Below, piece after piece: positions 1 through 64,000 of a stretch of 64,000 nt of DNA. Origin of the DNA: an uncultured virus (IMG/VR IMGVR_UViG_3300006990_000025) (lineage: Duplodnaviria; Heunggongvirae; Uroviricota; Caudoviricetes); the IMG/VR virus record IMGVR_UViG_3300006990_000025. The stretch is one strand, 5' to 3'. The notes beneath the pieces are model-generated. The model was not told the origin of the DNA and made no database searches. It saw only the letters and a list, made by a program, of their open reading frames with translations. The position numbers and the translations under genes are program-made. Numbering within the stretch: the first letter of the stretch is position 1; each line of letters begins with the position of its first letter.

Positions 1-15
1 ATCTGAATTTTTGTT

Positions 16-564
16 TTAATCTTTATTCCAAAAACTCGCCCACCAATCATTAAACCATTGGTCTTCGCAGTCTGTCACCTGTGGTTGTGTTTCAAAGAGT
101 AGGTCGAATATTGGTCGGTAGTAGTCTTCAACTTCCATGCCCCAAAAGTCGTTACAGTCGCCAACTCTAAAGCCCATTCTCTTTACTTCTTCATCAGTAT
201 AAGCCCCTATGATGGCTTGTGGTGGTATGTCGCCAAATACTTGCGTGTCGCCTCTTGTGCCGTGACCATCAGCACACCATGAAACGCCACAATCAGCGAG
301 AATATTCATATCAATACAAATATTCATGCCATCGTCACGACTCCATGTAGTTTCAACGCCACCGAATTTAACATAGGTGGATTTGAACACAAACTCGGTT
401 TCATCGTCGTCAGTGGCGAACTTGAAACCAGTTCCGCCCGCCTTGATTTGCTCAAGGGTGAAGCCTTGACTCTTCATAGACATGATGCCATTTTGAAGGA
501 TAGCATCAACAAACTCGGAGTCGGTTCGGTGGAAGGCGACGGGGTAGGATTCGGGGCGGGTCAT
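16..564 (-). CDS. ADP-ribosyltransferase-fold protein (Tpt1/KptA-like ART superfamily), putative
   Basis: N-terminal AFHRT...AILQNGI resembles the ART H-x-T...I...GL motif, and C-terminal IPPQAI resembles the IPP..I motif. Start moved to the ATG at 564 (MTRPES) because a TATA element lies about 22 nt upstream; the ORF-track extension to 720 runs through promoter sequence. Confidence 0.5.
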   Translation of the reverse strand: MTRPESYPVAFHRTDSEFVDAILQNGIMSMKSQGFTLEQIKAGGTGFKFATDDDETEFVFKSTYVKFGGVETTWSRDDGMNICIDMNILADCGVSWCADGHGTRGDTQVFGDIPPQAIIGAYTDEEVKRMGFRVGDCNDFWGMEVEDYYRPIFDLLFETQPQVTDCEDQWFNDWWASFWNKD

Positions 565-741
565 ATATGTGCGTAGGGGTGCGAGTATATAGTATATGCC
601 TTTTTTGTATATATTAGAAAAGACTATATACTTCCAGCCCTGTGCTTCCAGTGGATGCGCTCTAAAAAAAAGCCGACTCAGGCAAAAAACAAATGACTGA
701 GAGCCTAAGCCCCCAGTCAAATGTTTTTTTATTGATTTAAA

Positions 742-1050
742 TCAAAGTTGGTCTTTGTAGTTCTCCACCCAGTCTTCGCCGAATACTTCCGATGCAGGAA
801 GGTCGGACCATACTAAACGCCCATCAACGGAAACTGCTTCAATTCTTTCGCCGTTGGCGTTAGTTCTTGTTAGAACAAAGAAGTTTTGATTTGTTTTACT
901 ATATGTCGTGTGAACTCTTGCCGTTAAAGTGGTTGGAGTTCTTTCGGTTACGGTTAAAATTGTTAATTCACCTTTTAACTTAAGGTAATAAATTTCACCA
1001 ACAACAAAGGCAGTCGGGGTCAGGCTCGGAGTCTTCAAAAAGTCGCTCAT
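742..1050 (-). CDS. hypothetical early protein
   Basis: 102 aa ORF with the ATG 22 nt downstream of a CTTATATAGGGG promoter (1068-1079). Confidence 0.75.
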   Translation of the reverse strand: MSDFLKTPSLTPTAFVVGEIYYLKLKGELTILTVTERTPTTLTARVHTTYSKTNQNFFVLTRTNANGERIEAVSVDGRLVWSDLPASEVFGEDWVENYKDQL

Positions 1051-1090
1051 GGTTAGCGTAGGGGTTGCCCCTATATAAGCATGTTGTCTA
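1051..1090 (-). promoter_or_regulatory. representative class I viral promoter: TAG(G/A)C-N6/7-TTATATAGG, ATG about 22 nt downstream
   Basis: The same architecture recurs at about 2560, 2776, 3268, 3635, 4153, 4622, 5190, 27819, 30635, 34511, 36624, 38341, 49098, 57069 and 62410. Confidence 0.85.
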
Positions 1091-1286
1091 AAGTATATCT
1101 AAAGTATAGAGTCGAAAAGACTATATACTGCCAGCCTTATGTTCAAGTGGATGATGATTAGCCGAGGGGTCGGCGGCCTCGCAGTACAGCGTTTAGCCAA
1201 ATTTTCAGGGCTTCGGCTCACCCCTGATATTTGGAGGCGTGGCAGTTTCCCGCCCGCCTCCATTAGTCGCCGGAGTCGTCGCCGGT

Positions 1287-1607
1287 TTACTCGTCGCCGT
1301 ATTTGTCACGGCTTAAGTTGAACTCTCTTGAGTCGTCGTAGTTTGTAGGTGTGTGGTTTATTTCGTCTTCAATGGTGTATGAATGCTCTCTCTCGTCTTC
1401 CGAGTCTATGAATACTATCCCAGTGTCAAACCTGCAAGGAGTCTTCAAAACTTCAAAGCAAGGGGTACAGATGTTTAACTCTGCATTATATGTCTTTGAA
1501 GTGTATTGCTTGACTTCGTGAACATGGGTCATATTCTCAAGGGTTGATTCTCTGTCGCAAAAGTCGCAACAGTATAGGGCAGGGGTGTTAATCGCTTGTC
1601 GGCTCAT
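1287..1607 (-). CDS. hypothetical Zn-finger protein
   Basis: CCDFC...CTPC motifs; TATA element at 1629-1635. Confidence 0.7.
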   Translation of the reverse strand: MSRQAINTPALYCCDFCDRESTLENMTHVHEVKQYTSKTYNAELNICTPCFEVLKTPCRFDTGIVFIDSEDEREHSYTIEDEINHTPTNYDDSREFNLSRDKYGDE

Positions 1608-1833
1608 ATACTTCCGTAAGCATGAGAGTATATAGTATTAACTCAATATAGTTTGACTCATATAATAATCCAATAGCCCTAAAGTTTATATGCTTACGGC
1701 GACACCGTTCCAGTGGAGAGGTATTAAAAAAAGGGGGGTCAGGCTCGCAGTGCATCGGTTTTAACTTCCGAATGCGGCGACGGCTCGCCAATTAGCCAAA
1801 AATCTGAATTTTTGCTTTCCTACCTGTGGCCGT

Positions 1834-2136
1834 TCAAGCCATTCTAACGATTTTATCGACTCGCAAAGCGTCACGGGTCGCCGGTTGATTGTCACGGCGT
1901 AGCATAACGGTTCTAATAACGCCCTTACGGACTACTGCGACTATGTTTTGACCGTTACTCTTAGAGTCACAGTTTGACGCTCTGTGAGCATCTAATTTGA
2001 GGGCATAAACTGCCACATCAATTTGACTACCTACAACTTCAACAACTGCCTTAACATTTGAAATAACCTCGACTTTTTCAGCGTCGGTTAAACGGGTGTT
2101 CAATCGGCTCAATGCGTGGGTGTTCATGCGGCTCAT
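1834..2136 (-). CDS. hypothetical protein
   Basis: Start moved to the ATG at 2136 (MSRMNT), about 22 nt from TTTATGTA at 2159-2166. Confidence 0.65.
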   Translation of the reverse strand: MSRMNTHALSRLNTRLTDAEKVEVISNVKAVVEVVGSQIDVAVYALKLDAHRASNCDSKSNGQNIVAVVRKGVIRTVMLRRDNQPATRDALRVDKIVRMA

Positions 2137-2324
2137 GATTCTAACCAAAGGCCGGAAGTACATAAAGGTTTGCTTGACCGATATGTTTAATAACCTACTA
2201 CCCTTAGCATAACCATAGGCGGGCGAGGCGGGCAACTCCGACTCCGACCCGACCTCTATATATTTCAGGTGTAAAAAATACACCATCAGATTTTTGATTA
2301 AGTAAACATGCTTGAGCCGTTTTA

Positions 2325-2364
2325 GTATCGGCTAACATAATTGAACTCGATAAGTATCGGCTAA
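2325..2364 (+). repeat. GTATCGGCTAA 11-mer, 2 copies
   Basis: Exact copies at 2325-2335 and 2354-2364; the same 11-mer occurs 5 times at 6978-7069. Confidence 0.95.
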
Positions 2365-2502
2365 CTATTGTTCTCTAATTTCCTGAATTAAATCCCAAAA
2401 TTGACTCCATGAGATACCCATCATATCTTCTAATTCATCATTAGGCGTATTCATCCATTCGCTCAAGTTTAGTATTATTGTCTTCATTAATTCTATATTC
2501 AT
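2365..2502 (-). CDS. small hypothetical protein (45 aa, MNIELMKTII...), not in ORF track
   Basis: Open from ATG 2502 to TAG 2365, preceded by a perfect GGAGGTGA Shine-Dalgarno sequence (2507-2514). Confidence 0.6.
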   Translation of the reverse strand: MNIELMKTIILNLSEWMNTPNDELEDMMGISWSQFWDLIQEIREQ

Positions 2503-2527
2503 TCATTCACCTCCTATGCTCGTCTTA

Positions 2528-2782
2528 TTCCGCTCATGTTTAGACATTCGGCCACTCCTATATAAGCATGTCGCCTATTGTGGGTATGTCTCGACCAATA
2601 ATTGAAATTCGGTTTCTTTCAGGGTTTGGAGTTTTTGCTCTAAATCCCAAATTTTCATTTGTGTAAGTCTCAATTTTGCATCTAACAAAATTCTTTTCTC
2701 ATGTTCGCTTCTTTTTGTCTCGCTCATAAACACGCTCGTTCTTGTTCCGCTCATGTTTAGACATTCGGCCACTCCTATATAA
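2528..2782 (+). repeat. 38-bp exact direct repeat covering a promoter and start codon
   Basis: TTCCGCTCATGTTTAGACATTCGGCCACTCCTATATAA at 2528-2565 and 2745-2782. Confidence 0.95.
2575..2754 (-). CDS. small coiled-coil hypothetical protein
   Basis: ATG at 2754 lies 22 nt from the TATA box; heptad-like Leu/Glu/Lys pattern. Confidence 0.65.
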   Translation of the reverse strand: MSGTRTSVFMSETKRSEHEKRILLDAKLRLTQMKIWDLEQKLQTLKETEFQLLVETYPQ

Positions 2783-3012
2783 AGATGCCGTCTATAATCT
2801 GATTATCGGTCCTGTTCTCCGGTCCTGTCGCTCGACCCATCAAAGAGCCGTAGTTATTAGACCTAATAACATTGGAAACCATAAAACAAAACAATGTATG
2901 CGGAAGGCCATTAACTCGCCGCTCATTTCGACTTCGTAAAAATCCCAGTTCAAATATGCTTTCAAAATTTTACCATACATCATCTATGCCTCCCAGTATA
3001 ACGGTTTATTAC

Positions 3013-3246
3013 TTATTCCCCTCTTGCACATTCGTTGAGAATTTCCTCGTAGTGTGCTTCAAGTGTTTTAATTTCTTCATTCATGTTGTAAATGGTTTCA
3101 AGTATTCTTGTGTGACCACTGGTAAAGGCTTCATAATTGCCCTCTTCCAATTCTTCATTAAGTTCCATAATAGCGGTTCTCAATTTCCAGATTTTACCTG
3201 TATTGATTCTCAATTTCTTCTCGGTCTTGCTCATTCTTCCGTTCAT
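3013..3246 (-). CDS. small coiled-coil hypothetical protein
   Basis: 77 aa ORF; promoter TTATATAGG at 3266-3274. Confidence 0.7.
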   Translation of the reverse strand: MNGRMSKTEKKLRINTGKIWKLRTAIMELNEELEEGNYEAFTSGHTRILETIYNMNEEIKTLEAHYEEILNECARGE

Positions 3247-3283
3247 GTTTAGCGGTAGGGTTACGCCTATATAACAATATCGT

Positions 3284-3517
3284 CTATTTTAAAGGCATTC
3301 TTGCTTGATGTAGTTCTAAATAAGGAGCGTCGTTTGATATGCCCTCTTCTTCCATCCAGTACAATTTAACCTTGCATATATTACAAATTGGGCGGTTAAA
3401 AATCTGATATTTTATAATGGCTATCGGGTTGAATACCATCGAGAACACAGATACAGAAGCCCACCCACACTTGCAGGGGCGTTTAATATCCTTCATGCTT
3501 TGAATTAATCCACTCAT
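3284..3517 (-). CDS. hypothetical Zn-ribbon protein
   Basis: CKCG...CNIC motifs; GAGG ribosome-binding site upstream. Confidence 0.6.
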   Translation of the reverse strand: MSGLIQSMKDIKRPCKCGWASVSVFSMVFNPIAIIKYQIFNRPICNICKVKLYWMEEEGISNDAPYLELHQARMPLK

Positions 3518-3889
3518 CTTTTAATCCCTCATCCAAAAATCTCTGTCATTTGTTAGTTCGTTCATTAAGGCTTCAAACTCGGTTTGTGTCAGGTCGGTTA
3601 CTACTCTGCTCATGTATCTCCATACTGGCACTCCTATATAAGCATGTCGCCTACCGTTTTACCTATATAAACTTTTAGCAAACCTTATATACCCCCAAAA
3701 TCTTTATATACCCCCATATAGTAGCATGTATGAGAGCGGAGAACCGGACACCCCTGAATCAGGCACGGGGGGAGATTGCTACTATACTTTTTAGGTATAT
3801 AAACTTTTCGCAAGACTTATATAGTATAAAAATCTTTATATACCGTCAGTTATATGCTCAACATGACCGGCTTGTTGGGAGGCGAGCGC

Positions 3890-4134
3890 ACCCCTGCACC
3901 CGCCCCCCTGAGCCTGTGAATAAGAAGCGTGCCTTCATGCCCGTATGTCGCAAGCAATCTCTAACGGGTGCGAGCCGTTAGAACCCCATACCCCGAAGGT
4001 CGCACCCTCGTAACATAGTGGGTGGGGTTGGCAGTCGGTGTGGTGTCCAACTTTTACGCCGTGTGACACCCGCCCAACTCCGGCTTTTCCATCACCGGAG
4101 GGAACTTTCATCTATTGATTGGGTCGGGTACAAA
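3890..4134 (-). ncRNA. candidate structured ncRNA
   Basis: A standard viral promoter (4151-4171) has no ATG at the usual distance. The region is GC-rich with several perfect stems (CUCCGG/CCGGAG, GGUGUC/GACACC, AACCCCA/UGGGGUU, UCUAACGG/CCGUUAGA) and a C-UUCG-G tetraloop. Confidence 0.55.
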
Positions 4135-4173
4135 TGTTCCTGTGCATACTCCTATATAAGCATGTCGTCTATA

Positions 4174-4356
4174 TCAGGGGTATTTGTAACAAAACCTGCA
4201 CCTGTGGTTATTGCCGGTGTCTATATCAATTTGAATCGCCCCTTCTTTGTTGCTCACGCATTCAACATAAGGACACGGGAAAATTTTCTCCCCAGTATCA
4301 ACACAATAGTAAGACGGGCGGTTATTGGGATTCATAGAGTAAAACCAGTGGGTCAT
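4174..4356 (-). CDS. small Cys-rich hypothetical protein
   Basis: 60 aa ORF with CPYVEC and CRFC; last gene of a small operon driven from the promoter at about 4622. Confidence 0.55.
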   Translation of the reverse strand: MTHWFYSMNPNNRPSYYCVDTGEKIFPCPYVECVSNKEGAIQIDIDTGNNHRCRFCYKYP

Positions 4357-4937
4357 TCAAACACCCGCCTCTTTTTTGTCCTGTTGTCTTTTCTCCCATG
4401 CGTGATAACATGGGGAAGGGTCACATCTTGTTGATGACTTGCCACACTTACAACAAATTAAGACCACTTCAAGCACCCGCCTCAATAATTTCAATAATCC
4501 TTATTTTGTGATAGATTTCCTTTATCATTTCCTCAACTTCAAGGATTCGCTTTTCCATCATTTCTTTGTTCTCAGGTCGGTAAATTGGAGTTCTGCTCAT
4601 GTATCTCCATAAGGCCACTACTATATAAGCATACCTATAATAAAAATGCTTATATACTACTACCCGCTACGATAGAATAAGGGGGATTGAAGGCCACCTG
4701 ACTAAGGCACGGGGGGAGGGTGAGATAATTTTTTAGGGGTTATAAACTTTTCGCAAACTATATATAGTAGTTGTATATAACAAAAAGATTATATACCCCC
4801 AGTTATATGCTTACTACATGCGGGCGGTCTTGCCGTCAGGCCGACCCGATAAAAAAAAGCCCCCACCCATCCCGCAGGATGAGCAGGGGCAGTTATAACC
4901 CGCAGGTTATACCATCAATAATTTGGGGCGGTTGCCC

Positions 4938-5168
4938 TCAAGCAAATTTGCTTTTGATGTGAATGGTCAAGTTGGCGAACAAATCTTTACAGAAGTGCAT
5001 AACGGCTTCATTTTGCTCTGTTGTCACTGTTCCATCAAAGTCATTCATAACGGCAGTCCAGCACATATTGGTCAAAGACTCCATAGGGGTGCGGTCTGTT
5101 GTCAATTCATGAACATAGGTTTCAATCAATTGCTTGCGGGTTTCGGGGGTTGGGGTGTATCTCTCCAT
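4938..5168 (-). CDS. hypothetical early protein
   Basis: ATG 22 nt from CTTATATAGGGG (5186-5197); followed on the minus strand by a GC hairpin and T-run (about 4851-4890). Confidence 0.75.
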   Translation of the reverse strand: MERYTPTPETRKQLIETYVHELTTDRTPMESLTNMCWTAVMNDFDGTVTTEQNEAVMHFCKDLFANLTIHIKSKFA

Positions 5169-5339
5169 GTTTAGCGGTAGTGATGCCCCTATATAAGCAT
5201 TTTGTCTATATGACCTGATTTTCAGGCTATTTTGCCCCCAGTCGGCAAGCCGACACGCCCCCTACCTTCCGACTTACAACACCAATTAAGGCGTATTACT
5301 GCGTTGAGGATTTACGGGGGAGGGCTTTTCATCCAGTGC

Positions 5340-5708
5340 TTAAGGTGCGTTGCTTGTGAACTTGTAAGGCATCCACATGGTAGGCAAAGGGTCGCCGTTT
5401 TGCTTGCACGCTTCGCTCATTGGCTTAGGTTGAAAGTATTGGTCACGCTCGACCATGCCAGCAGGTGCGACGCTTACTAACTGCTCAAGGGTAATATAAC
5501 CGAGTTCGTCACAATCTCGGCCAAGTGGTGAAATCATATAACCGAAGAAGGTCATTGTTTCAGGGTTGCATTCTGTTGCATAGAAAGCACCACGACCACC
5601 GAAGAAGTAACGGACATAGACCATAGGGTCAGCCGTGCCATCTTGGGCGTATAGGGCAGGTATTTTCTTCATTTGGGCTTTGGTTGGGGTAAGTTGGTTT
5701 CTCGCCAT
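5340..5708 (-). CDS. DUF2958-like protein
   Basis: Motifs IPALYAQDG, VRYF, FYATE, FFGY, ELGYITLEQL and VERDQYFQPKPMSE recognised from DUF2958 proteins; start moved to the ATG at 5708. Confidence 0.75.
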   Translation of the reverse strand: MARNQLTPTKAQMKKIPALYAQDGTADPMVYVRYFFGGRGAFYATECNPETMTFFGYMISPLGRDCDELGYITLEQLVSVAPAGMVERDQYFQPKPMSEACKQNGDPLPTMWMPYKFTSNAP

Positions 5709-6096
5709 GTTATAGACCATGAGGCACTACTACTTAAAGGTGTCTATATAGAAAATCTTTATATAGTAATACTTACAGGACCATATAAGCACGGGCTGAA
5801 AACCGGCTGACTAAGGCACGGGGGGAGATTCCGTCTTTAGTATAGGGGTTATAAAGTTTTCGCAAACCTTATATAGTATATCAGATTTTAACAATATATC
5901 AAAAAGACTATATACCCCCCGTGTCATAGGCGTATCATGCGGGTGGCCTATCGAAAGCCGACCCAACAAAAAAAGAGAACCCCCCGCCCGTGAGCCGGTG
6001 GGCGAGGGATTCAATTTTTTGATTTTTTCTTTTGTGTTTTTTTTCTAATCCTCCTATGATTTTTATTTGAATTTCAGGCGTTTAATGTGGTCTATC

Positions 6097-6597
6097 TCAA
6101 GCGTTAGGGTGAATCTTTACACTTCCGGTCTTAACTCTCTTTGTCTCGCTTCTAATGGTGCTTAGAACGGTGTTTTTGTGGTTAGTCCACTTTAGGCCGT
6201 TAGCGTTCCAAAAGGCGACTCTATCTTCAACAGTAGCGAAGTTTTGAGAACATGCCTCAATAGCAGTTCGCAGTATCTTTTGAGCCTGTGGTGAGTTGAT
6301 ACCTTCTAACTCATGAATAAGGGCAGTAATTGTTAGTCCGTAGGTAGTCTTTGAAGTCATTGAATCAGCACCTTTTGTTTGAACTCCGCTCATCTCGATG
6401 ACATCAACTATTGCGCCGCTTTGAGGGTTGCGTATTACAAGGTCGGCCTTATAATCAATAGCCGAGTCTTGAGAAATGGTCTTGTTATCTTTAGGCATGT
6501 GCGCCGAAACTATGCGACCATAATTTAATTGGTTTGCTACCTCAAGGCTTGGGGTGTTCACAGTCGGGCTGGATTGGGTCTTTGTTACTTGAGCCAT
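6097..6597 (-). CDS. hypothetical protein
   Basis: Start moved to the ATG at 6597 (MAQVTK), which has a TATA-like TTTATG upstream; long T-tract terminator-like region after the gene. Confidence 0.7.
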   Translation of the reverse strand: MAQVTKTQSSPTVNTPSLEVANQLNYGRIVSAHMPKDNKTISQDSAIDYKADLVIRNPQSGAIVDVIEMSGVQTKGADSMTSKTTYGLTITALIHELEGINSPQAQKILRTAIEACSQNFATVEDRVAFWNANGLKWTNHKNTVLSTIRSETKRVKTGSVKIHPNA

Positions 6598-6977
6598 GAT
6601 TAGTCCTATAGGTGTTCGGCACATAAAGGTTTCGGTCATAAAGTGCGTTTTTAGCGTTTTTAGGTTTATTTTTTGGTCGCCAAAGTCAAAAAAATGGGTT
6701 CAAAATGACCTGATATTTTACCGGCAAAAAGTCAAAAAAGTATATAATAAAAACCTTTATAGACCCCCATATGTTAGACTATGAGGGGCGGGCAAATATC
6801 CGCCAAACTTGATACTGTTTTGATATTTTTTTATAGGGTTATAAGTCTTTCGCAAACCTTATATAGTAGGATAAAAAACCTCTATAGAAGCAAACCTTTA
6901 TAGACCCCCAGTGATATTTAACAACTAAGCGGAGCGAGGCCGTGAGGCTGATTTCGTTACATGATGCTTACATGCAA

Positions 6978-7069
6978 GTATCGGCTAAGTATCGGCTAAA
7001 CATGCTGCTTACGCTCAGGTATCGGCTAAGTATCGGCTAACCACCCAATATCTCGTAGGTATCGGCTAA
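6978..7069 (+). repeat. GTATCGGCTAA 11-mer, 5 copies
   Basis: Exact copies at 6978, 6989, 7019, 7030 and 7059. Confidence 0.95.
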
Positions 7070-7126
7070 ATGGTTCAAATCCGAATTAGATATTAACAGA
7101 TTCTTATTTCCCCAGAAGTCCAGCCT

Positions 7127-7732
7127 CTAATCAGATTCTTCATTTAGGTTATCGGTTTCAATAACTTGCTTTGGGTCAATGTCTATTGTTCTCAATTCTT
7201 CTTGAACAACCTGCCTAAATTGTTCCATCGGGTCGTAGCCAATGTTCACAACAACCTGTGGTTTTGCATCTTGTGCGCCTGACATTTTATCCAACGCATC
7301 TTGAGCCTTCATCAATCCACCTATCATGAATGAAACATTGTTTAACTTAGATACATTGTCAGCCAAAGAATGAGCCTGTAAAATAATCCCCTCTAAGCGG
7401 GCTATGGAACGCCTTCGTCGTGAATAACTATCCAACCTAAGCCAGTCGGTATCACCCAACTCCGCTTTTGAAATAGCCAAGTGTTGCATATCCTCTGCTT
7501 GTTGTTGAGCCAGTGACATAAGACGCTTCCATTCCCCTTGCGTGAGACGGCTATCCAAATCGGCCTCCGACAATCTTCTTCTAACCTCATGAGTCTTGTA
7601 ACCTTGAGCAATTAACATGGCAGTCCATCTAATCAAAGCATTATCTATGCCATTGGTTTTTCCTGACAAATCAACTGCAAAGTTTTCTTCGTCGTCGGAC
7701 TCTTCTTCGTCATCCCATTCGTCTGTCATCAT
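7127..7732 (-). CDS. putative terminase small subunit
   Basis: N-terminal HTH-like segment (LIAQGYKTHEVRRRL), long amphipathic helices and a C-terminal beta-strand (KPQVVVNIGY), an architecture typical of TerS. Start probably MMTDEW. Confidence 0.4.
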   Translation of the reverse strand: MMTDEWDDEEESDDEENFAVDLSGKTNGIDNALIRWTAMLIAQGYKTHEVRRRLSEADLDSRLTQGEWKRLMSLAQQQAEDMQHLAISKAELGDTDWLRLDSYSRRRRSIARLEGIILQAHSLADNVSKLNNVSFMIGGLMKAQDALDKMSGAQDAKPQVVVNIGYDPMEQFRQVVQEELRTIDIDPKQVIETDNLNEESD

Positions 7733-7776
7733 GCTGAAATAAAAAGAAGTGGTTGAAAAAACTATCGGTAAAAAAA

Positions 7777-7962
7777 TCATTCGGGGCAAGCCGGACAAAC
7801 ATACCCATTTTGGGTTTTAAGCCACCCCTTTTCAATCAGGTTTGACTCGCCTAAGCGACTCTTAATATCGCATATAATACAATCAATTCTTTTACTATTG
7901 ACAACATCTTCTCGCTTAATATATCGCTTCATACTTTCACCGAATCCGTCATCACTTATCAT
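7777..7962 (-). CDS. small Zn-finger protein
   Basis: CIIC...GW...VCPAC motifs; translationally coupled to the upstream methyltransferase. Confidence 0.6.
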   Translation of the reverse strand: MISDDGFGESMKRYIKREDVVNSKRIDCIICDIKSRLGESNLIEKGWLKTQNGYVCPACPE

Positions 7963-8803
7963 CTTTTATTCCGTTCAATAAGTGGGCTATAACATCAACA
8001 GTCCAACCGTCACCTATTAGGTCAGTGGCCTTTGATTTAATCATAGGGAAGTGATACCAAAGAGGGATGGTTTGCATCATCTTGTACTCCCTCAAGGTCA
8101 AATCTCTTATCGTGCCGTCGTGATTGGTTACAAACTGTGTATTCCAAGCGGCATATCCTCTCGCCGTTATCGGTACGGACTTTTCACCATCAACTGCAAC
8201 ATACATTGTTTCTTTTTTCCTCTCAACAAACGCCTGTTTCTTAGCGGAGAAATTCTCTTCACGCTTTGCATGTCTATCAACAATCATGTCAATGGTTATC
8301 CCCTTATCGTCAGGCATTTTATCCATCGGTATGTTAGTCCAATACAACCTGCGTCTGTGTTGTGCTGAAACCAACTTAGAGTTGATTAGTATCGGCTCAA
8401 CGCCCATTATCTCTGTTATGATTGCTTTGTCAGCCAGTTTCATACTCGCTACATTCTCTAAGAGGAAATACTTCGGCTTAACTTCTTTCAACAACCTTAC
8501 AAAATGATAGAACAGTTTGCTCTTTTCTCCTGTCAGCCCTGCCCTGCCCTTCATGTTAATGAAAGACAAGTCTTGACAAGGAGAGCCACCCATGAGCAAA
8601 TCTATTTTTGGTAAATCCTCGCCCTTGAGTTCTCTCACATCTCCAACATGTATTGTGTCAGGGAAATTATGCTGCGTGGCAGCGATAGCATGTTTCTTTA
8701 TCTCGCTCGCATAATAGTTATTATACTCAATACCTGCCTTATGCAAAGCCAACTGACCGCATGACAATCCATCAAACAAACTCAAAATATTTTCTAATAT
8801 CAA
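7952..8803 (-). CDS. DNA (cytosine-5) methyltransferase
   Basis: Motif I LSLFDG, motif IV GGSPCQ, motif VI ENV, motif VIII SAQHRRRLYW, motif X GDGW. Confidence 0.95.
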   Translation of the reverse strand: MILENILSLFDGLSCGQLALHKAGIEYNNYYASEIKKHAIAATQHNFPDTIHVGDVRELKGEDLPKIDLLMGGSPCQDLSFINMKGRAGLTGEKSKLFYHFVRLLKEVKPKYFLLENVASMKLADKAIITEIMGVEPILINSKLVSAQHRRRLYWTNIPMDKMPDDKGITIDMIVDRHAKREENFSAKKQAFVERKKETMYVAVDGEKSVPITARGYAAWNTQFVTNHDGTIRDLTLREYKMMQTIPLWYHFPMIKSKATDLIGDGWTVDVIAHLLNGIKDDK

Positions 8804-8910
8804 TCTATCAAATCCAGTAAATCGTTAAACGGTTTGTTCCAGTCACAAATAGAACAGAGTTCCTTCTTTTCGTCTGTTAATTCAGCCTTACATTCTTTAC
8901 ATTTTTTCAT
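8800..8910 (-). CDS. 36-aa Zn-finger protein (MKKCKECK...CSIC), not in ORF track
   Basis: Open frame with two CxxC motifs; overlaps both flanking methyltransferase genes by 4 nt (ATGA/TTGA coupling). Confidence 0.65.
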   Translation of the reverse strand: MKKCKECKAELTDEKKELCSICDWNKPFNDLLDLID

Positions 8911-9833
8911 TTCATTTCCTCCAATATGTGAACAATAGTATCAACATTCCAACCGTTGCCTAACATCTTAAAACGCTGATTATCGGACACCGACGCAGTA
9001 TAACCGTCAGGTAAAGTCTGCAACCTTTCAGCCTCAACCGCAGTAAAATAACGCCAGTCCACGCCTTGTTCTAAATCAACAAAGGCGTTTGGTATTCTCG
9101 CTTTAGGTGGCTTATTTGAAATCATAGAGTCTTTTTGCACCGTCGTTAAGCAGTATGCCTTATCCTCTCCATCTTTCACATGAAGGGATTGAGTATAAGG
9201 AACATCGGGGTTGTCATCCTCTCGCTTGCCAGTTAGGGGATTGATTTTCCTACCTGTTATGTATGAGGCAGTCCATGTCTTGTCCTTTTCCAACACATCA
9301 CTTAGAGTAATGCCCCTGTCTTTGGGTTGTGATAATTCCCAGTTCGCCCAATACATTCTCTTCCGTTCCTGTGCTGAAACTAACTTAGAATTGATTAGAA
9401 CGCCTTCCACGCCCATATTGTCATCAATAACCTTAGTCCACGCCTTACGGCTCATTAGGACATTCTCTAACAAGAAATACTTCGGCTTGTAGTGATTGAT
9501 AATATCAACAAAATCAAAGAACAACTTACTTCGTGGGTCATCAAAGTTTAGGTGCTTACCTTGATTGGCAAATCCTTGACATGGTGAACCACCCAAGATA
9601 ATGTCAATATCGGATAAATCCCATTCTCGCCAGTTCTTCACATCTCCCAAATGAATAATATCATCGTAGTTGCTCTGTGCCACCTTGATACAATGCTTGT
9701 CTATCTCGCTCGCATAATACTTACCAACGGGAATACCTGCCCTCTCCAATGCTACTCGACCACATGCCATGCCGTCAAACAAAGATAAGGCATTCAATGG
9801 TTTCTGTATCATCCAATTCCATTCGGGCTTCAT
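8907..9833 (-). CDS. DNA (cytosine-5) methyltransferase
   Basis: Motifs LSLFDG, GGSPCQ, ENV, SAQERKRMYW, EAERLQTLPDGYT and GNGW. Confidence 0.95.
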   Translation of the reverse strand: MKPEWNWMIQKPLNALSLFDGMACGRVALERAGIPVGKYYASEIDKHCIKVAQSNYDDIIHLGDVKNWREWDLSDIDIILGGSPCQGFANQGKHLNFDDPRSKLFFDFVDIINHYKPKYFLLENVLMSRKAWTKVIDDNMGVEGVLINSKLVSAQERKRMYWANWELSQPKDRGITLSDVLEKDKTWTASYITGRKINPLTGKREDDNPDVPYTQSLHVKDGEDKAYCLTTVQKDSMISNKPPKARIPNAFVDLEQGVDWRYFTAVEAERLQTLPDGYTASVSDNQRFKMLGNGWNVDTIVHILEEMK

Positions 9834-10177
9834 TGTTTCACATCGGGTTCGGGCATACGGGTCAGTATGTAGTCAGCCTTGTTCACATTGTATAATAAAC
9901 TTCTGACGATTTCCCTACAAGCAGGGTCAATCAAACTCTTCATAGCCTCTTCACAAGCGTTACCTATTGCATCAAATGACTGTAAGATAGCCATGCGCTC
10001 TGTCATGGGCTTGTAGTCCTCTGTAAAGGCCGTAGGATTGGCTTTAATGGTGTTGTTCACCAAGTCAGCGAGAAATTCACCATGACTATCCCATTCTTCT
10101 AACATTCTTTTGATACCATCTCTATGCTCGTCAGTATCGGCCAACTTTATCATTTGCTCATAATCAACTCTGCTCAT
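9830..10177 (-). CDS. hypothetical protein
   Basis: Helical ORF; start moved to Met8 based on the TAGGTG promoter spacing. Confidence 0.7.
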   Translation of the reverse strand: MSRVDYEQMIKLADTDEHRDGIKRMLEEWDSHGEFLADLVNNTIKANPTAFTEDYKPMTERMAILQSFDAIGNACEEAMKSLIDPACREIVRSLLYNVNKADYILTRMPEPDVKQ

Positions 10178-10221
10178 GTGCATACACCATGCACACACCT
10201 ACATATAATAACTGGAAATAT

Positions 10222-10542
10222 TCAGTTTGAATGATTCTTTAAGTGGTCAATGAGAACCGCTTTAGTGCCTTTTGTATCAAGGTCATATTTCTCACAAAGA
10301 GCGACCAATTCAGCCTTCTTCATTTTCTTAAGGTTGTTGAGGTTGAGTTCTTCCTTAAAATCTTCTATTTCATCAATGACTTCTTCCGCTTCTTCAATCA
10401 GGTCTTTTACTTCGCTAAGTGAAAGAACCCCATCTTCTAACGCTTCGTCAATTTGAGGTTTGAGTCTAAGATATTGTTTGTAGCCGAATGCTATTACTGC
10501 TATTGCTATTCCCAAATACAATGCTATCGTGGTTGAATCCAT
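10222..10542 (-). CDS. membrane-anchored SAP/HeH-domain protein
   Basis: N-terminal TM helix (IALYLGIAIAVIAFGY), acidic coiled coil, C-terminal LKKMKKAELVALCEKYDLDTKGTKAVLIDHL matching the SAP motif. Confidence 0.75.
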   Translation of the reverse strand: MDSTTIALYLGIAIAVIAFGYKQYLRLKPQIDEALEDGVLSLSEVKDLIEEAEEVIDEIEDFKEELNLNNLKKMKKAELVALCEKYDLDTKGTKAVLIDHLKNHSN

Positions 10543-10878
10543 GATTGGGGCTACTATGTTATCACTTAAAATCTTATTGAAGTCCTTCTCCATGATTTGC
10601 ACTAAGGCTACACCTATAATTACCTATTGGAATCAATAAGGCTTGCTCCATTGTTTTGCTTGTTTAATCATACAGTTCAGGCACATATCACTAATTTTTG
10701 TAAGTTTAAAACATTCTTGTTGGCAATCTTCCGCTTCTTCCATGTATTATCAAAAACAGTCACGGCTAATTATGATTAGGTTCTTCCTTTTTCACTTGTT
10801 TTTTCTTAAAAATACTGTTAGTCACAATCTGTTTATCCATAACTTCTTTAATATATTCATCTAACCATTTATCCATAT

Positions 10879-11067
10879 TTAACTCTCCAAAAACGCTTTT
10901 ATTTCATCGGAACTCATTTCGGCCAAGTCCGAAGGCCACATATCGGGACTAATACCATAAACGCCTTTTGAAAACCAAAAAACGGGTTGTTCTCCATCAG
11001 CCCCACTATCAATGTGCGACCAATCCTCATCAGGGTATCGTGCTTCCAATTTTGCTTTTATGTTCAT
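10879..11067 (-). CDS. small hypothetical protein (possible fibre chaperone)
   Basis: 62 aa ORF coupled (ATGA) to the tail fibre gene. Confidence 0.55.
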   Translation of the reverse strand: MNIKAKLEARYPDEDWSHIDSGADGEQPVFWFSKGVYGISPDMWPSDLAEMSSDEIKAFLES

Positions 11068-13271
11068 GATGTGGACACTCCTATTCGTGTGATTGTGACA
11101 TTGGTTCGATTGTTGTCAAAGGCTTTTACGGTAAAAGCCGCACCATTGACATAAGGAATAACATATAACTTTTCATCCGAACCTGTGCTTGCTACATCAA
11201 TAATGACGGTTTTTTGCATATTAACCGCCGAATCAGCCGACGATGGAGAGGGGGCACGCTTCATTCTAAAAGTTCCCCAATTTCTCCGTTGAGGGTTGTT
11301 TGATGTTCCGTTGCCTAATTGTAGCCAAAAATCCTGTGCGGCAGTATTAGCACCTGTAAATACTTCAACAGAAGCGACGACCATGTACATTCCGCCCGCT
11401 TTTAGAAGCACATAATCTTGGGCGGCGGCGGTTGCGATGATGTTTGTTGTGTTGCCTGTGTTGGAGAAATCACCTGTGTTTGCCAAGTCAAGAAAATAGT
11501 TCGTTCCCGAACTTTGAGTTGCTAATGCATTGTTTGTAAGAGCAAGGCGCACATGTTCAAACGGACTTGCCAAACCATCTAATTTTGCTTCTTGTGCATC
11601 GGTCATAAACCGTTTGTTGCTTGCATCGGTCATGTTTGTAGTGGTAAAGTTTGGTGATGCTCCAATTGAGACTGATTGATTTATTAAGTTAAGTTTAGTT
11701 TTATCCACCGCCGACATAGACCCTGCCGTGATTGGTGTTGCCGCACTGATACCGATAGTACCTGTGGTAGTAATTGTTCCACCTGTAATCGGTGCAGTAG
11801 TAGCAATAGAAGTAATTCCCGAACCACCACCACCTGTCGCAGTCAATGTTGAGCCTGTCAAAGACAACCCGCTACCAACTGTCAATGCGCCTACATCACC
11901 GTTTGCATCAGCGTGTAAGATTGCGTTAGTTGTAGTTAGGCTCAATACCCCTGTTAGGTCAAGGGTAGGCTCTCCTTCAACTGCGGCAATAGCCATAGCG
12001 TCAGTATATTGTGTAATAGTTGAAGCAATAGTGATAGTATCTGGTGTGCCACCTGTCGTCGTTATTCCCGCCCCTGCCGCTAAAGTCAAGGTATTCCCGT
12101 TGGTAATTGTTTGATTTGCCCCTGCTGACCCTGCTATATCGAAAGAAGTCATACCTAATATTCCGCTTGAGGCCGTAGTAATTTGCCCTTGACCATTGAC
12201 TGTAATATTAGCATTAGTGTAATTACCTGCGGTAACACCTGTATTCTCTATGTTCAATGTTACTGTATCTGGTGAAGAAGTAACGCTTGCTAATCCTTTT
12301 CCACCTGCTATTGTAACTGTTGATTGATTGCCTACTAATTGATTACCTCCGGTATCGCCTGTAATAAGCCAACCTGTGAAACCTGCTAAACCATTACTGG
12401 CCGTAGTAATTCTTCCTTGAGCATCAACAGTTATGCTGGCATTGGTGTATGAAGTGGCAGTCACGCCTGTATCAATGAGTTTAAGAGTAATTGTATTTGG
12501 TGCAGTTGTTGTTGATAAGATTTGATTCGCAGTTCCGGCTACAACAAAAGTTTCACCGTTTGTTATTGTTTCATTTGACCCTGCATCACCGCCTACATCA
12601 AAAGAAAGAATGGGTGTAGTGCTTGCGATAGTGGTTATCTGTCCTTGAGCATTGACTGTGATATTCGGTGTCGTATATGCACCGGCAGTAATTCCTGTAT
12701 TGCCTATATCGAGAGTAATAATCCCCGTAGCCGACGCTACGCTATCTAGTCCTTTTCCTCCTTTAATCTGTAAATCATTATTGGTTGCATCTATTGTTTG
12801 GTCTGTTCCTGTATCGCCTTTGGCTACAAAAGAAGCCAAGCCACCTGTACCACCTGCCACCGACAAATCAATAGTTCCGCTTCCGGTTACTGGATTAGTG
12901 CCTGTCAGGGTCACGCTTCCATCTGTTGAAGAAAGTCCTATGCTTGTAACTGTTCCGCTTCCGCTTCCGCCTTGTTGATTGACCCATTGGGTATTGTAGT
13001 TTGTACCGTCTATCTTAGCCAATACCTGTCCTGTTGCACCACCTGCCGGAACTCCTACACCTGCCTGTCCTGTTGCCCCTGTTGCCCCTGTTGTTGTGGT
13101 AATAGTGGTACTAACACCTGTTGAGGTTGTTTCCTCAAAGACACCTGCTATCTTGGCCTTTCTAACTAATTCGGGGTATGTGTCATCAGTAAAAACAAGA
13201 ACATTTTTCAACTTGAGTCTTGCTTTTAAGGCAGTCGGAGAGTTGTCAGGATTACCTGCTCTGTCGGGCAT
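11064..13271 (-). CDS. tail fibre / spike protein
   Basis: Gly/Thr-rich; three G(I/V)TAxxYTxxxITV(N/D)xQGxITTxxS repeats; VPAGGATGQVLAK motif common in phage fibres; C-terminal beta-sandwich-like domain. Confidence 0.8.
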   Translation of the reverse strand: MPDRAGNPDNSPTALKARLKLKNVLVFTDDTYPELVRKAKIAGVFEETTSTGVSTTITTTTGATGATGQAGVGVPAGGATGQVLAKIDGTNYNTQWVNQQGGSGSGTVTSIGLSSTDGSVTLTGTNPVTGSGTIDLSVAGGTGGLASFVAKGDTGTDQTIDATNNDLQIKGGKGLDSVASATGIITLDIGNTGITAGAYTTPNITVNAQGQITTIASTTPILSFDVGGDAGSNETITNGETFVVAGTANQILSTTTAPNTITLKLIDTGVTATSYTNASITVDAQGRITTASNGLAGFTGWLITGDTGGNQLVGNQSTVTIAGGKGLASVTSSPDTVTLNIENTGVTAGNYTNANITVNGQGQITTASSGILGMTSFDIAGSAGANQTITNGNTLTLAAGAGITTTGGTPDTITIASTITQYTDAMAIAAVEGEPTLDLTGVLSLTTTNAILHADANGDVGALTVGSGLSLTGSTLTATGGGGSGITSIATTAPITGGTITTTGTIGISAATPITAGSMSAVDKTKLNLINQSVSIGASPNFTTTNMTDASNKRFMTDAQEAKLDGLASPFEHVRLALTNNALATQSSGTNYFLDLANTGDFSNTGNTTNIIATAAAQDYVLLKAGGMYMVVASVEVFTGANTAAQDFWLQLGNGTSNNPQRRNWGTFRMKRAPSPSSADSAVNMQKTVIIDVASTGSDEKLYVIPYVNGAAFTVKAFDNNRTNVTITRIGVSTS

Positions 13272-13567
13272 TACTCCACCCCATCATCTTCAATGTAACA
13301 ATCAAAAGAATATTTGTCGCCTTTGAAAATCATAGCAGGGTGTTGCCTATCAATCTCAATAGCCTTATTATCTAAACCAAGCATTGTGTCTATGAACTTT
13401 TCAACATCTCCATCTGGTGCGGGGATTGACTTACTATCGCCTTTAATATCAACCTGCCATTCTCCATCGAGTTCAGTTATTCTAACTGTTTTCTTAATTC
13501 CAAAAGCATGTGCTTGATAACCTGTCAAAACGCTACCGTGATTGCTTTTTTCAATCCAAACCATCAT
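13271..13567 (-). CDS. hypothetical protein
   Basis: 98 aa ORF in a tightly coupled operon. Confidence 0.65.
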   Translation of the reverse strand: MMVWIEKSNHGSVLTGYQAHAFGIKKTVRITELDGEWQVDIKGDSKSIPAPDGDVEKFIDTMLGLDNKAIEIDRQHPAMIFKGDKYSFDCYIEDDGVE

Positions 13568-13571
13568 GTTA

Positions 13572-14000
13572 TCATTCCCATTGTTCTTTAAATGTTTTTG
13601 AATACTTAGATGAGCCGTTCCACTGGATAGGTGCGGGTTGTTTTTGTCTAAACTCGTTTATCTCATCTTCCATTGTTGAACATTTATTCAAATGTCTAAA
13701 TAATGTTTCAATCAAATCTAACGGGTTGTAGTCACTGCCCTTTGAAACTTGTATTTTGCCTTCACCTTCATAATCTCTAAAGTGAAAAGACCAAGTGCCA
13801 CTAGCACTTGTAATAACTGATATTGCGGGTTCAGCATCTAAGCAGTCAGGCGTAAAGCCCGACATACCCATACCGCCTTTACCCGACACTAACCAAGTAA
13901 TACTAATTGGTATTTCGTCGTCTGTCATATAACCCATGCCTACCCATATTGTGAACTGGTTATTGACTATAACCTTTCTATGGGGGATATGGTTTGCCAA
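13572..14000 (-). CDS. hypothetical protein
   Basis: 142 aa ORF in the same operon. Confidence 0.65.
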   Translation of the reverse strand: MANHIPHRKVIVNNQFTIWVGMGYMTDDEIPISITWLVSGKGGMGMSGFTPDCLDAEPAISVITSASGTWSFHFRDYEGEGKIQVSKGSDYNPLDLIETLFRHLNKCSTMEDEINEFRQKQPAPIQWNGSSKYSKTFKEQWE

Positions 14001-14182
14001 CCGTCATCGTCGGGTTGGTATGCTATCATAATTTCTTTTGGTGAAATTCTAATGTCAAGTGGTGTTTTCTTTCTATCGTATGCTTCATGCCATGCTGACT
14101 GCATAGCCTCCTTCAATGAACCTTCATGCTCTAATTGAACATGTTCATTTCCAAAGTCAATGAAAATAAAGTATTTCGTCAT
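13967..14182 (-). CDS. hypothetical protein
   Basis: ATG downstream of the TTCATATAGGTG promoter (14202-14213). Confidence 0.65.
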   Translation of the reverse strand: MTKYFIFIDFGNEHVQLEHEGSLKEAMQSAWHEAYDRKKTPLDIRISPKEIMIAYQPDDDGWQTISPIERL

Positions 14183-14216
14183 ATTAACACCTTACTTATG
14201 CACCTATATGAAGCAT

Positions 14217-14894
14217 TTACTCTCCTTTGTGTTTTAGTTTTTTATTACGCAGTAATTTATTCCATTTTTCACCCTCTGGTGTTTGTAAAAATTCGTTATG
14301 AATAGCAATACGCTTTCTATGCGCAGCGATTCTAGTTTCGCCTCTTGGAGTTCCTAATTGTGACCGTATCATTTTCCCATTCTCATCTCTTGGGTTCTGT
14401 GAATGTTTTATTCCCTCCTTCCATACCTTTCTCTGTTGAGCGGTTCTAATCTTCAAACCACCAAGAGCCAAAGATATTTCTTGATTCGCTTCGCCCATAG
14501 ACCATTTCCTGTTTGCTAATTCTTCCTCCGAACCACATAGAGCAAACCATATGCCTTCTGTTTGAAGTCCATACAAAACTATTCCAAAGTTCATTTGTAA
14601 TTCTCTTTCAGCCTTAGTTAGAGCCATGCGCTCATCGGCTGATTGAATAACTGGAATCCAACTAATATTGCTTGACTCTTGCTCATCACTTTCATTCAAA
14701 AGCCATTGAACCTTGTCGGTCAAAGTTGTTATTCCTTTATACAAATTGATATTAGAATGAACAAAAGTCATTACCTCTCCGTTGTGTATTATACCACATC
14801 GGATGAGCCAATACTCATCTCCTTCGTCGTCTTGTTGCTTTAAAAATAATAGATAGGAATCATTCTTCTTCATTGTCAGGTTCATTGGGTTCAC
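14217..14894 (-). CDS. hypothetical protein
   Basis: 225 aa ORF with a basic C-terminus. Confidence 0.7.
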   Translation of the reverse strand: MNPMNLTMKKNDSYLLFLKQQDDEGDEYWLIRCGIIHNGEVMTFVHSNINLYKGITTLTDKVQWLLNESDEQESSNISWIPVIQSADERMALTKAERELQMNFGIVLYGLQTEGIWFALCGSEEELANRKWSMGEANQEISLALGGLKIRTAQQRKVWKEGIKHSQNPRDENGKMIRSQLGTPRGETRIAAHRKRIAIHNEFLQTPEGEKWNKLLRNKKLKHKGE

Positions 14895-15207
14895 TCTCTA
14901 ACCGTTCCAAATCGCACACCTTCATATAAAGTGCGGTCTTTCTCGCCTGTCCTTGAATAAGACCTGCTTCTTCCTGCATCATTCTTGCTACCATAGGAAC
15001 ATCTTTTCCTACTTCAACAATGACTCCTTCACGGACAAATTTCTTTATCGCATTTCCTAACTCTCTTGTAGTTGGCATTCTTTTTATCCTTGCTCTTTTC
15101 CAAGTATCAATCAAATCCGCTACTGTGAACGGTCCGTTAATGTGGTTATCGAGTATATGCTGAATCATTTTGATTCGGTGTACTCCTTTACTACTTCCTC
15201 TCGCCAT
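14860..15207 (-). CDS. winged-helix DNA-binding protein, putative
   Basis: PFTVADLID...PTTRELGNAIKKFVREGVIVEV pattern is typical of wHTH; GGAGG ribosome-binding site. Confidence 0.55.
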   Translation of the reverse strand: MARGSSKGVHRIKMIQHILDNHINGPFTVADLIDTWKRARIKRMPTTRELGNAIKKFVREGVIVEVGKDVPMVARMMQEEAGLIQGQARKTALYMKVCDLERLESEPNEPDNEEE

Positions 15208-15209
15208 AA

Positions 15210-15413
15210 TTATTCCTCCTGTGTAAAACCACTTTCTCTAAGTTGTCTAATTAGTTCTTCCGAATCTCCAATGTTTCTTAGTTCATTACTAACAATTGCC
15301 ATTATACTTCTAATTATACCTACTGCATACGGGTTATCGTCAAAATCCTCAACAATATCTCCACCATCTAATGTGTCGCTTATCTCTTCTAATACTATTC
15401 TAAAACTCATCAT
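15210..15413 (-). CDS. hypothetical protein
   Basis: 67 aa ORF with a GGAGG ribosome-binding site. Confidence 0.6.
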   Translation of the reverse strand: MMSFRIVLEEISDTLDGGDIVEDFDDNPYAVGIIRSIMAIVSNELRNIGDSEELIRQLRESGFTQEE

Positions 15414-15546
15414 TCTTCCTCCAAGATTTCAGGTTCAATTTTCTGTCCTTTCAATATCGCTTTAGAGTATTTCGCTCTAAACCTTGCCATTTTCGCTTGC
15501 TTTTGTCTGCTTCGCATGACCTATCGTTAGCACATCACCTATATAA

Positions 15547-16338
15547 TCATTCCGCATGAAGAATCTCATATATCCTTTCAGCAGTTTTTTCACCAACGCC
15601 GTCTATCTTTTGTAAGTCCTCAACGCTTGCTTGGGATAATATGCTCAAAGATGGGTAGTTCTCAACAATAATCCTGCGTAGTTTTCTTCCTATTTTAGGG
15701 AATGACTCAATAATAGCATTCCTGTATTCCTGTGGCTTAGGTGATTTAGGTCGTGGTACATACAATCTGGCATGGTCGTCATCAATCTTATCCATCACTT
15801 TACGCACGATTACTGCCGCATCATACTTGTCACCAATGAATATAGGTGGATAGCCAACCGCACATAAACTGGCTATGAACCCCGTCAGCACTTGTTCGCT
15901 AACTCCCCTGTGGATTACCTCTTCCTTGATTTCATCGTAAGACTTTGTGACTATCAAATAGGAAAACTCTGCCTCTTCACGCATAGCCCCCAACTGGCGC
16001 AGTCGCCTATCATCAAACAAACTATCCATGAAGTCATCTTCCTTCCTCTCGACGCTGACGCTTTTTCCTGACATATCTCCCTCTCCGGTTTTCAAATGCA
16101 CTACTTCAAATCCTAACTGGCTGAAATACGCTACCATGAGAGGGTGTTCTCTGTGGTCTATTCTCCTTCGGCGGCTCAACAGTTCATTGAGAATACTATC
16201 CCCAACTGTTTCACGCATTACATTATCAAAATCCATAACCCTAAGCAAGGCTAATTTATTCCCCAAAGTTCCTTTCTCCAACAAATCTAAAACCTTTGAG
16301 GGGTCATCTTTAATCAAGTCCATTCTTTTTATTCTCAT
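15547..16338 (-). CDS. ERCC4/XPF-family structure-specific nuclease
   Basis: GD...VERKEDDF matches the ERCC4 GD-ERKxxxD motif; C-terminal tandem HhH (FPKIGRK, IDGVGEKTAERI). Confidence 0.9.
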   Translation of the reverse strand: MRIKRMDLIKDDPSKVLDLLEKGTLGNKLALLRVMDFDNVMRETVGDSILNELLSRRRRIDHREHPLMVAYFSQLGFEVVHLKTGEGDMSGKSVSVERKEDDFMDSLFDDRRLRQLGAMREEAEFSYLIVTKSYDEIKEEVIHRGVSEQVLTGFIASLCAVGYPPIFIGDKYDAAVIVRKVMDKIDDDHARLYVPRPKSPKPQEYRNAIIESFPKIGRKLRRIIVENYPSLSILSQASVEDLQKIDGVGEKTAERIYEILHAE

Positions 16339-17495
16339 TTCTTAGTCCACTTCCTTTTTATTATTTTTCTTGGGTTAATATCCCCAAAGTCAATGAATTT
16401 AGGACATGCGCTACCGACACAACACCCATCTTTCTTGAGCGTGGTGCAATTTGCTACCGATGAATAACGGGGGTCGTCAAAGATTGTAGCCATTTGATAC
16501 CGCCTATGTTCTCCGTTGTGTAAATCCACATATCCCATTTGTGTTCCTAATTGTAGCCATACGGCTTCTAATTGCTCTTGGGTCATATGGAGAGTCTTAG
16601 CAAACATAGCCGTGTGGAAGCGTGCTTTATGAGCCGGATTACGCCGCTTGAGTTCATTGACAACTCCCATACATTTCTCATTTAACGATTGTAGGAAAAC
16701 GGAAGTTTCGGACTTGGTATCGGTAAATCCAAACTCCGTATCTATGACTGGCTTCAACTCGGTTTCCGGTTTATGCAACTTAACATCAATCAATGAAATA
16801 AATTCCCTGAGCGTTAGTTTATCTCCTTCACACTTTGGTATAAAGTATCGAGGCCGATAACTTCTATTGACAATTTCATCATGACCTATTGTTTCCAATT
16901 TCCTGATTGGAACTGGCATGGCATATCTTCCCGACACCTTTCCATCTTTATTCACATGGCGAGTATATGGCATTCGGCATAATCGCTTTGGGTCGCCTGT
17001 TGTCTGTTCATCCAATGTATTCAACCCCAATGTATGCTTTAGATGAGTTTGTGTTTGATTGACTAAGTTCTTCAACGCTTCACTTGAACCGTCTTTATGG
17101 TCGAATTTGAATCTAGTCGGCTTATGCAGGACAAATAGATGATAGCCCTTGCTACCGCTATATTGCACCCAATGAGCCACATTTATTCCCGATAGATACT
17201 GTGACAACCGTTGAGCATCAGCAAACGCATTCTCCGGCTTTGATGGATGGTCGAAGTCAAAGAAGGTTAGGCCATAAATAATAGACTTCGGAACTTGTTT
17301 TCCAAAGTCAAAGGTTAGGTTGTCATATCCGGCAGTTGAAATAAAACAAGAGTTCTCACCCTCCCAACTTACAAATTTTCTATACGCTTGTTCTGTTGCA
17401 TAAACAAACTGTTGTCTTGGGTTGCCTACCGCTCTTGGATAATGTGCAAAGCCCAACTGCTCACAAAGAGTATCAACTCTATCTGGCGTAAGCAT
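16335..17495 (-). CDS. archaeo-eukaryotic primase, PriS-PriL fusion
   Basis: AEP motifs FFDFD, YSGSKGYH and D..RLCRMPYT; C-terminal KCM...HKARF...NCTTLKKDGCCVGSAC resembles the PriL Fe-S domain. Start moved to Met8. Confidence 0.85.
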   Translation of the reverse strand: MLTPDRVDTLCEQLGFAHYPRAVGNPRQQFVYATEQAYRKFVSWEGENSCFISTAGYDNLTFDFGKQVPKSIIYGLTFFDFDHPSKPENAFADAQRLSQYLSGINVAHWVQYSGSKGYHLFVLHKPTRFKFDHKDGSSEALKNLVNQTQTHLKHTLGLNTLDEQTTGDPKRLCRMPYTRHVNKDGKVSGRYAMPVPIRKLETIGHDEIVNRSYRPRYFIPKCEGDKLTLREFISLIDVKLHKPETELKPVIDTEFGFTDTKSETSVFLQSLNEKCMGVVNELKRRNPAHKARFHTAMFAKTLHMTQEQLEAVWLQLGTQMGYVDLHNGEHRRYQMATIFDDPRYSSVANCTTLKKDGCCVGSACPKFIDFGDINPRKIIKRKWTKK

Positions 17496-17541
17496 GTCTA
17501 ACTGGGCTACTAACACCTATTTAGACTTCTTTCTTTAATCG

Positions 17542-20500
17542 TCAAACACCTAATCCCGATTCTCTAATGAAAGTCGCAGTATATGGTGTCGAGTCAATAC
17601 TTCCACCTTGTCTGTTGTAGTCGAATGATACTATCCTTCCGATGAATGTTTTACTGTCAGGTACGCCGTCAAAATTAACTTCCTGCCATTCTATCTCAAC
17701 CAATGAACCGGATAGTAACAACTCTTCCATATATTGAATATCTCTATCTTGAGTTCCTTTGAGGAACATGCCTCTTAAGTTAAACTCATCAGCCCTTTGG
17801 CCTGTGTCACTTATCTCTGGATATATCGAGTCTAATACGGCAGTTTGAGTTAGATTTGCTCTCCTTGTCCTTGAGAATGACGATGGCTTGGTTTGTAACC
17901 TTAGTGGCACTATTGTTGTTGCAGGTAAAACTTTGATTACACATGAGGTCACTGGGCTTACATTACTAGCACTATCTGTTACAATCAATGTTGCTTGATA
18001 TTCACCTGCTACTGCATAGGTGTGGTCTTGGAATGTTTGCGCCCCGCTAACTGTACTTGAACCATCTCCAAAGTCAAAAGTATAATTTGATATGGTCGCC
18101 TCTGTGTTCAAAGTGTAAGATTGTGAACCATCGAAGCGAATACTTTGACCTGCTCTTACTAATGTGGGTATTGCCCTCAATATGCTGACTGGCTCTGCGC
18201 CGTTCACTTGAACCTTGATTGACAAAGACAAGTCGCTAATATTTCCTGCATCGTCTTTTGATTGAGCCTTCATTTCATAGAATGTAGCAGGGGAGGTTGG
18301 TGTTGATGAATATACATGAGAAATGTCAAGTGAAACATTTAGAGCCGGAACTGGAATTGGTAAAAATCCACTATCTGTTCCATCTCCAAAGTCTATCTTC
18401 ACTTCACTTATTTTTCTATCGGGGTCAATGGTGTCGCCAAAGATTCTTGCACTAACAATATGTCCTACTTTAGTTGTGATTGTCGGTGAAACCGATTGTC
18501 CTACTGTTGTTGCAGTTTGTCCGTTGAAAGTATTTCCAATGACTGCTACATTTGATGTAGGTTTGTGGTCAAACAACAATTCCCATTTTGTGATTGTTGG
18601 CAGTTCTTTAAAATTGACTGGGTGTAACTCACTATCCTCTGTTGAAGGCATGTAAAAATTAAATCTGATTACAAAACCGTTAGTAATATAAGTTGTAGGT
18701 AGGTTATTCAAATCAATAGTTCCAATGTCTTGAATAAAGAAAGGGTCTAAGTCTTGGAAGTCGGGGATAGGCACGGTTGCTTCACGGGCAATTTGACAAA
18801 TATTTGGAAGTGTGGGTTTCTCAAATAGGCTAACAGTAATGTTTTTATTTCTGCTTAAATCAATGTTAGTGGCATAGATTTGTATTGCGTTATACTTACC
18901 TATTATTGTTCCTGTTGGTGGCAACATAACCGTCGTATCAACAGTAAATGGCAACATAGCCGGAGTTGGCAAGTGTCTAAATGTTAATTCATCAATTTGA
19001 ACATCTTTGTTAGATTGCGCTAAAGCAGGAGTCGAGTAAGATACTGGAATTTCTTTATCACCTATCATATTTGAATAATGTTCGGGCATCATTCGTGGAA
19101 GATAATAAAATTCATCAAAGTTGCCTGTTCCTCCATAACTTTGTCGCCTTGAATACCCAAACCATGTTTGTTCTGTTGGATTACCTGCCAATTCATATAC
19201 TGCTTTATTTTCAGCATTTGGAGAAACACCAACGGTTGATATTCGACTTTTACCCATACCTACGGGTTCTTCATTTCTAAATTTAATATAAGGAGAACCA
19301 ATACCCTTTGTTGCTTGGGTTTCTTGTAATACTGGGGCTATAACAAATGGCTCTCTATTAACAAAAGAAAATAAGTTGCATGATTTAATTGATACGCCCC
19401 AAACTTCGCCATTGGAATTTGTAGCCCTTGAAACCTCTGTACCATTTAATGAAAATATCATCTCCGAGTTTGTGAATGACGCTCTTATCAACTGTACTCC
19501 TTCGGTATAATCTGTGTTTTGTCCTAATTGATTTGCAGTTATTCTTCCCATACCTGCTTTACCACCTAAACTAAACGGACTTGAATTGAAATAAGTTCCT
19601 CCTGTAAAATGAGTATTAGCCGACATAAACCATATTGCCGTTCTTTCAAAGACTCCATCGTATGCTAATGGATTTGGCGACCCAAAGCCCGCCACCTTTC
19701 TTGGGGTATTTGGCATAGCAAATATACTGTAAGGATAACCTGCCGCCGCTATATTACCCACACCACCAAATGCTGATAGGTTTGCTTGCTTGAGTCTTGT
19801 TGCTATTAGATTACCCGTAGCACCTGCCGCATTTGAAGATGGGGGGCTTACAAACAATTCATGTCCTGCATCTTTTTGAACATCTGGTGTTATGTATGTT
19901 CCATCGTCAATGGTTGTTTTATCTTTATTAACATAAGAGTTAATTCTTGTTGGTGGATTTCTAATATGTGATTGTGAAACTGGATGGAAACCCCAACCTG
20001 CGTCACGGGTGAATGTATTACCTATCCATGAATGTCTTCCATATTGAGGGTCGTTTTCATTTTGGTCAAATTCAATAATAAACATTCGATTATCAACTTC
20101 GGGGATATAAGCAGTCATCTCCATATCTAAGTGAATAGGAGAGCAACCTGTTTCACTTAACCCGATAAGAGTTGTTTCTTGACCCGCCTTTACATGGTGA
20201 ACCGTTGTTCCATCATTAAACCCAAGTGAATAACTATTCAAAGCAGGGGTCATAGATAACCTTGTTCCTTCCCTTTCATGTGCAGGGAATGGTCGGTTTC
20301 TTCCAAAATCCCATAATCCGCCTGTTCCAACTTTTTCAGGTTTGACATAATCCCAAGCATGAGAACCTGTTGCTGAATCTATGTAAGACCAAAGAGGGGT
20401 TGAAACGCCTCTAAAAGCCCACTTATCAGGAATAACTGAAACACAATGACCCATCAAATCACCTCTTGGAATCCATTTGTTAGGTGCATGAAAGGAACTT

Positions 20501-23271
20501 GAGTCAATTGACTTCCATGCTAAAGGTTGGTCGTTTGTAGGAGTCGTCGTATCATCAACTGTACCACTAAGCCCTATTGTATTGTACCTTTGGGATAGGT
20601 CGTGACCCAACGGAGCAGGTATTCTTAGACTTCCTGCACCTTTACCACTAACCATAGGGGCATTTCCAATACCCGTATTATTATTAGAATTGATAGTTTC
20701 AATTTGAATACTTCTTGGAACAATGCCTACTCCTTCAAATGTGCTATCTTGATTTGGCAATTCAACACCTGTGAATTTAGGTCGGCCACCCATAGTATCT
20801 TCTAAAGATGATGAAGAAGGAACATTTGAGTCAATTGTACCCATACCTATTTGAAATTGGTTCATGATATTCCCAATTGTTTGAAATGCCGTCATTGGAT
20901 TTGTTGTTGTATCGGTGTCAATAATTAAATCTCCAAAATCACCAAATGGATTAAATGACAAACCAATACCCATTCTATCAGCCGAAGTTTGAGGAAAAGT
21001 AGCAGGATATAATTGATTTATTTCCTCTGTAAAAAATGTAGGTTGAGCCTTGCCCGCATCAGGCCAAACCCACTGGGTCGTAGTTCCGTCATTTCCTGTA
21101 TATCTAACTTTAATACCTTTTAATTTACCATGATTTCTTCCTACTTTTAAACTGGAAGTTTTAGGAGTAAGTAATGTAATGTTAGATGTTCTTATAGAAA
21201 TTGTATTATCTCTATTCATGTAAGGAGGAATTTGCACTACATATTTTACAAATCGTCTTCCTGTATTATCTCCACCAAAATGCTCTGCCGCACAACCTGC
21301 CACAATACTATCGGGTGTAATAGGTGAAGTAGCGGGATTAGTTTGATACGCCCCCGTAACACCAAGCATATTTATTCCGTGAATTTCCATTCGCCTGTGT
21401 AAAAACCATCCATTAAATTGAAACGCTTGAACCACGCTAGACACATTAGAAAATCCTGTTCCTGTTTGTGTTGTTCCAAGTCTTTCATAAGTTACTCTTG
21501 AAGTTTGTTTTGCAGGTAAAGCAGTTTTAGAATATCTGCCCGATGTTACACCGTTATTACCACTAAAATATGTATTACCTGAATTAGTCAAATCAACATT
21601 CTCAACAAAGATGGGTACTCCGGCTTGTATTAAAGAATGATAGTTATCAATATCGGGGTTGGGTGAAGAATCAAATCCTAAGTAAGTCCAAAAAGCAACT
21701 TCATTTTGTGGTCCATTCCATTCAACGGCTACAACCTTTATCGGTCTTGGGTTTGGTGGAACATGGCCTATTCCATAACTCCCCTTCTTAGCATCCACCG
21801 TATATTCTAATACATTTTGAGGTCTTGCATGTGTTGGGTTCATATCCACATCATGAGTTACAACACCATAGTAAGAACTGTCGTTAGGAGGTCTTTTTGT
21901 GTTTCTAACTTGATTGTAATTCCAATTAGTACCTTGAGCCGATGGTGAAACTGGTCCTTGTATAAAGTCAAAATATGGATAGATACCTGCGGGCGAACCA
22001 TCAGCAAATTTGTCATAACTTGCATCATGACCTCCACCGGACTCATCATCACCCCAACCTCTGCCACCATCCCAAACTGCATACAGAGAGGTTGTTTGTG
22101 TTCCACCAATATATCGTCGGCTATCGTAAGAGTAAGGAATGATTGTTCCATTGTTCAAAGAATATGTTCCATCTTTCAAGAAGCAAGCCAAAGCCATACT
22201 CATTCTGTATGACGGTGCGCCAAAATGAGAGTTAGATTTGTCAAGATACTGCGCCCCCATACCATCTAATAAATCAGGATTTGTGGTAGTTCCTTGAGGA
22301 TATAGTGAATCAACGGGTAAATTCTTTGTCCTTTGATTTAACGGTTGTAATAAAAGTTCACGGTCTAACTTAAAATCACCGCTACTACCATTATACTTAT
22401 ATTTAACATCAGTGTGTTTTTCTAAAGGGTTTTGATTATATCTGGTTATTCCATTTTTAGCATAGGCTCTGCTTTTCCCAACAACATTAGTTGCCCCTGT
22501 TATATTTTTTGCCAACTGGTTACTATCGAGCAACATAGGCATAAAAACAGTAGCACGATATGTTTCAGCAACGGGGAATGCTACATCTCCACTAACTCTT
22601 GGGTCAATATTTACAATTGGCATCCTTCCTGTTGAACCTAATCCAAATGGTAAGAATGCTCTTTTCTCGCTATCCATTATTCCAATATGCCTATAACTGT
22701 CAATTTGTTCAACAAATTCTTGAATTGTCATAAAAACTGGGTATGGTCCTTTCACCATAGCATTTCCTTTAGCAAGTCCTAAATTGCCAGTTTGCATTGA
22801 ATCTTGACCCGCAGGGGTGGCGGTAGTCCATGCTTGTAAATCTCCTGTATTAGAGCCTGTATTAATCACTTCTTTAGCATCATCGTTACTAAGATATGTT
22901 GCTTGGTTTGTTGATTGTTCAACTGTTGGGGCTATCATCAAAAACTCTGTGAATGAACCATCACTGTGAGTAATACGGCAACGGGGATTGTATGTACCCG
23001 ACCCCGATATAGTAATAGTAGGCTCTGTGCCGGTTATATCCGTGCCGTCAGGATTAATTGCTTCAACCCTAACACCTGCCGTTGTTGATTCATCTATTAT
23101 GTCTTTATCATTTTGAAATGAAGAAAACTGACTTTTGAACAACACTGGGTCAATGGATATTCCTAAGTCGGTGTCGTTTTTGATATACACCGGCCACCAC
23201 TTTTGTAATTCAGCCAAGTGGTTTTTGACTCTGGAAAATTTATGTTCCGGTTTCTTTTCATATCGTGCCAT
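17542..23271 (-). CDS. giant virion protein with two PKD domains and a C-terminal Dit/gpU-like domain
   Basis: 1909 aa, directly downstream of the tape measure gene; PKD motifs IDFGDGT..HVY and FDFGDGS..HTYAVAGEYQATLIVTD; the last ~125 aa resemble tube-like distal tail proteins. Confidence 0.7.
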   Translation of the reverse strand: MARYEKKPEHKFSRVKNHLAELQKWWPVYIKNDTDLGISIDPVLFKSQFSSFQNDKDIIDESTTAGVRVEAINPDGTDITGTEPTITISGSGTYNPRCRITHSDGSFTEFLMIAPTVEQSTNQATYLSNDDAKEVINTGSNTGDLQAWTTATPAGQDSMQTGNLGLAKGNAMVKGPYPVFMTIQEFVEQIDSYRHIGIMDSEKRAFLPFGLGSTGRMPIVNIDPRVSGDVAFPVAETYRATVFMPMLLDSNQLAKNITGATNVVGKSRAYAKNGITRYNQNPLEKHTDVKYKYNGSSGDFKLDRELLLQPLNQRTKNLPVDSLYPQGTTTNPDLLDGMGAQYLDKSNSHFGAPSYRMSMALACFLKDGTYSLNNGTIIPYSYDSRRYIGGTQTTSLYAVWDGGRGWGDDESGGGHDASYDKFADGSPAGIYPYFDFIQGPVSPSAQGTNWNYNQVRNTKRPPNDSSYYGVVTHDVDMNPTHARPQNVLEYTVDAKKGSYGIGHVPPNPRPIKVVAVEWNGPQNEVAFWTYLGFDSSPNPDIDNYHSLIQAGVPIFVENVDLTNSGNTYFSGNNGVTSGRYSKTALPAKQTSRVTYERLGTTQTGTGFSNVSSVVQAFQFNGWFLHRRMEIHGINMLGVTGAYQTNPATSPITPDSIVAGCAAEHFGGDNTGRRFVKYVVQIPPYMNRDNTISIRTSNITLLTPKTSSLKVGRNHGKLKGIKVRYTGNDGTTTQWVWPDAGKAQPTFFTEEINQLYPATFPQTSADRMGIGLSFNPFGDFGDLIIDTDTTTNPMTAFQTIGNIMNQFQIGMGTIDSNVPSSSSLEDTMGGRPKFTGVELPNQDSTFEGVGIVPRSIQIETINSNNNTGIGNAPMVSGKGAGSLRIPAPLGHDLSQRYNTIGLSGTVDDTTTPTNDQPLAWKSIDSSSFHAPNKWIPRGDLMGHCVSVIPDKWAFRGVSTPLWSYIDSATGSHAWDYVKPEKVGTGGLWDFGRNRPFPAHEREGTRLSMTPALNSYSLGFNDGTTVHHVKAGQETTLIGLSETGCSPIHLDMEMTAYIPEVDNRMFIIEFDQNENDPQYGRHSWIGNTFTRDAGWGFHPVSQSHIRNPPTRINSYVNKDKTTIDDGTYITPDVQKDAGHELFVSPPSSNAAGATGNLIATRLKQANLSAFGGVGNIAAAGYPYSIFAMPNTPRKVAGFGSPNPLAYDGVFERTAIWFMSANTHFTGGTYFNSSPFSLGGKAGMGRITANQLGQNTDYTEGVQLIRASFTNSEMIFSLNGTEVSRATNSNGEVWGVSIKSCNLFSFVNREPFVIAPVLQETQATKGIGSPYIKFRNEEPVGMGKSRISTVGVSPNAENKAVYELAGNPTEQTWFGYSRRQSYGGTGNFDEFYYLPRMMPEHYSNMIGDKEIPVSYSTPALAQSNKDVQIDELTFRHLPTPAMLPFTVDTTVMLPPTGTIIGKYNAIQIYATNIDLSRNKNITVSLFEKPTLPNICQIAREATVPIPDFQDLDPFFIQDIGTIDLNNLPTTYITNGFVIRFNFYMPSTEDSELHPVNFKELPTITKWELLFDHKPTSNVAVIGNTFNGQTATTVGQSVSPTITTKVGHIVSARIFGDTIDPDRKISEVKIDFGDGTDSGFLPIPVPALNVSLDISHVYSSTPTSPATFYEMKAQSKDDAGNISDLSLSIKVQVNGAEPVSILRAIPTLVRAGQSIRFDGSQSYTLNTEATISNYTFDFGDGSSTVSGAQTFQDHTYAVAGEYQATLIVTDSASNVSPVTSCVIKVLPATTIVPLRLQTKPSSFSRTRRANLTQTAVLDSIYPEISDTGQRADEFNLRGMFLKGTQDRDIQYMEELLLSGSLVEIEWQEVNFDGVPDSKTFIGRIVSFDYNRQGGSIDSTPYTATFIRESGLGV

Positions 23272-25592
23272 TAGAAACCACTTCCCCCTCGACGGCTACT
23301 GGTGTTCAACACTGCAACCATAGCATTTTTAACCATTCGCTCTAATTCAAACTTAGATATGTCGGTTGAAACATTCATATTTTGAATAGACACACTGCCG
23401 CCCCCGCTTCCGCTTAGACCGCTCTCCATCATAACCTTATTCCTGTTCATAGAGTCCTTGCTACTATTCCCCAAAGGTATAATCGCTTCCGGTCCACGCT
23501 CACCTGCACTAACAATGGAAGGTTGGGATATTATACCACCTGTATGAAATTGGTCTAATCCAAAACCACTAACACCTGTTCCGACTAAACTACGCTTAGT
23601 TGTTGCCGCACCTAAAGCACCCCTTGCACTAATACCACCACCGAAGGCTAATCCTGACATACTTCCCGTTATACCCGCCCTACCACCTGCGGTAGCAAGC
23701 CTTGAAGCACCACCTGTTGCCATACCAAGACCAATTTGTAGTCCACCGGATAATATATTTTTAAGACCACTACCTGCACCGTCTTTAATAGCCTTAAATG
23801 CTGCCCCTGCATCTCGCTTTACAATTAATTGATATGCCATTTCAACTATTCCTTTCAATACCTCAAAGATACCAACAAGCACTTGAGCAAACGGTTGTAT
23901 TAGAGCCATTAGTATTCTAAACGCTACTGCCACTAACATAACAACTGGAACTAATGCTCTCATCAACATAATTATGTCTGGTAAAGCGTCAAGAACAAGA
24001 GGTAAAGCAAATGCAATACCGATTGCTATTTCCTCTCCTAATTTTTTAATCTCCGGCATTAAATCCGATATTGCATTCATTATGTCATCACCAAATGCGT
24101 CAGTTAGTTTAGTTAGCATTATGGTAAGTGGTCGGCCTATCTCAATCATAGCCTCTGTTATCCTCGACATAAATAGCCTCAAAGATTCTAATGCTGAACC
24201 TCCATCCTCAACATTTCTTTGTAATGATTCGGTATATTCATTAGTTGCACCTGTGGCATTTTGTGTTTCTTCAACTAAGCCATGAAATGATTCACGCTGA
24301 CTCACTAAAGATGCAATAGCAGTTCCACCCCTCACACCAAACACTTCTAAAATTTGTGTTGTTGTAGCCCCGCTTGCCGCCAACTGGTCTAACACATCAC
24401 CTAACGATGTGATACCAACAGTTTGTTGTTCGATGGTTCGCAGTAATTCTGTTGATTCTTCCTTCATCTCTTTCTCTTTCGCCGTTACCTGTGATAACTT
24501 ATGTTGTTGAATAGTTCTTTCTAAATTTAATTCCTGTTCCGATAAAGCAAGAGCCGAGTTTGCTTCTTCTAATCTGGTAATTGTTTTGAGTTCTTGTTCC
24601 GTTAAATCTCTATTTTGTCTTGAGGCTCTTTGTCTAATTTGAGCAATAGCAAGATTATTTCTTTGTTGATTGATTGAAGTTTCAGTTAAAGTGTCATTTA
24701 GAGCCTTCAATTCAGTTTTGAGCATCATGCTTTCACGGGTTGCTCTATCGAGTTCAATAGTCAAAGACTTGAATTGGCTTTCTGCCGCTTTTCCTGAAGG
24801 CGACAAAACCTTGACATTCAAACCTAAATCATTCATGGCTCTCGTAGCATCAAATGTTGGTTTCAACAATTTGTTGATTGCCATTCTCAAACCTGTTCCG
24901 GCAATAGTTCCTCTCAAACCTGCATTACCTAAAGCACCAACTGCGGAGGCAGTTTCTTGAATACTAATACCTGCGGAGAAAGCGACTGGTGCTACGAATT
25001 TTAGACCTTCACCCAAAGAAACAATATCCACATTTGACCGAGTAAATGTTCTTGTTAATACATCGGACACCAAGCCGAGTTGGTCCATTTCCATGCCGAA
25101 TGCTTTGACACCTGCAATACCAATGTTAGTTGCAGTTTGAATATCAACTCCACCGGCAATAGCGAATTTAACAAGGTTCTCCAATGCCCTATCGCTAATC
25201 ATCTCGTCTGCGGTGACACCTGCAATAGCAAGTTTATTTGCGGCTTCACCGACCTCTGCCGCAGTAAATCGTGTGCTTTTTCCTATATCTCGTATCGTGC
25301 CTTCTAATTTGTTTAAGTCACTACCCGTTGAACCTAAGATAGCACCTGTTCTTGCCAAAGTGTCGTTAAATTCAATGAAAGTTCTAACTGACTGATTCAA
25401 AAATTGAACCATCTTAGTTGCACCAAATGCGGCAGCACCTACTGCGATACCTGCGAAAGACGCTCTGGCAACTGTTCCAAATCTGGAAGCACTACTACCT
25501 GCAATATAGAAAGCCTGTGAAAGAGCATTTAGACTGGCTCTCGCTTTCTTGGTATCAACATTAACGCCAACTCTTGCATCTGTTCCAACCAA
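23271..25592 (-). CDS. tail tape measure protein (TP901-type core)
   Basis: STRFTAAEVGEA, LGEGLKFVAPVA and GLRGTIAGTGLR are typical of the TP901 core; C-terminal FHTGG...AGERGPEAIIPL. Confidence 0.95.
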   Translation of the reverse strand: MVGTDARVGVNVDTKKARASLNALSQAFYIAGSSASRFGTVARASFAGIAVGAAAFGATKMVQFLNQSVRTFIEFNDTLARTGAILGSTGSDLNKLEGTIRDIGKSTRFTAAEVGEAANKLAIAGVTADEMISDRALENLVKFAIAGGVDIQTATNIGIAGVKAFGMEMDQLGLVSDVLTRTFTRSNVDIVSLGEGLKFVAPVAFSAGISIQETASAVGALGNAGLRGTIAGTGLRMAINKLLKPTFDATRAMNDLGLNVKVLSPSGKAAESQFKSLTIELDRATRESMMLKTELKALNDTLTETSINQQRNNLAIAQIRQRASRQNRDLTEQELKTITRLEEANSALALSEQELNLERTIQQHKLSQVTAKEKEMKEESTELLRTIEQQTVGITSLGDVLDQLAASGATTTQILEVFGVRGGTAIASLVSQRESFHGLVEETQNATGATNEYTESLQRNVEDGGSALESLRLFMSRITEAMIEIGRPLTIMLTKLTDAFGDDIMNAISDLMPEIKKLGEEIAIGIAFALPLVLDALPDIIMLMRALVPVVMLVAVAFRILMALIQPFAQVLVGIFEVLKGIVEMAYQLIVKRDAGAAFKAIKDGAGSGLKNILSGGLQIGLGMATGGASRLATAGGRAGITGSMSGLAFGGGISARGALGAATTKRSLVGTGVSGFGLDQFHTGGIISQPSIVSAGERGPEAIIPLGNSSKDSMNRNKVMMESGLSGSGGGSVSIQNMNVSTDISKFELERMVKNAMVAVLNTSSRRGGSGF

Positions 25593-25627
25593 GCATCAGC
25601 ACCCCAATAAGAGAGGGTTGGAAAACA

Positions 25628-25795
25628 TCACCTTTTACGGTTTGCTCTGTTTTTTCGTTTGACGCTTTCACTATAAGCGTTTAATAAAAATGTTGCATCT
25701 CGTATATCCATATCTCTAAACTCTTTTGGAGTCAAAGATGTATATACTAAAAATTCATAAAAAGCGAATCCGTTGTCGCTTATTGCGTATTTCCC
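25628..25795 (-). CDS. -1 frameshift extension of tail assembly chaperone (gpGT-like)
   Basis: Slippery heptamer G GGA AAT (25795-25789) near the end of the chaperone ORF; the -1 frame is open for 55 codons (…YAISDNGFAFYEFLVYTSLTPKEFRDMDIRDATFLLNAY…) up to TGA at 25628. Confidence 0.85.
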   Translation of the reverse strand, partial: GKYAISDNGFAFYEFLVYTSLTPKEFRDMDIRDATFLLNAYSESVKRKNRANRKR

Positions 25796-26136
25796 AATTC
25801 CCCCAAAACACCACCACCGTTGATTTCTCCGATGGAGGACATTATAGAGGAAGATAATGCACCCAAATGTGTTAGAGGTAGTTTAGACATTAAACCCCAT
25901 GTGATTTCTTTATCGCATTTTTTCATCATTTCACAAATCATAACTAATCCCAAAGCCTCGGCTTTGTCAGCATCATTTGTGTGCTTTCTAACCGCAGGAT
26001 GAAACTTCAATGCTTGATACTCCGATGTAGTTAATGGCATTATGTCTATGGTGTCTTTTGGAATCCATTCTAAATTAGAAACATCAACTGTTACTGGTTG
26101 GTCAGCGTTTTCAAGTGCTTCATTAAGCCATGACAT
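25780..26136 (-). CDS. tail assembly chaperone (gpG-like)
   Basis: Lies between the tail tube and tape measure genes; 118 aa; ends in a slippery site. Confidence 0.8.
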   Translation of the reverse strand: MSWLNEALENADQPVTVDVSNLEWIPKDTIDIMPLTTSEYQALKFHPAVRKHTNDADKAEALGLVMICEMMKKCDKEITWGLMSKLPLTHLGALSSSIMSSIGEINGGGVLGELGNTQ

Positions 26137-26175
26137 AAATAACCCTTCTCATAACACCTATATGAAGGTATAACA

Positions 26176-26586
26176 TCAAGACTGTCGTGCGAAAGTAAGA
26201 CCTTCAAATGACGCATTAATCATCAATGCACCCTCTGCACCGGCCTCAACTCCCTCAACTGATAAATCAGTGAAAATGCAATTAGTAATTGTATAAGTGT
26301 TCGCCCCTACTGCACCGTCATTGTCAAATTCTAATTCAAACATTGTGTTACCTACGAAAGCGGCCATTAAGGTTGCATCATCAACACCCCATGCTCGCTT
26401 CAAAGTTCCTGATACTGCGAATAATCCTCTTGTATGTGCGGTAGCAAAACTACTACCAAGAGTAACATATTTTCCAGTCTGTGCGGTTAGGCTAAAATCG
26501 CCCGATACGAAGGCTTGTATTGCAGTGCCACCCGAAGGGGTCATTTTAATTACTGCGCTTGTTCCTGTAAATGCGTGAACTGACAT
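26176..26586 (-). CDS. tail tube (major tail) protein
   Basis: Beta-rich 136 aa protein (VSGTLKRAW, YTITNCIFTD, INASFEG) directly upstream of the chaperone and tape measure genes. Confidence 0.75.
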   Translation of the reverse strand: MSVHAFTGTSAVIKMTPSGGTAIQAFVSGDFSLTAQTGKYVTLGSSFATAHTRGLFAVSGTLKRAWGVDDATLMAAFVGNTMFELEFDNDGAVGANTYTITNCIFTDLSVEGVEAGAEGALMINASFEGLTFARQS

Positions 26587-26619
26587 AGCCCTATCTTACA
26601 AACACATAGGTTATAACGA

Positions 26620-26826
26620 TTATTGACCTGACGCTAAATCCTTCAAGGTATCACTAACTGCAAGTATTTCTTGACGAAGCCTGTTTTCATAAGCAGTTTT
26701 TATTTGCTCATCACTAATTCCTGATTGAGCGGCGAGTAATTCAACTGCCACCAAAGTTCTCAAAACCTGTTGGTCTTGGTCTGTCATACCTAATGCTTCA
26801 TGTGCTAGTTCTGTAAAATCGCTCAT
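26620..26826 (-). CDS. hypothetical protein
   Basis: 68 aa helical ORF. Confidence 0.6.
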   Translation of the reverse strand: MSDFTELAHEALGMTDQDQQVLRTLVAVELLAAQSGISDEQIKTAYENRLRQEILAVSDTLKDLASGQ

Positions 26827-26828
26827 AG

Positions 26829-27638
26829 TTAAACTTCCTTGATTGCCTCTGTTGCTACAACAGTTGTATTATTCCCATCAATAGACTCTAAGACTGCAAA
26901 CTGACCTTTCTCATGCTTGCTGACTTTCACCTGTGTAGTAGTAGTACCGAATACGCTTAAAACGGTTTTCAATGATTCGGTGAAAGCAACTTTGAATGGT
27001 TCTCCGTGAATATCCATCTCAAGTGGAGTCCAAGACCTAACTTGTTTGCCCGACCAATGACCTGACCGAGCCTCGCCCTTCTTATCAAAAGTAATAACCA
27101 CATACGGGGCTTTGGCAGTCAATTGTTCATGAACTCCTTTTCTTAATTCTTGAAGTGAAATCGTAGCACTGTGAGTTGCCGGTTCATTATCAAACATTGG
27201 AAATAATACCTGACCTTTCTCATTTTTTGGCATGAGCCACCTATCGGGAATAATAAGGCAGTCCTCTTCCTCTGCTGGCATGACCTCTGCACCGCCGTTG
27301 ATTTTGGTTGATATTGAAATTGGTTGTGAAGCATTTGTTGAAATTCTAACCATCTCGCCTCTTGACTTGGCTCTTACAATGTCGCCTAATTCTTTTGGGT
27401 CAGCCAATAATACACATGGCTCTTTGACTTTCAAACCACTAACCGGCCACCTTGTCAGGATTGCTTGCATTGTCTTGGCAACATTGAGTCCACTAATACT
27501 AATGCCCTCGTTTTCAAAGAGTATTTTGACTGGCACTGGTGGAGAATCCATGCAAACTGCTGATAGCAAATTGGCAAACTCCCCGCCATTGACTTGTATC
27601 ATACAAGTCCGACTCACTTTGGAGTTAGGGGTCAGCAT
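26829..27638 (-). CDS. PCNA-like DNA sliding clamp
   Basis: Size about 270 aa; VKILFENEGISISGLNVAKTMQAIL...VKEPCVLLADPKELGDIV matches the PCNA N-terminal pattern; lies in the replication block. Start moved to Met8. Confidence 0.6.
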   Translation of the reverse strand: MLTPNSKVSRTCMIQVNGGEFANLLSAVCMDSPPVPVKILFENEGISISGLNVAKTMQAILTRWPVSGLKVKEPCVLLADPKELGDIVRAKSRGEMVRISTNASQPISISTKINGGAEVMPAEEEDCLIIPDRWLMPKNEKGQVLFPMFDNEPATHSATISLQELRKGVHEQLTAKAPYVVITFDKKGEARSGHWSGKQVRSWTPLEMDIHGEPFKVAFTESLKTVLSVFGTTTTQVKVSKHEKGQFAVLESIDGNNTTVVATEAIKEV

Positions 27639-27834
27639 ACCCTCTAACGGGTAGCCCACCTACTTTAAGCGATTGCGATTTGTAGGGCTAAAATTTCTTG
27701 GCATAATAATTGTAAATTGACCATGAACATTTTTCTTCAACCATTTTCCAGTTAATGCGCTTCTTCGGTATGTTTCTCTCATTCTCGCTCGCCTCTGTTT
27801 AATGGTAGTAACCACTACTATATAAGTATGTCGC

Positions 27835-28182
27835 CTATTCTTCATCATAAGCGTCGGGGTGAGCAAGCCATGTTTTTTGAGGATATTTTGTTCGACCATC
27901 AATACTGGCAACTCTTACAGTTCCAGCGCAGTAAAACAAATGTGGCTTCTTGGCTAAGTGATTCGATAACCTATTCATCTCAAATGGTTGCTTGGGTAGT
28001 GTAAGAATTTCGCCTGTTGTCATTGGAGTTCCTTCGGGAAAAGTTGCACCCTCATTTATCATACATTTCCAAAGACGCTTGACATTTCGACCATCGGATT
28101 TTCCCAGTCTTCCTTTCTTCCGTGTACCATATTTGGAAGAAGGAACGGTATCTTCATCAGTCGGTTTCTTGCTTTTCTTCAT
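27835..28182 (-). CDS. putative winged-helix DNA-binding protein
   Basis: PMTTGEIL...MNRLSNHLAK..F followed by a beta-hairpin ending in W. Confidence 0.5.
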   Translation of the reverse strand: MKKSKKPTDEDTVPSSKYGTRKKGRLGKSDGRNVKRLWKCMINEGATFPEGTPMTTGEILTLPKQPFEMNRLSNHLAKKPHLFYCAGTVRVASIDGRTKYPQKTWLAHPDAYDEE

Positions 28183-29386
28183 CTCCTGACTCCTTTGGCT
28201 TCACAATAAGCATTCTTTGGGGTTTGTGAATTTGTGTTCTCTTAATTGCCTCTGCTACATCATCGGGTAAAATAGGTAAAACTCTATCAACTGCGGCATT
28301 AGATAACGATACCATAGTTCCGAATACTGTTGGCGGCACTAACCGTTGCACTTCGGCAGGAATATATGACCTTCTCGTTTGTTCTCGCCATTCAACCGAC
28401 CATTTTTCGGTGTCTAACTTACATTCGGACACTGGCATTTGATAGTCAAAAATTTCAGTTTTGATATGATTGTCAATGTCTTTCTTTCTCTTTTCAAGCA
28501 TAGCCTTGCTTGCTTTGATTGTAGCCAATTCATCTAACAAATCGTCTGTATCTCCACCTAATGTAGGTGTTAGCATATCCCAAGCCCCGTTTTGCATCAA
28601 GTCCTGTGCTTTAGGACAAAGAGGGGCGTAACTGCACCACTGGCAACCTTTGCCGATAGTAGCCGGAACTTTAGTCCAGTCGCTTGAATCTATTGATTTG
28701 ATATTCTCATATTGACCATGAAGCCAGTCCTTGAAAGTTTCAAGTCTTTCATCCGACCAAACGGTTGATACTGTTCCATGCCTCATCAAATCAAAAGTGA
28801 ATTTCAAAGGTCTATCCGGCCACATTTCTCTTGCTACGCATAGGTAAATCGCCGCTTGTATGCTATGGTCGGCTTCACCTTGAGTTATGTCTAATCTCTG
28901 TGTTTTATAATCAACCAATTCAACTGTTCCATCAGGGTGTTCGATAATTAAATCAACAAATCCTAAAACTGGTGTTCCTGTTCTTTCAAGGAAATAAGGA
29001 GCAGTGTGTTGCCCGAATTGCATTTCAACATAGAGAACTCTAACTGGGTCACGGCCTCGACGGTCAAACCATCTCTTGAGCATCCTTTTTCCATCTTCAT
29101 AAAATGCCAAATCAACTTCACGCTTGGCGGATATTTCATTGTATAGTGTCATCAACCTACCAAACTTAGGCGGTGGTGTGTCACCATTCTCGTCAGGTCT
29201 TCGCCATTCTTCAAAAGCATCGTGAACATTGTTACCCATTCGCCCTGCTTGTGAACTATCCCTATGATTCCCAATATCCTTCAATGCCTGTGCATCAGCA
29301 GTAGGGGTTTCATAATGAAAACAATACTTCAACTTACAATCTTGAGCGGTCTTCAATCGGCTCGCTGAAATGTAAGGAACTCGCAT
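28157..29386 (-). CDS. PD-(D/E)XK RecB/Cas4-like exonuclease
   Basis: ISASRLKTAQDC, GFVDLI..VDYKT, QAAIY and CQWCSYAPLCP (1+3 Cys Fe-S staple). Confidence 0.9.
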   Translation of the reverse strand: MRVPYISASRLKTAQDCKLKYCFHYETPTADAQALKDIGNHRDSSQAGRMGNNVHDAFEEWRRPDENGDTPPPKFGRLMTLYNEISAKREVDLAFYEDGKRMLKRWFDRRGRDPVRVLYVEMQFGQHTAPYFLERTGTPVLGFVDLIIEHPDGTVELVDYKTQRLDITQGEADHSIQAAIYLCVAREMWPDRPLKFTFDLMRHGTVSTVWSDERLETFKDWLHGQYENIKSIDSSDWTKVPATIGKGCQWCSYAPLCPKAQDLMQNGAWDMLTPTLGGDTDDLLDELATIKASKAMLEKRKKDIDNHIKTEIFDYQMPVSECKLDTEKWSVEWREQTRRSYIPAEVQRLVPPTVFGTMVSLSNAAVDRVLPILPDDVAEAIKRTQIHKPQRMLIVKPKESGDEEKQETD

Positions 29387-29391
29387 TTAGA

Positions 29392-30288
29392 TTACTCCGT
29401 TGATGTAGCCTTATCAACTGCCTTCCAAAAGCGTTCCTGTGTTGGGTTCTCCAAACGGAACGGTTTACACGCTCTGGATTTCTTAATTGCAGCAAAATGC
29501 CTCGACTCCAATGAGCCACCTTTAGTGCGTTGTTGTTGAGTCATTTCAACTATCCAGTCAAATAACGGGTCGGTCATATCTGGTCGCCCTGCGGCCAATA
29601 CAACACGGTTCTCGTTAGGTGTTCCGTAGTTCTCTGTCTTAGTCTTCAATAAAACAGTTGATAGGAAATGGTAGCCATAGATTTCACCTGCTATCTTCAA
29701 TCTCTCATATGGAGAATAGAATAGTTTGTTGATTACCTTGTAAGCGTGCATTTGTCCTTCGGCATAAGCAGGTAGTGTCTTTTTACCTTGACTCATAGCC
29801 TCTTGTTGTCTTGAGAGCAACAACTCGCCTTCGGACATACCATGTACCGATGTTGAATAATGTTCTCGACAAGCCAAGTAATATGCACCTTCATTCTCCA
29901 TGACCATGACTCTAACACCATCGGGGTGTTCTTCTCTGTGTTGCCTCATCAAATCAATGAAAGCCATTGACATATCATTTACTTCGTCAGGAGTTCTGCA
30001 TACTTTTCTTAATATGCGGGGTCTAAGACTTGGTGCAACAATCTCATCTCTTGCTATCAAATCGGCTTGTCCTTCCAAGTCACAATCAACAATACACATC
30101 AAAGCCTCTTCGGGTTTGACCTGTGAGCCTTTTTCATTAAAGAATTGTAATGCGAAGGTGGATTTCCCGCTACCGGAGAATCCTTGTATCTTCATGTGTC
30201 TTGTTCTATTCTTAATCATACTATCGCCAGTATCACATGATGCGATAAGCGAAGCGTAGTTGTCAGCCTTCTTTTTACTTCGTGCCAT
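29392..30288 (-). CDS. P-loop ATPase (RecA/Sak4-like recombination ATPase)
   Basis: Walker A GFSGSGKST, IVDCDLEG; lies between the SSB-like and exonuclease genes. Start moved to Met8. Confidence 0.7.
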   Translation of the reverse strand: MARSKKKADNYASLIASCDTGDSMIKNRTRHMKIQGFSGSGKSTFALQFFNEKGSQVKPEEALMCIVDCDLEGQADLIARDEIVAPSLRPRILRKVCRTPDEVNDMSMAFIDLMRQHREEHPDGVRVMVMENEGAYYLACREHYSTSVHGMSEGELLLSRQQEAMSQGKKTLPAYAEGQMHAYKVINKLFYSPYERLKIAGEIYGYHFLSTVLLKTKTENYGTPNENRVVLAAGRPDMTDPLFDWIVEMTQQQRTKGGSLESRHFAAIKKSRACKPFRLENPTQERFWKAVDKATSTE

Positions 30289-30323
30289 AAGTAAAGAGTT
30301 AATACCCACCTATATAAGGGGCA

Positions 30324-30611
30324 TTAATCCCAAATCTCATTGAAGGTAGGTTCTCTTGCTTTACCTTCAAGCATTTTTGTTATCATTCTAAAGTTGGCAA
30401 TTTCAATTTTTCTAACTGATTCTAATTGACGGCCAATTCTTCTTGCTATGTGAGCAGGTCTTTCACCGTCACAATGTAAGTTTTCAGGAGAAAGTTTGCA
30501 GTCTATATCTAAGATATGTGCCAAGCATCTTTCTTTCTCTTCATTCAATTCGTAAATCTCCCAGTCTTGCAGGGTTCTGTTGGGGTCGCCTTTCATGCTT
30601 CTTGTCGCCAT
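30324..30611 (-). CDS. hypothetical protein
   Basis: 95 aa ORF with its own CTTATATAGGGG promoter (about 30631-30641). Confidence 0.7.
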   Translation of the reverse strand: MATRSMKGDPNRTLQDWEIYELNEEKERCLAHILDIDCKLSPENLHCDGERPAHIARRIGRQLESVRKIEIANFRMITKMLEGKAREPTFNEIWD

Positions 30612-30844
30612 GTTTAACCCTATATGATGCCCCTATATAAGAGTATCGCCTATAATAGGTGGGGGCAACCTTCATGTGTATGGCAAAAATACAAACCCAA
30701 ATCCCCCGAAGTAAGTTGTAAAGGTTGCACCCCATGTACGGGGGTGGGTGGCCGTCAGTAGTCTGGAGGGGATGAAGAAACCGCAAAAGAAACAAAAATA
30801 CCCGCCTTGATGAAGGCAACTACCAACGCCCGATAACTGGTTCA

Positions 30845-32014
30845 TCAATCCCAGTCGTCATCCCAGTCGTCATCGTCGCCAGTAGTCCATTCACCATCGG
30901 CTTTCGCTTCCGGCTTCTTGGAGGCATCAGTAGTACCTTTTGGCTTAGACGCTTGAGTAGGTTCTTCCTTGACTTCTTCCTTGACTTCTTCCTTGACTTC
31001 CTCTTCCGAGTCGTCATCGTCGTCGTCGTCAAGGTCAATAGTTTCAACAGTGTCATTGTTGAAGTATGAAGAAGCATCGTCGCCCGAATCGTCACCTGTG
31101 TTTGGTGTTTCAGGTTTTGGTGGTGCGATTGTAATAATTCCAACTGCACATTCTATTGTAGCCGATAACCCGTATTGGTCGGACATTGAAGTTGTTATCA
31201 GTGCCAATACTTCGGAGTATTTACCAAAAGCATTAGCAGTTGAAGATGAACAAAGAGCATTGAGTAATAGGTTTTCACCGGACTCAATTGCTTCAATAGT
31301 CATTGTTGATTCGTCTTTCAGCAACATTTTACCAAATGTATTACCTGTTTTAGACTGTTGAACACCCGAATAAGAAACGGTTGCTTCCACCATGCGGTAG
31401 TCATTTCTATTTCTGGATATATCATTTTCCAATTCAGCAATAGGTGTTACATCGTAAGTATCACGGAGTAGTTGAACCTTGTCACCATGACCATCAAACT
31501 CTTCCTCAACAAATACTGTCATACCCGATAGAGGGCGTAGGTCAAGAATATCAAGGTCAAGGTTTCGACATGAAACTGGCGCACTGTATGTTCCATTTTG
31601 AACAATGTCGTCAGCCAAAGAAGCGTCTTCATCCCATAGACCCATCTTGAAAAGAGCCGGTGACATAGTGCTATCTCCATCTTCAATTACAACAGAGCCA
31701 AATACATTAGCCATAGCACGGCCATTTCTTAGTATTCTGGATTCACAAGACCAAATATCTAAGTGAGCCACATAGGATTTTTGCCTTAGCATTGATGAGA
31801 GGTCGGACATAATACAATTCGCTACAAATCTCTGTGCGCTTGCAGTCTTGATTCCGCCTAAGTCAGCAATTGAATCTTTTAGTTCCTGTGCTTTTTTCTT
31901 AAACATTAGAGCGACGGGTTGTTCATCTTTGAATATCCCGTTTTGAACGCCCTTGTCAATGAAAGGTTGCAGTCTTTGTTTTACGCTTTTTGGTAGTGTT
32001 GCTTTTTTCGCCAT
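30845..32014 (-). CDS. RPA-like single-stranded DNA-binding protein
   Basis: OB-fold-like segments (FKMGLWDEDA; VSYSGVQQSKTGNTFGKMLLKD); long acidic tail ending DDDDWDDDWD; lies next to the helicase. Confidence 0.6.
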   Translation of the reverse strand: MAKKATLPKSVKQRLQPFIDKGVQNGIFKDEQPVALMFKKKAQELKDSIADLGGIKTASAQRFVANCIMSDLSSMLRQKSYVAHLDIWSCESRILRNGRAMANVFGSVVIEDGDSTMSPALFKMGLWDEDASLADDIVQNGTYSAPVSCRNLDLDILDLRPLSGMTVFVEEEFDGHGDKVQLLRDTYDVTPIAELENDISRNRNDYRMVEATVSYSGVQQSKTGNTFGKMLLKDESTMTIEAIESGENLLLNALCSSSTANAFGKYSEVLALITTSMSDQYGLSATIECAVGIITIAPPKPETPNTGDDSGDDASSYFNNDTVETIDLDDDDDDDSEEEVKEEVKEEVKEEPTQASKPKGTTDASKKPEAKADGEWTTGDDDDWDDDWD

Positions 32015-32065
32015 ATTATCACTTCGTATTCTGTCCTATTATCCACACCTATATGAATGAATATC

Positions 32066-34048
32066 TTAATCCTCATCTTCCATGTCGTCAATTTGAGCAT
32101 TTAGCATGGCTTCCCATAGTTCGTCATCTTCGGGTGCTATCTGCTTTGAACTTGTTTGAATATTCTCGATAACTTCCCTACGCTTGCTTAGTTTGTCGGT
32201 GGCTATGTTTTCACCACTAAACCATGCTGAACCTGAAAATAAATTCGTTTTATGCTTTGAATCACCAATTACTTCATCTATCAATGTCTTTTTGCCTTGA
32301 GGTCTAAGATAGGCAGGTAGGAACAGTGACCGCCAAACGCTTGATTGTTCTTTAGTACAACCGATTGACTTTAGATTATCTTTATCCGACCCTTTGATTG
32401 GATGAAGTATTTTTGCTTTTACTGCCTGTTGTAAAATATCATCGTATTCGGTTATTATCTCCGGTAGTTTGTTTCTCGCTGCTTCAACAAATAATGGTGC
32501 AAGTGCATAATCATCCATCAATCCTGCTTTGGATTTGACAATTTTGTAAGTCTTTCTGCCGCCGCCTCTGCCGCCGCCTCTGCGACTAACTTCAACCAAC
32601 CCTGCATCTTCTAAGGTTGGCAGGTGCTTTTCCTTCAAGGCATTCTTAGTGGTGCTAAAAGCGTGAATACTCAACCATTGTAGTATGTTGTCCTCTGTGA
32701 GAGAACGCCTTGCTTCTTGCATAGCATTCATTTGTTGAAATATAGTCCAAGTTCCGTCAGGTACACCCGACAAACTGGCTCTTAGAACAAGGTCACAAAG
32801 AAGTAGGCCAATGACATTATCTTCAATTGATGACAATAAAAATTCTTGTTCGTCATCTGTTTTTTGTACTGGCCGTTGGTTTTGATGCAACAAAGTAACT
32901 GCATCTATTATTGACAATACCTTGCCTATATCCCTTTGGTGTTGAGCATTTCTTGCAGGGAAGAAGTCAGCCATTAGAGGGGCGAATATGTTCCTAACTT
33001 TGTATTGAGTTAGTCCGAGCATAGACGCTTGTAGTAGTTTCAAATCTGGATGAATAGTAAATTTCTCCGGTCTTGCTTTTTGCATCAAAGCATTCTTAAC
33101 AACATTATCAACTTTCTCAACTGTGGTATCGGGAGTCATAATCAATTGACGGGTTATCTGTTCAGCCTCGCTTGGATTTCTTGTAGTCAGGGTGATAAAT
33201 GATGGCCTTCCTCTAATGATGAAGTCCTTTGTTTCTATTTCACCCGATAACTCATTCTTGATTGGAGTTTTCCAAACTAACTCATCATCGTCACCGCTCA
33301 TAATCGGTTTCATCTTTTTGATAAAAGCGTATGATTCATCCTTTTCCAAGACAACAATGCAACGCCCATCAACATTAACAATGAAGTTACCTTCCTCATC
33401 AATCTCATCGTAGTCGTACTTCAATGCCTCTTTCGATGCACCCGCTAAAACCATAATCATGCTCTTAGGAAAACCGTTTCTCGCCGTCAGGGTCATGTAT
33501 GTTTTTCCACTGGCCGACTGTCCTATCATTTCAAGATTAAGTGGATTGTCGGTCTTACAAGACAAGAAAACAAGGAAGGTTAGCATGAGGTTTGCATCAT
33601 CACCAACAAACGGTGTTTCTCTTGATTCGTGGAGGATTGAATTTACCTTATCGAGCAAATGTCTTTCTCCCAAAAAATTACTAATGGTATTCTCATCAAT
33701 AGACCCGTAGGTGCTTTCTTCACCTTCAAATGTTTCAGTTTCGACTTGAATTTTATCTTTCATTGGTGCAGGAGTATATTTTCCATCCCGAAGTATAGTT
33801 CCGGCTTGCAGGAAGTCATCTGTAAAATCTTTAGAATCAACAATACCTGCGCTCTTAGCAAGTCGAGCAATTGAATGTTGGGATAGGACATTTACCTTGC
33901 CCTGTGGCTTTTCATCTATCTCGACTGCAAACTCCATCCTGCCCTTTGTTGATGTAAGGAAGGTCAAAGATATGCTTATGTCGCCCGATTCAAACTCAAA
34001 TACGGTTGAAGATTCGGGGGATTGTTTTACTTCAAGGTCAGTCGCCAT
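32066..34048 (-). CDS. AAA+ (MCM-related) replicative helicase, putative
   Basis: Walker A GQSASGKT, Walker B-like IVVLEKDE, sensor FITLTT, Arg finger ITRQL, and a wHTH-like C-terminal segment. Confidence 0.7.
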   Translation of the reverse strand: MATDLEVKQSPESSTVFEFESGDISISLTFLTSTKGRMEFAVEIDEKPQGKVNVLSQHSIARLAKSAGIVDSKDFTDDFLQAGTILRDGKYTPAPMKDKIQVETETFEGEESTYGSIDENTISNFLGERHLLDKVNSILHESRETPFVGDDANLMLTFLVFLSCKTDNPLNLEMIGQSASGKTYMTLTARNGFPKSMIMVLAGASKEALKYDYDEIDEEGNFIVNVDGRCIVVLEKDESYAFIKKMKPIMSGDDDELVWKTPIKNELSGEIETKDFIIRGRPSFITLTTRNPSEAEQITRQLIMTPDTTVEKVDNVVKNALMQKARPEKFTIHPDLKLLQASMLGLTQYKVRNIFAPLMADFFPARNAQHQRDIGKVLSIIDAVTLLHQNQRPVQKTDDEQEFLLSSIEDNVIGLLLCDLVLRASLSGVPDGTWTIFQQMNAMQEARRSLTEDNILQWLSIHAFSTTKNALKEKHLPTLEDAGLVEVSRRGGGRGGGRKTYKIVKSKAGLMDDYALAPLFVEAARNKLPEIITEYDDILQQAVKAKILHPIKGSDKDNLKSIGCTKEQSSVWRSLFLPAYLRPQGKKTLIDEVIGDSKHKTNLFSGSAWFSGENIATDKLSKRREVIENIQTSSKQIAPEDDELWEAMLNAQIDDMEDED

Positions 34049-34170
34049 ATCTGTCAAGGTGCATACCCACCATTATGAATTAATCCTTCAAACCATTCTC
34101 TTTAGTTTATACATATATGTTATCTGTTATGTGTGTGTGTTAGTATGTGTTGTAGTATGAATAATTAGGA

Positions 34171-34191
34171 TAACCCCCCGTAGGGGGGTTA
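34171..34191. repeat. perfect 9-bp inverted repeat in an AT-rich intergenic region
   Basis: TAACCCCCC-GTA-GGGGGGTTA. Confidence 0.9.
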
Positions 34192-34299
34192 AAGAATCAG
34201 ACAATTGCAGGGTTTGAACCGTCAAGGTCTTTCAAAACTATATGCAAGAAAAACACTTGGCGACAAAAACACCAATTAATTGTAATCATTAATATTGAA

Positions 34300-34491
34300 A
34301 AAGATGTGCCTTGCCCGCCCGTTCTATCTCACCATCTGCCGCTCAACCGAGCGAGAGCCTTAACTGTCGGGGGCAAGGACTTTTTTGACACACTTTCCTT
34401 TCCGTACAGAGCCTCCGCCCATTCCCCCCGTCGAGGGTGGATTCGTAGGTTGTGGTCCGGTATTGCAGTCGTTTCATGTGTCGGCTACAAA
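34300..34491 (-). ncRNA. candidate structured ncRNA
   Basis: Promoter at 34507-34529 has no ATG at the usual spacing; GC-rich with stems GACACAU/GUGUGUC, CCUUGCCC/GGGCAAGG and CGCUC/GAGCG; ends in a U-tract. Confidence 0.55.
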
Positions 34492-34529
34492 CAATGGTAG
34501 TGACCACCCCTATATAAGTATATCGCCTA

Positions 34530-36380
34530 TTAGTTAGATAATTCCAACGCTAACTGCAAAGTCTTAGTCAAATCAGGTGATTCTCTTCCCACATTTAGTG
34601 TCATTGAAGGTGGGCTATCAACAGTCATATTCCACGACACACCCATGATTCTATGTATTCCTGATATTCCAGTCGTGGCAAATTCCATAGCGTCACCAAC
34701 TCTAATATCGAATGTTGAAGGTATTCCATCAACTGAATATCTAACCTTTGCCCTACCTATGTTTGATAACATTAGTTTGGCAAACCTCTCCGCTTGAATA
34801 TTATTCGTTATTGAAGATTCAGTAAATATTTTTTGAACGGGTCTTGTTGGATATTGTACGCTACCAATGTTCGGATAAGTAAAGTTTATTCCGGCAGTTT
34901 CATTTATCACAACTACAACATTGAAAAAATCCAAATCTCCTTTATCTTGCTCAACATAAGTTGGGTAAAAATCCAAAGGCTTACTTGTCCTTCCGGTAGC
35001 CGTTAATTCTCCACCCCTTAGAGGTTGTAAATTGCTATCCGCCAAATCTTGTAATATCCTAATGTTGATAAGTCCAGTTTTCTCTGCCCTCAAAGAATGT
35101 ATTTTTGGTGCGGAGTTCATGAATTGTAAAACTGATTGACATGCACTTAGAATTGTTTTATTTGCTACGCTCAAGGAGTTAGGAACAACTACATTTGATT
35201 CAACAATTATGCTATCAATTGGAATAGGAACGGAAGAACCCGCTATCAGGTTTTTTAGTATCGCTAAACCATCACTTGTTGAAATAAGTTTACTGGATTG
35301 AACTATTTCATTCGATAAGTAGCCCAATGTATCTAAGCAGGTCAGGGTGATTGACCTTGCCGTTTCTTGTATATCCGATACATAACCTGTGTAAATCAAA
35401 GGTGGATTAGCCCAATTATTCGGTGAAAGATAAACTTGAACTGTATCTCCGACATTGACAATTCCTTCCCTCCTTCCTTGAATGCTTGAAATTGAAATGT
35501 TCATACTGCGTGGTGTATTCAATCCTTCCGAGCATGATATTGAAGTTATGCCCTTCAATAACCCTAAGCCATTAACTACAACCATAGGGCAATTTGGTAT
35601 TCCTTCATCTTCCGATATTTGACCATAGATATTACGATACAATACTTGCCTTGACCGTGCAAAAAATACTCTGTGTTTCCAACCATTTCTCAACCCGCCG
35701 AGTCTAAGTGACTTCGGCCTAAATTGATATTTCAGTCCTTCGGGATTCCACCCGCCGTTTGTAAAGCCTAAATCCCCCAAATCAAATTCTAAGCCTCCAT
35801 CTTGAACAGAGGAAGGTTCACCGTTTGAAAATGGAGTTGTAGTAAAAGCAAATCCACCCCTTGACCCACCGCCTCTTCTGGTTGTCAAGTCATTTATGTC
35901 GCCAATTGGTGAAGATGAATAGGCGTGAAACCCCATACCTGCAACATCACCGCTACCTATGTTACCTCCCCCTCCAACGCCCGAAGCGAATATTTGGGGG
36001 TCAAATGGTCTTGGCACGGCTAAACTTGTGTAGCAAACTGTTTCTATCCTGTCTTGAAGATAATTACCGCCTATATCGGAAGGAAATGGTATCAAAGATA
36101 AACCAAAATCGCTCGGATAATGAATTGGCCGCTCCATCATTTCTTTTTCACTTACAGATTGGGCTATTGGGGTTGATAGTTTTTCATTCTCTTGGAGTTC
36201 ATGTGTTACAGTTTCAGCGTAGGTTCTTGAAACCCATCTGGCAATAGCAGTTCTTGGTATTCTGTGGTCTTGACCTATTTCCTCTATGTCCTGCTTCATT
36301 TCATCGGGAGGTAGTATGTAGGAAAAGCCGTCTTCCGGCTTCCTAACAATCCTGTTATACCTCTCAATAGCATCGGACAT
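34530..36380 (-). CDS. baseplate hub / Tal-like (gp27/gpD-fold) tail protein
   Basis: The C-terminal half shows a hub pattern: ITSISCSEG...VGDTVQVYL...IYTGYVSDI...ITLTCLDTLGYL...DIRVGDAM...HRIMGVSW. Confidence 0.7.
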   Translation of the reverse strand: MSDAIERYNRIVRKPEDGFSYILPPDEMKQDIEEIGQDHRIPRTAIARWVSRTYAETVTHELQENEKLSTPIAQSVSEKEMMERPIHYPSDFGLSLIPFPSDIGGNYLQDRIETVCYTSLAVPRPFDPQIFASGVGGGGNIGSGDVAGMGFHAYSSSPIGDINDLTTRRGGGSRGGFAFTTTPFSNGEPSSVQDGGLEFDLGDLGFTNGGWNPEGLKYQFRPKSLRLGGLRNGWKHRVFFARSRQVLYRNIYGQISEDEGIPNCPMVVVNGLGLLKGITSISCSEGLNTPRSMNISISSIQGRREGIVNVGDTVQVYLSPNNWANPPLIYTGYVSDIQETARSITLTCLDTLGYLSNEIVQSSKLISTSDGLAILKNLIAGSSVPIPIDSIIVESNVVVPNSLSVANKTILSACQSVLQFMNSAPKIHSLRAEKTGLINIRILQDLADSNLQPLRGGELTATGRTSKPLDFYPTYVEQDKGDLDFFNVVVVINETAGINFTYPNIGSVQYPTRPVQKIFTESSITNNIQAERFAKLMLSNIGRAKVRYSVDGIPSTFDIRVGDAMEFATTGISGIHRIMGVSWNMTVDSPPSMTLNVGRESPDLTKTLQLALELSN

Positions 36381-36389
36381 ATTGTATGG

Positions 36390-36599
36390 TTACTGGTTAT
36401 CGTTATTAACCATTTTAGGCATAAACGATTTACCCTCGCCTCTTTTACCGATGGTCGAAGTGTCAGTGGGTGTGGTGAAAGATTTACCTTCATTTCTCAT
36501 GCCTGTTAAACAATACATAATTTTCCCTTTCTCTGCATTCCACGCATAAACTGTGTCACCTACTACTAATCTTCTAACTGCTCCTTGTTTTCTGTCCAT
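36390..36599 (-). CDS. hypothetical protein
   Basis: 69 aa ORF with promoter at 36620-36641; internal repeat EGKSF x2. Confidence 0.6.
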   Translation of the reverse strand: MDRKQGAVRRLVVGDTVYAWNAEKGKIMYCLTGMRNEGKSFTTPTDTSTIGKRGEGKSFMPKMVNNDNQ

Positions 36600-36756
36600 G
36601 TTACAAGATGGGAGGCCACCCCTATATAAGACTACCGCCTATTTTTCCACCAACTTAGATTCTTATCCCAAATAAAATTACACCGACGACATTTTATCTG
36701 AATTTTATCGCCAAGTGAAAAACCTCTAACAGTTCCACCTTTGCATTTGGGGCATT

Positions 36757-37425
36757 TCACATTATCAACTCGTACTTCTCACTATAATTTATCTTTGGAA
36801 GGTCATCAAACCTTGTCTGTATTTCTTCCATGTGTTTCATGAAAAGTAAAACGGTTTGCTCAATGAGTTCTTCTTCATCAAGGTTTAAACTCGCCAAAGC
36901 CGCCCTTTCTTTATCATGTTCCTTCGCCATTTTTACACGGAAAATTTCTATATCCACATCTCTCTTTTTAATCCCAGTTTCAATGACTTTTTCTCCATAT
37001 TCATTGGTAACGATTTGTGAGTAACGCATTGAATCACTTGACTTAAATAAGGCAATCAAACGCTTTTCATATTCTTCTAAGTCTATTTCATCAGCAAGGT
37101 GTAATTTTGTAAGATTGGTTTTTGCTTCTTCAAGTTCCTCGTATTCTCGCTTCCATTCTAAGTGTTTCCTCTCCGCATCTTCAATAAATTTTTGGCTTCT
37201 TTTTTTATCTCTAAAACTGGATATAGCAACAAATGGAATTATGATTGGTAAAAAAACAACAAAGATGCATATATATGCAATTATTCCAAAAATTATAACC
37301 ACAAACATAAGTAAAAACCCTTGCCAAGCACCTTCAAGACTTCCTGTTACAAAAAAACCCAGTATCGGGAAAAGTAGTATGAAGATTAAACCTCCTATCC
37401 TGTCCTCTATGTCTTGTTCATTCAT
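36757..37425 (-). CDS. membrane protein with SHOCT-like motif
   Basis: Two N-terminal hydrophobic segments; LTKLHLADEIDLEEYEKRLIAL resembles SHOCT. Confidence 0.7.
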   Translation of the reverse strand: MNEQDIEDRIGGLIFILLFPILGFFVTGSLEGAWQGFLLMFVVIIFGIIAYICIFVVFLPIIIPFVAISSFRDKKRSQKFIEDAERKHLEWKREYEELEEAKTNLTKLHLADEIDLEEYEKRLIALFKSSDSMRYSQIVTNEYGEKVIETGIKKRDVDIEIFRVKMAKEHDKERAALASLNLDEEELIEQTVLLFMKHMEEIQTRFDDLPKINYSEKYELIM

Positions 37426-37529
37426 TTTTAATCACCTTATCGTATCTATCTAATAATATCTTAGCCAAATCTTCTTGACCCAAATGATGTATTATTGTGA
37501 TAGCATCTATTGCTATTTTACTTATTGAA

Positions 37530-38069
37530 TCATTCATCGTTACGCCACCATTCAGGTTTTGCTCTGTTCTTATTCCAACCAATAGTGGGTCGGTTTTTAT
37601 CTCTAATGTAATATTCTCTGTTAGCCTCAACGCCACATTTCCAAATCTTAGAATCTCTTAAGTCATCATGACCCTTGAAACATCGTGGTGGTTTTGATAT
37701 TTTACCTCGTTTGATATATCGTCTTAGTTTTTGAGAGTCAATCATCATCAAACCATTATAGCAATAATGTTCTTTACCAAATCTGGATTTAAACTCTTTA
37801 CACAATGCCAATCCCCATTCCAAGACCCAGTTGAAGTTATTTCTTGTTTGCATAGTCCACTTTGTCGCAGGGTGGTTGGGATAACCGCCTTTATGTGGTT
37901 CTCCGGTTGATTGAGCCAACGGTAGCAATTCTTGGGGGCATCCATTATCTCTAAGACTTTGAACAATCATTTGAGTTGCTTCACTTGGCATTTTGACAAT
38001 GTGAGGGTCGGCTAAATCTAAAGCCGCCAGTCGTGGGTCGTGGTTGGTGTAAAAAATATTCATACTCAA
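37530..38069 (-). CDS. pyrimidine-dimer DNA glycosylase family protein (endonuclease V-like)
   Basis: MNIF..DP..AA..L.D.HIVKM..E..QM and NHPATKW motifs characteristic of this phage family. Confidence 0.85.
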   Translation of the reverse strand: MSMNIFYTNHDPRLAALDLADPHIVKMPSEATQMIVQSLRDNGCPQELLPLAQSTGEPHKGGYPNHPATKWTMQTRNNFNWVLEWGLALCKEFKSRFGKEHYCYNGLMMIDSQKLRRYIKRGKISKPPRCFKGHDDLRDSKIWKCGVEANREYYIRDKNRPTIGWNKNRAKPEWWRNDE

Positions 38070-38129
38070 GCCTCCATGTATTCTTCAAAGATGTACTCTT
38101 CGGTTTCTATTCTAATTTTTAACACTAAT

Positions 38130-38324
38130 TCATTCGACATTACAAATTCCTCCTATTACTACAATTGGTATCTGTCGGTGATTTGCTTTCGCCAACTCAA
38201 CTGCGCTATCTTCATCAGGTATGCTACAATCAACAAGTGCCATGTAAAACATGGCTTTGCTAATGAACTTCATCGGGCTATCGCCTTCCGGCATCTTAAA
38301 CTTTATCGGGTTCGTCATATACAC
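38130..38324 (-). CDS. hypothetical protein
   Basis: Short ORF with a promoter at about 38339-38358. Confidence 0.55.
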   Translation of the reverse strand: MYMTNPIKFKMPEGDSPMKFISKAMFYMALVDCSIPDEDSAVELAKANHRQIPIVVIGGICNVE

Positions 38325-38355
38325 CCCTAATTGGCTGACCTATATAACAGTTGTC

Positions 38356-40113
38356 CTATTTTATTTGTCTTTTCAGCCAGTTAGGACATTCCTGTATATT
38401 GCCCCTAAACCATGTTGGCAACAAATGACCGTTATTGCGAGCAAACCTTTGCCACCCACCGTCTAAGATGAACAAGTGTCCTACATCGTCAGGAGTTCTT
38501 ACTACCCTACCTGCACCTTGAACAATTGACAAAGCCGTTTGAAGTTGATACCATTTTTGACAAGGGGCATTACAAGTGAAACCTGCACCGCATAAATCAC
38601 CACTATACTTACTCGGAGGCTGATACGGACATGACGGAGTATCTTCATGCACCTTTCTCCACGCTAACTCATCTTGCATCATGCGCTCTGCTATAACCGC
38701 ATCATTGGTGGGTAGGTATGGTACTTTACATATCACAAGCCATTCCGCCAGTTTTCCTTTGAAGTCAAAGCCTTGAGTTACATAAGTTGATATTAACACC
38801 AAATCATCTTTGTCATTAGTGAAAAATTCTTCTAACGCTGATTCTCTTGCTCTCGCATTTCCATCATGTGTTATTATTCTATCACCGTGACCTCGCTCTG
38901 TCAGTCCTTTGACTAACTCTTTTCTTATCGCATGGCTATGAGGAAGAATAACCCCCCTCTTGTGAGGAAATTTGTTCATGATAGCATCTATTGCATTCAC
39001 CTGTCTTGGCAGGGTGTGTTTTCTTTTAGCCCATGACATAGAGCCACATGGCGCATAATAGACATTGAAATTTTCACTTGGGAATGGTGACTTTGTGATA
39101 TTGATATACAGAGTCTTTTGAGCATCTAATCCTAATCCGTGAAGAAATGTATCAATGTCAAGTATTGTAGCCGATAGGAAAATTCTCTTTTTGGCTACCA
39201 TTTCCAAAATCTCTGACGCATAATCTCTAACTCTAATTGGTTTCAAACAAAGATATGTGCCGTATTTGGAGTTATCAAATGAAATATGCACATTGTTTGG
39301 TTTGAGTAAAATGTCAAACGCAGTTTCTATTTTGCTAACTGCTTCTCTTATCTTTTCAACTTCTTTCTCGTTTACTGTCAAGCCTAAATCATCTTCGGCA
39401 TCGGACAATACTTTACGGGCTACCTTTATTCTATCCCCTATCTCAACCTTCCAGTCTTGAGGCGTGAAGTGTGAAGGAAATTTTTGACCTGCGCCAAATA
39501 TCCTATGCCATTCTTTCTCCGACAATCTAACTTCCAGTAAATCATTCATGAAACCCTCCATGTCATGTGCTTCATCAATAATAGCAAAATCCCGTTGGTC
39601 GAACTTGGTTCTTCCTTTTATTGCTCTAAACATATACGCAGGGTTGCTAAGAGTCAGGCGTGCATCCTCTGCCGCCCACCTTTGTTCGTAGTAAGGGCAT
39701 GGTTCTTCCACATCACGCTTCGCATGGCGACATGAACCGGCTTTAGTCCAACAAGGGGCTGACTTAGCCGTTCCTGTTCGTACCCAACAAGGGAAGTTAT
39801 CTCTTCCTCTAACCTCTTCCAGTTTATGTCCGTAGTCGGCTTTGTATTGGTCTATTAGACCAAGTGAAGGAGTCATTAGATATGCTGATTGAAACTGATT
39901 CTGTATTGTCATGGCAACTGCCGATTTACCAATTCCTGTCGGGGCTTGAAGAACAATGTTATCAAAATCGTCGTTTTGTAAAGCCCAATACATTACAGAG
40001 AGGGCATCATCTTGATACTTTCTCGGTGTCGGCATTGGGAAGTCGGGGCGTATCTCATCCCATTTGTCAGGCAGTTTTGCCTTACTTGGTATATTAATAC
40101 GGACTACCGACAT
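38356..40113 (-). CDS. XPD/Rad3/DinG-family SF2 helicase
   Basis: Q-motif PRKYQ, Walker A APTGIGKS, Fe-S Cys cluster, IIDEAH, LSAT, QGAGRVVR..DD.G. Confidence 0.95.
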   Translation of the reverse strand: MSVVRINIPSKAKLPDKWDEIRPDFPMPTPRKYQDDALSVMYWALQNDDFDNIVLQAPTGIGKSAVAMTIQNQFQSAYLMTPSLGLIDQYKADYGHKLEEVRGRDNFPCWVRTGTAKSAPCWTKAGSCRHAKRDVEEPCPYYEQRWAAEDARLTLSNPAYMFRAIKGRTKFDQRDFAIIDEAHDMEGFMNDLLEVRLSEKEWHRIFGAGQKFPSHFTPQDWKVEIGDRIKVARKVLSDAEDDLGLTVNEKEVEKIREAVSKIETAFDILLKPNNVHISFDNSKYGTYLCLKPIRVRDYASEILEMVAKKRIFLSATILDIDTFLHGLGLDAQKTLYINITKSPFPSENFNVYYAPCGSMSWAKRKHTLPRQVNAIDAIMNKFPHKRGVILPHSHAIRKELVKGLTERGHGDRIITHDGNARARESALEEFFTNDKDDLVLISTYVTQGFDFKGKLAEWLVICKVPYLPTNDAVIAERMMQDELAWRKVHEDTPSCPYQPPSKYSGDLCGAGFTCNAPCQKWYQLQTALSIVQGAGRVVRTPDDVGHLFILDGGWQRFARNNGHLLPTWFRGNIQECPNWLKRQIK

Positions 40114-40138
40114 ATCCTATACTAAATTATCCACCTAT

Positions 40139-40372
40139 TTAATTTGTTAGTCTGTGGCATAGTCTTGCCACGACTCTGTGGGTGTTTATTTTTCTTCCAG
40201 TTGCAGTAGTTATATTTGCATTTTCAATATCGGATTGAAGGTAAAGAACCTCTCTTAATTCTCTATCCGCATCACTTGCTGCTACATTTTCCGCAGTAGT
40301 GTTGTAAATGTCATCTAAGTAATCTTGCTTGTGTCCTACATATTCGTCATATTCGTATTCGTCTTGGCTCAT
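40139..40372 (-). CDS. hypothetical protein
   Basis: 77 aa ORF; promoter at about 40404-40414 with a short GAGGG leader. Confidence 0.6.
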   Translation of the reverse strand: MSQDEYEYDEYVGHKQDYLDDIYNTTAENVAASDADRELREVLYLQSDIENANITTATGRKINTHRVVARLCHRLTN

Positions 40373-40508
40373 TTCTGTTCCCTCTGTTTAATCGTAGCAG
40401 TCGCCCCTATATAATACTATCTCATATATTTATTATCAAGAGTTTAAATACAGTCAGGTAAAAAATTGCTACCCTAACTTCCATTGGAGGCTATTGACCA
40501 CGATAACA

Positions 40509-43500
40509 TCAAGGCCAACCGGCTATGCCTTCACCTGTATTTGTATTCTCACCGATTGACATTGTAGCACCGCCAACAAACGGATAATACAACTTACTTC
40601 CAAAGTGCGGGGTTGAATACCAAGACAATTCGTTAGTAGTCCATCGTAAATCTATTTCTCCGGCATTGTGTCCGTGAAACTTTTGATACCTCAACTGTGG
40701 AGAGGAATGAGTAAAGTCCTCATGCCCTGCCATAGTTTGAGCCGATGATGCGGGCGAGTATTTTCCAGTCCTTGAATCGTAAGCCATAGATGGCACAGAC
40801 AAAAATCTCAAATTTACATCACGGGCAACAGAACTAAAACTACCACTTGGTTTTGATACCTCAACTGTTGGGATAAATAATTCCATAAAATGAACCCGTT
40901 CACCATGCGCTATACTTACATTCAGTCCACCGTCAGGCCAACTCATCGTTATATTTTCATCAAAGCCTTCTAACTGTGCGCTAGATGGAGTTCCAACCCA
41001 TTGAAACGGTGTAGCAGTACCGGCTTGTGTTGCTTGTGTTCCAGTTCCAGTAAATACTCTTGGATTCCCTGTATTGATTCGGGGTATTGTAAAACCAAAT
41101 ACCATGTGCAACTCATCTTTGTCCGATATTGTGGTTGTCATGTATCTATATTGGTAATTAAGTCCGGCATATATACCATCCCTGCTTTGATTAACTAAAC
41201 TCATGTAGGACATTCCCGAACCCGATACAAATCTCTTAGACCAATCTTCTTTTGTTTTCCAAGATACAATGTATGATGAATACTCCGCCGAGCCTCCGCT
41301 TTGCCACCCAGTAACATAAGCAATATCATCTGTGTCAATGACTGCATCATAGTAAGTTATAGGATTTCCTGCAAAATCCGTATTTGCCCCTAAAATTATT
41401 GTAGCGTTTTCTCTATCAAATTCAAACCTTCCCGATGGTGTTAAGTCTTTAATGACTTTTCCATAATTTGCATAAATTGAAGTGTGACTCAAATTGCCAT
41501 AAGCAGTAGCAAAGTTGTAATTATTTCCGAGATTATAATTCGCCCCTCTATAAAATACAACGGGGAAGTCATCACCTTGTAAACACACTTTGGGTTTATC
41601 ACAATCGTATGTATAATGTCCTTTTGTCATAGTCATGGTGCTTACCTGTGCATCATTAACGGGTCGTCTTGAAACAACTTGCCAAGTTTTATTTTGTTGA
41701 AAACTTGAACCGCCGGTTGAACCGTTGCCCGAAGCCAACAAAGGCCATGATGTTTCATTTTCTAATTTTAATGTGTAAAGAATTTGACTCCCTGCCGGTA
41801 TTGCGCCATAATCACGCTCAACAACTCTGCACACTAAATGCAACCTATTTTTGGAGTCACAAACTAAACTTGGTTCTCTCAAATCCCAATTGTTTGACCC
41901 CCCAACCAAAACTGGCGTGTGAGCCGACCAATCCCAAGAATACACTAACTCCGGTTGGGTAGTAACTAAATCCCTCTTAGCGTATGTATAATACAAAACA
42001 TGCTGACCATCTGGTTTTTTAATTTCAACAATTGCATGTATTGTTCCGTTGCTATCGGAAGCAAATGCCGAACCATGTTGTCTGTAATTTGTTGGTGTGC
42101 CACCGACAATCACCTTCAAATGTGGTCCGACTTCATCTTTTCCATCGTGGATTTGATTATTAGTGACCTTGACTGACTTCCTATTCCAAAACAAGTCCGA
42201 ATGAGCGGGTTTAGAATAATGAGTCCATACTGGTATGTTATCTGTTGCTGATTTTGCTGAACGGTCTAAACTAAATGTATGTAATGTTCCATCTGGAGTT
42301 CTCACAATTCTTTGACCCATACCCAAGCCGTAACCATCGTCTAAGTTTGTATTAGCACCTGCGGTTGATTGATTATGTGTAGGAACTCCAAGATTTGAAT
42401 TTTGACTTCTTTCAAATGGTGTATATACAGTCATTGAAGTATCTTCATAACCACTTCCCCTTGCACTCACAATGCCTCCACTATCCCACACTGCCCTTAT
42501 TGAGTTAGATAGGTGAACATCAACCGATGACTGCAATTGTTCTGCCGTTGCTATGTAATCGTGCTTGTTCATAGAATCAATATTCCCAAGTAATGCCGGA
42601 GAATATCTTTCATTTGCTACATGGAGAGCATCATAGTCTGTTCCTGTATTTATGGGAATAGCCCCTGCATGGAAAAACTCTGTTGGGTGGTCTTTCCAAA
42701 ATTCTGAGAAAGTGGGTTGTAACAAGTTTGTTCCACCCGTCTTTCTTGGCTTGCCAAGTATTCTTGCATTGGCGTTTAATTCCGCCTGTCCTATTTCAAT
42801 TGATGACAATGTGGATTCCATATTCCAAAGATTAGTTCTAAGATATGGTTGAGCAATATAAGGTGACATTGAAGATTGAGCAAAATTAGTCGGTGTCTGT
42901 CCTTTTATTCTTCCAATCAAAGGATTGTTTTCTAAGTTGTATCTGTGCAACGGTAAATGTAATTCAAGGTCTAAACTATTCTTGGCCTTCGCTCTTGCTC
43001 TAACCTGTATTTTTTCAGGTATTAGTAATTCTAATGGTATCTCATAACCAAGACCCGCATTGACTTGCTTCCATACCCTGTCAGGTTTGAAAGGATGGTC
43101 GGATGACATTATACCATAATGCAACGGTCCGTGATGTGAAATACCAATCATACCACCTGTAAATTGACTAAGAGTTGCCCCCTCGTCGCTTACATCGTTT
43201 GCATAGAAGTTTTTCCATAACCCAGTTGATTGAGTTCCAATGTGAAGTCCTTGAACCCCAACTGCTTGAGGTTGATTTGAATAAAATTGAAGCCCGTTAC
43301 TAACTGTTGTATCATATAATCCTTGTTTGAAAGACCATCCCGCCCAACCCAATTCTTGATGTGGATTAGCACCTGCGCCAAAGTCAGCAAACCCAATTGT
43401 AGTAGGATTGTAATGTGTTTGGAATAAGTGCTTATAGACTGCATTTAAATTATCCCAATGACGGAGAATATCATACGCTTGATATGTATCACCCGTTATT

Positions 43501-46500
43501 GGATTCATCATAGAAAAGTTAATTGTCGGTTGATAAAACGGATAACCGCTAACTGGTCTTGTCAATTTTGCATCAACATAAAACATCTTATCTTCATCTT
43601 TTTCAACATCAATATTTGCATCAGTAAATAATTGAGTCATCAAGGTTGAAGGTGAAGATGTGGATTGTCTATACAACAAAAAATCTTCTAACTGTAAGTG
43701 TGGTAAACACTTGGCAAAATTTGGATAAGACATACGACACTCTGGATAAGAACCGTAAGTAATTGGTATTGCTTTTTGACCGCTCTCTTGAAACCAATAT
43801 GCCAACTGTGAACCCGACCAAAAACCAACATCACGCTTCCAATTGTGATATGAATTTCCATCTTCGGTTTCAACATCAAAAATGTATGGGTTTGATTGTA
43901 ACTCATATCTTAGTGTTGGTTTAAAGTCCAAAGTTATATTTTTACCATCTCTTGTGAAACTAAATAATTTAGAGCCTTCAACCTTTCTTGCTTTTTTGTT
44001 ATTAAATAATAACACAAGACTGCGAGCATAAGTGTCACCTAACATGAAATTCCATGTTGGAAGTCCTGAAAAATTTGACAAGCCCCCTACATAATGTGTA
44101 CCCGTTGCTATATCGGGCAAAGGTGGTCCACTTGTTGTAATTTCAACACCAAGAATCGGGTCAAAATGTGTAGTGCTTGTGTCGGCAGGTATTGTATTTC
44201 TTGATGAAATTATTGGCTTACATACCCCGTTGTGATAATAATACCCCGCAGGGCAACGGCCATTTTGAGCAATATCTGGTTGAGGCGGATAGCCGATTAA
44301 GGGTGAAGGGTAATCTAAAGTGGTGTCAATCCTATCACGATGAATAGCCAATATCTTCATTCTTCCATCTTCCATAATTTGAAAATCTCCAACATGAAGA
44401 GTCGGGTGTTTCATTGGTTGGTTGTTAGTGTTTAGAGAATGTCTTGGATGCTTCATAAAAGCCTTATTTTCGACACCAAGATAGCGCATAGCCTCTATCT
44501 GTGGGAATACCCATTCATGTACGCTCCAACATGCGGCAGGTTGTTGTACTCGTCTAATTTTGTCTTTATCGTAACCATGCGAATGAGCAAGGTCATATGA
44601 TTGATTGGAATTAATTTTTTTGATGAAGTTCACATCACCTATCAATGACTTCCCTAAATACCATTTATCCAAAACTCCTTCAACGGACATTTTTGTTGTA
44701 TAAAACGGGTCTTTGAATGGGGAGTATTTGAAAATCACCATCTCCGGTCCGTCAGGAATTGCAGCAGCACCGGCAGCCCCTCCGCCCGCTTTGATTTGTC
44801 CTGTTCCATAGATTTGTGAATTTAGATGTGCCATTTCAATAACATCGGTGGCAACAAATAATTCGTCATTAAAAACATCAGCCGACCAATGATGGGAAAT
44901 ACCCCCTTGTTGATAGAAGCCACCTGCCTCTATTGCGCTCGATAACAAAGGCACTTCGGCAAAGCCCGCACTGGCGAGCGGTTTGAATGGCGTTAGTTGA
45001 ATTAGGTTGAATTGTCTTGGCATAACACTATTGACACAATAACTATCATTTGTTGAATTTATTTTTGCTACATCTGCACCATCAACATAAATGCGCTCTA
45101 AGTCAGGGTTTAGTCTAAATATGGCATGATAGATATAACACCCCTCATCTTTTAAATTTAGATTGACACTTGTTCTTGCTTCCGGTGCATTTCTTTCTTT
45201 TGGTACTCCCAATTTTGAATTTGATGCTGATGCTGATGCTGACAATCTGGTTCTTGGTGCAAGACTAACTAACACATGATAATCAACTAATGGTTTATTG
45301 AATTTTGAATTTGTATTCGGTTGAGGGTGTGAATTTCCTTTTTCAACGGTGACTTCTTGATAATTAACTAATGCAGGAACAATTTGTATTTTAGTCGGTA
45401 TCATGTTTTTCATAAAGTCCTGACTCAAACTACTGGTCTTTGTATAGTTTCCTCCATTCAAATGTCCGTTATCTCCGAGAATATATCCCACTGGCTTAAC
45501 TAATTGTTGGGTTGTTCCGTCTGTTGGTGGAGTTTGTGAAGTGTCTAGTGTTATTGGAGTTGAACCACTTACCCATCTTGTACTTCTTCCAAGTGCAAAT
45601 TTACTAGCATTATCACTTCTAGTATCATTCGATTCATAATAACTTGCACTCTTAATAGAATCACGATTTCCAGTGGTAGTCATGGCCTCTGTAATTGGTG
45701 TGATATAAGCACCGTCTGTACCATATCTGTACGCTCTATCGGCTAGTGATTGAGTTCGATAGGCTTTACTGTTCCTTCTTGGCGAAGTTCCAGAATGAAC
45801 TTGAATATTTATACCTGCAAAAGTTCCTAAATCGTCATCCGACCAACCCGACTGTGCATCTTCCGATACGGACATAAAAGCAGTTGCCGTAAAGATTCCT
45901 TCATATCCTATCAAACCGCATGAGTCCATGACACATAGGTTGCCTAAATCGGGTCGGCCAAGTGGTCGCCAAAGCATTTCGCCAGCATCGGCAGGAGTAT
46001 TGTTTGAATCGCTAAGAAAATCATTAGTTCCAATGTATTGTATTGTTTCATTGAAAGGTATTGGTTCTTGGGGCATAGATGAAGTTGTTTGGCCGCCTAA
46101 TCCATCGGGTTGAGAAATGGGTTTGTAACTGCCACTATTAGAACCGCTATGTATTGGAATAGGTTGTAGTGATTGAACATTGATAGCCCAGTGTGCTGAC
46201 ATTGTGTAGGAGTCCTCCATAGCGGGGAGTTGCGATGGTAAAATTGGTTCGCCTGAATAATGCGTCATGACCGGACTTGAGTTAATTGAAACTCCATATT
46301 TGATATTGTGATTATCTCCATAAGTTGCACCCATGCCATTACTGGGTAAACATATTTTTGAATCATAAACTATACCCATTCCAGTTTTTAGAGGGTCGTC
46401 TGTATCAGTTACGGGTGCATTGTATCTCCCCGCATATACATCATGTGCCTCAAGTAAGCCGTTGTCATGCGTCATGCTTTGCGACCCATCGTGTTCAGCA

Positions 46501-47009
46501 CTGAATCTATGACAAGTATGATTAGCAGGTCGGCCTTTTCCATAAACCCCTCCGGCATATTGTTCATTATGAGCAACATTGTATCTCCCCGCTTTAGTGA
46601 ATGTCAAAGCAGTTCCTACTGGTTGAGTTCTTTTAGATACACTCCTACCATTTACGGTGTGTAACATCATTTGAGCATACTCTAAATCACCTGTTCCAAA
46701 GTTAAGAACTGGTGAACCAATGTTAAGAAGTTGTCCTTGAAAACAAACATTACCACTCGACAAAGATATGAAGTCGTCGCCAAGTGCGGTTGAATCATAA
46801 TTAGCCCCGCCCACAACTATTGGTTTGTTAGTTGATGTTGCTTGAGAATCGGCTTGCCATATACTTGAAGTAGCCAAGTTTTGCATTGGGTTGCCTGTGT
46901 CAGCCGTTCCAGTGTATAAATTGGCATCATTATCCGACCACACAACCGTAAAAGGCAATCCCGCTCTTGTTCCAACCGGCGGAGTCAGGTCGGTTAAAGT
47001 GGTTGGCAT
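40509..47009 (-). CDS. giant probable virion/adhesin protein with C-terminal beta-propeller-like repeats
   Basis: 2166 aa; blade-like repeats RTPDGTLHTF, SDSNGTIHAI, CDSKNRLHLV, SDKDELHMVF; late-type promoter GGTTTAGAACC. Confidence 0.6.
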   Translation of the reverse strand: MPTTLTDLTPPVGTRAGLPFTVVWSDNDANLYTGTADTGNPMQNLATSSIWQADSQATSTNKPIVVGGANYDSTALGDDFISLSSGNVCFQGQLLNIGSPVLNFGTGDLEYAQMMLHTVNGRSVSKRTQPVGTALTFTKAGRYNVAHNEQYAGGVYGKGRPANHTCHRFSAEHDGSQSMTHDNGLLEAHDVYAGRYNAPVTDTDDPLKTGMGIVYDSKICLPSNGMGATYGDNHNIKYGVSINSSPVMTHYSGEPILPSQLPAMEDSYTMSAHWAINVQSLQPIPIHSGSNSGSYKPISQPDGLGGQTTSSMPQEPIPFNETIQYIGTNDFLSDSNNTPADAGEMLWRPLGRPDLGNLCVMDSCGLIGYEGIFTATAFMSVSEDAQSGWSDDDLGTFAGINIQVHSGTSPRRNSKAYRTQSLADRAYRYGTDGAYITPITEAMTTTGNRDSIKSASYYESNDTRSDNASKFALGRSTRWVSGSTPITLDTSQTPPTDGTTQQLVKPVGYILGDNGHLNGGNYTKTSSLSQDFMKNMIPTKIQIVPALVNYQEVTVEKGNSHPQPNTNSKFNKPLVDYHVLVSLAPRTRLSASASASNSKLGVPKERNAPEARTSVNLNLKDEGCYIYHAIFRLNPDLERIYVDGADVAKINSTNDSYCVNSVMPRQFNLIQLTPFKPLASAGFAEVPLLSSAIEAGGFYQQGGISHHWSADVFNDELFVATDVIEMAHLNSQIYGTGQIKAGGGAAGAAAIPDGPEMVIFKYSPFKDPFYTTKMSVEGVLDKWYLGKSLIGDVNFIKKINSNQSYDLAHSHGYDKDKIRRVQQPAACWSVHEWVFPQIEAMRYLGVENKAFMKHPRHSLNTNNQPMKHPTLHVGDFQIMEDGRMKILAIHRDRIDTTLDYPSPLIGYPPQPDIAQNGRCPAGYYYHNGVCKPIISSRNTIPADTSTTHFDPILGVEITTSGPPLPDIATGTHYVGGLSNFSGLPTWNFMLGDTYARSLVLLFNNKKARKVEGSKLFSFTRDGKNITLDFKPTLRYELQSNPYIFDVETEDGNSYHNWKRDVGFWSGSQLAYWFQESGQKAIPITYGSYPECRMSYPNFAKCLPHLQLEDFLLYRQSTSSPSTLMTQLFTDANIDVEKDEDKMFYVDAKLTRPVSGYPFYQPTINFSMMNPITGDTYQAYDILRHWDNLNAVYKHLFQTHYNPTTIGFADFGAGANPHQELGWAGWSFKQGLYDTTVSNGLQFYSNQPQAVGVQGLHIGTQSTGLWKNFYANDVSDEGATLSQFTGGMIGISHHGPLHYGIMSSDHPFKPDRVWKQVNAGLGYEIPLELLIPEKIQVRARAKAKNSLDLELHLPLHRYNLENNPLIGRIKGQTPTNFAQSSMSPYIAQPYLRTNLWNMESTLSSIEIGQAELNANARILGKPRKTGGTNLLQPTFSEFWKDHPTEFFHAGAIPINTGTDYDALHVANERYSPALLGNIDSMNKHDYIATAEQLQSSVDVHLSNSIRAVWDSGGIVSARGSGYEDTSMTVYTPFERSQNSNLGVPTHNQSTAGANTNLDDGYGLGMGQRIVRTPDGTLHTFSLDRSAKSATDNIPVWTHYSKPAHSDLFWNRKSVKVTNNQIHDGKDEVGPHLKVIVGGTPTNYRQHGSAFASDSNGTIHAIVEIKKPDGQHVLYYTYAKRDLVTTQPELVYSWDWSAHTPVLVGGSNNWDLREPSLVCDSKNRLHLVCRVVERDYGAIPAGSQILYTLKLENETSWPLLASGNGSTGGSSFQQNKTWQVVSRRPVNDAQVSTMTMTKGHYTYDCDKPKVCLQGDDFPVVFYRGANYNLGNNYNFATAYGNLSHTSIYANYGKVIKDLTPSGRFEFDRENATIILGANTDFAGNPITYYDAVIDTDDIAYVTGWQSGGSAEYSSYIVSWKTKEDWSKRFVSGSGMSYMSLVNQSRDGIYAGLNYQYRYMTTTISDKDELHMVFGFTIPRINTGNPRVFTGTGTQATQAGTATPFQWVGTPSSAQLEGFDENITMSWPDGGLNVSIAHGERVHFMELFIPTVEVSKPSGSFSSVARDVNLRFLSVPSMAYDSRTGKYSPASSAQTMAGHEDFTHSSPQLRYQKFHGHNAGEIDLRWTTNELSWYSTPHFGSKLYYPFVGGATMSIGENTNTGEGIAGWP

Positions 47010-47033
47010 AACATTTCGTTTGCATTAGCGGTT

Positions 47034-47462
47034 CTAAACCGTTTTCCCTTGTTTCTTGAGCCATAGTTTGTAAGATAGTTTTCTTGGCTTATCTTGATAA
47101 ATAACTCCGTTCTCTGGATTTCTATAATATGTCGCCGGATTTCCATTTTGTCTATTTGCCAATTGACACAATTCGCAGTAGTGGATTGACTCTTTGGTAT
47201 GTGCATCAGTGCCGGTTATTGATGACAATGTTTCAACCATTTTTTGAACTCTTTTATCTTTGTATTCCATTACAACAACACAAGGCTCATCATGATACTC
47301 ACACCTATGAGGACAAATTGTTCCGCTTAAATCCATTTCCTCTTCCTTTAGTTCTCCGGTCAAAGGGTCATACTCATGGTCTAACTTAGCGTAGTTAGAA
47401 CGGTCTTGTTTAACTTTCTTGGGCTTCTTTTCACCCTTTGGTTTGAACCTTTTTCTCGTCAT
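47034..47462 (-). CDS. hypothetical Cys/His-containing protein
   Basis: CPHRC..H..C and HYCELC motifs; coupled to the glycosyltransferase gene. Confidence 0.7.
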   Translation of the reverse strand: MTRKRFKPKGEKKPKKVKQDRSNYAKLDHEYDPLTGELKEEEMDLSGTICPHRCEYHDEPCVVVMEYKDKRVQKMVETLSSITGTDAHTKESIHYCELCQLANRQNGNPATYYRNPENGVIYQDKPRKLSYKLWLKKQGKTV

Positions 47463-48724
47463 TGTGGTATCACCGAATTATTGCCGTTAGGATGGGGAGC
47501 GTCTATGGCATTTAACAATACTTCTTCCAAAGCCTCGCACATAATATCCTTTTCCTCGTTATTATTGTTTGATTTCTTACCGCTTGTAATAATCTTAGCC
47601 ATAGCATTTTTCAAAGCCGACTCATCAACTATGTTATACACAACTTCATCACGCCCTAAAATTTGTGTAGCAATTTTTACTTTGGTTAATTTTTTGTGTT
47701 TTGTACTTATGTGGCTATCGGGTACAATAACTGGTAGCCCACACGCTAACGCTTCTTTCAGGGTTGTTTCTTTTGAAAATGCACTTGATGAACTCACAAA
47801 ACAATCGGCTATATTATACAACTTGACCATATCATCAACCGATAAACCTTCGACTAAATTACATGACTGGTCGGAGAATGCTATATGCTTTGCTAATCCC
47901 ATTTGCTCAACCAATGATACTAGATTAAATCCTTGACCGCCAGTATCTTGAGGGTCGCCCGAATGAATGATTAAACCGTAGTTACTTTCTCCTTTGCCGC
48001 TTTCAAAAACTAACTCTCTAAAAGCCTCAAGCAATCTCGGATATTGTCTATGGTTTTGATTCCTACCAACTGTTATGAATGTATAATCCCAATTAGGTAA
48101 TCCCATAGTTTCTTTAATTTGTTTAACTTGCTCATCTTCAAGTGTAGTAAATCTTGTGTCAGGCGTGAATGGTATGGTTGCTATCGCTTCTTCCGCAAAC
48201 CTATCTAAAAACGGTGTTCTTTGTTCCTGTATGACTGCCGTTCCTTTGGAGTTATACCTTTTCACCAAATCCTCAAACCCTGCGTAAAGAGCATGTGTTT
48301 GAAACACCGGAGTATGAATCATAGATAGAAGTTCAATGTACTTTCTTGATATTGGAAGCCCTCTCTGTGTAATATAAGATACAAGAGGTATCTTGAACTG
48401 GTTACACGCTTTGACTAAAGAACCAACCGCCCAAAGAGGGAGGTCTGTGTAAACTACATTTGGTTGAATCCGATTGAGTTCTCTATCCATAACTGTTACA
48501 CCACTAACACCGTTTAACGGCGTAGCACCGAAGTTAGAGCCACCTGCGGTCATAATCCACCCTTCGGGGTGAAAGAAGTCCTGTCCTTGATGATTAAACG
48601 CCATGCAAAAGACTTCGTGGCCTTGACTTGCCAAGTGTCGGGCAAGTCGTCTGGTTTGTTGTGAAGATGAAGTAGTTAGTAGTGGTGATTCCGATGCAAT
48701 TAGTATTCGCTTCGCCTCTGTCAT
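47459..48724 (-). CDS. GT-B fold glycosyltransferase (GT4-like)
   Basis: RILIASESP, LASQGHEV, VGRNQ..R.YPRLLEAF and LYNIADCFV..EALACGLPVI motifs. Confidence 0.85.
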   Translation of the reverse strand: MTEAKRILIASESPLLTTSSSQQTRRLARHLASQGHEVFCMAFNHQGQDFFHPEGWIMTAGGSNFGATPLNGVSGVTVMDRELNRIQPNVVYTDLPLWAVGSLVKACNQFKIPLVSYITQRGLPISRKYIELLSMIHTPVFQTHALYAGFEDLVKRYNSKGTAVIQEQRTPFLDRFAEEAIATIPFTPDTRFTTLEDEQVKQIKETMGLPNWDYTFITVGRNQNHRQYPRLLEAFRELVFESGKGESNYGLIIHSGDPQDTGGQGFNLVSLVEQMGLAKHIAFSDQSCNLVEGLSVDDMVKLYNIADCFVSSSSAFSKETTLKEALACGLPVIVPDSHISTKHKKLTKVKIATQILGRDEVVYNIVDESALKNAMAKIITSGKKSNNNNEEKDIMCEALEEVLLNAIDAPHPNGNNSVIPQ

Positions 48725-48764
48725 GTATTTTGGTGAACCTGCCACCTATTTAAGTAATTAAGGC

Positions 48765-49076
48765 TCAAACATAAGACATTCGTTCCATCATTCTCATTCT
48801 TTCTTTTTTAATAGCCTGTCTTTGTAAGTCATAAGCAGTAAAAGCCTGTTCCATTTTGTCACAAGTCCATGCACCATAAGTTGCTTCATACTCATTAATT
48901 AAAAAGTTCATTTCATCATTAATTGCTCGGTGTTTCTTAGGGCATTCACCATGAGGGTTTTCTGGTGATTTGTAGCCACCTGCACCTGCGCTACATGACG
49001 CATTCTCTGCCATGATTTGATGTGCAATAATTTGTCGGGCAAGTTTCTGTTCGGGGGTGTTCGGTGTTCCGTTCAT
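48765..49076 (-). CDS. hypothetical protein
   Basis: 103 aa ORF with promoter at 49096-49116. Confidence 0.7.
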   Translation of the reverse strand: MNGTPNTPEQKLARQIIAHQIMAENASCSAGAGGYKSPENPHGECPKKHRAINDEMNFLINEYEATYGAWTCDKMEQAFTAYDLQRQAIKKERMRMMERMSYV

Positions 49077-49117
49077 GATTAGCCATTAGGCCAGTCCTAT
49101 ATAAAGATACCGCCTAT

Positions 49118-50482
49118 TTAACTAAAAGATGGGGTGAAATAACCTTTTGTTGGGGCTACCGCTTTGTAATTATTGACGGTGATAGTTCCTATTGTCTGTG
49201 TTGGGTAGGTGTTCTCATGTGCCTTTCGATACAAAGACCCACTTCCACCAAAGACTGATGGGGCATTAGGCCAGTCATTGACATAACTTGCCGTCAATGG
49301 TTTTACATTAGACAACGGGGCAAGTTTCTTATTTATAGCACCGGACATAGAAGTTAAAGGTACATCAAGACCAACGCCTCTTTGAAATGGTAAATATGCG
49401 GGGCGCATGAACATTCCATTCGTAACCGCTTGAGAAAAAGCCCTAATTGTTTGAGGCATTCCCCAACTGGTTTCAAGCCCATTAGTGGTATCAGCCCATG
49501 TATGAAACCGCTCAACGCTTCTTGAGTATTGATTCCCTACCATGTTATATGTTCCTTTTTTCTTAATAAAATCATAGACAACATATCTTCCTGACGGATG
49601 GATAGGACTAATGTTTGTTGCTACAAAATCTATTGAGTCCGATATTGTAGTTGCTTTCATGTATGTTGAAAGTCTATTACTGTCAATAGTTTGATTCGCT
49701 CTCGTTAGGTACAATGCCAAAAAACCTGCATCGGTTATTGCGGGGTAGTAAGGATTTGGTATAGAAGGCGAAGGACCAAACATAACAGTGTGATTAATTG
49801 CAGTTCCGGCATAAAAAAGAAAGTGATTTATTAAAGCATATTTGAGCGGGGTGAATATGGGTGCAAGTGTACCATCAGGATTTGTAATAAAAGATGAAGC
49901 CGTCATCCCTATGATGTAGTAATTGTCGTTAGCATATACATCAGCGTTATACGATAATGTGGCAACAGTAGCGAGCGCAGCATCTTGATACAGAGAAATA
50001 GTGTCACCGCCACCAACCACATCAAATACAACAGTTGCATTATGCCATTGTCCTACTGTCAAAGTCACATTCGCATTGTAAGTATTTAGCGTTCCATTTG
50101 TTGCCAAAACTTGTAATTGAAGTCTTGAAACTCCGTTGTCATTAAATAAATTCAAATTTACTGCTGGAAATGGGTTTAGATAACTGCCACCCACATTACG
50201 ATTTATACCTATGATACCTGCCGTAGTTGAATGAAAAGCAACCTCATGTTGAATCTTAATCCAAAAACTGAACCCTCCTTTTTTCGCATTTGCAGCATCA
50301 GGAGTTGTTAGACTACTTGGGTTAATTGGCAAAAGGTGACTGTTTGTAGGAGATAATGAAAGTATTGAACTATCCGTATAATTTAAAGACATATTGTTAA
50401 AAGAATCGGATATTAAAGACGGATTAGGCGTGTTAGCCAACCCGTCAAATAACCCAACGGCTTTTAGATTTCTCCGCCCCAT
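49118..50482 (-). CDS. LamG/concanavalin-like domain protein
   Basis: FSFWIK...LTVGQWHNATVVFD...ISLYQD...YIIG LamG pattern. Confidence 0.75.
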   Translation of the reverse strand: MGRRNLKAVGLFDGLANTPNPSLISDSFNNMSLNYTDSSILSLSPTNSHLLPINPSSLTTPDAANAKKGGFSFWIKIQHEVAFHSTTAGIIGINRNVGGSYLNPFPAVNLNLFNDNGVSRLQLQVLATNGTLNTYNANVTLTVGQWHNATVVFDVVGGGDTISLYQDAALATVATLSYNADVYANDNYYIIGMTASSFITNPDGTLAPIFTPLKYALINHFLFYAGTAINHTVMFGPSPSIPNPYYPAITDAGFLALYLTRANQTIDSNRLSTYMKATTISDSIDFVATNISPIHPSGRYVVYDFIKKKGTYNMVGNQYSRSVERFHTWADTTNGLETSWGMPQTIRAFSQAVTNGMFMRPAYLPFQRGVGLDVPLTSMSGAINKKLAPLSNVKPLTASYVNDWPNAPSVFGGSGSLYRKAHENTYPTQTIGTITVNNYKAVAPTKGYFTPSFS

Positions 50483-50507
50483 AGATGATTGTTATGCGAT
50501 ACGGATA

Positions 50508-50855
50508 TTAACTAACTCTGTAATTAGACAATGTGAGGCTTTTCCTTAATGGGGTAGGTGTGCTACCTCCGGTGGCGGTTAAGGAAATGTCCTCGCTCAT
50601 CTTCAACGGTCTTTCTATTCGCTTTCGGCGACCAAAACTCCAACCGCAGGGTTTTCCATCTTTATGATACACAATGCAATACCTACTAACTGGGTATTTA
50701 TCCCCATCTTTCATCTTCAAGCGTCGGTAGCCTTGTTTCTTGACCTTGCCAACACATACTGCTGACTCATAATCATAATCTCTATCCTTTGATGTTGAAA
50801 CAACTGGATTCACCATACTCAAACTTCCTCCGCAGTTAGGACAAGGCATACTCAA
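50508..50855 (-). CDS. Zn-ribbon hypothetical protein
   Basis: CPNCGG motif plus further Cys residues. Confidence 0.6.
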   Translation of the reverse strand: MSMPCPNCGGSLSMVNPVVSTSKDRDYDYESAVCVGKVKKQGYRRLKMKDGDKYPVSRYCIVYHKDGKPCGWSFGRRKRIERPLKMSEDISLTATGGSTPTPLRKSLTLSNYRVS

Positions 50856-51073
50856 TCCTCCTTGTCAGGGTGACTCTTGGGTAGGCTCTTACGCCTTGTA
50901 GCAGCCATTTTGTCAAGGTGCTTTACTAAGTTTTCAGCCGCAGTATCAAAACGCTTCTTAGAATGCACATCAACTGCCATTTGAGCATAAAGTGCGCTCA
51001 AGTCTATGTTCTGTGTTATGTATTCTATTATTTCATACTCGGCATGTTTTACACTACCTGCTCTCATACTCAT
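50852..51073 (-). CDS. hypothetical protein
   Basis: 73 aa ORF with a TAATATAGGTG promoter. Confidence 0.65.
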   Translation of the reverse strand: MSMRAGSVKHAEYEIIEYITQNIDLSALYAQMAVDVHSKKRFDTAAENLVKHLDKMAATRRKSLPKSHPDKED

Positions 51074-51348
51074 GAGAGGGTCTTGTATAACCCACCTATA
51101 TTAGGTGTGAGAGATTTGTAGGCCGATTCTAACGGTTCTTTTGCATAAGGTATTGCTCGTTTGGTGTTGAGTAATCCTTGCCTCTCAAACTATCCTATGG
51201 GTCAGTCCTATATAAACCTACCGCATATAATGTTTATTAGAAGTGATTAAGCCCTGACGATATTCTTCAATCGCCTCACGCATACATGCCTTACACTTAT
51301 GCTTGCCTTCAAACTGTGGATTGTGAACCAAAGGGCGAATGCACTTCA

Positions 51349-51831
51349 TCATTCTTCCTCTCGCATTTCTCTTAGTTTAGCATCCATGTATTTCTTACGC
51401 TCATGCCGCTTTCTTCTTTTTCTTTCTTGGCGGGTTTTATCAGCCCTGCCTTCGATTTTTTCATTATGCTTTTTGCCCGCCAAATGCTCTTTGTAATGTT
51501 TTATACGGTGACAATTAGAACATATTAATTGACACTTAGCAATCTCTTTTTCTATTCTCTTCCAAGAGTAGCCGTTACCAACAAGATAAGAAATTGATGC
51601 AACCTTGTCATCGTGGTTAATATGATGATAATCTAAAGCCCATGTTGCTATTTGACCCGATAGGCCACACACAACACAAGCCCCCTCCGCTTTTATCTTC
51701 TGGAGTTTTTCTCTTGTTTGCTTTCGTCGCAGTCTAACCTGCGCTCTCCTTTTATCAGCATTACTTTGATACCATTTCTTGTGATAATTTCGCTGATATT
51801 CTCTGCGTTTATCAGCATCTTTGAAGGGCAT
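51349..51831 (-). CDS. HNH endonuclease
   Basis: CVVCG...LDYHH...KCQLICSNCHRIKH; probable start MPFKD. Confidence 0.85.
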   Translation of the reverse strand: MPFKDADKRREYQRNYHKKWYQSNADKRRAQVRLRRKQTREKLQKIKAEGACVVCGLSGQIATWALDYHHINHDDKVASISYLVGNGYSWKRIEKEIAKCQLICSNCHRIKHYKEHLAGKKHNEKIEGRADKTRQERKRRKRHERKKYMDAKLREMREEE

Positions 51832-51842
51832 TAACGCCCGCC

Positions 51843-52127
51843 TCATTCATCAGCAAGTTTTGTCAAAATGATTCTTGGTTGTCCTTCCGAGTCAAGTTTT
51901 GATTTGTAAAAAGACATTTCATCCTGTGTAGGTTCTCGGCCTCTGTAAAAACCGTAAGCCAGTTTGATATATTCCTCTGTTGGAGTTGCATAATCAAGGG
52001 GTGAAGGACATTCATTTAGAATCTTAGGTTCGGCCTTTTTGGTTGGCTTGGTTGCTTTCTTTTCTTCAACAACTTTCTCTTCAACCTTTACTTCCGCTTT
52101 CTCTTCCGCTTTCGCTTTCTTAGCCAT
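51843..52127 (-). CDS. hypothetical Lys/Glu-rich protein
   Basis: 94 aa; C-terminal YIKLAY..GREP..E..FY motif. Confidence 0.7.
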   Translation of the reverse strand: MAKKAKAEEKAEVKVEEKVVEEKKATKPTKKAEPKILNECPSPLDYATPTEEYIKLAYGFYRGREPTQDEMSFYKSKLDSEGQPRIILTKLADE

Positions 52128-52153
52128 GTTTGTTCCAAACCCATGAATAGTTA

Positions 52154-52696
52154 TTAAGCATTATCCCATAATATAGTCAGTTCTATGTCAGTTCGCACAC
52201 CGCCTATGGTGTTGCCTTCAAACCCTTTACCAAAGAAAGCCTCCTTGTCCTTGACTTGTATGGGTTCAGCGACATTGACAACATCGGATATTTTAATGAA
52301 TTTATATCCATAACCGCCCCATTCTGGGTTAGCACTTCCGTTATTAGCATTGACAAGCACTTGCTCTCTTATTATTTTCAATAACTTCCACATCTGTTCG
52401 TCAGTTGGTGTTAGCAAATGAACCACGACATAACCAGTATTTGTTGTCGCTGCAATCGTGGCAGCAGGGTTCATGTTAGCGATTTCAGTTTCTTGATAAA
52501 AATTAGTCAATACAATTTGTGGCACTTTTTGATTCTTCATAGAAAACCAACTATCAGTTTGTATTGTTATACTTGGCAGCCCCGCAGCCGTGAGTTTAGC
52601 AGCAAGCCCTGATTCTAAGATAACTTTGGTAAGAGCCTTTGGGCTAAGTGTAGGCTCATTATTTGTAGCGGGCATATCATGCACCGCCATTACCAA
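52154..52696 (-). CDS. tail completion/terminator protein, putative
   Basis: Follows the head-tail connector; PQIVLT...VVVHLL...DIELTI beta pattern. Confidence 0.55.
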   Translation of the reverse strand: MVMAVHDMPATNNEPTLSPKALTKVILESGLAAKLTAAGLPSITIQTDSWFSMKNQKVPQIVLTNFYQETEIANMNPAATIAATTNTGYVVVHLLTPTDEQMWKLLKIIREQVLVNANNGSANPEWGGYGYKFIKISDVVNVAEPIQVKDKEAFFGKGFEGNTIGGVRTDIELTILWDNA

Positions 52697-53306
52697 AGAC
52701 TGCTACGGCCATGAAAGAATTAGCCTTGACTTTCTCCAAGTATTCTTTGTATTCTTTCTCCGTTGAGTCTAGTAATGGTCGCCAAAATTGTTTGATTCTT
52801 TCAGCCGAGTTCTCATCATTCAAACTCGCTCTTGCCGCCTGTCTAACAACTAAGAGAATTGTAGCCATTTTCGCCTCGATTGGGGCAGTGGCAATTCCTG
52901 ATGTGTAAGTTATTTTGAATAGTTGAATAGCATTTAGTCCGACGAGGTTATGGAATCTAATAACTCCGGCTTCCGCATCATCCAACCACCAGTCATCTGT
53001 TCCATCTCTTTTTCTTCCTTCTTCAAGAACAGTAGTCGAACCATCAGATTTAGTTTCTTCAACAGAGGTAATAGAAGCGACGGGTCTATTTTTTAGAGTA
53101 ATGTGCCTCATCCTGTATGTTGAATCATGATATTCGACATGGCTAACAACACCTGCTAACTGCCGACCTGCATACATATCAACCAAGCGTGAAGCATTGG
53201 TTATCATTGTAGCCAATTCAGCATCAGTTGGTCCGATGTTATTACCATCAATTAGACCCGAATAAGTTCTAACCTCTGTCACTGTGCAGTAATCTATTGC
53301 GCTCAT
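52677..53306 (-). CDS. head-tail connector (adaptor) protein
   Basis: YCTVTEVR, ASRLVDMYAGR, PVASITSV and ITYTSG..P.EAKMA motifs; directly after the MCP gene. Confidence 0.85.
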   Translation of the reverse strand: MSAIDYCTVTEVRTYSGLIDGNNIGPTDAELATMITNASRLVDMYAGRQLAGVVSHVEYHDSTYRMRHITLKNRPVASITSVEETKSDGSTTVLEEGRKRDGTDDWWLDDAEAGVIRFHNLVGLNAIQLFKITYTSGIATAPIEAKMATILLVVRQAARASLNDENSAERIKQFWRPLLDSTEKEYKEYLEKVKANSFMAVAVFGNGGA

Positions 53307-53341
53307 AACATATCCCTTGTCAAGATGGGCTTTAACGGTTG

Positions 53342-53373
53342 AGCCTTAGCCCCCTCTCTTGAGGGCTATGGCT
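53342..53373 (-). terminator. stem-loop downstream of the major capsid gene
   Basis: AGCC-T-TAGCCC...GGGCTA-T-GGCT inverted repeat. Confidence 0.5.
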
Positions 53374-53411
53374 TACGCTATCGCCTTTGTTAAAAGGTTA
53401 GTTAATCAGCC

Positions 53412-54536
53412 TCAAAGAGTTGCTAATCCGTGAATGGTGCATATTGCCTCATCATAGCGAACTGCGAAGGCAACATCTTGCTTAGGAATAAGCACGAATC
53501 TGTCCTTTGTTGGTTCGTCATGGAAGCCAATACTGAATCTTCTCTCTGCAACTGTTGGGTTGCCGATTAGTGGAGAACGGACATTCACTAGCATAGCGAT
53601 TGTACAGTTTCTTACAGAGTTAGCAACGCTTGATAGAGCAAACTTACCTGTGTGGTTCATGTTGGTTGGAATAACGCCAGTAGCGAAAACTCTGACACCA
53701 TAGATTCGACCAAGTTCACCGCTTAGGATAGTAGCACCTGCACCGTATTTATCAACAGTTTGTAGTTCAGTAAGTCCTAAGAGTTGAACCTCAAGGTTTC
53801 TTGGAACTATCATAGCCAATTCATCTCTGTTGTCGGAGTAAACACCCAACTTAGCGATAGCACTTCTCATGTGAGCAAGTGTGAAGGCTGAACCTGCATT
53901 TGCTTGGGTTGCATCAACAGTAACCCCTAATCTATTTCCGGCAGTTGCACCAGTTCCGATACAAGCAGTTCTTAGACCATCAAACAATAGAAGGTAGTCA
54001 TTTACAGTTCCGCTAACACCAGTTGGGTTTAGTTCAGCACCAGAAGTTGCATGTGGTCCGTTAATGTTGTCAGCAAAAGAGTTACCAGTAGCAGTATCAC
54101 CGTTAATGAACAAAGATTGTTCGTTAGTAGCAAGTTGTGAAGCAATATCATCTCTTAGAACTGCAAGCAATCCTTCGACACCGTATGCAATCAGGTAATT
54201 ACCGATTGGAATATTAGCAATCATTGTCTTAAGTTCCAACTCAACTTCGTTAGTAGCGTTTCGGCTCTCCCCTGCGGCAGTTCCGGCTTCGGCCATTGTT
54301 AGAGTTTGTTGGTGGAATGATACACTACCTGTCAATTTTGGAATCTTCATAATTCTTCTCGACATTGGCATAGCAGGGAAAAGAGAACGCATGAAGTTTC
54401 TCTCATATACTATTCCGATTATCTCTTCAGCAGTTTCAGTAGGAAGCATTGTTGCACCAGTTGTATTTGCTACACCTGCTAACGCTGCTTTCACCTTTTC
54501 AGTCATCTCATTAAAGTTCATTTCTTCGCTTGTCAT
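53412..54536 (-). CDS. major capsid protein (HK97 fold)
   Basis: GATMLPTETAEEII, MKIPKL, LFINGD and GRIYGVRV motifs; lies directly after the protease. Confidence 0.95.
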   Translation of the reverse strand: MTSEEMNFNEMTEKVKAALAGVANTTGATMLPTETAEEIIGIVYERNFMRSLFPAMPMSRRIMKIPKLTGSVSFHQQTLTMAEAGTAAGESRNATNEVELELKTMIANIPIGNYLIAYGVEGLLAVLRDDIASQLATNEQSLFINGDTATGNSFADNINGPHATSGAELNPTGVSGTVNDYLLLFDGLRTACIGTGATAGNRLGVTVDATQANAGSAFTLAHMRSAIAKLGVYSDNRDELAMIVPRNLEVQLLGLTELQTVDKYGAGATILSGELGRIYGVRVFATGVIPTNMNHTGKFALSSVANSVRNCTIAMLVNVRSPLIGNPTVAERRFSIGFHDEPTKDRFVLIPKQDVAFAVRYDEAICTIHGLATL

Positions 54537-54579
54537 ATTATATCCCTTTCTCTATTTGGTTATTAAGTATATCCTAACT

Positions 54580-56139
54580 TCAAAGTCCTCTTCCTTCAAT
54601 TCTCTCGGATAGCCAAGAGCCAAGTCCGGCCATGCCTTTGCTTACTTCTGGCAAAGGGTCGTACTTGGTTGTTCCAGTTTTCTTTTCAGTTGGAGTAATG
54701 TTAGCCGATAGGCTTTTTCTTTCAGCCGGTACGGATTTTGTTTCAATGTTTAGTTCAGCCATTTTTTCAGCAAGTCTTTTACCGACCTCTGCTTCAATTA
54801 CTGCTTCTTGCTCTGCAATCTCTTTCTCTTCGGTCAAAGATGTAATTAGTGAATCTCTTTCAGCAATAATGCTCTTAAGTGATTCTGTTTCATCGAGTTT
54901 GTCTGTCAGGTTCTTTAGAGTTGCTTCCATGCTTAGAACGGATTTTACAACTTCTTCTAATACTGCATCATCGTCAAGAGTTTTCTCTTCAAGTTCTTCG
55001 ACTACTTCTTCTTCAAGAGCCTCTTCCTCAACAAGTTCTTCTTCGACAAGTTCTTCCTCAACCTCTTCTGTTGCTTCTTCAAGAACTTCTTCTTCGACTG
55101 CTTCTTCGAGAACTTCTTCTTCGAGAACTTCTTCTTCAAGAACTTCTTCAACCTCTTCGGTTTTAACAGTGACTATTTCTTCGGTTGGAACTTCTATTTC
55201 TTGTTCCTTGATTTCAACTTCTTCAATTACTTCTTCGGAGGTTTGCTCATCAGACATGGAACTTTCCTTCTCTATATGGGTATTAACGCTATCGGTGGCA
55301 ATAGCCTGTTTGAACTTTTCTTCCAAGTGTGCTAATTGTTGGCGCAGTTCTTCCATTTCAGTATCTTGGTCGGGTGCGCCCATTGGCTCGGCTTTACCAA
55401 ACTCGATAACATAACTGTCCTCGGTTTCTTCAACTGCTACAATGTGCTTTTCCTCTGTATGATTTCCACCACAACCGCAACCACCGCAACCATCTCCGCC
55501 AATAATGTCTTTAGAACCTGTATAAGAAACTAAAGACTTCTCAACATCAAAGAGAGCATTTGGTGAAGCGGGAATATCAACCACGCTTGTTTCAATCCAT
55601 TCAATGTTAGTAAATCTAACATAGCAAGATTCATCTTCCTTGTCATTAGGACATTCCTTTACTGCGGCTTTTGCTATGAAACCAATAGAGAATGACCTAA
55701 GCATTCCCTTTCTAATCTTTCTAACAATGTCTTTTTCTCCACCGTCAATTCTTGCACGCCCCATAACTGTGCTAATCTTCCTGTCCTCATCCTCATAAGA
55801 ACCCATCTCGACATTTTCCATAACTCCGATAACGCCGTAGTCTTTTCTATGATTGTATAGAATAACTGGATTCTTCATGTAAGATTTCCAAGAGTCTAAT
55901 ATTGCTTTAGGCTCAACCATTTCCTTGTGTCGGTCAAGCATGGCTTCATCTCCGACATATACCGGACCATAGACAACAACATCGTCATCGTCTTTTTTGT
56001 AATTATCTTCATCAACGCTTTTATCAACCTTGAAAGGAACAATCATCCTGTATTCAAATACGGCTTCTTCCGTATTGCCTTTAATGGCATTGAATATTTT
56101 ATCGTCATCCAAGAAAACGGCTTTACCAAAGTCCACCAT
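54580..56139 (-). CDS. prohead protease (HK97/S78 family) fused to an acidic scaffold
   Basis: PVILYNH, LRSFSIGF and IETSVVDIPASPNA catalytic motifs; C-terminal EEEVL repeats and coiled coil. Confidence 0.92.
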   Translation of the reverse strand: MVDFGKAVFLDDDKIFNAIKGNTEEAVFEYRMIVPFKVDKSVDEDNYKKDDDDVVVYGPVYVGDEAMLDRHKEMVEPKAILDSWKSYMKNPVILYNHRKDYGVIGVMENVEMGSYEDEDRKISTVMGRARIDGGEKDIVRKIRKGMLRSFSIGFIAKAAVKECPNDKEDESCYVRFTNIEWIETSVVDIPASPNALFDVEKSLVSYTGSKDIIGGDGCGGCGCGGNHTEEKHIVAVEETEDSYVIEFGKAEPMGAPDQDTEMEELRQQLAHLEEKFKQAIATDSVNTHIEKESSMSDEQTSEEVIEEVEIKEQEIEVPTEEIVTVKTEEVEEVLEEEVLEEEVLEEAVEEEVLEEATEEVEEELVEEELVEEEALEEEVVEELEEKTLDDDAVLEEVVKSVLSMEATLKNLTDKLDETESLKSIIAERDSLITSLTEEKEIAEQEAVIEAEVGKRLAEKMAELNIETKSVPAERKSLSANITPTEKKTGTTKYDPLPEVSKGMAGLGSWLSERIEGRGL

Positions 56140-56163
56140 AGAAAGGTGTCTATGATAAAGGGT

Positions 56164-56517
56164 TTAATACACTTCCTTTGCTTCATAGTTCTCTGGAGTT
56201 TGTTGAAAAATTTCTTGATATAGATTTTCTAACCATTCTTCATCCTTAGCAAAATGCCATGTGCTATGCTTTGTTCCCCTTATGTTAGTCCATCCCCAAC
56301 GCTTCAAGAAGTAAGATATTGTAGTTGTTCCTAAGTATTTGTTGTGTGGAGTAAAGTTATTCCCAACCATTCTTGGTTTGTTGGCTAACACTATGTCAAG
56401 TGCCTCCGAACCGTAAAACAGTTTCTTTGGATTTGCCAATGAATCTTTAGCCAATAGATAGGCTCTATAATTTATCCAAAGTGGAAACTTCTTCAACTTC
56501 TTAGCATTCTTATCCAA
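56164..56517 (-). CDS. hypothetical protein (possible wHTH)
   Basis: Probable TTG start at 56517 after GAGGGTG; the upstream part of the track ORF overlaps a separate 42-aa ORF (56519-56647). Confidence 0.6.
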   Translation of the reverse strand: MDKNAKKLKKFPLWINYRAYLLAKDSLANPKKLFYGSEALDIVLANKPRMVGNNFTPHNKYLGTTTISYFLKRWGWTNIRGTKHSTWHFAKDEEWLENLYQEIFQQTPENYEAKEVY

Positions 56518-56705
56518 TTCACACCCTCGATTCGTCAAAGAATTTTTGTGCAACTTGGGTAAAAGCCTGAAACCAGTCGTCTGTTTCTTTATGCTTTGCC
56601 AATACTTCATCTATAAATTTCATTTTTCCTATTTCTTCCGGTGTCATCTCTCTCGCCTCTGTTTAGTCCTATACATCACTACTATATAAGCATATTGTAT
56701 ATACT

Positions 56706-57047
56706 TTAGTAAAGCAACCAACCTAATACCATTTGCTGAAAGTTGTTGTTGTCAATTCGCACATACAAGTGGTGATGGTAACTCCAACCAACTTTCTCTG
56801 CAATCAATACATGAGAGTCGGAGTTTGCTTCAACTAAATTATTAATGTGTAGTTTTTCATCAGCCGTCAATTCTTTGAGAGAAACAAGGTAAGTTAGACC
56901 TTGATAATATTCGCCTTCGTGAGAAAATGATTCACCCGATAAAGGCGTGCTATTCTCTTTCTTCCTGTATGCTCTTTTGTAAGTTAGGTTAGCAACTGGG
57001 TTATCTGTTCCTGTCATGTCTGGGTTCGGGGGGCTTGCGTCTTGCAT
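56706..57047 (-). CDS. hypothetical protein
   Basis: Start at Met8, 22 nt from TTATATAGGTG. Confidence 0.65.
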   Translation of the reverse strand: MQDASPPNPDMTGTDNPVANLTYKRAYRKKENSTPLSGESFSHEGEYYQGLTYLVSLKELTADEKLHINNLVEANSDSHVLIAEKVGWSYHHHLYVRIDNNNFQQMVLGWLLY

Positions 57048-57085
57048 GTATAGTCCTACACGATGCACCTATATAACAGTTTTGT

Positions 57086-57514
57086 CTATACCATGATTCT
57101 TGGGAAGATTCTTCTAAACTTTTTGTTGAACACTTCTTGAGGAACGGACTTCATTTTCTTTCTCGCCATTTGAGCGGCAGGTCGTAAATATGGTTGAGGT
57201 CGCATTGGTGCAAATGCGGAACGGCCATATTCAACCACTGACGCATATTGAACTTTAGAATTTCCAAACCTGACTGTATATCCCTTCCTATCGGGGGTCA
57301 TAACCACCCTGCCACTTTTCTTAAGTCGCCCAGTCCTAACTGGAACTAATTTTTTTGCTTTTCTCAAAATAAATTCAGCAATCCTCTTTGAACAATCTCT
57401 GCTAAACTCACCGCCCATTGTCGCAGCGAGCATGTGAAACTTCAAACCTATTCTGTTGAATATAGCATGATTTACACTAACAGTTGCATTCATGTTTTGA
57501 AGCATTTTAGACAA
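57086..57514 (-). CDS. HK97 gp10-like tail component / neck protein
   Basis: AKKLVPVRTGRLKKS, YASVVEYG and QPYLRPA motifs. Confidence 0.9.
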   Translation of the reverse strand: MSKMLQNMNATVSVNHAIFNRIGLKFHMLAATMGGEFSRDCSKRIAEFILRKAKKLVPVRTGRLKKSGRVVMTPDRKGYTVRFGNSKVQYASVVEYGRSAFAPMRPQPYLRPAAQMARKKMKSVPQEVFNKKFRRIFPRIMV

Positions 57515-57516
57515 GA

Positions 57517-59835
57517 TTAATCCTCCGCATCTAAGGCTCTTTTGAGTTTAGAAGCCCACGATTTACCCGCACGGCCACCCCAAAGCATAGCCGCAGTCCA
57601 TGCTGGACTATCTTTCGGCTCATCTAAGAATCGAGCGTTTCTTCCCCACCATCTAATCATTTTCTTAGCCTTGAAAACAGTTATTGCAGTACCCCGTGCA
57701 ATTGCTCTTGCTTCTTTTACAGTTGTTCCTTCTAATCCTGACCCACCGTAACCATCTTCAAAGAGTTTTATTCCTGTCTTACAAGCACTTCTAACTCCCT
57801 GTGGTGGGATTCTGTCTTTTTTTGTTAATGCTCTCTTGTCTATAATGTCCTCTGTTATCTCTTCATCTTCAACAGACTTCTTACTTGATAGTGGGTGTCC
57901 TTTTGGAAATAAATCTTGGTCATGTTTGCCACCCCTCCACTTGCCATTTTTCAAAGCATACAAGAATGAATTGACTCTCGCATAAGCCCATTGGTCAGCA
58001 CTACTCACGGAAGGTCGCACTGATTGAGGGTTAGAATTGTATGCACCTACTCCCCTTCGGAAGACTGACACAAGGGTTCGGGTGCTTGTCTTTTTAGTGG
58101 GTGTGCTAACAGAGGCGTTGTGTTTCTTGGCTTTCTCTGCCAATGTCTTTCTCACACCCGCCGCCACTTTCTTTGTTTGTGGTTCTTTAATTACTCTTAG
58201 CATAGATACTTTTACTGGAACGCTTCTATCACTGCGGCTATATGTTCCATCTTCGTTATCAACATAAACAACAACCCGTGCAACTGCATTATCTTCACTT
58301 GCCTCAATTGTTTCTTGTCCTCCACTTGAAGTAACAACCGCTACTTCACCGGAAGTTATCACTGATGAAACCTGACCGACATATTTTCCTTTTTGGGTAG
58401 TCCAAGATACATACTGTCCGTTCTCAACACTATCGGCTTTCATAACCCAATAGTCATAATGCCCGACTGGGGCTTCCGAAAAGTTTTCCGAAAAAGTTTG
58501 AAAACTTTCTTGACGCTGATTAATAGTTAATTTTGGTGATAAGAAAGACGGGTCATCGGCGTTTGCTTCGGGTATTGCTTCAAGTCCGAGCATGTGCCGT
58601 GACTCATTGATGCTAATAACTCCCTCTTGTCTAAGAGCGGCGATAGCCTGACCCTGCGCCCTAACAACTTCGGCCATTACCTTTTGTTTAGATGGTCGAA
58701 TTGAATTAAACTTGAACCTGTAATCTTTAACCCCCAACAGTGGTAGTATCTTATGATTTACCATAGATTCTATTCTGTATTGATATGCTTCAACAACATC
58801 GTACCAAGAGTCGAGTTGTGTTTCTGGATTTGACATTTTACCTGTTTGCACCCAACCAAGTTTCATTGGAGGTATGCCGAATACTGCACATATCTCTTCC
58901 CTGTAATAGTAAAGTAAATCCAAATGCTGACCATCTTTCATAGAGTCGAGTAATCGAACAGTTTGAAACCCTGTTCCACCATTAACCGCTACAAGACCAA
59001 ATGGTGATTTGCCCCCGCTCAACTGTTGCTCAAGCATGGTTAGCATAGATTTCATTTCAGCGTTAGAAACATCTCCAACATTGAGAATCGTCTTTGGTAA
59101 TGTGCCAGTGAATGATTCGTTTATGTAATTCGATAAGTTTAGATGCCCTGCAATAGTATTCATCAAAGGAACAATCGGTGAAGAACCATACCCTCTCCCT
59201 GCTTTGTATTTTGATATGTGAAGAACTTTTGTTGAAGTGAACATTCGTTTCTTGCCATTGATGGTTTGAACATAAGCCATAGCAGGTGGTGCAGGAGTTC
59301 TGTTAGCAGGAACAAGCCTCATAGTTTCAGCAGGAATATTCCATATAGATGTAAGGTTGCCACCAAAATTCCAGTTTTGACCATTGTTAGTTGATTTATC
59401 TTTTGACCCATCCAATTCTAAATACGCATCACCAAATAGTGCCAAGTCAAAGATTAACGATTCAAGCCATTCGTCGCCATTATCGTCAGGGTTTGGTGTT
59501 TTGAAAAACTCTCTAAGCGTAGTTAGTTCAGCATCATTCCCTTGTTCGATGCCGTCTTGTAAGTGAAACTGATAGCCGTTACCTAATGTATCATCAACTG
59601 TCCTTCTTAGAATGGCATTTATAACTTCATTTTGAAGGCTAATTTGTTTAATTAAAGTGTAATCAATGTCGGGGCTTGCACTTTTGCTATGATAGCCTTT
59701 TCCAGCAGTTTGCATACCTATTTTTGTCAAAGAGGCTAATGCCTTTGTATCTAATTCCCCTCTATCTGGAACGGGAAGTGCTTCTATTCGATTTCTTTTA
59801 AACAAATCAAGAAAACGCCTACGCCCCTCCGCCAT
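57517..59835 (-). CDS. portal protein with ~310-aa multi-domain C-terminal extension
   Basis: FFKTPNP, DLALFGDAYLE, GYGSSPI, ICAVFGIPPMKLG and GVISINESR portal motifs. Confidence 0.95.
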   Translation of the reverse strand: MAEGRRRFLDLFKRNRIEALPVPDRGELDTKALASLTKIGMQTAGKGYHSKSASPDIDYTLIKQISLQNEVINAILRRTVDDTLGNGYQFHLQDGIEQGNDAELTTLREFFKTPNPDDNGDEWLESLIFDLALFGDAYLELDGSKDKSTNNGQNWNFGGNLTSIWNIPAETMRLVPANRTPAPPAMAYVQTINGKKRMFTSTKVLHISKYKAGRGYGSSPIVPLMNTIAGHLNLSNYINESFTGTLPKTILNVGDVSNAEMKSMLTMLEQQLSGGKSPFGLVAVNGGTGFQTVRLLDSMKDGQHLDLLYYYREEICAVFGIPPMKLGWVQTGKMSNPETQLDSWYDVVEAYQYRIESMVNHKILPLLGVKDYRFKFNSIRPSKQKVMAEVVRAQGQAIAALRQEGVISINESRHMLGLEAIPEANADDPSFLSPKLTINQRQESFQTFSENFSEAPVGHYDYWVMKADSVENGQYVSWTTQKGKYVGQVSSVITSGEVAVVTSSGGQETIEASEDNAVARVVVYVDNEDGTYSRSDRSVPVKVSMLRVIKEPQTKKVAAGVRKTLAEKAKKHNASVSTPTKKTSTRTLVSVFRRGVGAYNSNPQSVRPSVSSADQWAYARVNSFLYALKNGKWRGGKHDQDLFPKGHPLSSKKSVEDEEITEDIIDKRALTKKDRIPPQGVRSACKTGIKLFEDGYGGSGLEGTTVKEARAIARGTAITVFKAKKMIRWWGRNARFLDEPKDSPAWTAAMLWGGRAGKSWASKLKRALDAED

Positions 59836-59874
59836 GAACCTTACTATATGCCTTTGGTTCTAAACCTTATCGGC

Positions 59875-60246
59875 TTATTTTGTTTCAAGTTTCAACTTTT
59901 CCAACTCAACCTTCATCTCATGGTCATGTTGAGCCTTAGCCAAATTCATTTCATGCTCATGTTGAGCCTTTGCTCTTGCCAGTCTTGCTTCGGTTTCAGC
60001 AGGAATAGCATCAACTTCATTCTTTTGTTCTGTTTTCCAAAGTTCAAGAATGCTATTCATAAACATGAGAGCCGGACCACTTATGAAACCCAATAAGATA
60101 CCATACTCTTCAAGCCTATCTAGTAGTTCGGGGTTGTTTAATCCTCTCCAAATAATAAGACATGCGAACCCTACAAATGCAAGTATTGATGGAACACCAA
60201 TAACCCACACTAATTTATCATTTTGACTTGCTTTGTTATTACTCAT
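59875..60246 (-). CDS. two-TM membrane protein (holin-like candidate)
   Basis: True start MSNNK at 60246 after AGGAG; two hydrophobic helices and a charged C-terminus with an AKAQHEHEM/AKAQHDHEM repeat. Confidence 0.65.
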   Translation of the reverse strand: MSNNKASQNDKLVWVIGVPSILAFVGFACLIIWRGLNNPELLDRLEEYGILLGFISGPALMFMNSILELWKTEQKNEVDAIPAETEARLARAKAQHEHEMNLAKAQHDHEMKVELEKLKLETK

Positions 60247-60260
60247 ATTATCATCTCCTT

Positions 60261-60521
60261 TTACATAATCACTGGTAATCCGAGAACTGCGCTTATTACT
60301 CCAATACCAATCCCGATAACTTTCTTGACGACGCTTCTTAGTTCGCCTTCCACTTCTTGTTTGAATGCCATTACTACTTCTATGTCTTTCTTCATCTCGG
60401 CTTGTTCTATTTTCATCTCGCTTATGTCGTCGGCTATGTGAGCCAAGTGGTTGTCTCTGATTTGAACTACATCGGCGTGAACCTGTTTCATCATCACTAA
60501 CAGAGCGTCGCTTGGTGACAT
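60261..60521 (-). CDS. coiled-coil protein with C-terminal TM helix
   Basis: IRDNHLAHI coiled coil followed by VIGIGIGVISAVLGLPVIM. Confidence 0.7.
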   Translation of the reverse strand: MSPSDALLVMMKQVHADVVQIRDNHLAHIADDISEMKIEQAEMKKDIEVVMAFKQEVEGELRSVVKKVIGIGIGVISAVLGLPVIM

Positions 60522-60646
60522 TACTTATTGACAGTAATACACGGTTAAAAAGGTATATGATGTGACGGGGTATAGTCAGCATCAAGGGAGTCAAAACCCA
60601 TATCCATAAAGCGATTAGATATGATAGTGGAAGTATGAAAATTACA

Positions 60647-62173
60647 TCAAGCACCAAAAGTCCTCATCTCCATTACACCGCCCCCATCAAAGACTTGTAA
60701 TGCCAACCTTGCATAAAGTAAAGCATGAAAAGCATGGTCGTCACTATCTCTTCCATACTTGGTTAGAGTTTGTCCTCTAATCGGTTTGGTATTTTTCTCA
60801 TCCTTTTCAGCCGATGAAGTTATTGAAGTCCATTGATGAATCACCCAGTCAAGCGACTCATCTTCATATGGTAGTGATATTTCACCACGCTTAATTTGTT
60901 CTAATGTTTCTTCAACATAAGTGGTTCTATCAACTACGCACATATAGATTAGATTCCTGTTGTTATCCCTGCGCTTGTATTCGTAAGGTGTCATTGGCCT
61001 TGATGAATAATAACAAGACCTAACTCTTTCTCCAAATTCCTCTTGAAGTTCCTTGACCTGTCTTGCACCATAACCAATATCAGCAACAACTTGAACGCAG
61101 TTATAATCTGTAATAAGTTTCTTCAATATGGCAACTTCATCACCTTCGCCTGATTCTCTTGCATCCAGTTCAAGTGCATTTAGTATAACTCCCTTATCGG
61201 TCATAATAACTACGGTGGTTGTTGCTCCCCAATCAATACCCATGAAAGTTTCCTGTGGTGGTAAAACTCCCCTGACTATTCCCCTATTTCTATCAAGACA
61301 TGGTAGCACTTCATCGAATGTTAGAGGTTTAGAAGTACCCGCCCAAAATTCACCCAGTACCTCATTTGCATATCGTCTTGGTGTGTATGTTTCTTTCTTT
61401 TGGGCTATATCGGCTGAACTAATATCGGGGTGCATAGTTTGTGATATATGATAACCGATAATGTTAGCCTTGCTATCTGTATGAACCCATCTTTGGGCTT
61501 CTTCATCCCATTCTCCCTGTGTTGATTTTTCCCACATTTTCCAAAATTCCGAACCCTGTTCACGGGCAGTTCCAGACACAACTACCCATTTGTAATCCGA
61601 TTGAGCCAACATCTCAACCAACATAGGCAATACATCGGAGTCGGAGTCTTGGTATTCATCAACACAACATAAATCGGCCTCAATACCCAACAGAGCGTGA
61701 GCATCACCCCAATTAGAATAAGCGTATAGGTGATTCAAAGATAAAGCCCCAACATCGAATGTTTGGTGACTGACACTTGATTTGATTCTTGATTTTAATA
61801 AGCACCCACCGTTAATACTGCTCATCATAGCACCATTGAACCTCTCTTCAACAAACCTTGTCACTTGAGGTTGTCTTGGTGCAGTATAGACCGCATTGAA
61901 ATAAGGTATATTCAACAAAGCGTAAAGCAATAAGTTGCATATCGTTTCAGTTTTCTCAACCTTCCTACTGCATTTTAGCATTATCATTTTGGTGGTGTCA
62001 GACTTTTCCATAGCCCCGAAGTGCCTATAAATCTCAATAAGATATGGCCGCTCATCAAGCATGAACGGTTTGCCGTCAATAGTTCGGAAGTATTGCGACC
62101 ATCTATCGGGGTAAAGTGCAACGGCTTTCGCCTGTTCCGCATTGAGCCGACTGGTATTAGCAGGTTCGCCCAT
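60647..62173 (-). CDS. terL: terminase large subunit
   Basis: RPYLIEI adenine-binding region, atypical Walker A KCSRKVEKT, Walker B LCCVDE, coupling motif VSGT, nuclease motifs MGIDWG and DDHAFHA. Confidence 0.92.
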   Translation of the reverse strand: MGEPANTSRLNAEQAKAVALYPDRWSQYFRTIDGKPFMLDERPYLIEIYRHFGAMEKSDTTKMIMLKCSRKVEKTETICNLLLYALLNIPYFNAVYTAPRQPQVTRFVEERFNGAMMSSINGGCLLKSRIKSSVSHQTFDVGALSLNHLYAYSNWGDAHALLGIEADLCCVDEYQDSDSDVLPMLVEMLAQSDYKWVVVSGTAREQGSEFWKMWEKSTQGEWDEEAQRWVHTDSKANIIGYHISQTMHPDISSADIAQKKETYTPRRYANEVLGEFWAGTSKPLTFDEVLPCLDRNRGIVRGVLPPQETFMGIDWGATTTVVIMTDKGVILNALELDARESGEGDEVAILKKLITDYNCVQVVADIGYGARQVKELQEEFGERVRSCYYSSRPMTPYEYKRRDNNRNLIYMCVVDRTTYVEETLEQIKRGEISLPYEDESLDWVIHQWTSITSSAEKDEKNTKPIRGQTLTKYGRDSDDHAFHALLYARLALQVFDGGGVMEMRTFGA

Positions 62174-62215
62174 AACCCCGCTTGGGGCGTTAGGGTTTAG
62201 AACCGTTGTGGTTGT

Positions 62216-62386
62216 TCATACTCTTCTATCAACTACCCAATGACGGATTCTGTAATTGACCCATTCGTAAGTATCACAACTCTTACAATAAATTACCTCA
62301 TCACCTGCAACATATACATTTGATTTGTCGCAACAATCGCAGTTCACTTTTGTAGTTATCTTCCCTCTTTGGTGTGTTATCGCCAT
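62216..62386 (-). CDS. 56-aa Zn-ribbon protein, not in ORF track
   Basis: MAITHQRGKITTKVNCDCC...YCKSC; own promoter at about 62406-62428. Confidence 0.7.
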   Translation of the reverse strand: MAITHQRGKITTKVNCDCCDKSNVYVAGDEVIYCKSCDTYEWVNYRIRHWVVDRRV

Positions 62387-62425
62387 GTTACAAGATGGGG
62401 GGTCGCCCCTATATAACAGTTGTGT

Positions 62426-62695
62426 CTATTCTTCCACTATTTCAACCAAATTATCAGGAGGAAGGCTCGCCAAGCCCCAAAAAATACCACATGGTTTGCC
62501 ACATATCACGGCTATGTTAGGCCATTTGTTGCCGTCACCTAACCACAGAGCGTCTATTGGTCCGGTTCTTTCACAACTCGGACATTCTTTGACAGTGCCT
62601 ACTCCACTAACTTTAGTTTTGTAGCCTTTGTCATCCCCGTTATTTGGAACAAGAACCATAGATGGTATTTTTTTGTTAGTCAGCCATTGAGTCAT
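62426..62695 (-). CDS. Zn-ribbon hypothetical protein
   Basis: CPSC...CGKPC motifs; probable start MTQWL. Confidence 0.6.
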   Translation of the reverse strand: MTQWLTNKKIPSMVLVPNNGDDKGYKTKVSGVGTVKECPSCERTGPIDALWLGDGNKWPNIAVICGKPCGIFWGLASLPPDNLVEIVEE

Positions 62696-62948
62696 CAACG
62701 CCCACCGCCATATATTCACATCTAACTCTGGCGTTACCATGACGGTTAATGCCGTTCTTAGAAATCTCAACAGACTTTATCTCGCCTTCCTTTGCCAGTC
62801 GCTTGAGAATGAAACTCATTTGTCTTGGTGTCCTTTGGTACTTTTGAGAGTTGTTTACTGCGTCAGCAATAACACCTGCACCCAACGCTCTTTTTTCAGT
62901 TGCCAGTTTGTCTTTTATTGCTTGCCGAATGCTTTTGGGTATCTTCAT
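62676..62948 (-). CDS. winged-helix DNA-binding protein, putative
   Basis: LGAGVIADAV...TPRQMSFILKRLAKEGEI followed by a beta-wing; AGGAG ribosome-binding site. Confidence 0.6.
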   Translation of the reverse strand: MKIPKSIRQAIKDKLATEKRALGAGVIADAVNNSQKYQRTPRQMSFILKRLAKEGEIKSVEISKNGINRHGNARVRCEYMAVGVDDSMAD

Positions 62949-63003
62949 GTCGCTTTCTCCTGTATAGTCCTATATACTGGTAGTATATAACCTTTACCCC
63001 AAC

Positions 63004-63978
63004 CTACTCAACAATAAGTCCTTTTTTCTTGCATTCAGGACACTTCAAGTTAAGCGATGGCGGGGGCATATCACCCTCATTAAGCGACACTATAACTCTT
63101 TGCCCGCATACTGTGCATCTAACTTGGTTTATGTAATAATCACCACTTGCTTTGTTGTGGTTGAGTCTTATAGGCAACCGCTTATCTAAATAAATTGGAG
63201 GTATAGGTTTAGAAACATTTATAGACTCCCCGCCCACCTGCGTATCGCCTCCGCCTGATTCAAGACCCGAAGCAGGGTCTATTGGTTCTTGTAGTTTCAT
63301 TTTACTTCTAACGCCATTGGCAGTATATTTTCCATCAAGTAAAGCCGATGAATTGTAACCGTTTACATCAGCACTTGTAAAATAATTAGGACTGAAAGCC
63401 CATGTTATCACATTGGACTCCTGCAAGATGTATAAAGCCGAATTTGAAAGAACAACATTATGCGAATTTAAGTGAGTTTTTTGGTCATAACCTAAACAAT
63501 CCTGACCTGCTGATGGATTTTTGGCATAGTGACCTATGGAATATAATAGCCGTGCAATATAATCCGAGCCTTGTAATGATTTATGATATGACCTCCATTC
63601 GACAAATCTCGCTTCACAATCTTTCATGTAAAGTTCCTGTGTCTTATCATCATCAATTGGATTTGGATATAATGCGTGTATAACAGTTGATTGCGCCCCC
63701 ATCCTTCTTTGAGCATAATTACTTTTAGTCACTGTTGCATTTTCCAATAAAACAAATGTCAGGAATATATCTTGTGTTGAATCAACCGGCTTATTCATTA
63801 CAATAGCCCATTCCCTGTTTAATTTTAACTCCATTGTTGTATCAGATTTTTGATATAAATATCCAACAACGCATGAGTTCGCACTAGAAAGCATTTCCTC
63901 ATCTTCCGAAGTGAAACCATGTCTTAAAGAACCGTGAGTTACCCCCCGTAAATTGTGTTTCGCAGTTATTCTAATCAT
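63004..63978 (-). CDS. hypothetical protein with C-terminal Zn ribbon
   Basis: 324 aa; CTVCG...CPEC motifs. Confidence 0.75.
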   Translation of the reverse strand: MIRITAKHNLRGVTHGSLRHGFTSEDEEMLSSANSCVVGYLYQKSDTTMELKLNREWAIVMNKPVDSTQDIFLTFVLLENATVTKSNYAQRRMGAQSTVIHALYPNPIDDDKTQELYMKDCEARFVEWRSYHKSLQGSDYIARLLYSIGHYAKNPSAGQDCLGYDQKTHLNSHNVVLSNSALYILQESNVITWAFSPNYFTSADVNGYNSSALLDGKYTANGVRSKMKLQEPIDPASGLESGGGDTQVGGESINVSKPIPPIYLDKRLPIRLNHNKASGDYYINQVRCTVCGQRVIVSLNEGDMPPPSLNLKCPECKKKGLIVE

Positions 63979-64000
63979 TGGATTAGGTAATGAACTTCTT

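What the first reader, a model, noticed from the sequence alone, without database searches (positions are those of the whole stretch)
3660..6930. Repeated multi-promoter module with a conserved G-rich element between convergent TATA boxes
Seen: three near-complete copies (about 3697-3870, 4641-4850, 5751-5965) and one partial copy (6740-6920) of a non-coding module. Each runs: rightward BRE/TATA (AAAATCTTTATATA-like), about 45 variable nt, CTGA(ATC/CTA)AGGCACGGGGGGAG (21 bp identical at 4698 and 5807), a back-to-back core that reads CGAAAAGTTTATA leftward and CGCAAACCTTATATA rightward, another rightward AAAAGA(T/C)TATATACC, then a GC hairpin (GGGCGGTCT..AGGCCGACCC; GGGTGGCCT..AGCCGACCC). No credible ORF follows the rightward TATA boxes. 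Known: BRE+TATA recruits archaeal TFB/TBP. Inference: this could be (a) a family of small sense/antisense RNAs with a constant handle and a variable segment, (b) a TBP/TFB/RNAP sponge for host takeover or transcription-assisted DNA entry, or (c) recombination joints that shuffle single-gene cassettes. I do not recognise it as a described system.
Basis: partly seen in the sequence, partly recalled or inferred. Interest (0 to 1): 0.85.

Follow-up and report, generated by a model that had tools for sequence, protein, structure and literature searches.

The report
Promoter cassettes with conserved viral small RNA
The spacers between small genes of this ocean virus, which probably infects archaea, are reusable promoter-and-terminator cassettes, and most also appear to make a short RNA with a 20-letter core found unchanged in dozens of related marine viruses and of unknown function.

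Summary
The window is a tailed virus with every gene on the minus strand, read from archaeal-type BRE/TATA promoters as leaderless mRNAs. Strong rightward TATA boxes occur only at 3.6-6.9 kb.

Three modules carry CTGAnTnAGGCACGGGGGGAG. This core lies 40-45 nt downstream of a rightward TATA box. That box sits 19-21 nt before a conserved UAAG in every relative examined.

An exact-pattern scan found the element in 34 marine metagenome contigs and one IMG/VR contig, at 1-3 copies about 1 kb apart. A short hairpin between UAAG and the core keeps its loop and changes its stem by compensatory and G-U substitutions. It matches no Rfam family, tRNA or CRISPR repeat.

I read it as a new, promoter-driven small RNA of about 50-85 nt. 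In the window's clade a leftward promoter starts the exact antisense RNA.

The surrounding module resembles the PeSL cassettes of T4-type phages. It ends one leftward gene with a hairpin plus U7-8 and starts the next. Homology breakpoints between relatives fall on its promoters, with different genes in between.

No RNA data show the transcripts, and the RNA's function is unknown. A cluster of five iterons next to the fourth module may mark an origin or operator.

The parts
3654..3695 (.). Extra copy of the back-to-back BRE/TATA core (leftward TATA, CG-rich BRE pair, rightward TATA), left of module 1
   Evidence: the repeat finder D1 and D10; TATA scan
3635..3642 (-). TATA box of a leaderless leftward 30-codon gene (ATG 21 nt downstream)
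   Evidence: CGACATGCTTATATA, gap 21 to ATG
3703..3710 (+). Rightward TATA box of small RNA 1
3731..3792 (+). Predicted small RNA 1. It is a divergent type that starts UAUGAG and has no P1 hairpin. Core at 3754-3774, U5 at 3788-3792.
   Evidence: (25.9 bits)
3786..3827 (.). Back-to-back core of module 1. Its leftward TATA lies 21 nt beyond the core's last G.
3835..3842 (+). Third rightward TATA box of module 1
   Evidence: (D3, D4)
4622..4629 (-). TATA box of a leaderless leftward gene (43 codons)
4649..4656 (+). Rightward TATA box of small RNA 2
   Evidence: gap 21 to UAAG at 4678
4678..4734 (+). Predicted small RNA 2: UAAG, hairpin P1 with loop AUUGAAGG, core 4698-4718, U6 at 4729-4734
   Evidence: (61.2 bits)
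4729..4770 (.). Back-to-back core of module 2
   Evidence: D1
4788..4795 (+). Third rightward TATA box of module 2. A homology breakpoint with relatives lies at 4823, its predicted start site.
4822..4847 (.).
4851..4890 (-). Terminator of leftward gene 4938-5168: 14-bp hairpin then U8
   Evidence: minus strand -40.4 kcal/mol, z -3.3
5190..5197 (-). TATA box of leaderless leftward gene 4938-5168. A homology breakpoint lies at 5188.
5758..5765 (+). Rightward TATA box of small RNA 3
   Evidence: gap 20
5786..5838 (+). Predicted small RNA 3: UAAG, P1 (GCACGG/CCGGC, loop GCUGAAAA), core 5807-5827, P2 ACGG/CCGU, then U3
   Evidence: 80.5 bits; z -3.5
5838..5879 (.). Back-to-back core of module 3
   Evidence: D1
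5907..5914 (+). Third rightward TATA box of module 3
   Evidence: D4
5941..5964 (.).
5968..6012 (-). Terminator of leftward gene 6097-6639: hairpin then U7
   Evidence: minus strand -39.2 kcal/mol, z -4.4
6756..6832 (+). Module 4: a rightward TATA box (6756-6763) and an unrelated predicted RNA of about 49 nt that ends in U7. It has no G-rich core.
6828..6904 (.). Back-to-back core of module 4, plus a last rightward TATA box (6897-6904) that points into the iterons
6978..7069 (+). Five iterons GTATCGGCTAA, between the conserved genes 6097-6639 and 7127-7798
   Evidence: (D6)

Best explanation
The region is the variable small-gene arm of a marine tailed virus that uses archaeal transcription signals. 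Its spacers are built from one reusable regulatory cassette.

Each cassette does three things.
(1) It ends the leftward gene on its right with a GC hairpin plus U7-8.
(2) It starts the leftward gene on its left from a BRE/TATA promoter placed 21-22 nt before the ATG, which gives a leaderless mRNA.
(3) Between these, a rightward BRE/TATA promoter fires against the direction of all genes.

The predicted start of that rightward transcript is a conserved UAAG. The product would be an RNA of about 50-85 nt, made of a short hairpin with a conserved (A/G)UUGAAR or CUGAAAA loop, then the 20-nt core CUGAnUnAGGCACGGGGGGAG, then usually a 4-bp hairpin ACGG/CCGU.

I take this RNA, not the DNA, to be the selected product. 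Most likely its core, which has no conserved pairing partner, is bound by a conserved protein or other factor.

In the window's clade a leftward promoter 20-21 nt beyond the G-run would start the exact antisense RNA. The A-rich BRE of each promoter reads as an oligo-U stop for the opposing transcript. The pair could therefore also act as a face-to-face interference switch on the long-leader form of the neighbouring gene.

Because the cassettes are the most conserved DNA in the arm, they also serve as homology for swapping the genes between them.

Shown: the repeats, the promoter geometry, conservation in relatives, covariation in the hairpin, and the breakpoints. Inferred: that the promoters fire, the RNA ends, and everything about what the RNA does.
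For: Virus type. The window has HK97-type capsid, portal and terminase genes, and all large ORFs are on the minus strand.

Gene promoters. Minus-strand CGnnATnCTTATATA boxes lie 21-23 nt before the ATG at nine genes. Sigma-70-like sites are fewer than in shuffles, 4 against 10.1.

Spread. The exact pattern TGAnTnAGGCACGGGGGGAG gave 62 stretches in metagenome contigs. It also gave one IMG/VR contig. After I dropped 7 hits that lack the surrounding context, 41 distinct copies remained, from 34 metagenome contigs, the IMG/VR contig and the window.

Promoter geometry. The gap from TATA to UAAG is 21 nt in 26 of 37 contexts, 20 in 5 and 19 in 2. It is 28 in 4, where a second overlapping box gives 21.

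Hairpin P1. There are 13 short variants that keep the loop. The second pair is CG in 21 copies, GC in 13, UA in 2 and AU in 1. The third pair is GC in 15, GU in 10 and CG in 3. The covariation score is 0.160 against 0.057 in shuffles, with 0 of 500 shuffles as high, and it exceeds all slid controls. A model-fitted alignment gives the same picture. The G-U pairs read as pairs only on the plus strand.

Conservation. The core is identical in contigs whose neighbouring protein (6097-6639) is only 26-38% identical to the window's.

Antisense promoter. A leftward TATA lies 20-21 nt beyond the core in 11 of 41 contexts by script, plus 3 more by eye.

Terminators.

Cassette swapping. HSPs with two relatives break at 3921/4151, 4356/4592 and 4823/5188. 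Different gene clusters lie in between: c57 against c16, and c103 against c35 or c41. In one contig the 6097-6639 gene is followed directly by the module-1 type.
Against: No transcript has been seen. The one metatranscriptome holding part of the region gave contigs only over the leftward ORFs, and contigs cannot show small RNAs.

The identity of the core across copies is partly an artefact of the search, which required the exact pattern. Diverged copies elsewhere could not be looked for.

P2 and the core never vary, so they carry no covariation. RNAs 1 and 2 of the window fold no better than shuffles, with z near 0. Copy 1 lacks UAAG and P1.

The 3' ends are loosely defined. A run of 5 or more T lies within 50 nt in only 14 of 41 contexts. 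The facing leftward promoter is absent in 20 of 41, so the antisense partner is not part of the conserved unit.

No target was found. The window has no complementarity of 9 nt or more outside the modules. No cellular genome among the species representatives holds the pattern.

The archaeal host is inferred from promoter geometry alone. The related 55.5-kb contig sits in a MAG labelled Legionellales.
Confidence: 0.5

Rival explanations
1. The conserved 20 bp is a DNA site, not an RNA. It would be an operator or recombination site for a viral or host DNA-binding protein. The hairpin would be a single-strand DNA feature, as in integron attC sites or primase recognition hairpins, and the nearby TATA box would be incidental.
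For: The core is identical at every position except two free ones, with no covariation inside it. This is what a protein-binding site looks like. The element borders swapped gene cassettes. All copies share one orientation. The virus has a PrimPol-like gene (weak: 21.6 bits, below the cut-off).
Against: A BRE/TATA box sits at a fixed 19-21 nt before UAAG in all 37 contexts, which a DNA site would not need. Ten of 41 copies have G-T at one stem position, which reads as a mismatch on the other strand. Pfam found no integrase or recombinase among the 33 ORFs of 150 aa or more.
Confidence: 0.15
2. The rightward transcripts are replication primers or R-loop starters. A promoter followed by a G6 cluster on the non-template strand would seed a stable RNA-DNA hybrid near an origin, which the iterons and AT-rich stretch at 6640-7070 would mark.
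For: Five same-strand iterons lie at 6978-7069, next to an AT-rich stretch and module 4. The same cluster of 4-6 iterons lies between the two conserved genes in 21 of 36 contig maps. All are on the plus strand, with 0 on the minus strand in 150,769 nt. In several relatives one or two iterons follow the small RNA within 60 nt. From recall: G clusters behind a promoter favour R-loops in ColE1, in phage T4 origins and in mitochondrial DNA.
Against: The RNAs point against all genes, so forks primed by them would meet transcription head-on. The hairpin with a conserved loop and the 14 non-G positions of the core are not needed for an R-loop. The iteron-binding protein and the origin are unidentified: models of the two flanking proteins were poor (pLDDT 62-63) and matched nothing. 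Iterons also occur as a pair at 2325/2354, before another gene, which fits an operator as well.
Confidence: 0.12
3. There is no dedicated RNA function. The modules would be only promoter/terminator cassettes kept similar by recombination, and the rightward promoters would act as roadblocks that insulate neighbouring leftward units.
For: Cassette breakpoints fall on the modules. Convergent promoters sit at the 3' ends of the leftward genes. From their abstracts, PeSLs work as promoter plus terminator (PMC2839356) and HF2 repeats carry promoters with long counter-transcripts (PMC8707807).
Against: Gene conversion would homogenise the whole module. Instead, paralogous copies in one genome differ everywhere except the 20-nt core and the hairpin loop. 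The stem changes are compensatory.
Confidence: 0.1
4. The dense TATA boxes act as a TBP/TFB/RNAP sponge, or as a motor that pulls the DNA into the cell.
For: There are eleven strong rightward boxes and several leftward ones in 3.3 kb.
Against: Relatives often keep one or two promoters per module, and 20 of 41 contexts lack the facing box. The idea does not explain the core or the hairpin. The region is not shown to be a genome end: contigs place it 0.5-4 kb from one contig end but 71-74 kb from the other.
Confidence: 0.04

Closest known systems
PeSL (promoter-early stem-loop) mobile regulatory cassettes of T4-type phages (PMC2839356 and PMC4122927; abstracts and outlines read)
   Same: Short composite promoter-plus-terminator units repeated between small non-essential genes of a variable genome arm. 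Insertions and replacements between relatives have their ends on the units.
   Different: The promoters here are archaeal BRE/TATA, not sigma-70. The modules are larger (170-210 bp) and hold up to four promoters in both directions. They enclose a separately conserved transcribed element. PeSL mini-circles could not be tested.
Intergenic repeats of halovirus HF2, and the TATA-plus-inverted-repeat motif of HGTV-1 (PMC8707807, abstract read; PMC3950731, one passage read)
   Same: Archaeal tailed viruses with repeated intergenic AT-rich motifs that act as promoters. Their positions are conserved among relatives. Counter-transcripts are reported for HF2. A PeSL-like role has been proposed for HGTV-1.
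   Different: No sequence relation was tested. Neither the abstract nor the passage read mentions a conserved G-rich RNA core or a dedicated antisense small-RNA unit.
Face-to-face promoter switches of temperate phages such as 186 pR/pL (recalled, no paper read)
   Same: Two promoters fire toward each other over a few tens of base pairs. This gives overlapping complementary RNAs and possible interference.
   Different: The pair here is repeated three times per genome and is present in only about half of the relatives' copies. No lysogeny genes were seen.
Phage RNA decoys, such as solitary CRISPR-repeat anti-CRISPR RNAs and pseudo-ToxI (recalled)
   Same: Small virus-encoded RNAs in one to a few copies, with a constant part that would bind a host protein.
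   Different: The pattern is in no cellular genome other than the viral contig binned in a MAG and one high-GC hit judged chance. It therefore copies no repeat or antitoxin at full length in the genomes held. The copies are dispersed, not tandem.

Membership tests
PeSL-like regulatory cassette | Composite of a strong promoter and a stem-loop terminator in the spacers of a variable gene arm | tested here: met
   By sequence only. TATA boxes lie 21-22 nt before leaderless ATGs. Hairpin plus U7-8 lies on the gene strand.
PeSL-like regulatory cassette | Breakpoints of replacements between related genomes fall on the cassettes | tested here: met
   HSP ends lie at 3921/4151, 4356/4592 and 4823/5188, with different gene clusters between them.
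PeSL-like regulatory cassette | Sigma-70-type early promoter | tested here: not met
   The BRE/TATA geometry is archaeal. Sigma-70-like sites are fewer than in shuffles, 4 against 10.1.
PeSL-like regulatory cassette | Excised mini-circles formed between neighbouring cassettes | not testable with these tools
   This needs raw reads or PCR. The contigs laid showed only one 'goes back' joint, at 3609/3243 in an RNA-library contig.
Any Rfam family | Score at or above the family's gathering threshold | tested here: not met
   There were 0 matches in the window. At the permissive threshold nothing overlapped the element, in the window or in 8 relatives' loci.
tRNA or tRNA-like gene | Cloverleaf found by ARAGORN | tested here: not met
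   0 genes in 64 kb.
Archaeal box C/D small RNA | C box (RUGAUGA, recalled) near the 5' end, paired with a D box (CUGA) near the 3' end | tested here: not met
   CUGA is present and identical in every copy recovered, but no C box is present in any of the 41 copies, by eye. There was no Rfam snoRNA hit.
Solitary CRISPR repeat or mini-array | The constant part equals a CRISPR repeat of a cellular genome | tested here: not met
   The exact pattern was searched over the species-representative genomes. It hit only the viral contig inside a MAG and one Nocardioides contig judged chance. Partial similarity could not be tested.
Integron attC-type cassette site | A site-specific recombinase encoded nearby | tested here: not met
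   No integrase or recombinase Pfam family was found among 33 ORFs of 150 aa or more. Smaller ORFs were only partly scanned.
Promoter-driven archaeal small RNA gene | A BRE/TATA box at the fixed distance that places +1 at the conserved 5' end | tested here: met
   The gap is 19-21 nt in all 37 contexts, counting the second overlapping box in 4 of them.
Promoter-driven archaeal small RNA gene | Secondary structure kept by compensatory change | tested here: inconclusive
   In P1, 3 of 5 pairs show double changes, and the covariation score lies above all 500 shuffles and all slid controls. P2 and the core never vary.
Promoter-driven archaeal small RNA gene | The transcript is detected | not testable with these tools
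   Only assembled contigs of one RNA library were available.

The most novel reading that the evidence does not exclude
The 20-nt G-rich core is the working part of a virus-encoded small RNA family. It would be the first such family for marine archaeal tailed viruses. It would act in trans as a decoy or guide for a highly conserved host or viral factor. In some clades it would be made together with its exact antisense, so that infected cells would hold a defined double-stranded RNA of about 48 bp. Several paralogues per genome, differing in hairpin and tail but not in the core, would then be a dosage or timing series.
Probability: 0.3. Interest if true: 0.8.

Novelty: new variant of a known kind. 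Interest (0 to 1): 0.62.

Why it matters
Regulation in marine archaeal viruses is poorly explored. My literature searches found no small-RNA family described for them.

An element identical over 20 nt in viruses whose neighbouring proteins have drifted to about 30% identity points to a strongly constrained interaction. It could be cloned and tested directly.

The modules also give sequence-level evidence that promoter/terminator cassettes drive gene shuffling in archaeal tailed viruses, as PeSLs do in T4-type phages. The covariance model built here could be used to mark this virus group in ocean metagenomes.

Tried and rejected
RNA evidence. One metatranscriptome run (X20) held 14% of the region's words. 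Its contigs lie only on leftward ORFs (3243-3609, 4238-4401, 5157-5612, 5919-6506, 7327-7539). Two other RNA runs gave nothing. Contigs cannot show small RNAs, so this says nothing either way.

The two conserved neighbour proteins (6097-6639 and 7127-7798).
- Pfam, PHROGs: no family.
- AlphaFold models: poor, pLDDT 62.1 and 62.8.
- Foldseek against PDB: no match at E <= 0.001.
- PDB profile search: 0 hits for 7127-7798.
- ESM Atlas: for 7127-7798, only viral hypothetical clusters, one with HTH_20 in 10% of members; for 6097-6639, nothing.

The search for related loci with 6097-6639 in viral contigs found no relative. The 735-aa ORF has no PDB relative.

The GenBank phage collection has no DNA match to 3000-7600 and no close terminase or capsid relative. 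The nearest held virus record, G001, lacks the region.

Coding readings of the core were rejected. All three codon positions are identical across copies and no start codon is present (by eye).

Readings as a tRNA anticodon arm, K-turn, hammerhead or riboswitch were considered by eye and dropped for lack of the defining nucleotides.

The core's complementarity to the C-run after the third TATA box of module 3 (I13/I14) is not kept in other modules.

The covariance-model search of all held loci found no diverged copies.

A literature search for the 13-mer returned two unrelated papers, on wastewater microalgae and crab gut bacteria. I take these to be chance primer matches and did not read the passages.
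Full report
WHAT THE WINDOW IS. Pfam finds an HK97-type capsid protein, prohead protease, portal, large terminase, tape-measure-like tail protein, two C5 DNA methylases, an XPD-like helicase, a PD-(D/E)XK nuclease and a weak PrimPol match. All large ORFs lie on the minus strand. No tRNA and no Rfam family is present.

The gene promoters are archaeal in form. Boxes of the type CGnnATnCTTATATA lie on the minus strand 21-23 nt before the ATG of nine genes, which gives leaderless mRNAs. Sigma-70-like sites are rarer than in shuffled sequence, 4 against 10.1. I therefore treat the window as a tailed virus of a marine archaeon. This rests on promoter geometry alone. The terminase and capsid have no close named relatives. 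A related 55.5-kb contig is binned in a MAG labelled Legionellales, which I take to be a binning error but cannot prove.

The repeat finder recovers the back-to-back TATA core five times (3654, 3786, 4729, 5838, 6828), the G-rich element three times (3754, 4698, 5807) and the downstream box four times. The 15-mer of the G-rich element occurs 3 times against 0.07 expected. Strong rightward TATA boxes occur nowhere else in 64 kb. The fourth module has the promoters but an unrelated predicted RNA that ends in U7. The covariance model finds exactly three copies of the element.

THE ELEMENT IS WIDESPREAD. An exact scan for TGAnTnAGGCACGGGGGGAG found one IMG/VR contig with two copies. In the species-representative genomes it found that same contig plus one Nocardioides hit. 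In metagenome contigs it found 62 stretches.

I set aside seven hits (L006, L027, L031, L038, L047, L055, L058) because they lack any of the surrounding features. The rest are 41 distinct copies from 34 metagenome contigs, the IMG/VR contig and the window. Most contigs carry one to three copies spaced 0.7-2.6 kb apart, most often about 1 kb, all in one orientation.

Caveat: because the scan demanded the exact pattern, the identity of the core across genomes is partly built in. What is not built in is that paralogous copies within one genome differ almost everywhere else. Nor is it built in that the core is unchanged in contigs whose neighbouring protein is 26-38% identical to the window's.

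ANATOMY. Aligned copies show four features in order.
- A BRE/TATA box.
- A gap of 19-21 nt in all 37 distinct upstream contexts. It is 21 in 26, 20 in 5 and 19 in 2. It is 28 in 4, where a second overlapping box gives 21.
- A conserved (A)UAAG.
- A hairpin P1, then the core, then usually nnnCCGUCU.

The TATA-to-UAAG gap equals the TATA-to-ATG gap of the virus's leaderless genes. The predicted start is therefore at UAAG.

P1 has 13 short variants in about seven stem classes. All close a loop of the form (A/G)UUGAAR(N) or CUGAAAA, and several have one bulged base. Two long forms carry an insertion of about 23 nt in the loop.

On the 41-row alignment:
- The second pair is CG 21, GC 13, UA 2, AU 1.
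- The third pair is GC 15, GU 10, CG 3.
- The covariation score is 0.160 against 0.057 in shuffles (0 of 500 as high), above every slid control.
- A model-fitted alignment of 36 distinct rows gives 0.159 against 0.057.
- Ten copies use G-U, which is a pair only on the plus strand.

P2 (ACGG/CCGU) and the core never vary, so nothing can be said for or against their pairing. Only RNA 3 of the window folds better than shuffles (z -3.5). RNAs 1 and 2 do not. Copy 1 is a divergent type without UAAG and P1.

3' ENDS AND THE ANTISENSE PARTNER. A run of five or more T follows within 50 nt in 14 of 41 downstream contexts. Elsewhere only U3-4 follows P2 (one search lists that site in module 3 as terminator-like).

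In the window's clade a leftward BRE/TATA box lies 20-21 nt beyond the last G of the core. The script found this in 11 of 41 contexts, and 3 more were mis-scored by my script but are plain by eye. The leftward start would therefore fall on the complement of the G-run. The two predicted RNAs would overlap over the whole UAAG-to-GAG segment, about 48 nt. The A-rich BRE of each promoter reads as U4-5 on the opposing transcript.

In another clade the leftward box is 61 nt away (7 of 41). In 20 of 41 there is none. The antisense partner is thus a clade feature, not part of the conserved unit.

THE REST OF THE MODULE. The third rightward box (TATATACCCCC type) starts into a GC hairpin. That hairpin lies directly beyond a much stronger minus-strand hairpin followed by U8 or U7. 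The minus strand folds to -40.4 and -39.2 kcal/mol, against -33.6 and -28.2 for the plus strand. Relatives show the same layout of rightward box, GCCGACC-containing hairpin, A7-8 and GC hairpin.

So each module ends the leftward gene on its right and starts the one on its left. The short ATG frames after the third box are not conserved.

CASSETTE EXCHANGE. I clustered the minus-strand ORFs of 36 oriented contig maps. The array of small RNAs lies at the border between a variable small-gene arm and a conserved backbone. The backbone consists of 6097-6639, 7127-7798, a 61-aa protein and the methylases.

In 19 of 36 maps the 6097-6639 homologue lies directly to the right of the last copy, or after one mini-ORF. 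Most other maps end before that point. The gene to the left of one and the same RNA type differs between contigs (clusters c4 = DUF2958, c6, c19, c5).

BLAST of the window against its two closest relatives gives blocks of 86-96% identity over the modules. These break at 3921/4151, 4356/4592 and 4823/5188. The breaks fall at the predicted start of the third rightward box and at the TATA box or start codon of the next leftward gene. Unrelated genes lie in between (c103 against c35 or c41; c27 against c8; c57 against c16). In one short contig the 6097-6639 gene is followed directly by the module-1 type at 96.6% identity.

This is the pattern described for PeSLs of T4-type phages (PMC2839356 and PMC4122927, abstracts). 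It has been proposed for the haloarchaeal virus HGTV-1 (PMC3950731, passage). HF2 intergenic repeats were shown to carry promoters, with long counter-transcripts (PMC8707807, abstract).

WHAT THE RNA MIGHT DO. No function can be shown.
- The core has no complementarity of 9 nt or more to other leftward mRNAs of the window.
- No copy or complement of the pattern exists in the cellular genomes held.
- This argues against an extended antisense target, a copied CRISPR repeat or an attachment site.
- It leaves open binding of a protein or a short seed.

I therefore favour a protein-binding or decoy RNA, with local antisense interference as a clade-specific addition. I rate the whole reading at 0.5.

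Rivals are a DNA-level site (0.15), an R-loop or primer role near a possible origin (0.12), insulation only (0.10) and a factor sponge (0.04).

THE ITERONS. GTATCG(A/G)(C/G)TAA occurs five times at 6978-7069, after an AT-rich stretch and module 4. It occurs twice at 2325/2354 and nowhere else in 64 kb. A cluster of 4-6 lies between the same two conserved genes in 21 of 36 maps, always on the plus strand. In several relatives one or two copies follow a small RNA within 60 nt. This may be an origin, a packaging site or an operator. The flanking proteins could not be identified.

EARLIER NOTES OF THIS SCAN. Notes on other genomes describe TATA-driven small RNAs, face-to-face TATA pairs and PeSL-like cassettes in other archaeal viruses. 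I use them as context only and checked none of them.

VERDICT. The module is a new, archaeal variant of a known kind of regulatory and recombination cassette. It encloses what is most likely a new small-RNA family of unknown function.

Noticed in passing
window 6978-7069 and 2325-2365; relatives as: The iteron GTATCG(A/G)(C/G)TAA occurs five times between genes 6097-6639 and 7127-7798, and twice before gene 1834-2286. It is always on the plus strand. The same cluster is found in 21 of 36 related contig maps. It may be an origin, a packaging site or an operator.
   Followed up: partly
window 6682-6693 and 6728-6739: AAAGTCAAAAAA occurs twice in the AT-rich stretch between the start of gene 6097-6639 and module 4, next to the iterons.
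   Followed up: no
L048:1190-1274 (-): A near-threshold match to the Rfam skipping-rope RNA (36.2 bits, gathering score 36.7, E 4.8e-05). It lies on the same strand as, and about 1.2 kb downstream of, that contig's G-rich small RNA, inside a GC-rich stretch of about 1.9 kb with no ORF of 60 aa or more.
   Followed up: no
window 3870-4140; long ORF-poor GC-rich stretches in L001, L010, L048, L051: GC-rich segments of 0.25-1.9 kb lie behind leftward TATA boxes and have no ORF, or only a non-conserved one (58 aa in the window). In L048 the leftward box recurs about every 300 nt. They may be longer leftward non-coding RNAs.
   Followed up: no
window 5340-5720 (-): The gene left of small RNA 3 is a DUF2958 protein (E 7e-07). 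In relatives this slot holds unrelated small proteins.
   Followed up: partly
window 5722-5841, DNA run X2 (table 8): Two contigs of one DNA run cover the promoter and hairpin of small RNA 3. One is identical and one has 11 differences and a gap. This suggests two alleles in one sample that share the core.
   Followed up: no
window 7127-7798 (-): This is the most conserved protein of the region, 67-98% identical across contigs. It has an acidic N-terminus, a small helix-turn-helix-like domain (model pLDDT 72-87 over residues 21-80, by 10-residue blocks) and one helix of about 90 residues. No family was found.
   Followed up: partly

Follow-up and report, generated by a model that had tools for sequence, protein, structure and literature searches.

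A perfect copy of a phage promoter with no recognizable gene behind it raises the question of what, if anything, it expresses. Such a copy lies in the DNA of an uncultured virus (IMG/VR record IMGVR_UViG_3300006990_000025), of which a stretch of 64,000 nucleotides, here called the window, was analysed. An earlier sequence-only reading had proposed that this promoter drives a structured viral non-coding RNA (ncRNA), and we undertook to examine the promoter, the DNA downstream of it and its relatives in other phages.

The phage and its relatives

All genes and long ORFs of the window lie on the minus strand, its GC content is 40.7%, and its long ORFs are all open under translation table 11. Pfam and PHROG matches to a large terminase, portal, prohead protease, head protein and tape measure mark the window as tailed phage; further matches were to a helicase, an exonuclease and two DNA methyltransferases. 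Because the terminase is at most 31% identical to any of 50,697 phage records, we conclude that the phage has no cultured relative. At least half of the sampled words of the stretch under study were found in 13 runs, all labelled marine metagenomes, and the listed occurrences of the stretch in runs number 20, from 15 studies. The source is an uncultured marine tailed phage. Three IMG/VR fragments (G001, G002 and G005) represent the same phage. Closely related to it is G004, whose translated HSPs have a median identity of about 88%, and G003, G006 and G010 are relatives with 56-58% GC. Approximately 13 kb of the phage genome falls outside the window.

The promoter family and its leaders

The textbook promoter copy claimed by the sequence-only reading was confirmed on the minus strand (Table 1). 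Its 18-nt core occurs 10 times in the window with three or fewer mismatches, always on the minus strand, against 0.11 occurrences expected by chance, and none of 100 shuffles reached that count. A looser core, TTATATAG[GT][AG]G, has 14 minus-strand sites in the window, and the same motif stands ahead of ORFs in related IMG/VR contigs (41 loci). The 23-nt motif family is real and highly over-represented; from its position, conservation and contiguity we infer that it acts as a promoter.

Counting +1 from the G after TTATATA, the 14 sites fall into three leader types. At nine of them the ATG falls at +22 to +24; in three more the leader is GAGG-type and the ATG lies at +36; and two, namely the site studied here and one at 34524-34507, have TTTGTA at +19/+20 and no start codon. 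The usual ATG at +22 is indeed missing from the target, as had been noticed, with ATTTGTAC standing in place of the AAACATG context. A 14-nt inverted repeat (4129-4142 / 4175-4188, 79% complementary) brackets the promoter; it is probably incidental, since a natural variant of the unit (contig X16) does not have the upstream arm.

Table 1. Features of the promoter-headed unit and its borders, in order along the minus strand
Feature	Positions	Strand	Basis or remark
23-nt promoter-like motif, perfect copy	4149..4171	minus	String TAGACGACATGCTTATATAGGAG; predicted +1 = G4152
GC-rich 5' body, predicted multi-helix domain	3945..4148	minus	5' end pairs with 3945-3955; MFE and centroid folds agree
TTTGTAC leader, +19 to +25	4128..4134	minus	Motif comparison; in place of the AAACATG of coding units
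ORF58, the only sense ORF (58 codons, ATG at +42)	3935..4111	minus	Rejected as a gene
Predicted 3' domain with 14-bp G/C hairpin at 3878-3909	3860..3943	minus	Positional entropy 0.05-0.08
AT-rich composite intergenic repeat, ends the cassette	3652..3870	minus	Repeat comparison
Next promoter copy	3630..3653	minus	Precedes a small gene with its ATG at 3613

The polymerase that would read this motif was sought in the window and in related records. Neither T7-type nor DxDxD motifs were found in the large ORFs of the window, T7 motif B/C patterns are absent from the window, and PF00940 had no match in eight related records (one of them complete), in a search run without a positive control. Two ORFans of 2166 and 735 amino acids had no Pfam, PHROG or PDB-sequence match. 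The 2166-aa ORF, encoded at 40509-47009 (minus strand) between the helicase and a glycosyltransferase, had no tblastn match among phages; it can be named as a purely tentative candidate for the polymerase.

The body of the unit and its coding potential

On the minus strand, the promoter is followed by a GC-rich stretch, the hairpin at 3909-3878, the AT-rich composite repeat and the next promoter. That the predicted transcript is GC-rich in an AT-rich genome was borne out: GC content is 0.59 in 3901-4100 and 0.57 over the first 300 nt, compared with 0.407 for the window, and the GC-rich stretch runs to about 3860. The length of about 245 nt given previously was too short, and the unit is probably some 275-293 nt long (from 4152 to 3878-3860).

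ORF58 begins without a Shine-Dalgarno sequence and without the AAACATG context, and in a search of 5.8 billion protein clusters its sole match was itself. That match, P0001, is an 87-aa public protein derived from the same DNA with TGA read as W; because the long ORFs of the window are all open under table 11, we consider P0001 a gene-call artefact of another genetic code, and an alternative code for the phage was rejected on the same ground. Six peptide seeds gave no relative among JGI metagenome contigs. The one seed match in GTDB genomes, of 16 residues in a Planctomycete MAG, lay in an unrelated 469-aa frame (40/75 nt) and was set aside as chance. The phase-GC spread of the stretch is 0.08 (p=0.54), which indicates no codon periodicity; for contrast, ORFs of G010 (58% GC) have a GC content of 0.65-0.77 at position 3 versus 0.39-0.52 at position 2. 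In the X16 variant, an insertion of 1 nt after 4004 leaves 36 of the 58 residues of ORF58 unchanged and results in a 44-aa frame. A conserved peptide starting from TTG 4133, which the sequence-only reading had named as an outcome that would speak against an RNA, was likewise not found: that frame has 13 codons here and is reduced to TTG-TAG in sister units.

We then looked for the body itself elsewhere. There was no homologue by blastn in 50,697 phage records or in 72,556 plasmids, by blastn and nhmmer in 41 promoter-bearing IMG/VR loci, in whole-record searches of 5, 1 and 21 records, in the syntenic small-gene regions of G007 and G010, or by tblastx in 112 loci totalling 505 kb. The body is present only in near-identical strains, and a covariation test on the target had no alignment to draw on, because none of these searches returned a homologue. 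A generic literature search (not by promoter string) returned nothing relevant. Two further ideas about the body were examined in the window: a diversity-generating retroelement (DGR) template was rejected, there being no diverged second copy of the body, and for trans-antisense targets no complementarity longer than 12 nt (E of about 0.9) was found anywhere.

Sister units that share the TTTGTA leader

In place of relatives of the body, we found relatives of its leader. ATTTGTACCCGACCC at the target and GTTTGTAGCCGACAC at the 34524 site are identical at 13 of 15 positions, and TTTGTA(G/C) stands at +19 or +20 in five further units of related phages (L034, L039 twice, L049 and L067), which makes the leader common to the target and six other ORF-less, GC-rich units of the lineage. 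This set of ORF-less units with a TTTGTA leader is defined in the present analysis. In every sister unit stops interrupt all three frames, and the bodies have 49-56% GC between flanks of 40-46%; the bodies are unrelated in sequence, except that those of L049 and L067 are 87% identical. The target resembles them in its consensus promoter, in TTTGTA(G/C) at +19/+20, in a body GC content (0.57 over the first 300 nt) that exceeds the surrounding 0.41, and in the interruption of all three frames. Because a convergent leader is not expected from random decay, randomly decayed genes are disfavoured as the origin of such units.

Right after TTTGTA, five of the seven units (L034, both of L039, L049 and L067) have a GUAGGGG-loop-CCCCUAC hairpin and CGAAG. 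The target has neither; at this place it and the 34524 unit have the related sequences ATTTGTACCCGACCC and GTTTGTAGCCGACAC, and the GUACCCG of the target sits in a long-range predicted helix. The motif CTTCGGGG is present in three of six TTTGTA bodies, but 10% of shuffles match that count. The L049/L067 pair (class A) has no compensatory pairs, two sequences being too few for a test, and Rfam gave no match to the sister units in eight loci at E values up to 0.1. Scanning for the promoter-plus-TTTGTA pattern yielded 35 loci in IMG/VR, comprising the known units and chance matches without the upstream half of the promoter, and four loci in JGI contigs, all of them known units. In L034 (reverse strand), the first 80 nt of the unit carry the TTTGTAG hairpin and CGAAG module in tandem, as TTTGTAGGGGAGTCAAGCCCCCTGCCGAAG and then TTGTGGGGAAGTAAAATTCCCTGCCGAAG, an arrangement that might resemble a protein-binding handle.

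The second TTTGTA unit of the window occupies 34524-34290, between genes for proteins of 616 and 663 aa. Next to it comes an AT-rich block (34303-33879) containing a CCCCCC/GGGGGG hairpin; this block is 96% conserved in L108, a 71.5-kb JGI contig, whereas the GC-rich body varies between strains; in fragment G001 the ATG of this body is ATT. Different relatives have different TTTGTA bodies, or a small ORF, at this site, which by such comparison is a cassette hot spot.

The predicted fold

Seven helices had been listed for the RNA. All seven can be written from the sequence and four are in the minimum free energy (MFE) fold, namely ACCCG-A-CCCAA/UUGGG-CGGGU, CUCCGG/CCGGAG, an AACCCC/GGGGUU stem and UCUAACGG/CCGUUAGA, but the fold as a whole was not confirmed to exceed chance: 3880-4150 has a z-score of -1.40, with 18 of 200 shuffles folding at least as stably. 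In place of the C-UUCG-G hairpin that had been drawn, the inner hairpin of the MFE fold is CGAGGGU/ACCUUCG with a GCG loop. The 5' body alone reaches a z-score of only -1.4 to -2.0. Moving the 3' end to about 3860 gives -2.90 (1 of 200 shuffles) or -3.21 (0 of 150), and folding from +1 gives -2.29 (50 shuffles); these better scores depend on a 3' boundary set in hindsight. Among 13 other 293-nt stretches downstream of promoters, z-scores ranged from +0.97 to -2.27, and as the last of these is coding, the folding energy of the target (-2.29) is low but not unique. The TTTGTA units are not uniformly structured either, as the sister units range from +0.64 (the 34524 unit) to -3.0, with L034 at -1.1.

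The other structural proposals fared no better. The pseudoknot, which would pair the CUCGCAC loop with upstream GUGCGA, was not upheld: of 150 shuffles, 33% contain a comparable 6-nt complement between loop and upstream sequence, and a variant change at 4001 disrupts the fifth pair of the proposed pseudoknot. A ribozyme found no backing in the covariance models of Rfam 15, with no match in the whole window at the gathering score and none in 3600-4400 at E values up to 10; ARAGORN called no tRNA or tmRNA gene in the window. The five natural changes known (4118, 4001, an insertion at 4004/4005, 3879 and 3872) are all compatible with the MFE fold, three being unpaired, one turning a G-C into a G-U pair and one being the insertion, at a hairpin loop. 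In this fold 38% of positions are unpaired. Five compatible changes out of five would arise by chance in roughly 3% of cases, a rough estimate for a fold predicted from this same sequence. The hairpin at 3878-3909 occupies the site of the intrinsic terminators in sister intergenic regions, and no U-run follows it here. We regard the structural claims as weak, as the fold does not stand out clearly from either shuffles or coding controls.

Behaviour as a cassette

Evidence on how the unit moves comes from variant contigs, each single and of depth below 5. A contig of run X16 (depth 4.7) matches 3730-4172 at about 99% identity, with three substitutions and one insertion, and beyond 4172, the upstream edge of the promoter, continues in 173 nt of unlike sequence. 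Other contigs, from runs X16 and X18 and spanning the next gene, change to another version of the promoter at 3615, the junction of leader and ATG. The recombination break-points (4172 and 3615, in these low-depth contigs) thus coincide with the repeated promoter module, and since the match to variant contigs stops precisely where the promoter does, we take the unit to behave like a cassette that is bounded by promoters and shuffled. Marine metatranscriptome contigs (runs X18 and X20, from one sample) span 3351-3615 and 4238-4401 and not 3616-4237, although contigs of this kind are informative about neither absence nor strand nor RNA ends.

A probable RNA cassette or a by-product of shuffling

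Of the earlier proposal of a viral ncRNA, what survives is a unit that a promoter heads and that lacks a credible gene; its fold, pseudoknot and ribozyme activity were left unsupported. Because a perfect promoter precedes about 290 GC-rich bases without a credible protein, we favour the reading that the target is a strain-specific ncRNA cassette. More fully, it may be an orphan early non-coding RNA cassette, self-contained and ORF-less, in a promoter-dense region of small genes, and we put the probability of this at roughly 45%.

Transcription of the target, the ends of the RNA, its fold and any function are what we infer, and the proposed course of events is conditional throughout. A polymerase reading the 23-nt motif would start at about G4152 and make an untranslated GC-rich RNA of some 275-293 nt; the G/C hairpin of 14 bp at 3909-3878 would set or protect its 3' end. 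The RNA would be made alongside the neighbouring small genes and would have a trans-acting role, most probably that of a stable RNA that binds protein or serves as a decoy.

A competing explanation, which we think unlikely though still worth serious attention, is that the body is a functionless by-product of shuffling, either a scrap imported from a high-GC genome or a fully decayed gene, and that any transcription occurs only because a promoter happens to sit in front of it. At 57%, the GC content of the body equals that of relatives sharing this promoter (56-58% GC), so that its composition, taken by itself, might stem from import and not from RNA structure. Its restriction to near-identical strains, the recombination junctions at promoter and leader repeats, and a folding z-score matched by one coding control are all in keeping with such an origin. 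Against it, the promoter matches the consensus perfectly, the TTTGTA variant of the leader recurs in six other ORF-less units, neither residual codon periodicity nor translated similarity (in 112 loci, 505 kb) betrays a former gene, and the cassette has been retained, about 99% identical, in another genomic setting.

The AT-rich repeat and a possible role in cis

The composite repeat at the end of the cassette holds two 56-nt direct repeats (3657-3712 and 3789-3844) of TATATA palindromes, together with the motif ATCTCCCCCCGTGCCT. Sister composites lie at approximately 5990-5730 and 4900-4640, with a partial one at 6910-6830. The two full sisters follow ordinary genes, with canonical intrinsic terminators just before them, and for this reason the GC-rich stretch can be said to take the place of a gene in its transcription unit.

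This layout brings up the thought that transcription from 4152 serves the AT-rich palindromic repeats at 3870-3652, whether by priming replication, by opening the DNA with an R-loop that starts on the G-runs at 3915-3895, or by insulating or attenuating the next promoter. In the T7 primary origin and in T4 oriF and oriG, promoters adjoin easily unwound DNA, and the order seen here, of promoter, GC-rich stretch with G6, G3 and G4 runs, and AT-rich palindromes, is reminiscent of them. In T7, promoters 1.1A and 1.1B are followed by an AT-rich stretch; in its layout the target also has a phage promoter upstream of AT-rich palindromic DNA, but 280 nt of GC-rich sequence intervene. In three other intergenic places no GC-rich unit precedes the same AT-rich composite, the G excess on the RNA-like strand is small (skew of about 0.085), and a better candidate for an origin or operator exists in an iteron array at 6978-7069 that is conserved in relatives. 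A role in cis is in our view a doubtful explanation.

The iteron, TTAGCCGATAC, has seven exact copies on the minus strand, five of them in the 92-nt array and two at 2325-2364, 4.6 kb away, where chance would give 0.49 matches with one mismatch or fewer. The relative G007 has the same word four times, and G010 can be aligned over the array region; we regard the array as a candidate replication origin or operator. A further repeated element, TTTCGCAARMCTTATATAGTA, has four plus-strand copies (3806-3826, 4749-4769, 5858-5878 and 6848-6868; none expected), each within an AT-rich composite. It contains the promoter core CTTATATAG, oriented against all genes; antisense promoter, binding site and polymerase stop signal are all conceivable roles for it.

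Finally, that ORF58 (4111-3935) or another short frame is translated seems highly improbable, for although a 58-codon frame opens with an ATG at +42, phage early genes are often ORFans and a public gene call exists for this frame, that call (P0001) is the same DNA with TGA as W, and ORF58 has no homologues, Shine-Dalgarno sequence, AAACATG context or codon-phase signal and is frameshifted in a natural variant.

Comparison with known systems

The closest parallel to the shuffling of such units that we can offer is the PeSL (promoter-early stem-loop) cassette of T4-type phages, described as modular (Arbiol et al. 2010, PMC2839356). In those cassettes, as at the target, a repeated promoter-plus-leader module lies in a region of small non-essential genes, and recombination between copies shuffles the units. 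PeSLs are sigma-70-like promoters with terminator stem-loops that flank protein-coding ORFans, whereas the repeat of the target is a 23-nt phage-specific motif and the unit carries no gene.

The protein-coding gene expected of a PeSL cassette or a moron is absent from the target. Phage morons are independent units of promoter, gene and terminator, with a protein gene and usually host-type signals. The target is like them in being an autonomous unit of foreign base composition between backbone genes, and unlike them in being ORF-less and using the phage's own promoter. GC-rich ncRNA genes in AT-rich genomes have reportedly been detected from composition by Klein, Misulovin and Eddy in 2002; the target, too, is an ORF-less GC island in an AT-richer genome, but its contrast is modest (57-59% versus 41%), and import from relatives with 56-58% GC would also explain it. 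Phages also encode decoy or regulatory RNAs, such as the solitary repeat units that act as RNA anti-CRISPRs and the put RNA of HK022. The predicted RNA would be similarly promoter-driven, untranslated, strain-variable and made alongside early genes, but it is similar to no catalogued RNA, and at about 290 nt it would be much longer than a solitary repeat unit.

If the target is transcribed and functional, then promoter-swapped accessory cassettes of phages carry RNA payloads besides small proteins, and the replacement of the ATG context by TTTGTA would be a simple mark by which to find such payloads in metagenomes. If it is shuffled debris, shuffling leaves behind transcribed junk that mimics structured RNA, which would counsel caution in composition-based ncRNA calls. 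Either way, the promoter family, its three leader types and the junctions amount to a transcription map of a widespread marine phage without a cultured relative.

A broader reading, rather unlikely in our estimation, is that the lineage keeps a dedicated class of promoter-bounded, recombination-shuffled cassettes without proteins, in which TTTGTA marks strain-specific, fast-evolving, trans-acting RNA bodies at hot spots. Such bodies would be, for example, decoys against host defence or against takeover targets, and the class, if real, would parallel at the RNA level the hypervariable early-gene cassettes known from T4-type phages.

Further features of the window and its relatives

Near the small-gene region, two adjacent paralogous DNA methyltransferase genes (phrog_116) lie at 7952-8803 and 8907-9833, and an HNH endonuclease gene is encoded among the head and connector genes at 51349-51846.

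The relatives of the phage also have a second family of ORF-less, promoter-driven units, class B, which is absent from the window (L054:2521-2835; L032:2200-2502 and L066:2195-2502, both on the minus strand). These units are about 300 nt long, with a conserved 3' part of 190 nt, and have no Rfam match; their folding z-scores are -2.2 to -3.9. Across the three sequences, 9 of 74 predicted pairs are compensatory, several of them in poorly aligned columns, and the clean case is the helix at alignment columns 184-193/310-320. The codon-phase GC spread of L054 is 0.19 (p=0.024).

Follow-up and report, generated by a model that had tools for sequence, protein, structure and literature searches.

What is the short, promoter-driven unit that lies between a tail-like gene and the gene of a putative replication ATPase in an uncultured marine tailed virus, given that no start codon stands where this virus usually places one? 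A preliminary description of this DNA (the window hereafter, meaning the whole stretch of 64,000 nt that was analyzed) had seen in the unit a structured RNA whose 5' end resembles that of another unit, at 4134 of the window, and had proposed either a class of viral ncRNA or an origin-priming or R-loop RNA. Here we call the unit RNA2 and weigh these readings, together with those of a small protein gene, a guide RNA, a functionless remnant and an accessory RNA cassette, against the sequence of the locus and of its relatives.

The locus, its promoter and the host

Every recognizable gene of the window lies on the minus strand, in DNA of 40.7% GC. Genes for terminase, portal, prohead protease, major capsid, tape-measure and tail-tube-like proteins mark the window as that of a tailed virus, and others encode two C5 methyltransferases, a PD-(D/E)XK nuclease, a Rad3/DinG-like helicase and a primase-polymerase-like protein (16335-17516). 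There was no DNA-level likeness to any named phage record, and the terminase is only ~30% identical to Bacillus-type phage terminases; the window sequence occurs in marine metagenomes, and a complete relative measures 82,791 bp. The features at and around RNA2 are these:

34530..36380, minus strand: gene of a 616-aa tail-like protein (PHROG 1887 tail protein, E 1e-5), whose stop codon at 34532-34530 adjoins the RNA2 promoter, which begins at the next base
34507..34529, minus strand: virus-type promoter TAGGCGATATACTTATATAGGGG of RNA2, with the TATA-like core TATATAGG at 34516-34509
34476..34491, minus strand: module TTTGTAGCCGACACAT of 16 nt, where the transcript is predicted to start
34298..34488, minus strand: RNA2, a predicted transcript of ~190 nt, its start taken from a spacing rule and its end placed in a T5 run
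34387..34482, minus strand: predicted domain 1, with closing stem GACACAU (34482-34476)/GUGUGUC (34393-34387)
34343..34477, minus strand: internal ORF MKRLQYRTT... (44 aa plus stop), judged not a gene
34381..34386, minus strand: A6 linker between the domains, read directly from the sequence
34309..34378, minus strand: predicted domain 2, with closing stem CCUUGCCC (34378-34371)/GGGCAAGG (34316-34309)
34353-34340, minus strand: apical hairpin of domain 2, CGCUC-GGUU-GAGCG
34307-34305, minus strand: ACA after domain 2
34298..34302, minus strand: T5 run, the likely oligo-T terminator of RNA2 by its sequence

The promoter belongs to a family that can be recognized with confidence. Exact TATATAGG sites number 20 in the window, all on the minus strand, where shuffled sequences lead one to expect 1.79 and none of 100 shuffles reached 20; each site is preceded by a conserved stretch with the upstream consensus aTAGrCGrnannnT. 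In 15 of the 20 an ATG follows 19-21 nt past the core. The promoter at 34516 is among the five exceptions, the others being a tandem promoter (3669), the promoter of a leadered gene that starts AGAGGG (40413), that of a GAGAGG-type unit (51214) and that of the unit at 4158. The earlier claim of a promoter lacking its ATG at +22 thus stands, for the minus strand at 34529-34507, and the combination of promoter and missing ATG is beyond chance. In related viruses, promoters without the ATG are mostly of the form aaacAGAGGnnA...ATG, and these leadered promoters carry AGAGG at the position that the ATG occupies in leaderless ones. Because the promoter-to-ATG spacing is fixed elsewhere and AGAGG stands at the same place, we infer that transcription of RNA2 would start at about G34488.

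A fixed distance from TATA to ATG, the TATA element being centered ~25 nt upstream, is the pattern of leaderless genes in archaea. Shine-Dalgarno (SD) sequences are absent at promoter-proximal genes of the window and present at at least some internal genes, for example GGAGGTG ahead of the gene after 2564. A relative of the 663-aa gene downstream of RNA2 (73% identical) sits on a contig of 35.9 kb that binning assigned to a "Methanobacteriota archaeon" MAG, and Atlas neighbors of the 663-aa protein carry PF27228, a family that takes its name from a Methanothermobacter plasmid protein; one neighboring Atlas cluster is 100% archaeal. On the TATA-plus-leaderless layout, the single binned contig (binning being weak evidence) and the PF27228 and archaeal-cluster neighbors, we regard the host as probably archaeal. 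There is a slim chance of a bacterial host whose phage-encoded RNA polymerase starts at the GG of TATAGG, in which case RNA2 would gain ~20 bases at its 5' end and leaders of a fixed 20 nt would precede the ATG-type genes. The conserved promoter, ~23 bp long and ending in TATAGG, does recall T7-type promoters. Against this, none of the window's 54 ORFs was recognized as an RNA polymerase gene (the genome is ~80 kb, of which ~16 kb fall outside the window), the 2166-aa protein is structural by appearance and lacks a D.D.D match, and both the distribution of SD sequences and the links to archaea through the MAG contig and the Atlas neighbors point the other way.

Predicted fold, coding capacity and RNA families

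RNA2 is a GC island, with 53-57% where the genome has 40.7%, and is followed by an AT-rich tract of 35-36% GC. The minimum-energy fold calculated from G34488 is exactly the two-domain fold proposed in the preliminary description, and both domains, the A6 between them, the closing stems, the CGCUC-GGUU-GAGCG hairpin and the U-run are all present where they had been placed. Pair probabilities across the three stems run from 0.70 to 1.00, with every pair but one at 0.89 or above: 0.96-0.99 in the closing stem of domain 1, and 0.70-1.00 and 0.89-0.93 in the stems of domain 2. The fold is nevertheless no more stable than those of dinucleotide shuffles, with z values of +0.51 for 198 nt and +0.13 for 189 nt, and of +0.08 and -1.0 for domains 1 and 2 taken singly; the 4134 unit gave z values of -1.24 and -1.63. 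We take the two-domain fold as a prediction of the folding model, and the 3' end as likely to lie in the T5 run at 34302-34298.

The unit could also be a small protein gene, with the 44-aa ORF MKRLQYRTT... translated from a short leader. An ATG-started ORF is indeed present at 34477-34343, the 4134 unit likewise has an ORF starting ATGAAA, and small ORFs occupy the same place in related viruses. The ATG, however, lies 31 nt past the TATATAGG core, as against 19-21 nt for leaderless genes, and has no SD. In the one variant copy of RNA2, on contig G001, a single substitution changes this ATG, the only one in the unit, to ATT, at a site that is unpaired in the predicted fold. A phmmer search of 1.84 billion proteins with the 44-aa ORF returned four matches, all of them repeat proteins of 775-3373 aa aligned at ~23 bits and 37-45% identity per repeat, which we read as an apparent artefact, chance similarity summed over repeats. 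PHROGs gave nothing for this ORF, and a six-frame search of 151 genomes of the MAG's order found it in none, while a 64-aa ORF on the plus strand matched in one of the 151 (E 0.009, with two internal stops). Protein-level conservation of the 44-aa ORF was thus looked for in these collections and not found. The coding reading is weak because translation signals are lacking, the ATG is replaced by ATT and there are no credible protein relatives, and we consider a small protein highly improbable. The preliminary reading of a non-coding transcript remains the best one: RNA2 is likely to be non-coding rather than a protein gene.

If RNA2 is an RNA, it resembles no catalogued family in the searches made. 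Rfam 15 gave no match at gathering threshold over the whole window; at E up to 5 it gave two unrelated weak matches in the window, mir-208 (4734-4802) and CrcZ (668-930), neither of them at RNA2, and at E up to 10 it gave none on 34280-34520 (241 nt) and none on the 4134 unit. ARAGORN called none of 11 cargo units of this kind tRNA-like at thresholds of 100, 90 or 80%, shuffled sets giving 0.45 matches per set at 80%. Neither a C box (RUGAUGA) nor a D box (CUGA) occurs in the 189-nt RNA2.

One known layout does fit in outline. H/ACA box guide RNAs of archaea and eukaryotes consist of two stem-closed hairpins with an ANANNA-compatible hinge and an ACA near the 3' end, and RNA2 reads hairpin, AAAAAA hinge, hairpin, C-ACA-UC-UUUUU; with a host that is probably archaeal, a virus-encoded pseudouridylation guide would not be out of place. 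RNA2 differs from these guides in some details. By eye its predicted fold contains no K-turn or K-loop, the apical stem of domain 2 being a plain 5-bp stem with a GGUU tetraloop and no tandem sheared G.A pairs, and it shows small internal loops only, with no clear candidate for the large two-sided pocket whose top canonically lies 14-16 nt from the ACA. Even the permissive Rfam search of the 241 nt found no H/ACA family. The ACA and T-run, moreover, also follow the unrelated units of two relatives (L006 and L007 below) and may belong to a shared flank. A guide function for RNA2 therefore seems to us extremely unlikely. A role as SD mimic or ribosome sponge was considered separately and dropped, since the regions upstream of ORFs show no such SD motif.

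Contents of the slot in related viruses

IMG/VR holds 37 relatives of the 663-aa protein, at 61-100% identity. Where gene order is kept, the slot between the tail-like gene and the 663-aa gene can be compared directly (loci are labeled L, with percent identity of the 663-aa protein in brackets):

L003 and L004: RNA2, identical to that of the window
L005 (98%): a leaderless 61-aa acidic ORF
L006, L007 and L008 (90-95%): unrelated GC-rich units of ~290-330 nt starting GUAGGGGAG
L007: this GC-rich unit together with the ORF type of L005, an identical 25-nt promoter standing ahead of each
L010: a 71-aa Cys-rich ORF
L011: a 146-nt GC-rich unit
L012-L016: still other mixtures, in part on the opposite strand

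The more distant loci L018-L038 and L200 have another upstream gene and no such slot, and none of the loci that keep the synteny has the slot empty. The position upstream of the 663-aa gene, which the preliminary description had suggested checking in relatives, is accordingly not one that RNA2 keeps: other cargo occupies it in L005-L008 and L010-L016.

Homology between cargo types ends inside the promoter and restarts at ATTACAATTAATTGG. A T5 run follows the RNA cargo of L006 and L007 as it does RNA2, and is absent after the ORF cargo of L005. From these breakpoints the mobile unit would be the promoter plus its cargo, with a T5 run of its own in the case of RNA cargo only. The units of L006 and L007 differ from each other by indels of 12, 1, 1, 3 and 7 nt, and because of these we regard this type of cargo as non-coding. 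Their 5' hairpin tolerates changes of the kinds U-A/U-G and G-C/G-U; an RNAalifold run on L006-L008 predicted 65 pairs, with 10 two-sided changes and a covariation term of -1.4, a weak result as the alignment of L008 is doubtful.

What follows the slot is far more constant than what fills it:

34057..34297, minus strand: conserved AT-rich non-coding region, near-identical in L003-L008 and recognizable in L010-L016
34269-34265 and 34253-34249, minus strand: further T5 runs past RNA2
34245-34237, minus strand: conserved variant TATA box GCATATAGT; a start may lie ~21 nt downstream
34191-34171, minus strand: conserved hairpin, whose outer pairs change compensatorily among L003, L010, L012, L014 and L015
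32066..34057, minus strand: 663-aa P-loop protein, a putative replication ATPase (Walker A GQSASGKT)

A CA-rich tract and a GGTGGG SD before the TTG start also lie between RNA2 and the 663-aa gene. The product of that gene had been called a helicase. Neither sequence nor profile searches matched it to anything in Pfam, PHROGs, NCBIfam or PDB, and its AlphaFold model has a mean pLDDT of 57, with the P-loop region (109-314) below 50. Of the description of RNA2 as ending beside an AT-rich tract upstream of a helicase, the AT-rich tract is therefore there, while the helicase is unproven and amounts to a Walker A motif.

These comparisons bear on the proposal that RNA2 acts in cis, as an RNA that primes or regulates replication or as a leader through which the 663-aa gene is expressed from the RNA2 promoter. 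Its position directly upstream of the conserved AT-rich region and the gene of a P-loop protein invites such a reading, and the arrangement of a promoter, a short non-coding unit, and a second promoter with its gene recurs at 51214 and on contigs G039 and G040. The likeness to ColE1 RNA II-type origin-priming transcripts is also plain, these being structured transcripts directed toward an AT-rich region by a replication gene. RNA2, however, is not conserved together with the replication module: L005-L008, in which the 663-aa protein is 90-98% identical, lack RNA2 and yet have the 240-nt region almost unchanged. Three T5 runs, predicted terminators, and a separate conserved TATA-like box stand between RNA2 and the gene, and the virus has its own primase-polymerase-like gene. 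We thus judge a cis-acting or origin-priming role very unlikely, and the origin-priming or R-loop proposal is not supported, given the replacement of the cargo above a near-identical downstream region. The variant TATA box would serve the 663-aa gene separately, leaving RNA2 independent of it, and should the locus contain an origin or regulatory leader, it would be the AT-rich region, which is conserved whatever the cargo, and not RNA2. On the sequence comparisons, RNA2 is most likely an accessory element in a hypervariable slot and not part of a replication origin, which corrects a tempting reading of this locus.

The shared 5' module and the accessory reading

The resemblance of the 5' end of RNA2 to that of the 4134 unit was confirmed at 13 of 16 positions, as was the presence of UGAAA and UGGGCGG in both. 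The 5' motif is beyond chance and the shared 5' end is real. It recurs, moreover, at a constant place relative to the promoter at four sites, namely RNA2, the 4134 unit of the window, L160 (contig G039) and L163 (contig G040), the last two being homologous loci of other viruses; together the four give the consensus TTTGTAsCCGACCCAA, with 15 of 16 positions the same in L163 as in the 4134 unit. The pattern TATATAGG-N16-17-TTTGTAsCCGAC occurs in five IMG/VR stretches, which are three copies of RNA2 plus L160 and L163. A broader scan for the promoter plus TTTGTA matched at least 119 stretches; all but four of those listed lacked the upstream promoter consensus, and we take them as chance.

Beyond the 16 nt the likeness stops. 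Local BLAST of RNA2 against the 4134 unit found nothing significant outside the module, and the sequences 3' of the module are unrelated among its sites. In L160 and L163 it heads a stretch of only ~55 nt, after which come a second promoter and a leadered gene, whose 409-aa product has motifs recognizable by eye as Walker A and Walker B. At 51214 of the window, too, a promoter is followed by a short end-paired unit and a second promoter, an arrangement conserved on contig G005. The proposed class of viral ncRNA is borne out weakly: its 5' module recurs, but nothing else is alike, and the module also heads leaders of protein genes. It may be a promoter-proximal or 5'-handle element on otherwise unrelated transcripts, and it does not amount to evidence of a shared fold.

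Two further signals in these units were set aside. Possible antisense targets of the 5' motif comprised 11 near-matches on the plus strand and seven on the minus strand, a number that a permutation test (p about 0.03-0.05) does not make convincing; a 15-nt stretch identical to the plus strand at 10473-10487 gave an E value of 0.41. GGGCGG is present in seven of 13 cargo units against 0.94 in shuffles, and is borderline as a shared motif because the best 6-mer in shuffled sets also reached seven (the maximum over 300 sets).

Copies of RNA2 itself were sought by a scan of related loci, a DNA search of 39 related records, local BLAST at word size 7, a pair of anchor scans in viral_contigs and a metagenome scan for the 3' flank. 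It was found in two of the 39 related records, a third giving a 25-nt match to the 5' module. The anchor scans returned three and two stretches, every one an already-known copy, and the metagenome scan of the flank returned three stretches with RNA2 in none. Over all of these searches the copies were identical save for one SNP, that of contig G001 (L162), which ends inside the unit and differs at one of 148 aligned bases. RNA2 is identical in contigs of at least three samples, which shows only recent spread. An origin of RNA2 in the host was also considered: 13 of the 151 genomes of the MAG's order gave matches of E 0.01-0.1, all of 17-32 nt and at chance level.

The main rival to a functional RNA comes from just this isolation. 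RNA2 may be a functionless remnant, a decayed or randomly acquired GC-rich fragment behind a portable promoter, whether transcribed or silent, with no selected fold or role. It is an orphan, with no diverged homologue in the 39 related viral records, the viral_contigs anchor scans or the metagenome scan; its fold energy equals that of shuffles; and stems of 7-8 bp arise easily at 56% GC. Two observations speak against this. Many relatives have, in this slot and in others, non-coding units that are GC-rich, driven by a promoter and closed by stems at their ends (L006-L008, L011, L013, L014 and an array at L165), and RNA2 has a terminator of its own, which ORF cargo does not. We consider the remnant unlikely, and give it more weight than any other alternative treated here.

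The reading that we favor, with middling confidence, is that RNA2 is an independent accessory non-coding cassette, or "RNA moron", in a hypervariable slot of a marine tailed virus that probably infects archaea. Such a cassette would comprise its own copy of the TATA-type promoter, a GC-rich non-coding transcript of ~190 nt and an oligo-T terminator, and the transcript, starting from G34488, would fold into two stem-closed domains joined by A6. Cassettes would be swapped by recombination between the near-identical promoter copies at one end and the conserved downstream region at the other, and the 16-nt module would be a control site close to the promoter or a shared 5' handle rather than the marker of a common fold. 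RNA2 might then act in trans, as a stable and probably protein-binding small RNA in virus-host conflict or host takeover, a role suggested by analogy because small accessory proteins fill the same slot in relatives.

The name is borrowed from phage morons, which are promoter-gene-terminator inserts between conserved genes of lambdoid and HK97-like phages. RNA2 is like them in having a promoter and a terminator of its own (both predicted from sequence), in a base composition unlike that of the surrounding genome (53-57% against 40.7% GC), and in giving way, in close relatives, to other cargo flanked by the same genes. It differs in that its cargo is apparently RNA and not protein, so that the term applies by analogy only; in its promoter, an archaeal-type TATA element common to the ordinary genes of the virus; and in that none of the relatives keeping the synteny has an empty slot. 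A second comparison is with RNAC and RNAD of phage T4, which are likewise virus-encoded, promoter-driven, stable-looking small RNAs, dispensable and variable among relatives. Those RNAs, however, lie in a tRNA cluster and undergo tRNA-related processing, whereas none of the 11 units here is tRNA-like and the window has no tRNA genes.

To our knowledge the non-coding RNAs of archaeal viruses are almost unstudied, and we know of nothing on those of viruses of uncultivated marine archaea. In the portion of the literature available to us we found no description of ncRNAs of this kind in viruses of marine group II archaea, and in PMC11706807 the terms non-coding, ncRNA, promoter and leaderless have zero occurrences each. 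Should the units be real RNAs, accessory hot-spots would trade RNAs as well as small proteins, and the units would be concrete candidates, with defined promoters and ends, for RNA-based host manipulation. A bolder form of this idea, which we put forward as speculation and think decidedly unlikely to hold in full, is that uncultivated tailed viruses of marine archaea maintain a stock of swappable, structured, GC-rich "RNA morons" of 100-330 nt, each with a promoter and a terminator, that serve as decoys or inhibitors in virus-host conflict, with the module as a shared handle for some protein of the virus or the host. These would be RNA counterparts of anti-defence proteins, trading places with small accessory proteins in the hot-spots, and RNA2 would be one strain-specific member.

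Sequencing runs add one observation on the variability of the unit. In the only RNA-library run to contain part of the stretch (X24), one contig of 170 nt covers 34308-34414 with three differences and continues for 63 letters upstream into unlike sequence that resembles promoter spacer; such libraries can hold DNA, and the contigs of three other runs, which are DNA, are identical to the window. What the X24 contig does show, going by its letters, is that a variant of RNA2 exists with the 3' domain joined to a different 5' part.

Conserved region upstream of the putative replication ATPase gene

The gene of 663 aa that encodes a putative replication ATPase is preceded by a non-coding region in which several sequence elements could be placed:

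34057-34297, minus strand: non-coding region 5' of the 663-aa gene, strongly conserved in all syntenic relatives
34245-34237, minus strand: variant TATA box GCATATAGT
34191-34171, minus strand: C6-loop-G6 hairpin
within 34057-34297, minus strand: two T5 runs
within 34057-34297, minus strand: CA-rich tract

Compensatory changes were found in the outer pairs of the hairpin in four related loci (L010, L012, L014 and L015), and the region as a whole may serve the replication module as a leader or origin.

Slot cargo and other promoter-driven units

The slot that holds RNA2, the predicted GC-rich non-coding unit beside this region, carries small ORFs as alternative cargo in related viruses; neither type had a PHROG match. 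Further promoter-driven units occur elsewhere in the window. Both groups are listed here:

L005, 2580-2762: highly acidic 61-aa ORF
L010, 2565-2777, and L013, 2562-2777: 71-72-aa ORF with CxxC...CxC
window 3915-4134, minus strand: 4134 unit, first of the two units that share a 5' motif
window 51214-51070, minus strand: end-paired non-coding unit of ~80 nt (GAGAG...CUCUC) behind promoter 51214

No homologue of the 4134 unit and no diverged homologue of RNA2 was found among the relatives' sequences compared, and the 4134 unit had no Rfam match; read by eye, it contains a putative ORF of ~58 aa with an ATGAAA start. The ~80-nt unit is followed by a second promoter, TAATATAGG, and then by a leaderless ORF, a layout of promoter, end-paired unit, second promoter and ORF that is kept in the related G005. 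At least three tandem units, each a promoter plus GC-rich non-coding sequence, were seen in L165 and one more unit in L166, L165 and L166 being parts of a single viral contig of 4959 nt; two of the units are headed by a GUAGGGG-loop-CCCCUAC-CGAAG hairpin, common to L006-L008.

Repeats, a GC-rich island and other sites in the window

3657-3712, 3789-3844, 4697-4811, 5807-5880 and 6830-6877: AT-rich repeated modules of the type GGTATATAAAGATTTT...TATATAAG
1130-1290, minus strand: third GC-rich island, between the stop of ORF 1287-1607 and promoter 1077
40509-47009, minus strand: protein of 2166 aa with a high content of S, T, G and N

The AT-rich modules are 75-92% alike and are dispersed over the left 7 kb, where genes are few; they may be iterons, or else promoters of a second type. 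The island, lacking a promoter of its own, reaches 62% GC; besides several hairpins it contains GGCGGGCGGG and a loop of sequence CCGAAG. The 2166-aa protein, for which neither a family match nor an RNA-polymerase-like motif was found, is probably structural. Finally, 10473-10487 (plus strand), antisense to a SAP-domain gene (10222-10602), is identical over 15 nt to the surroundings of the RNA2 start (34495-34481); with an E-value of 0.41, this identity is probably due to chance.
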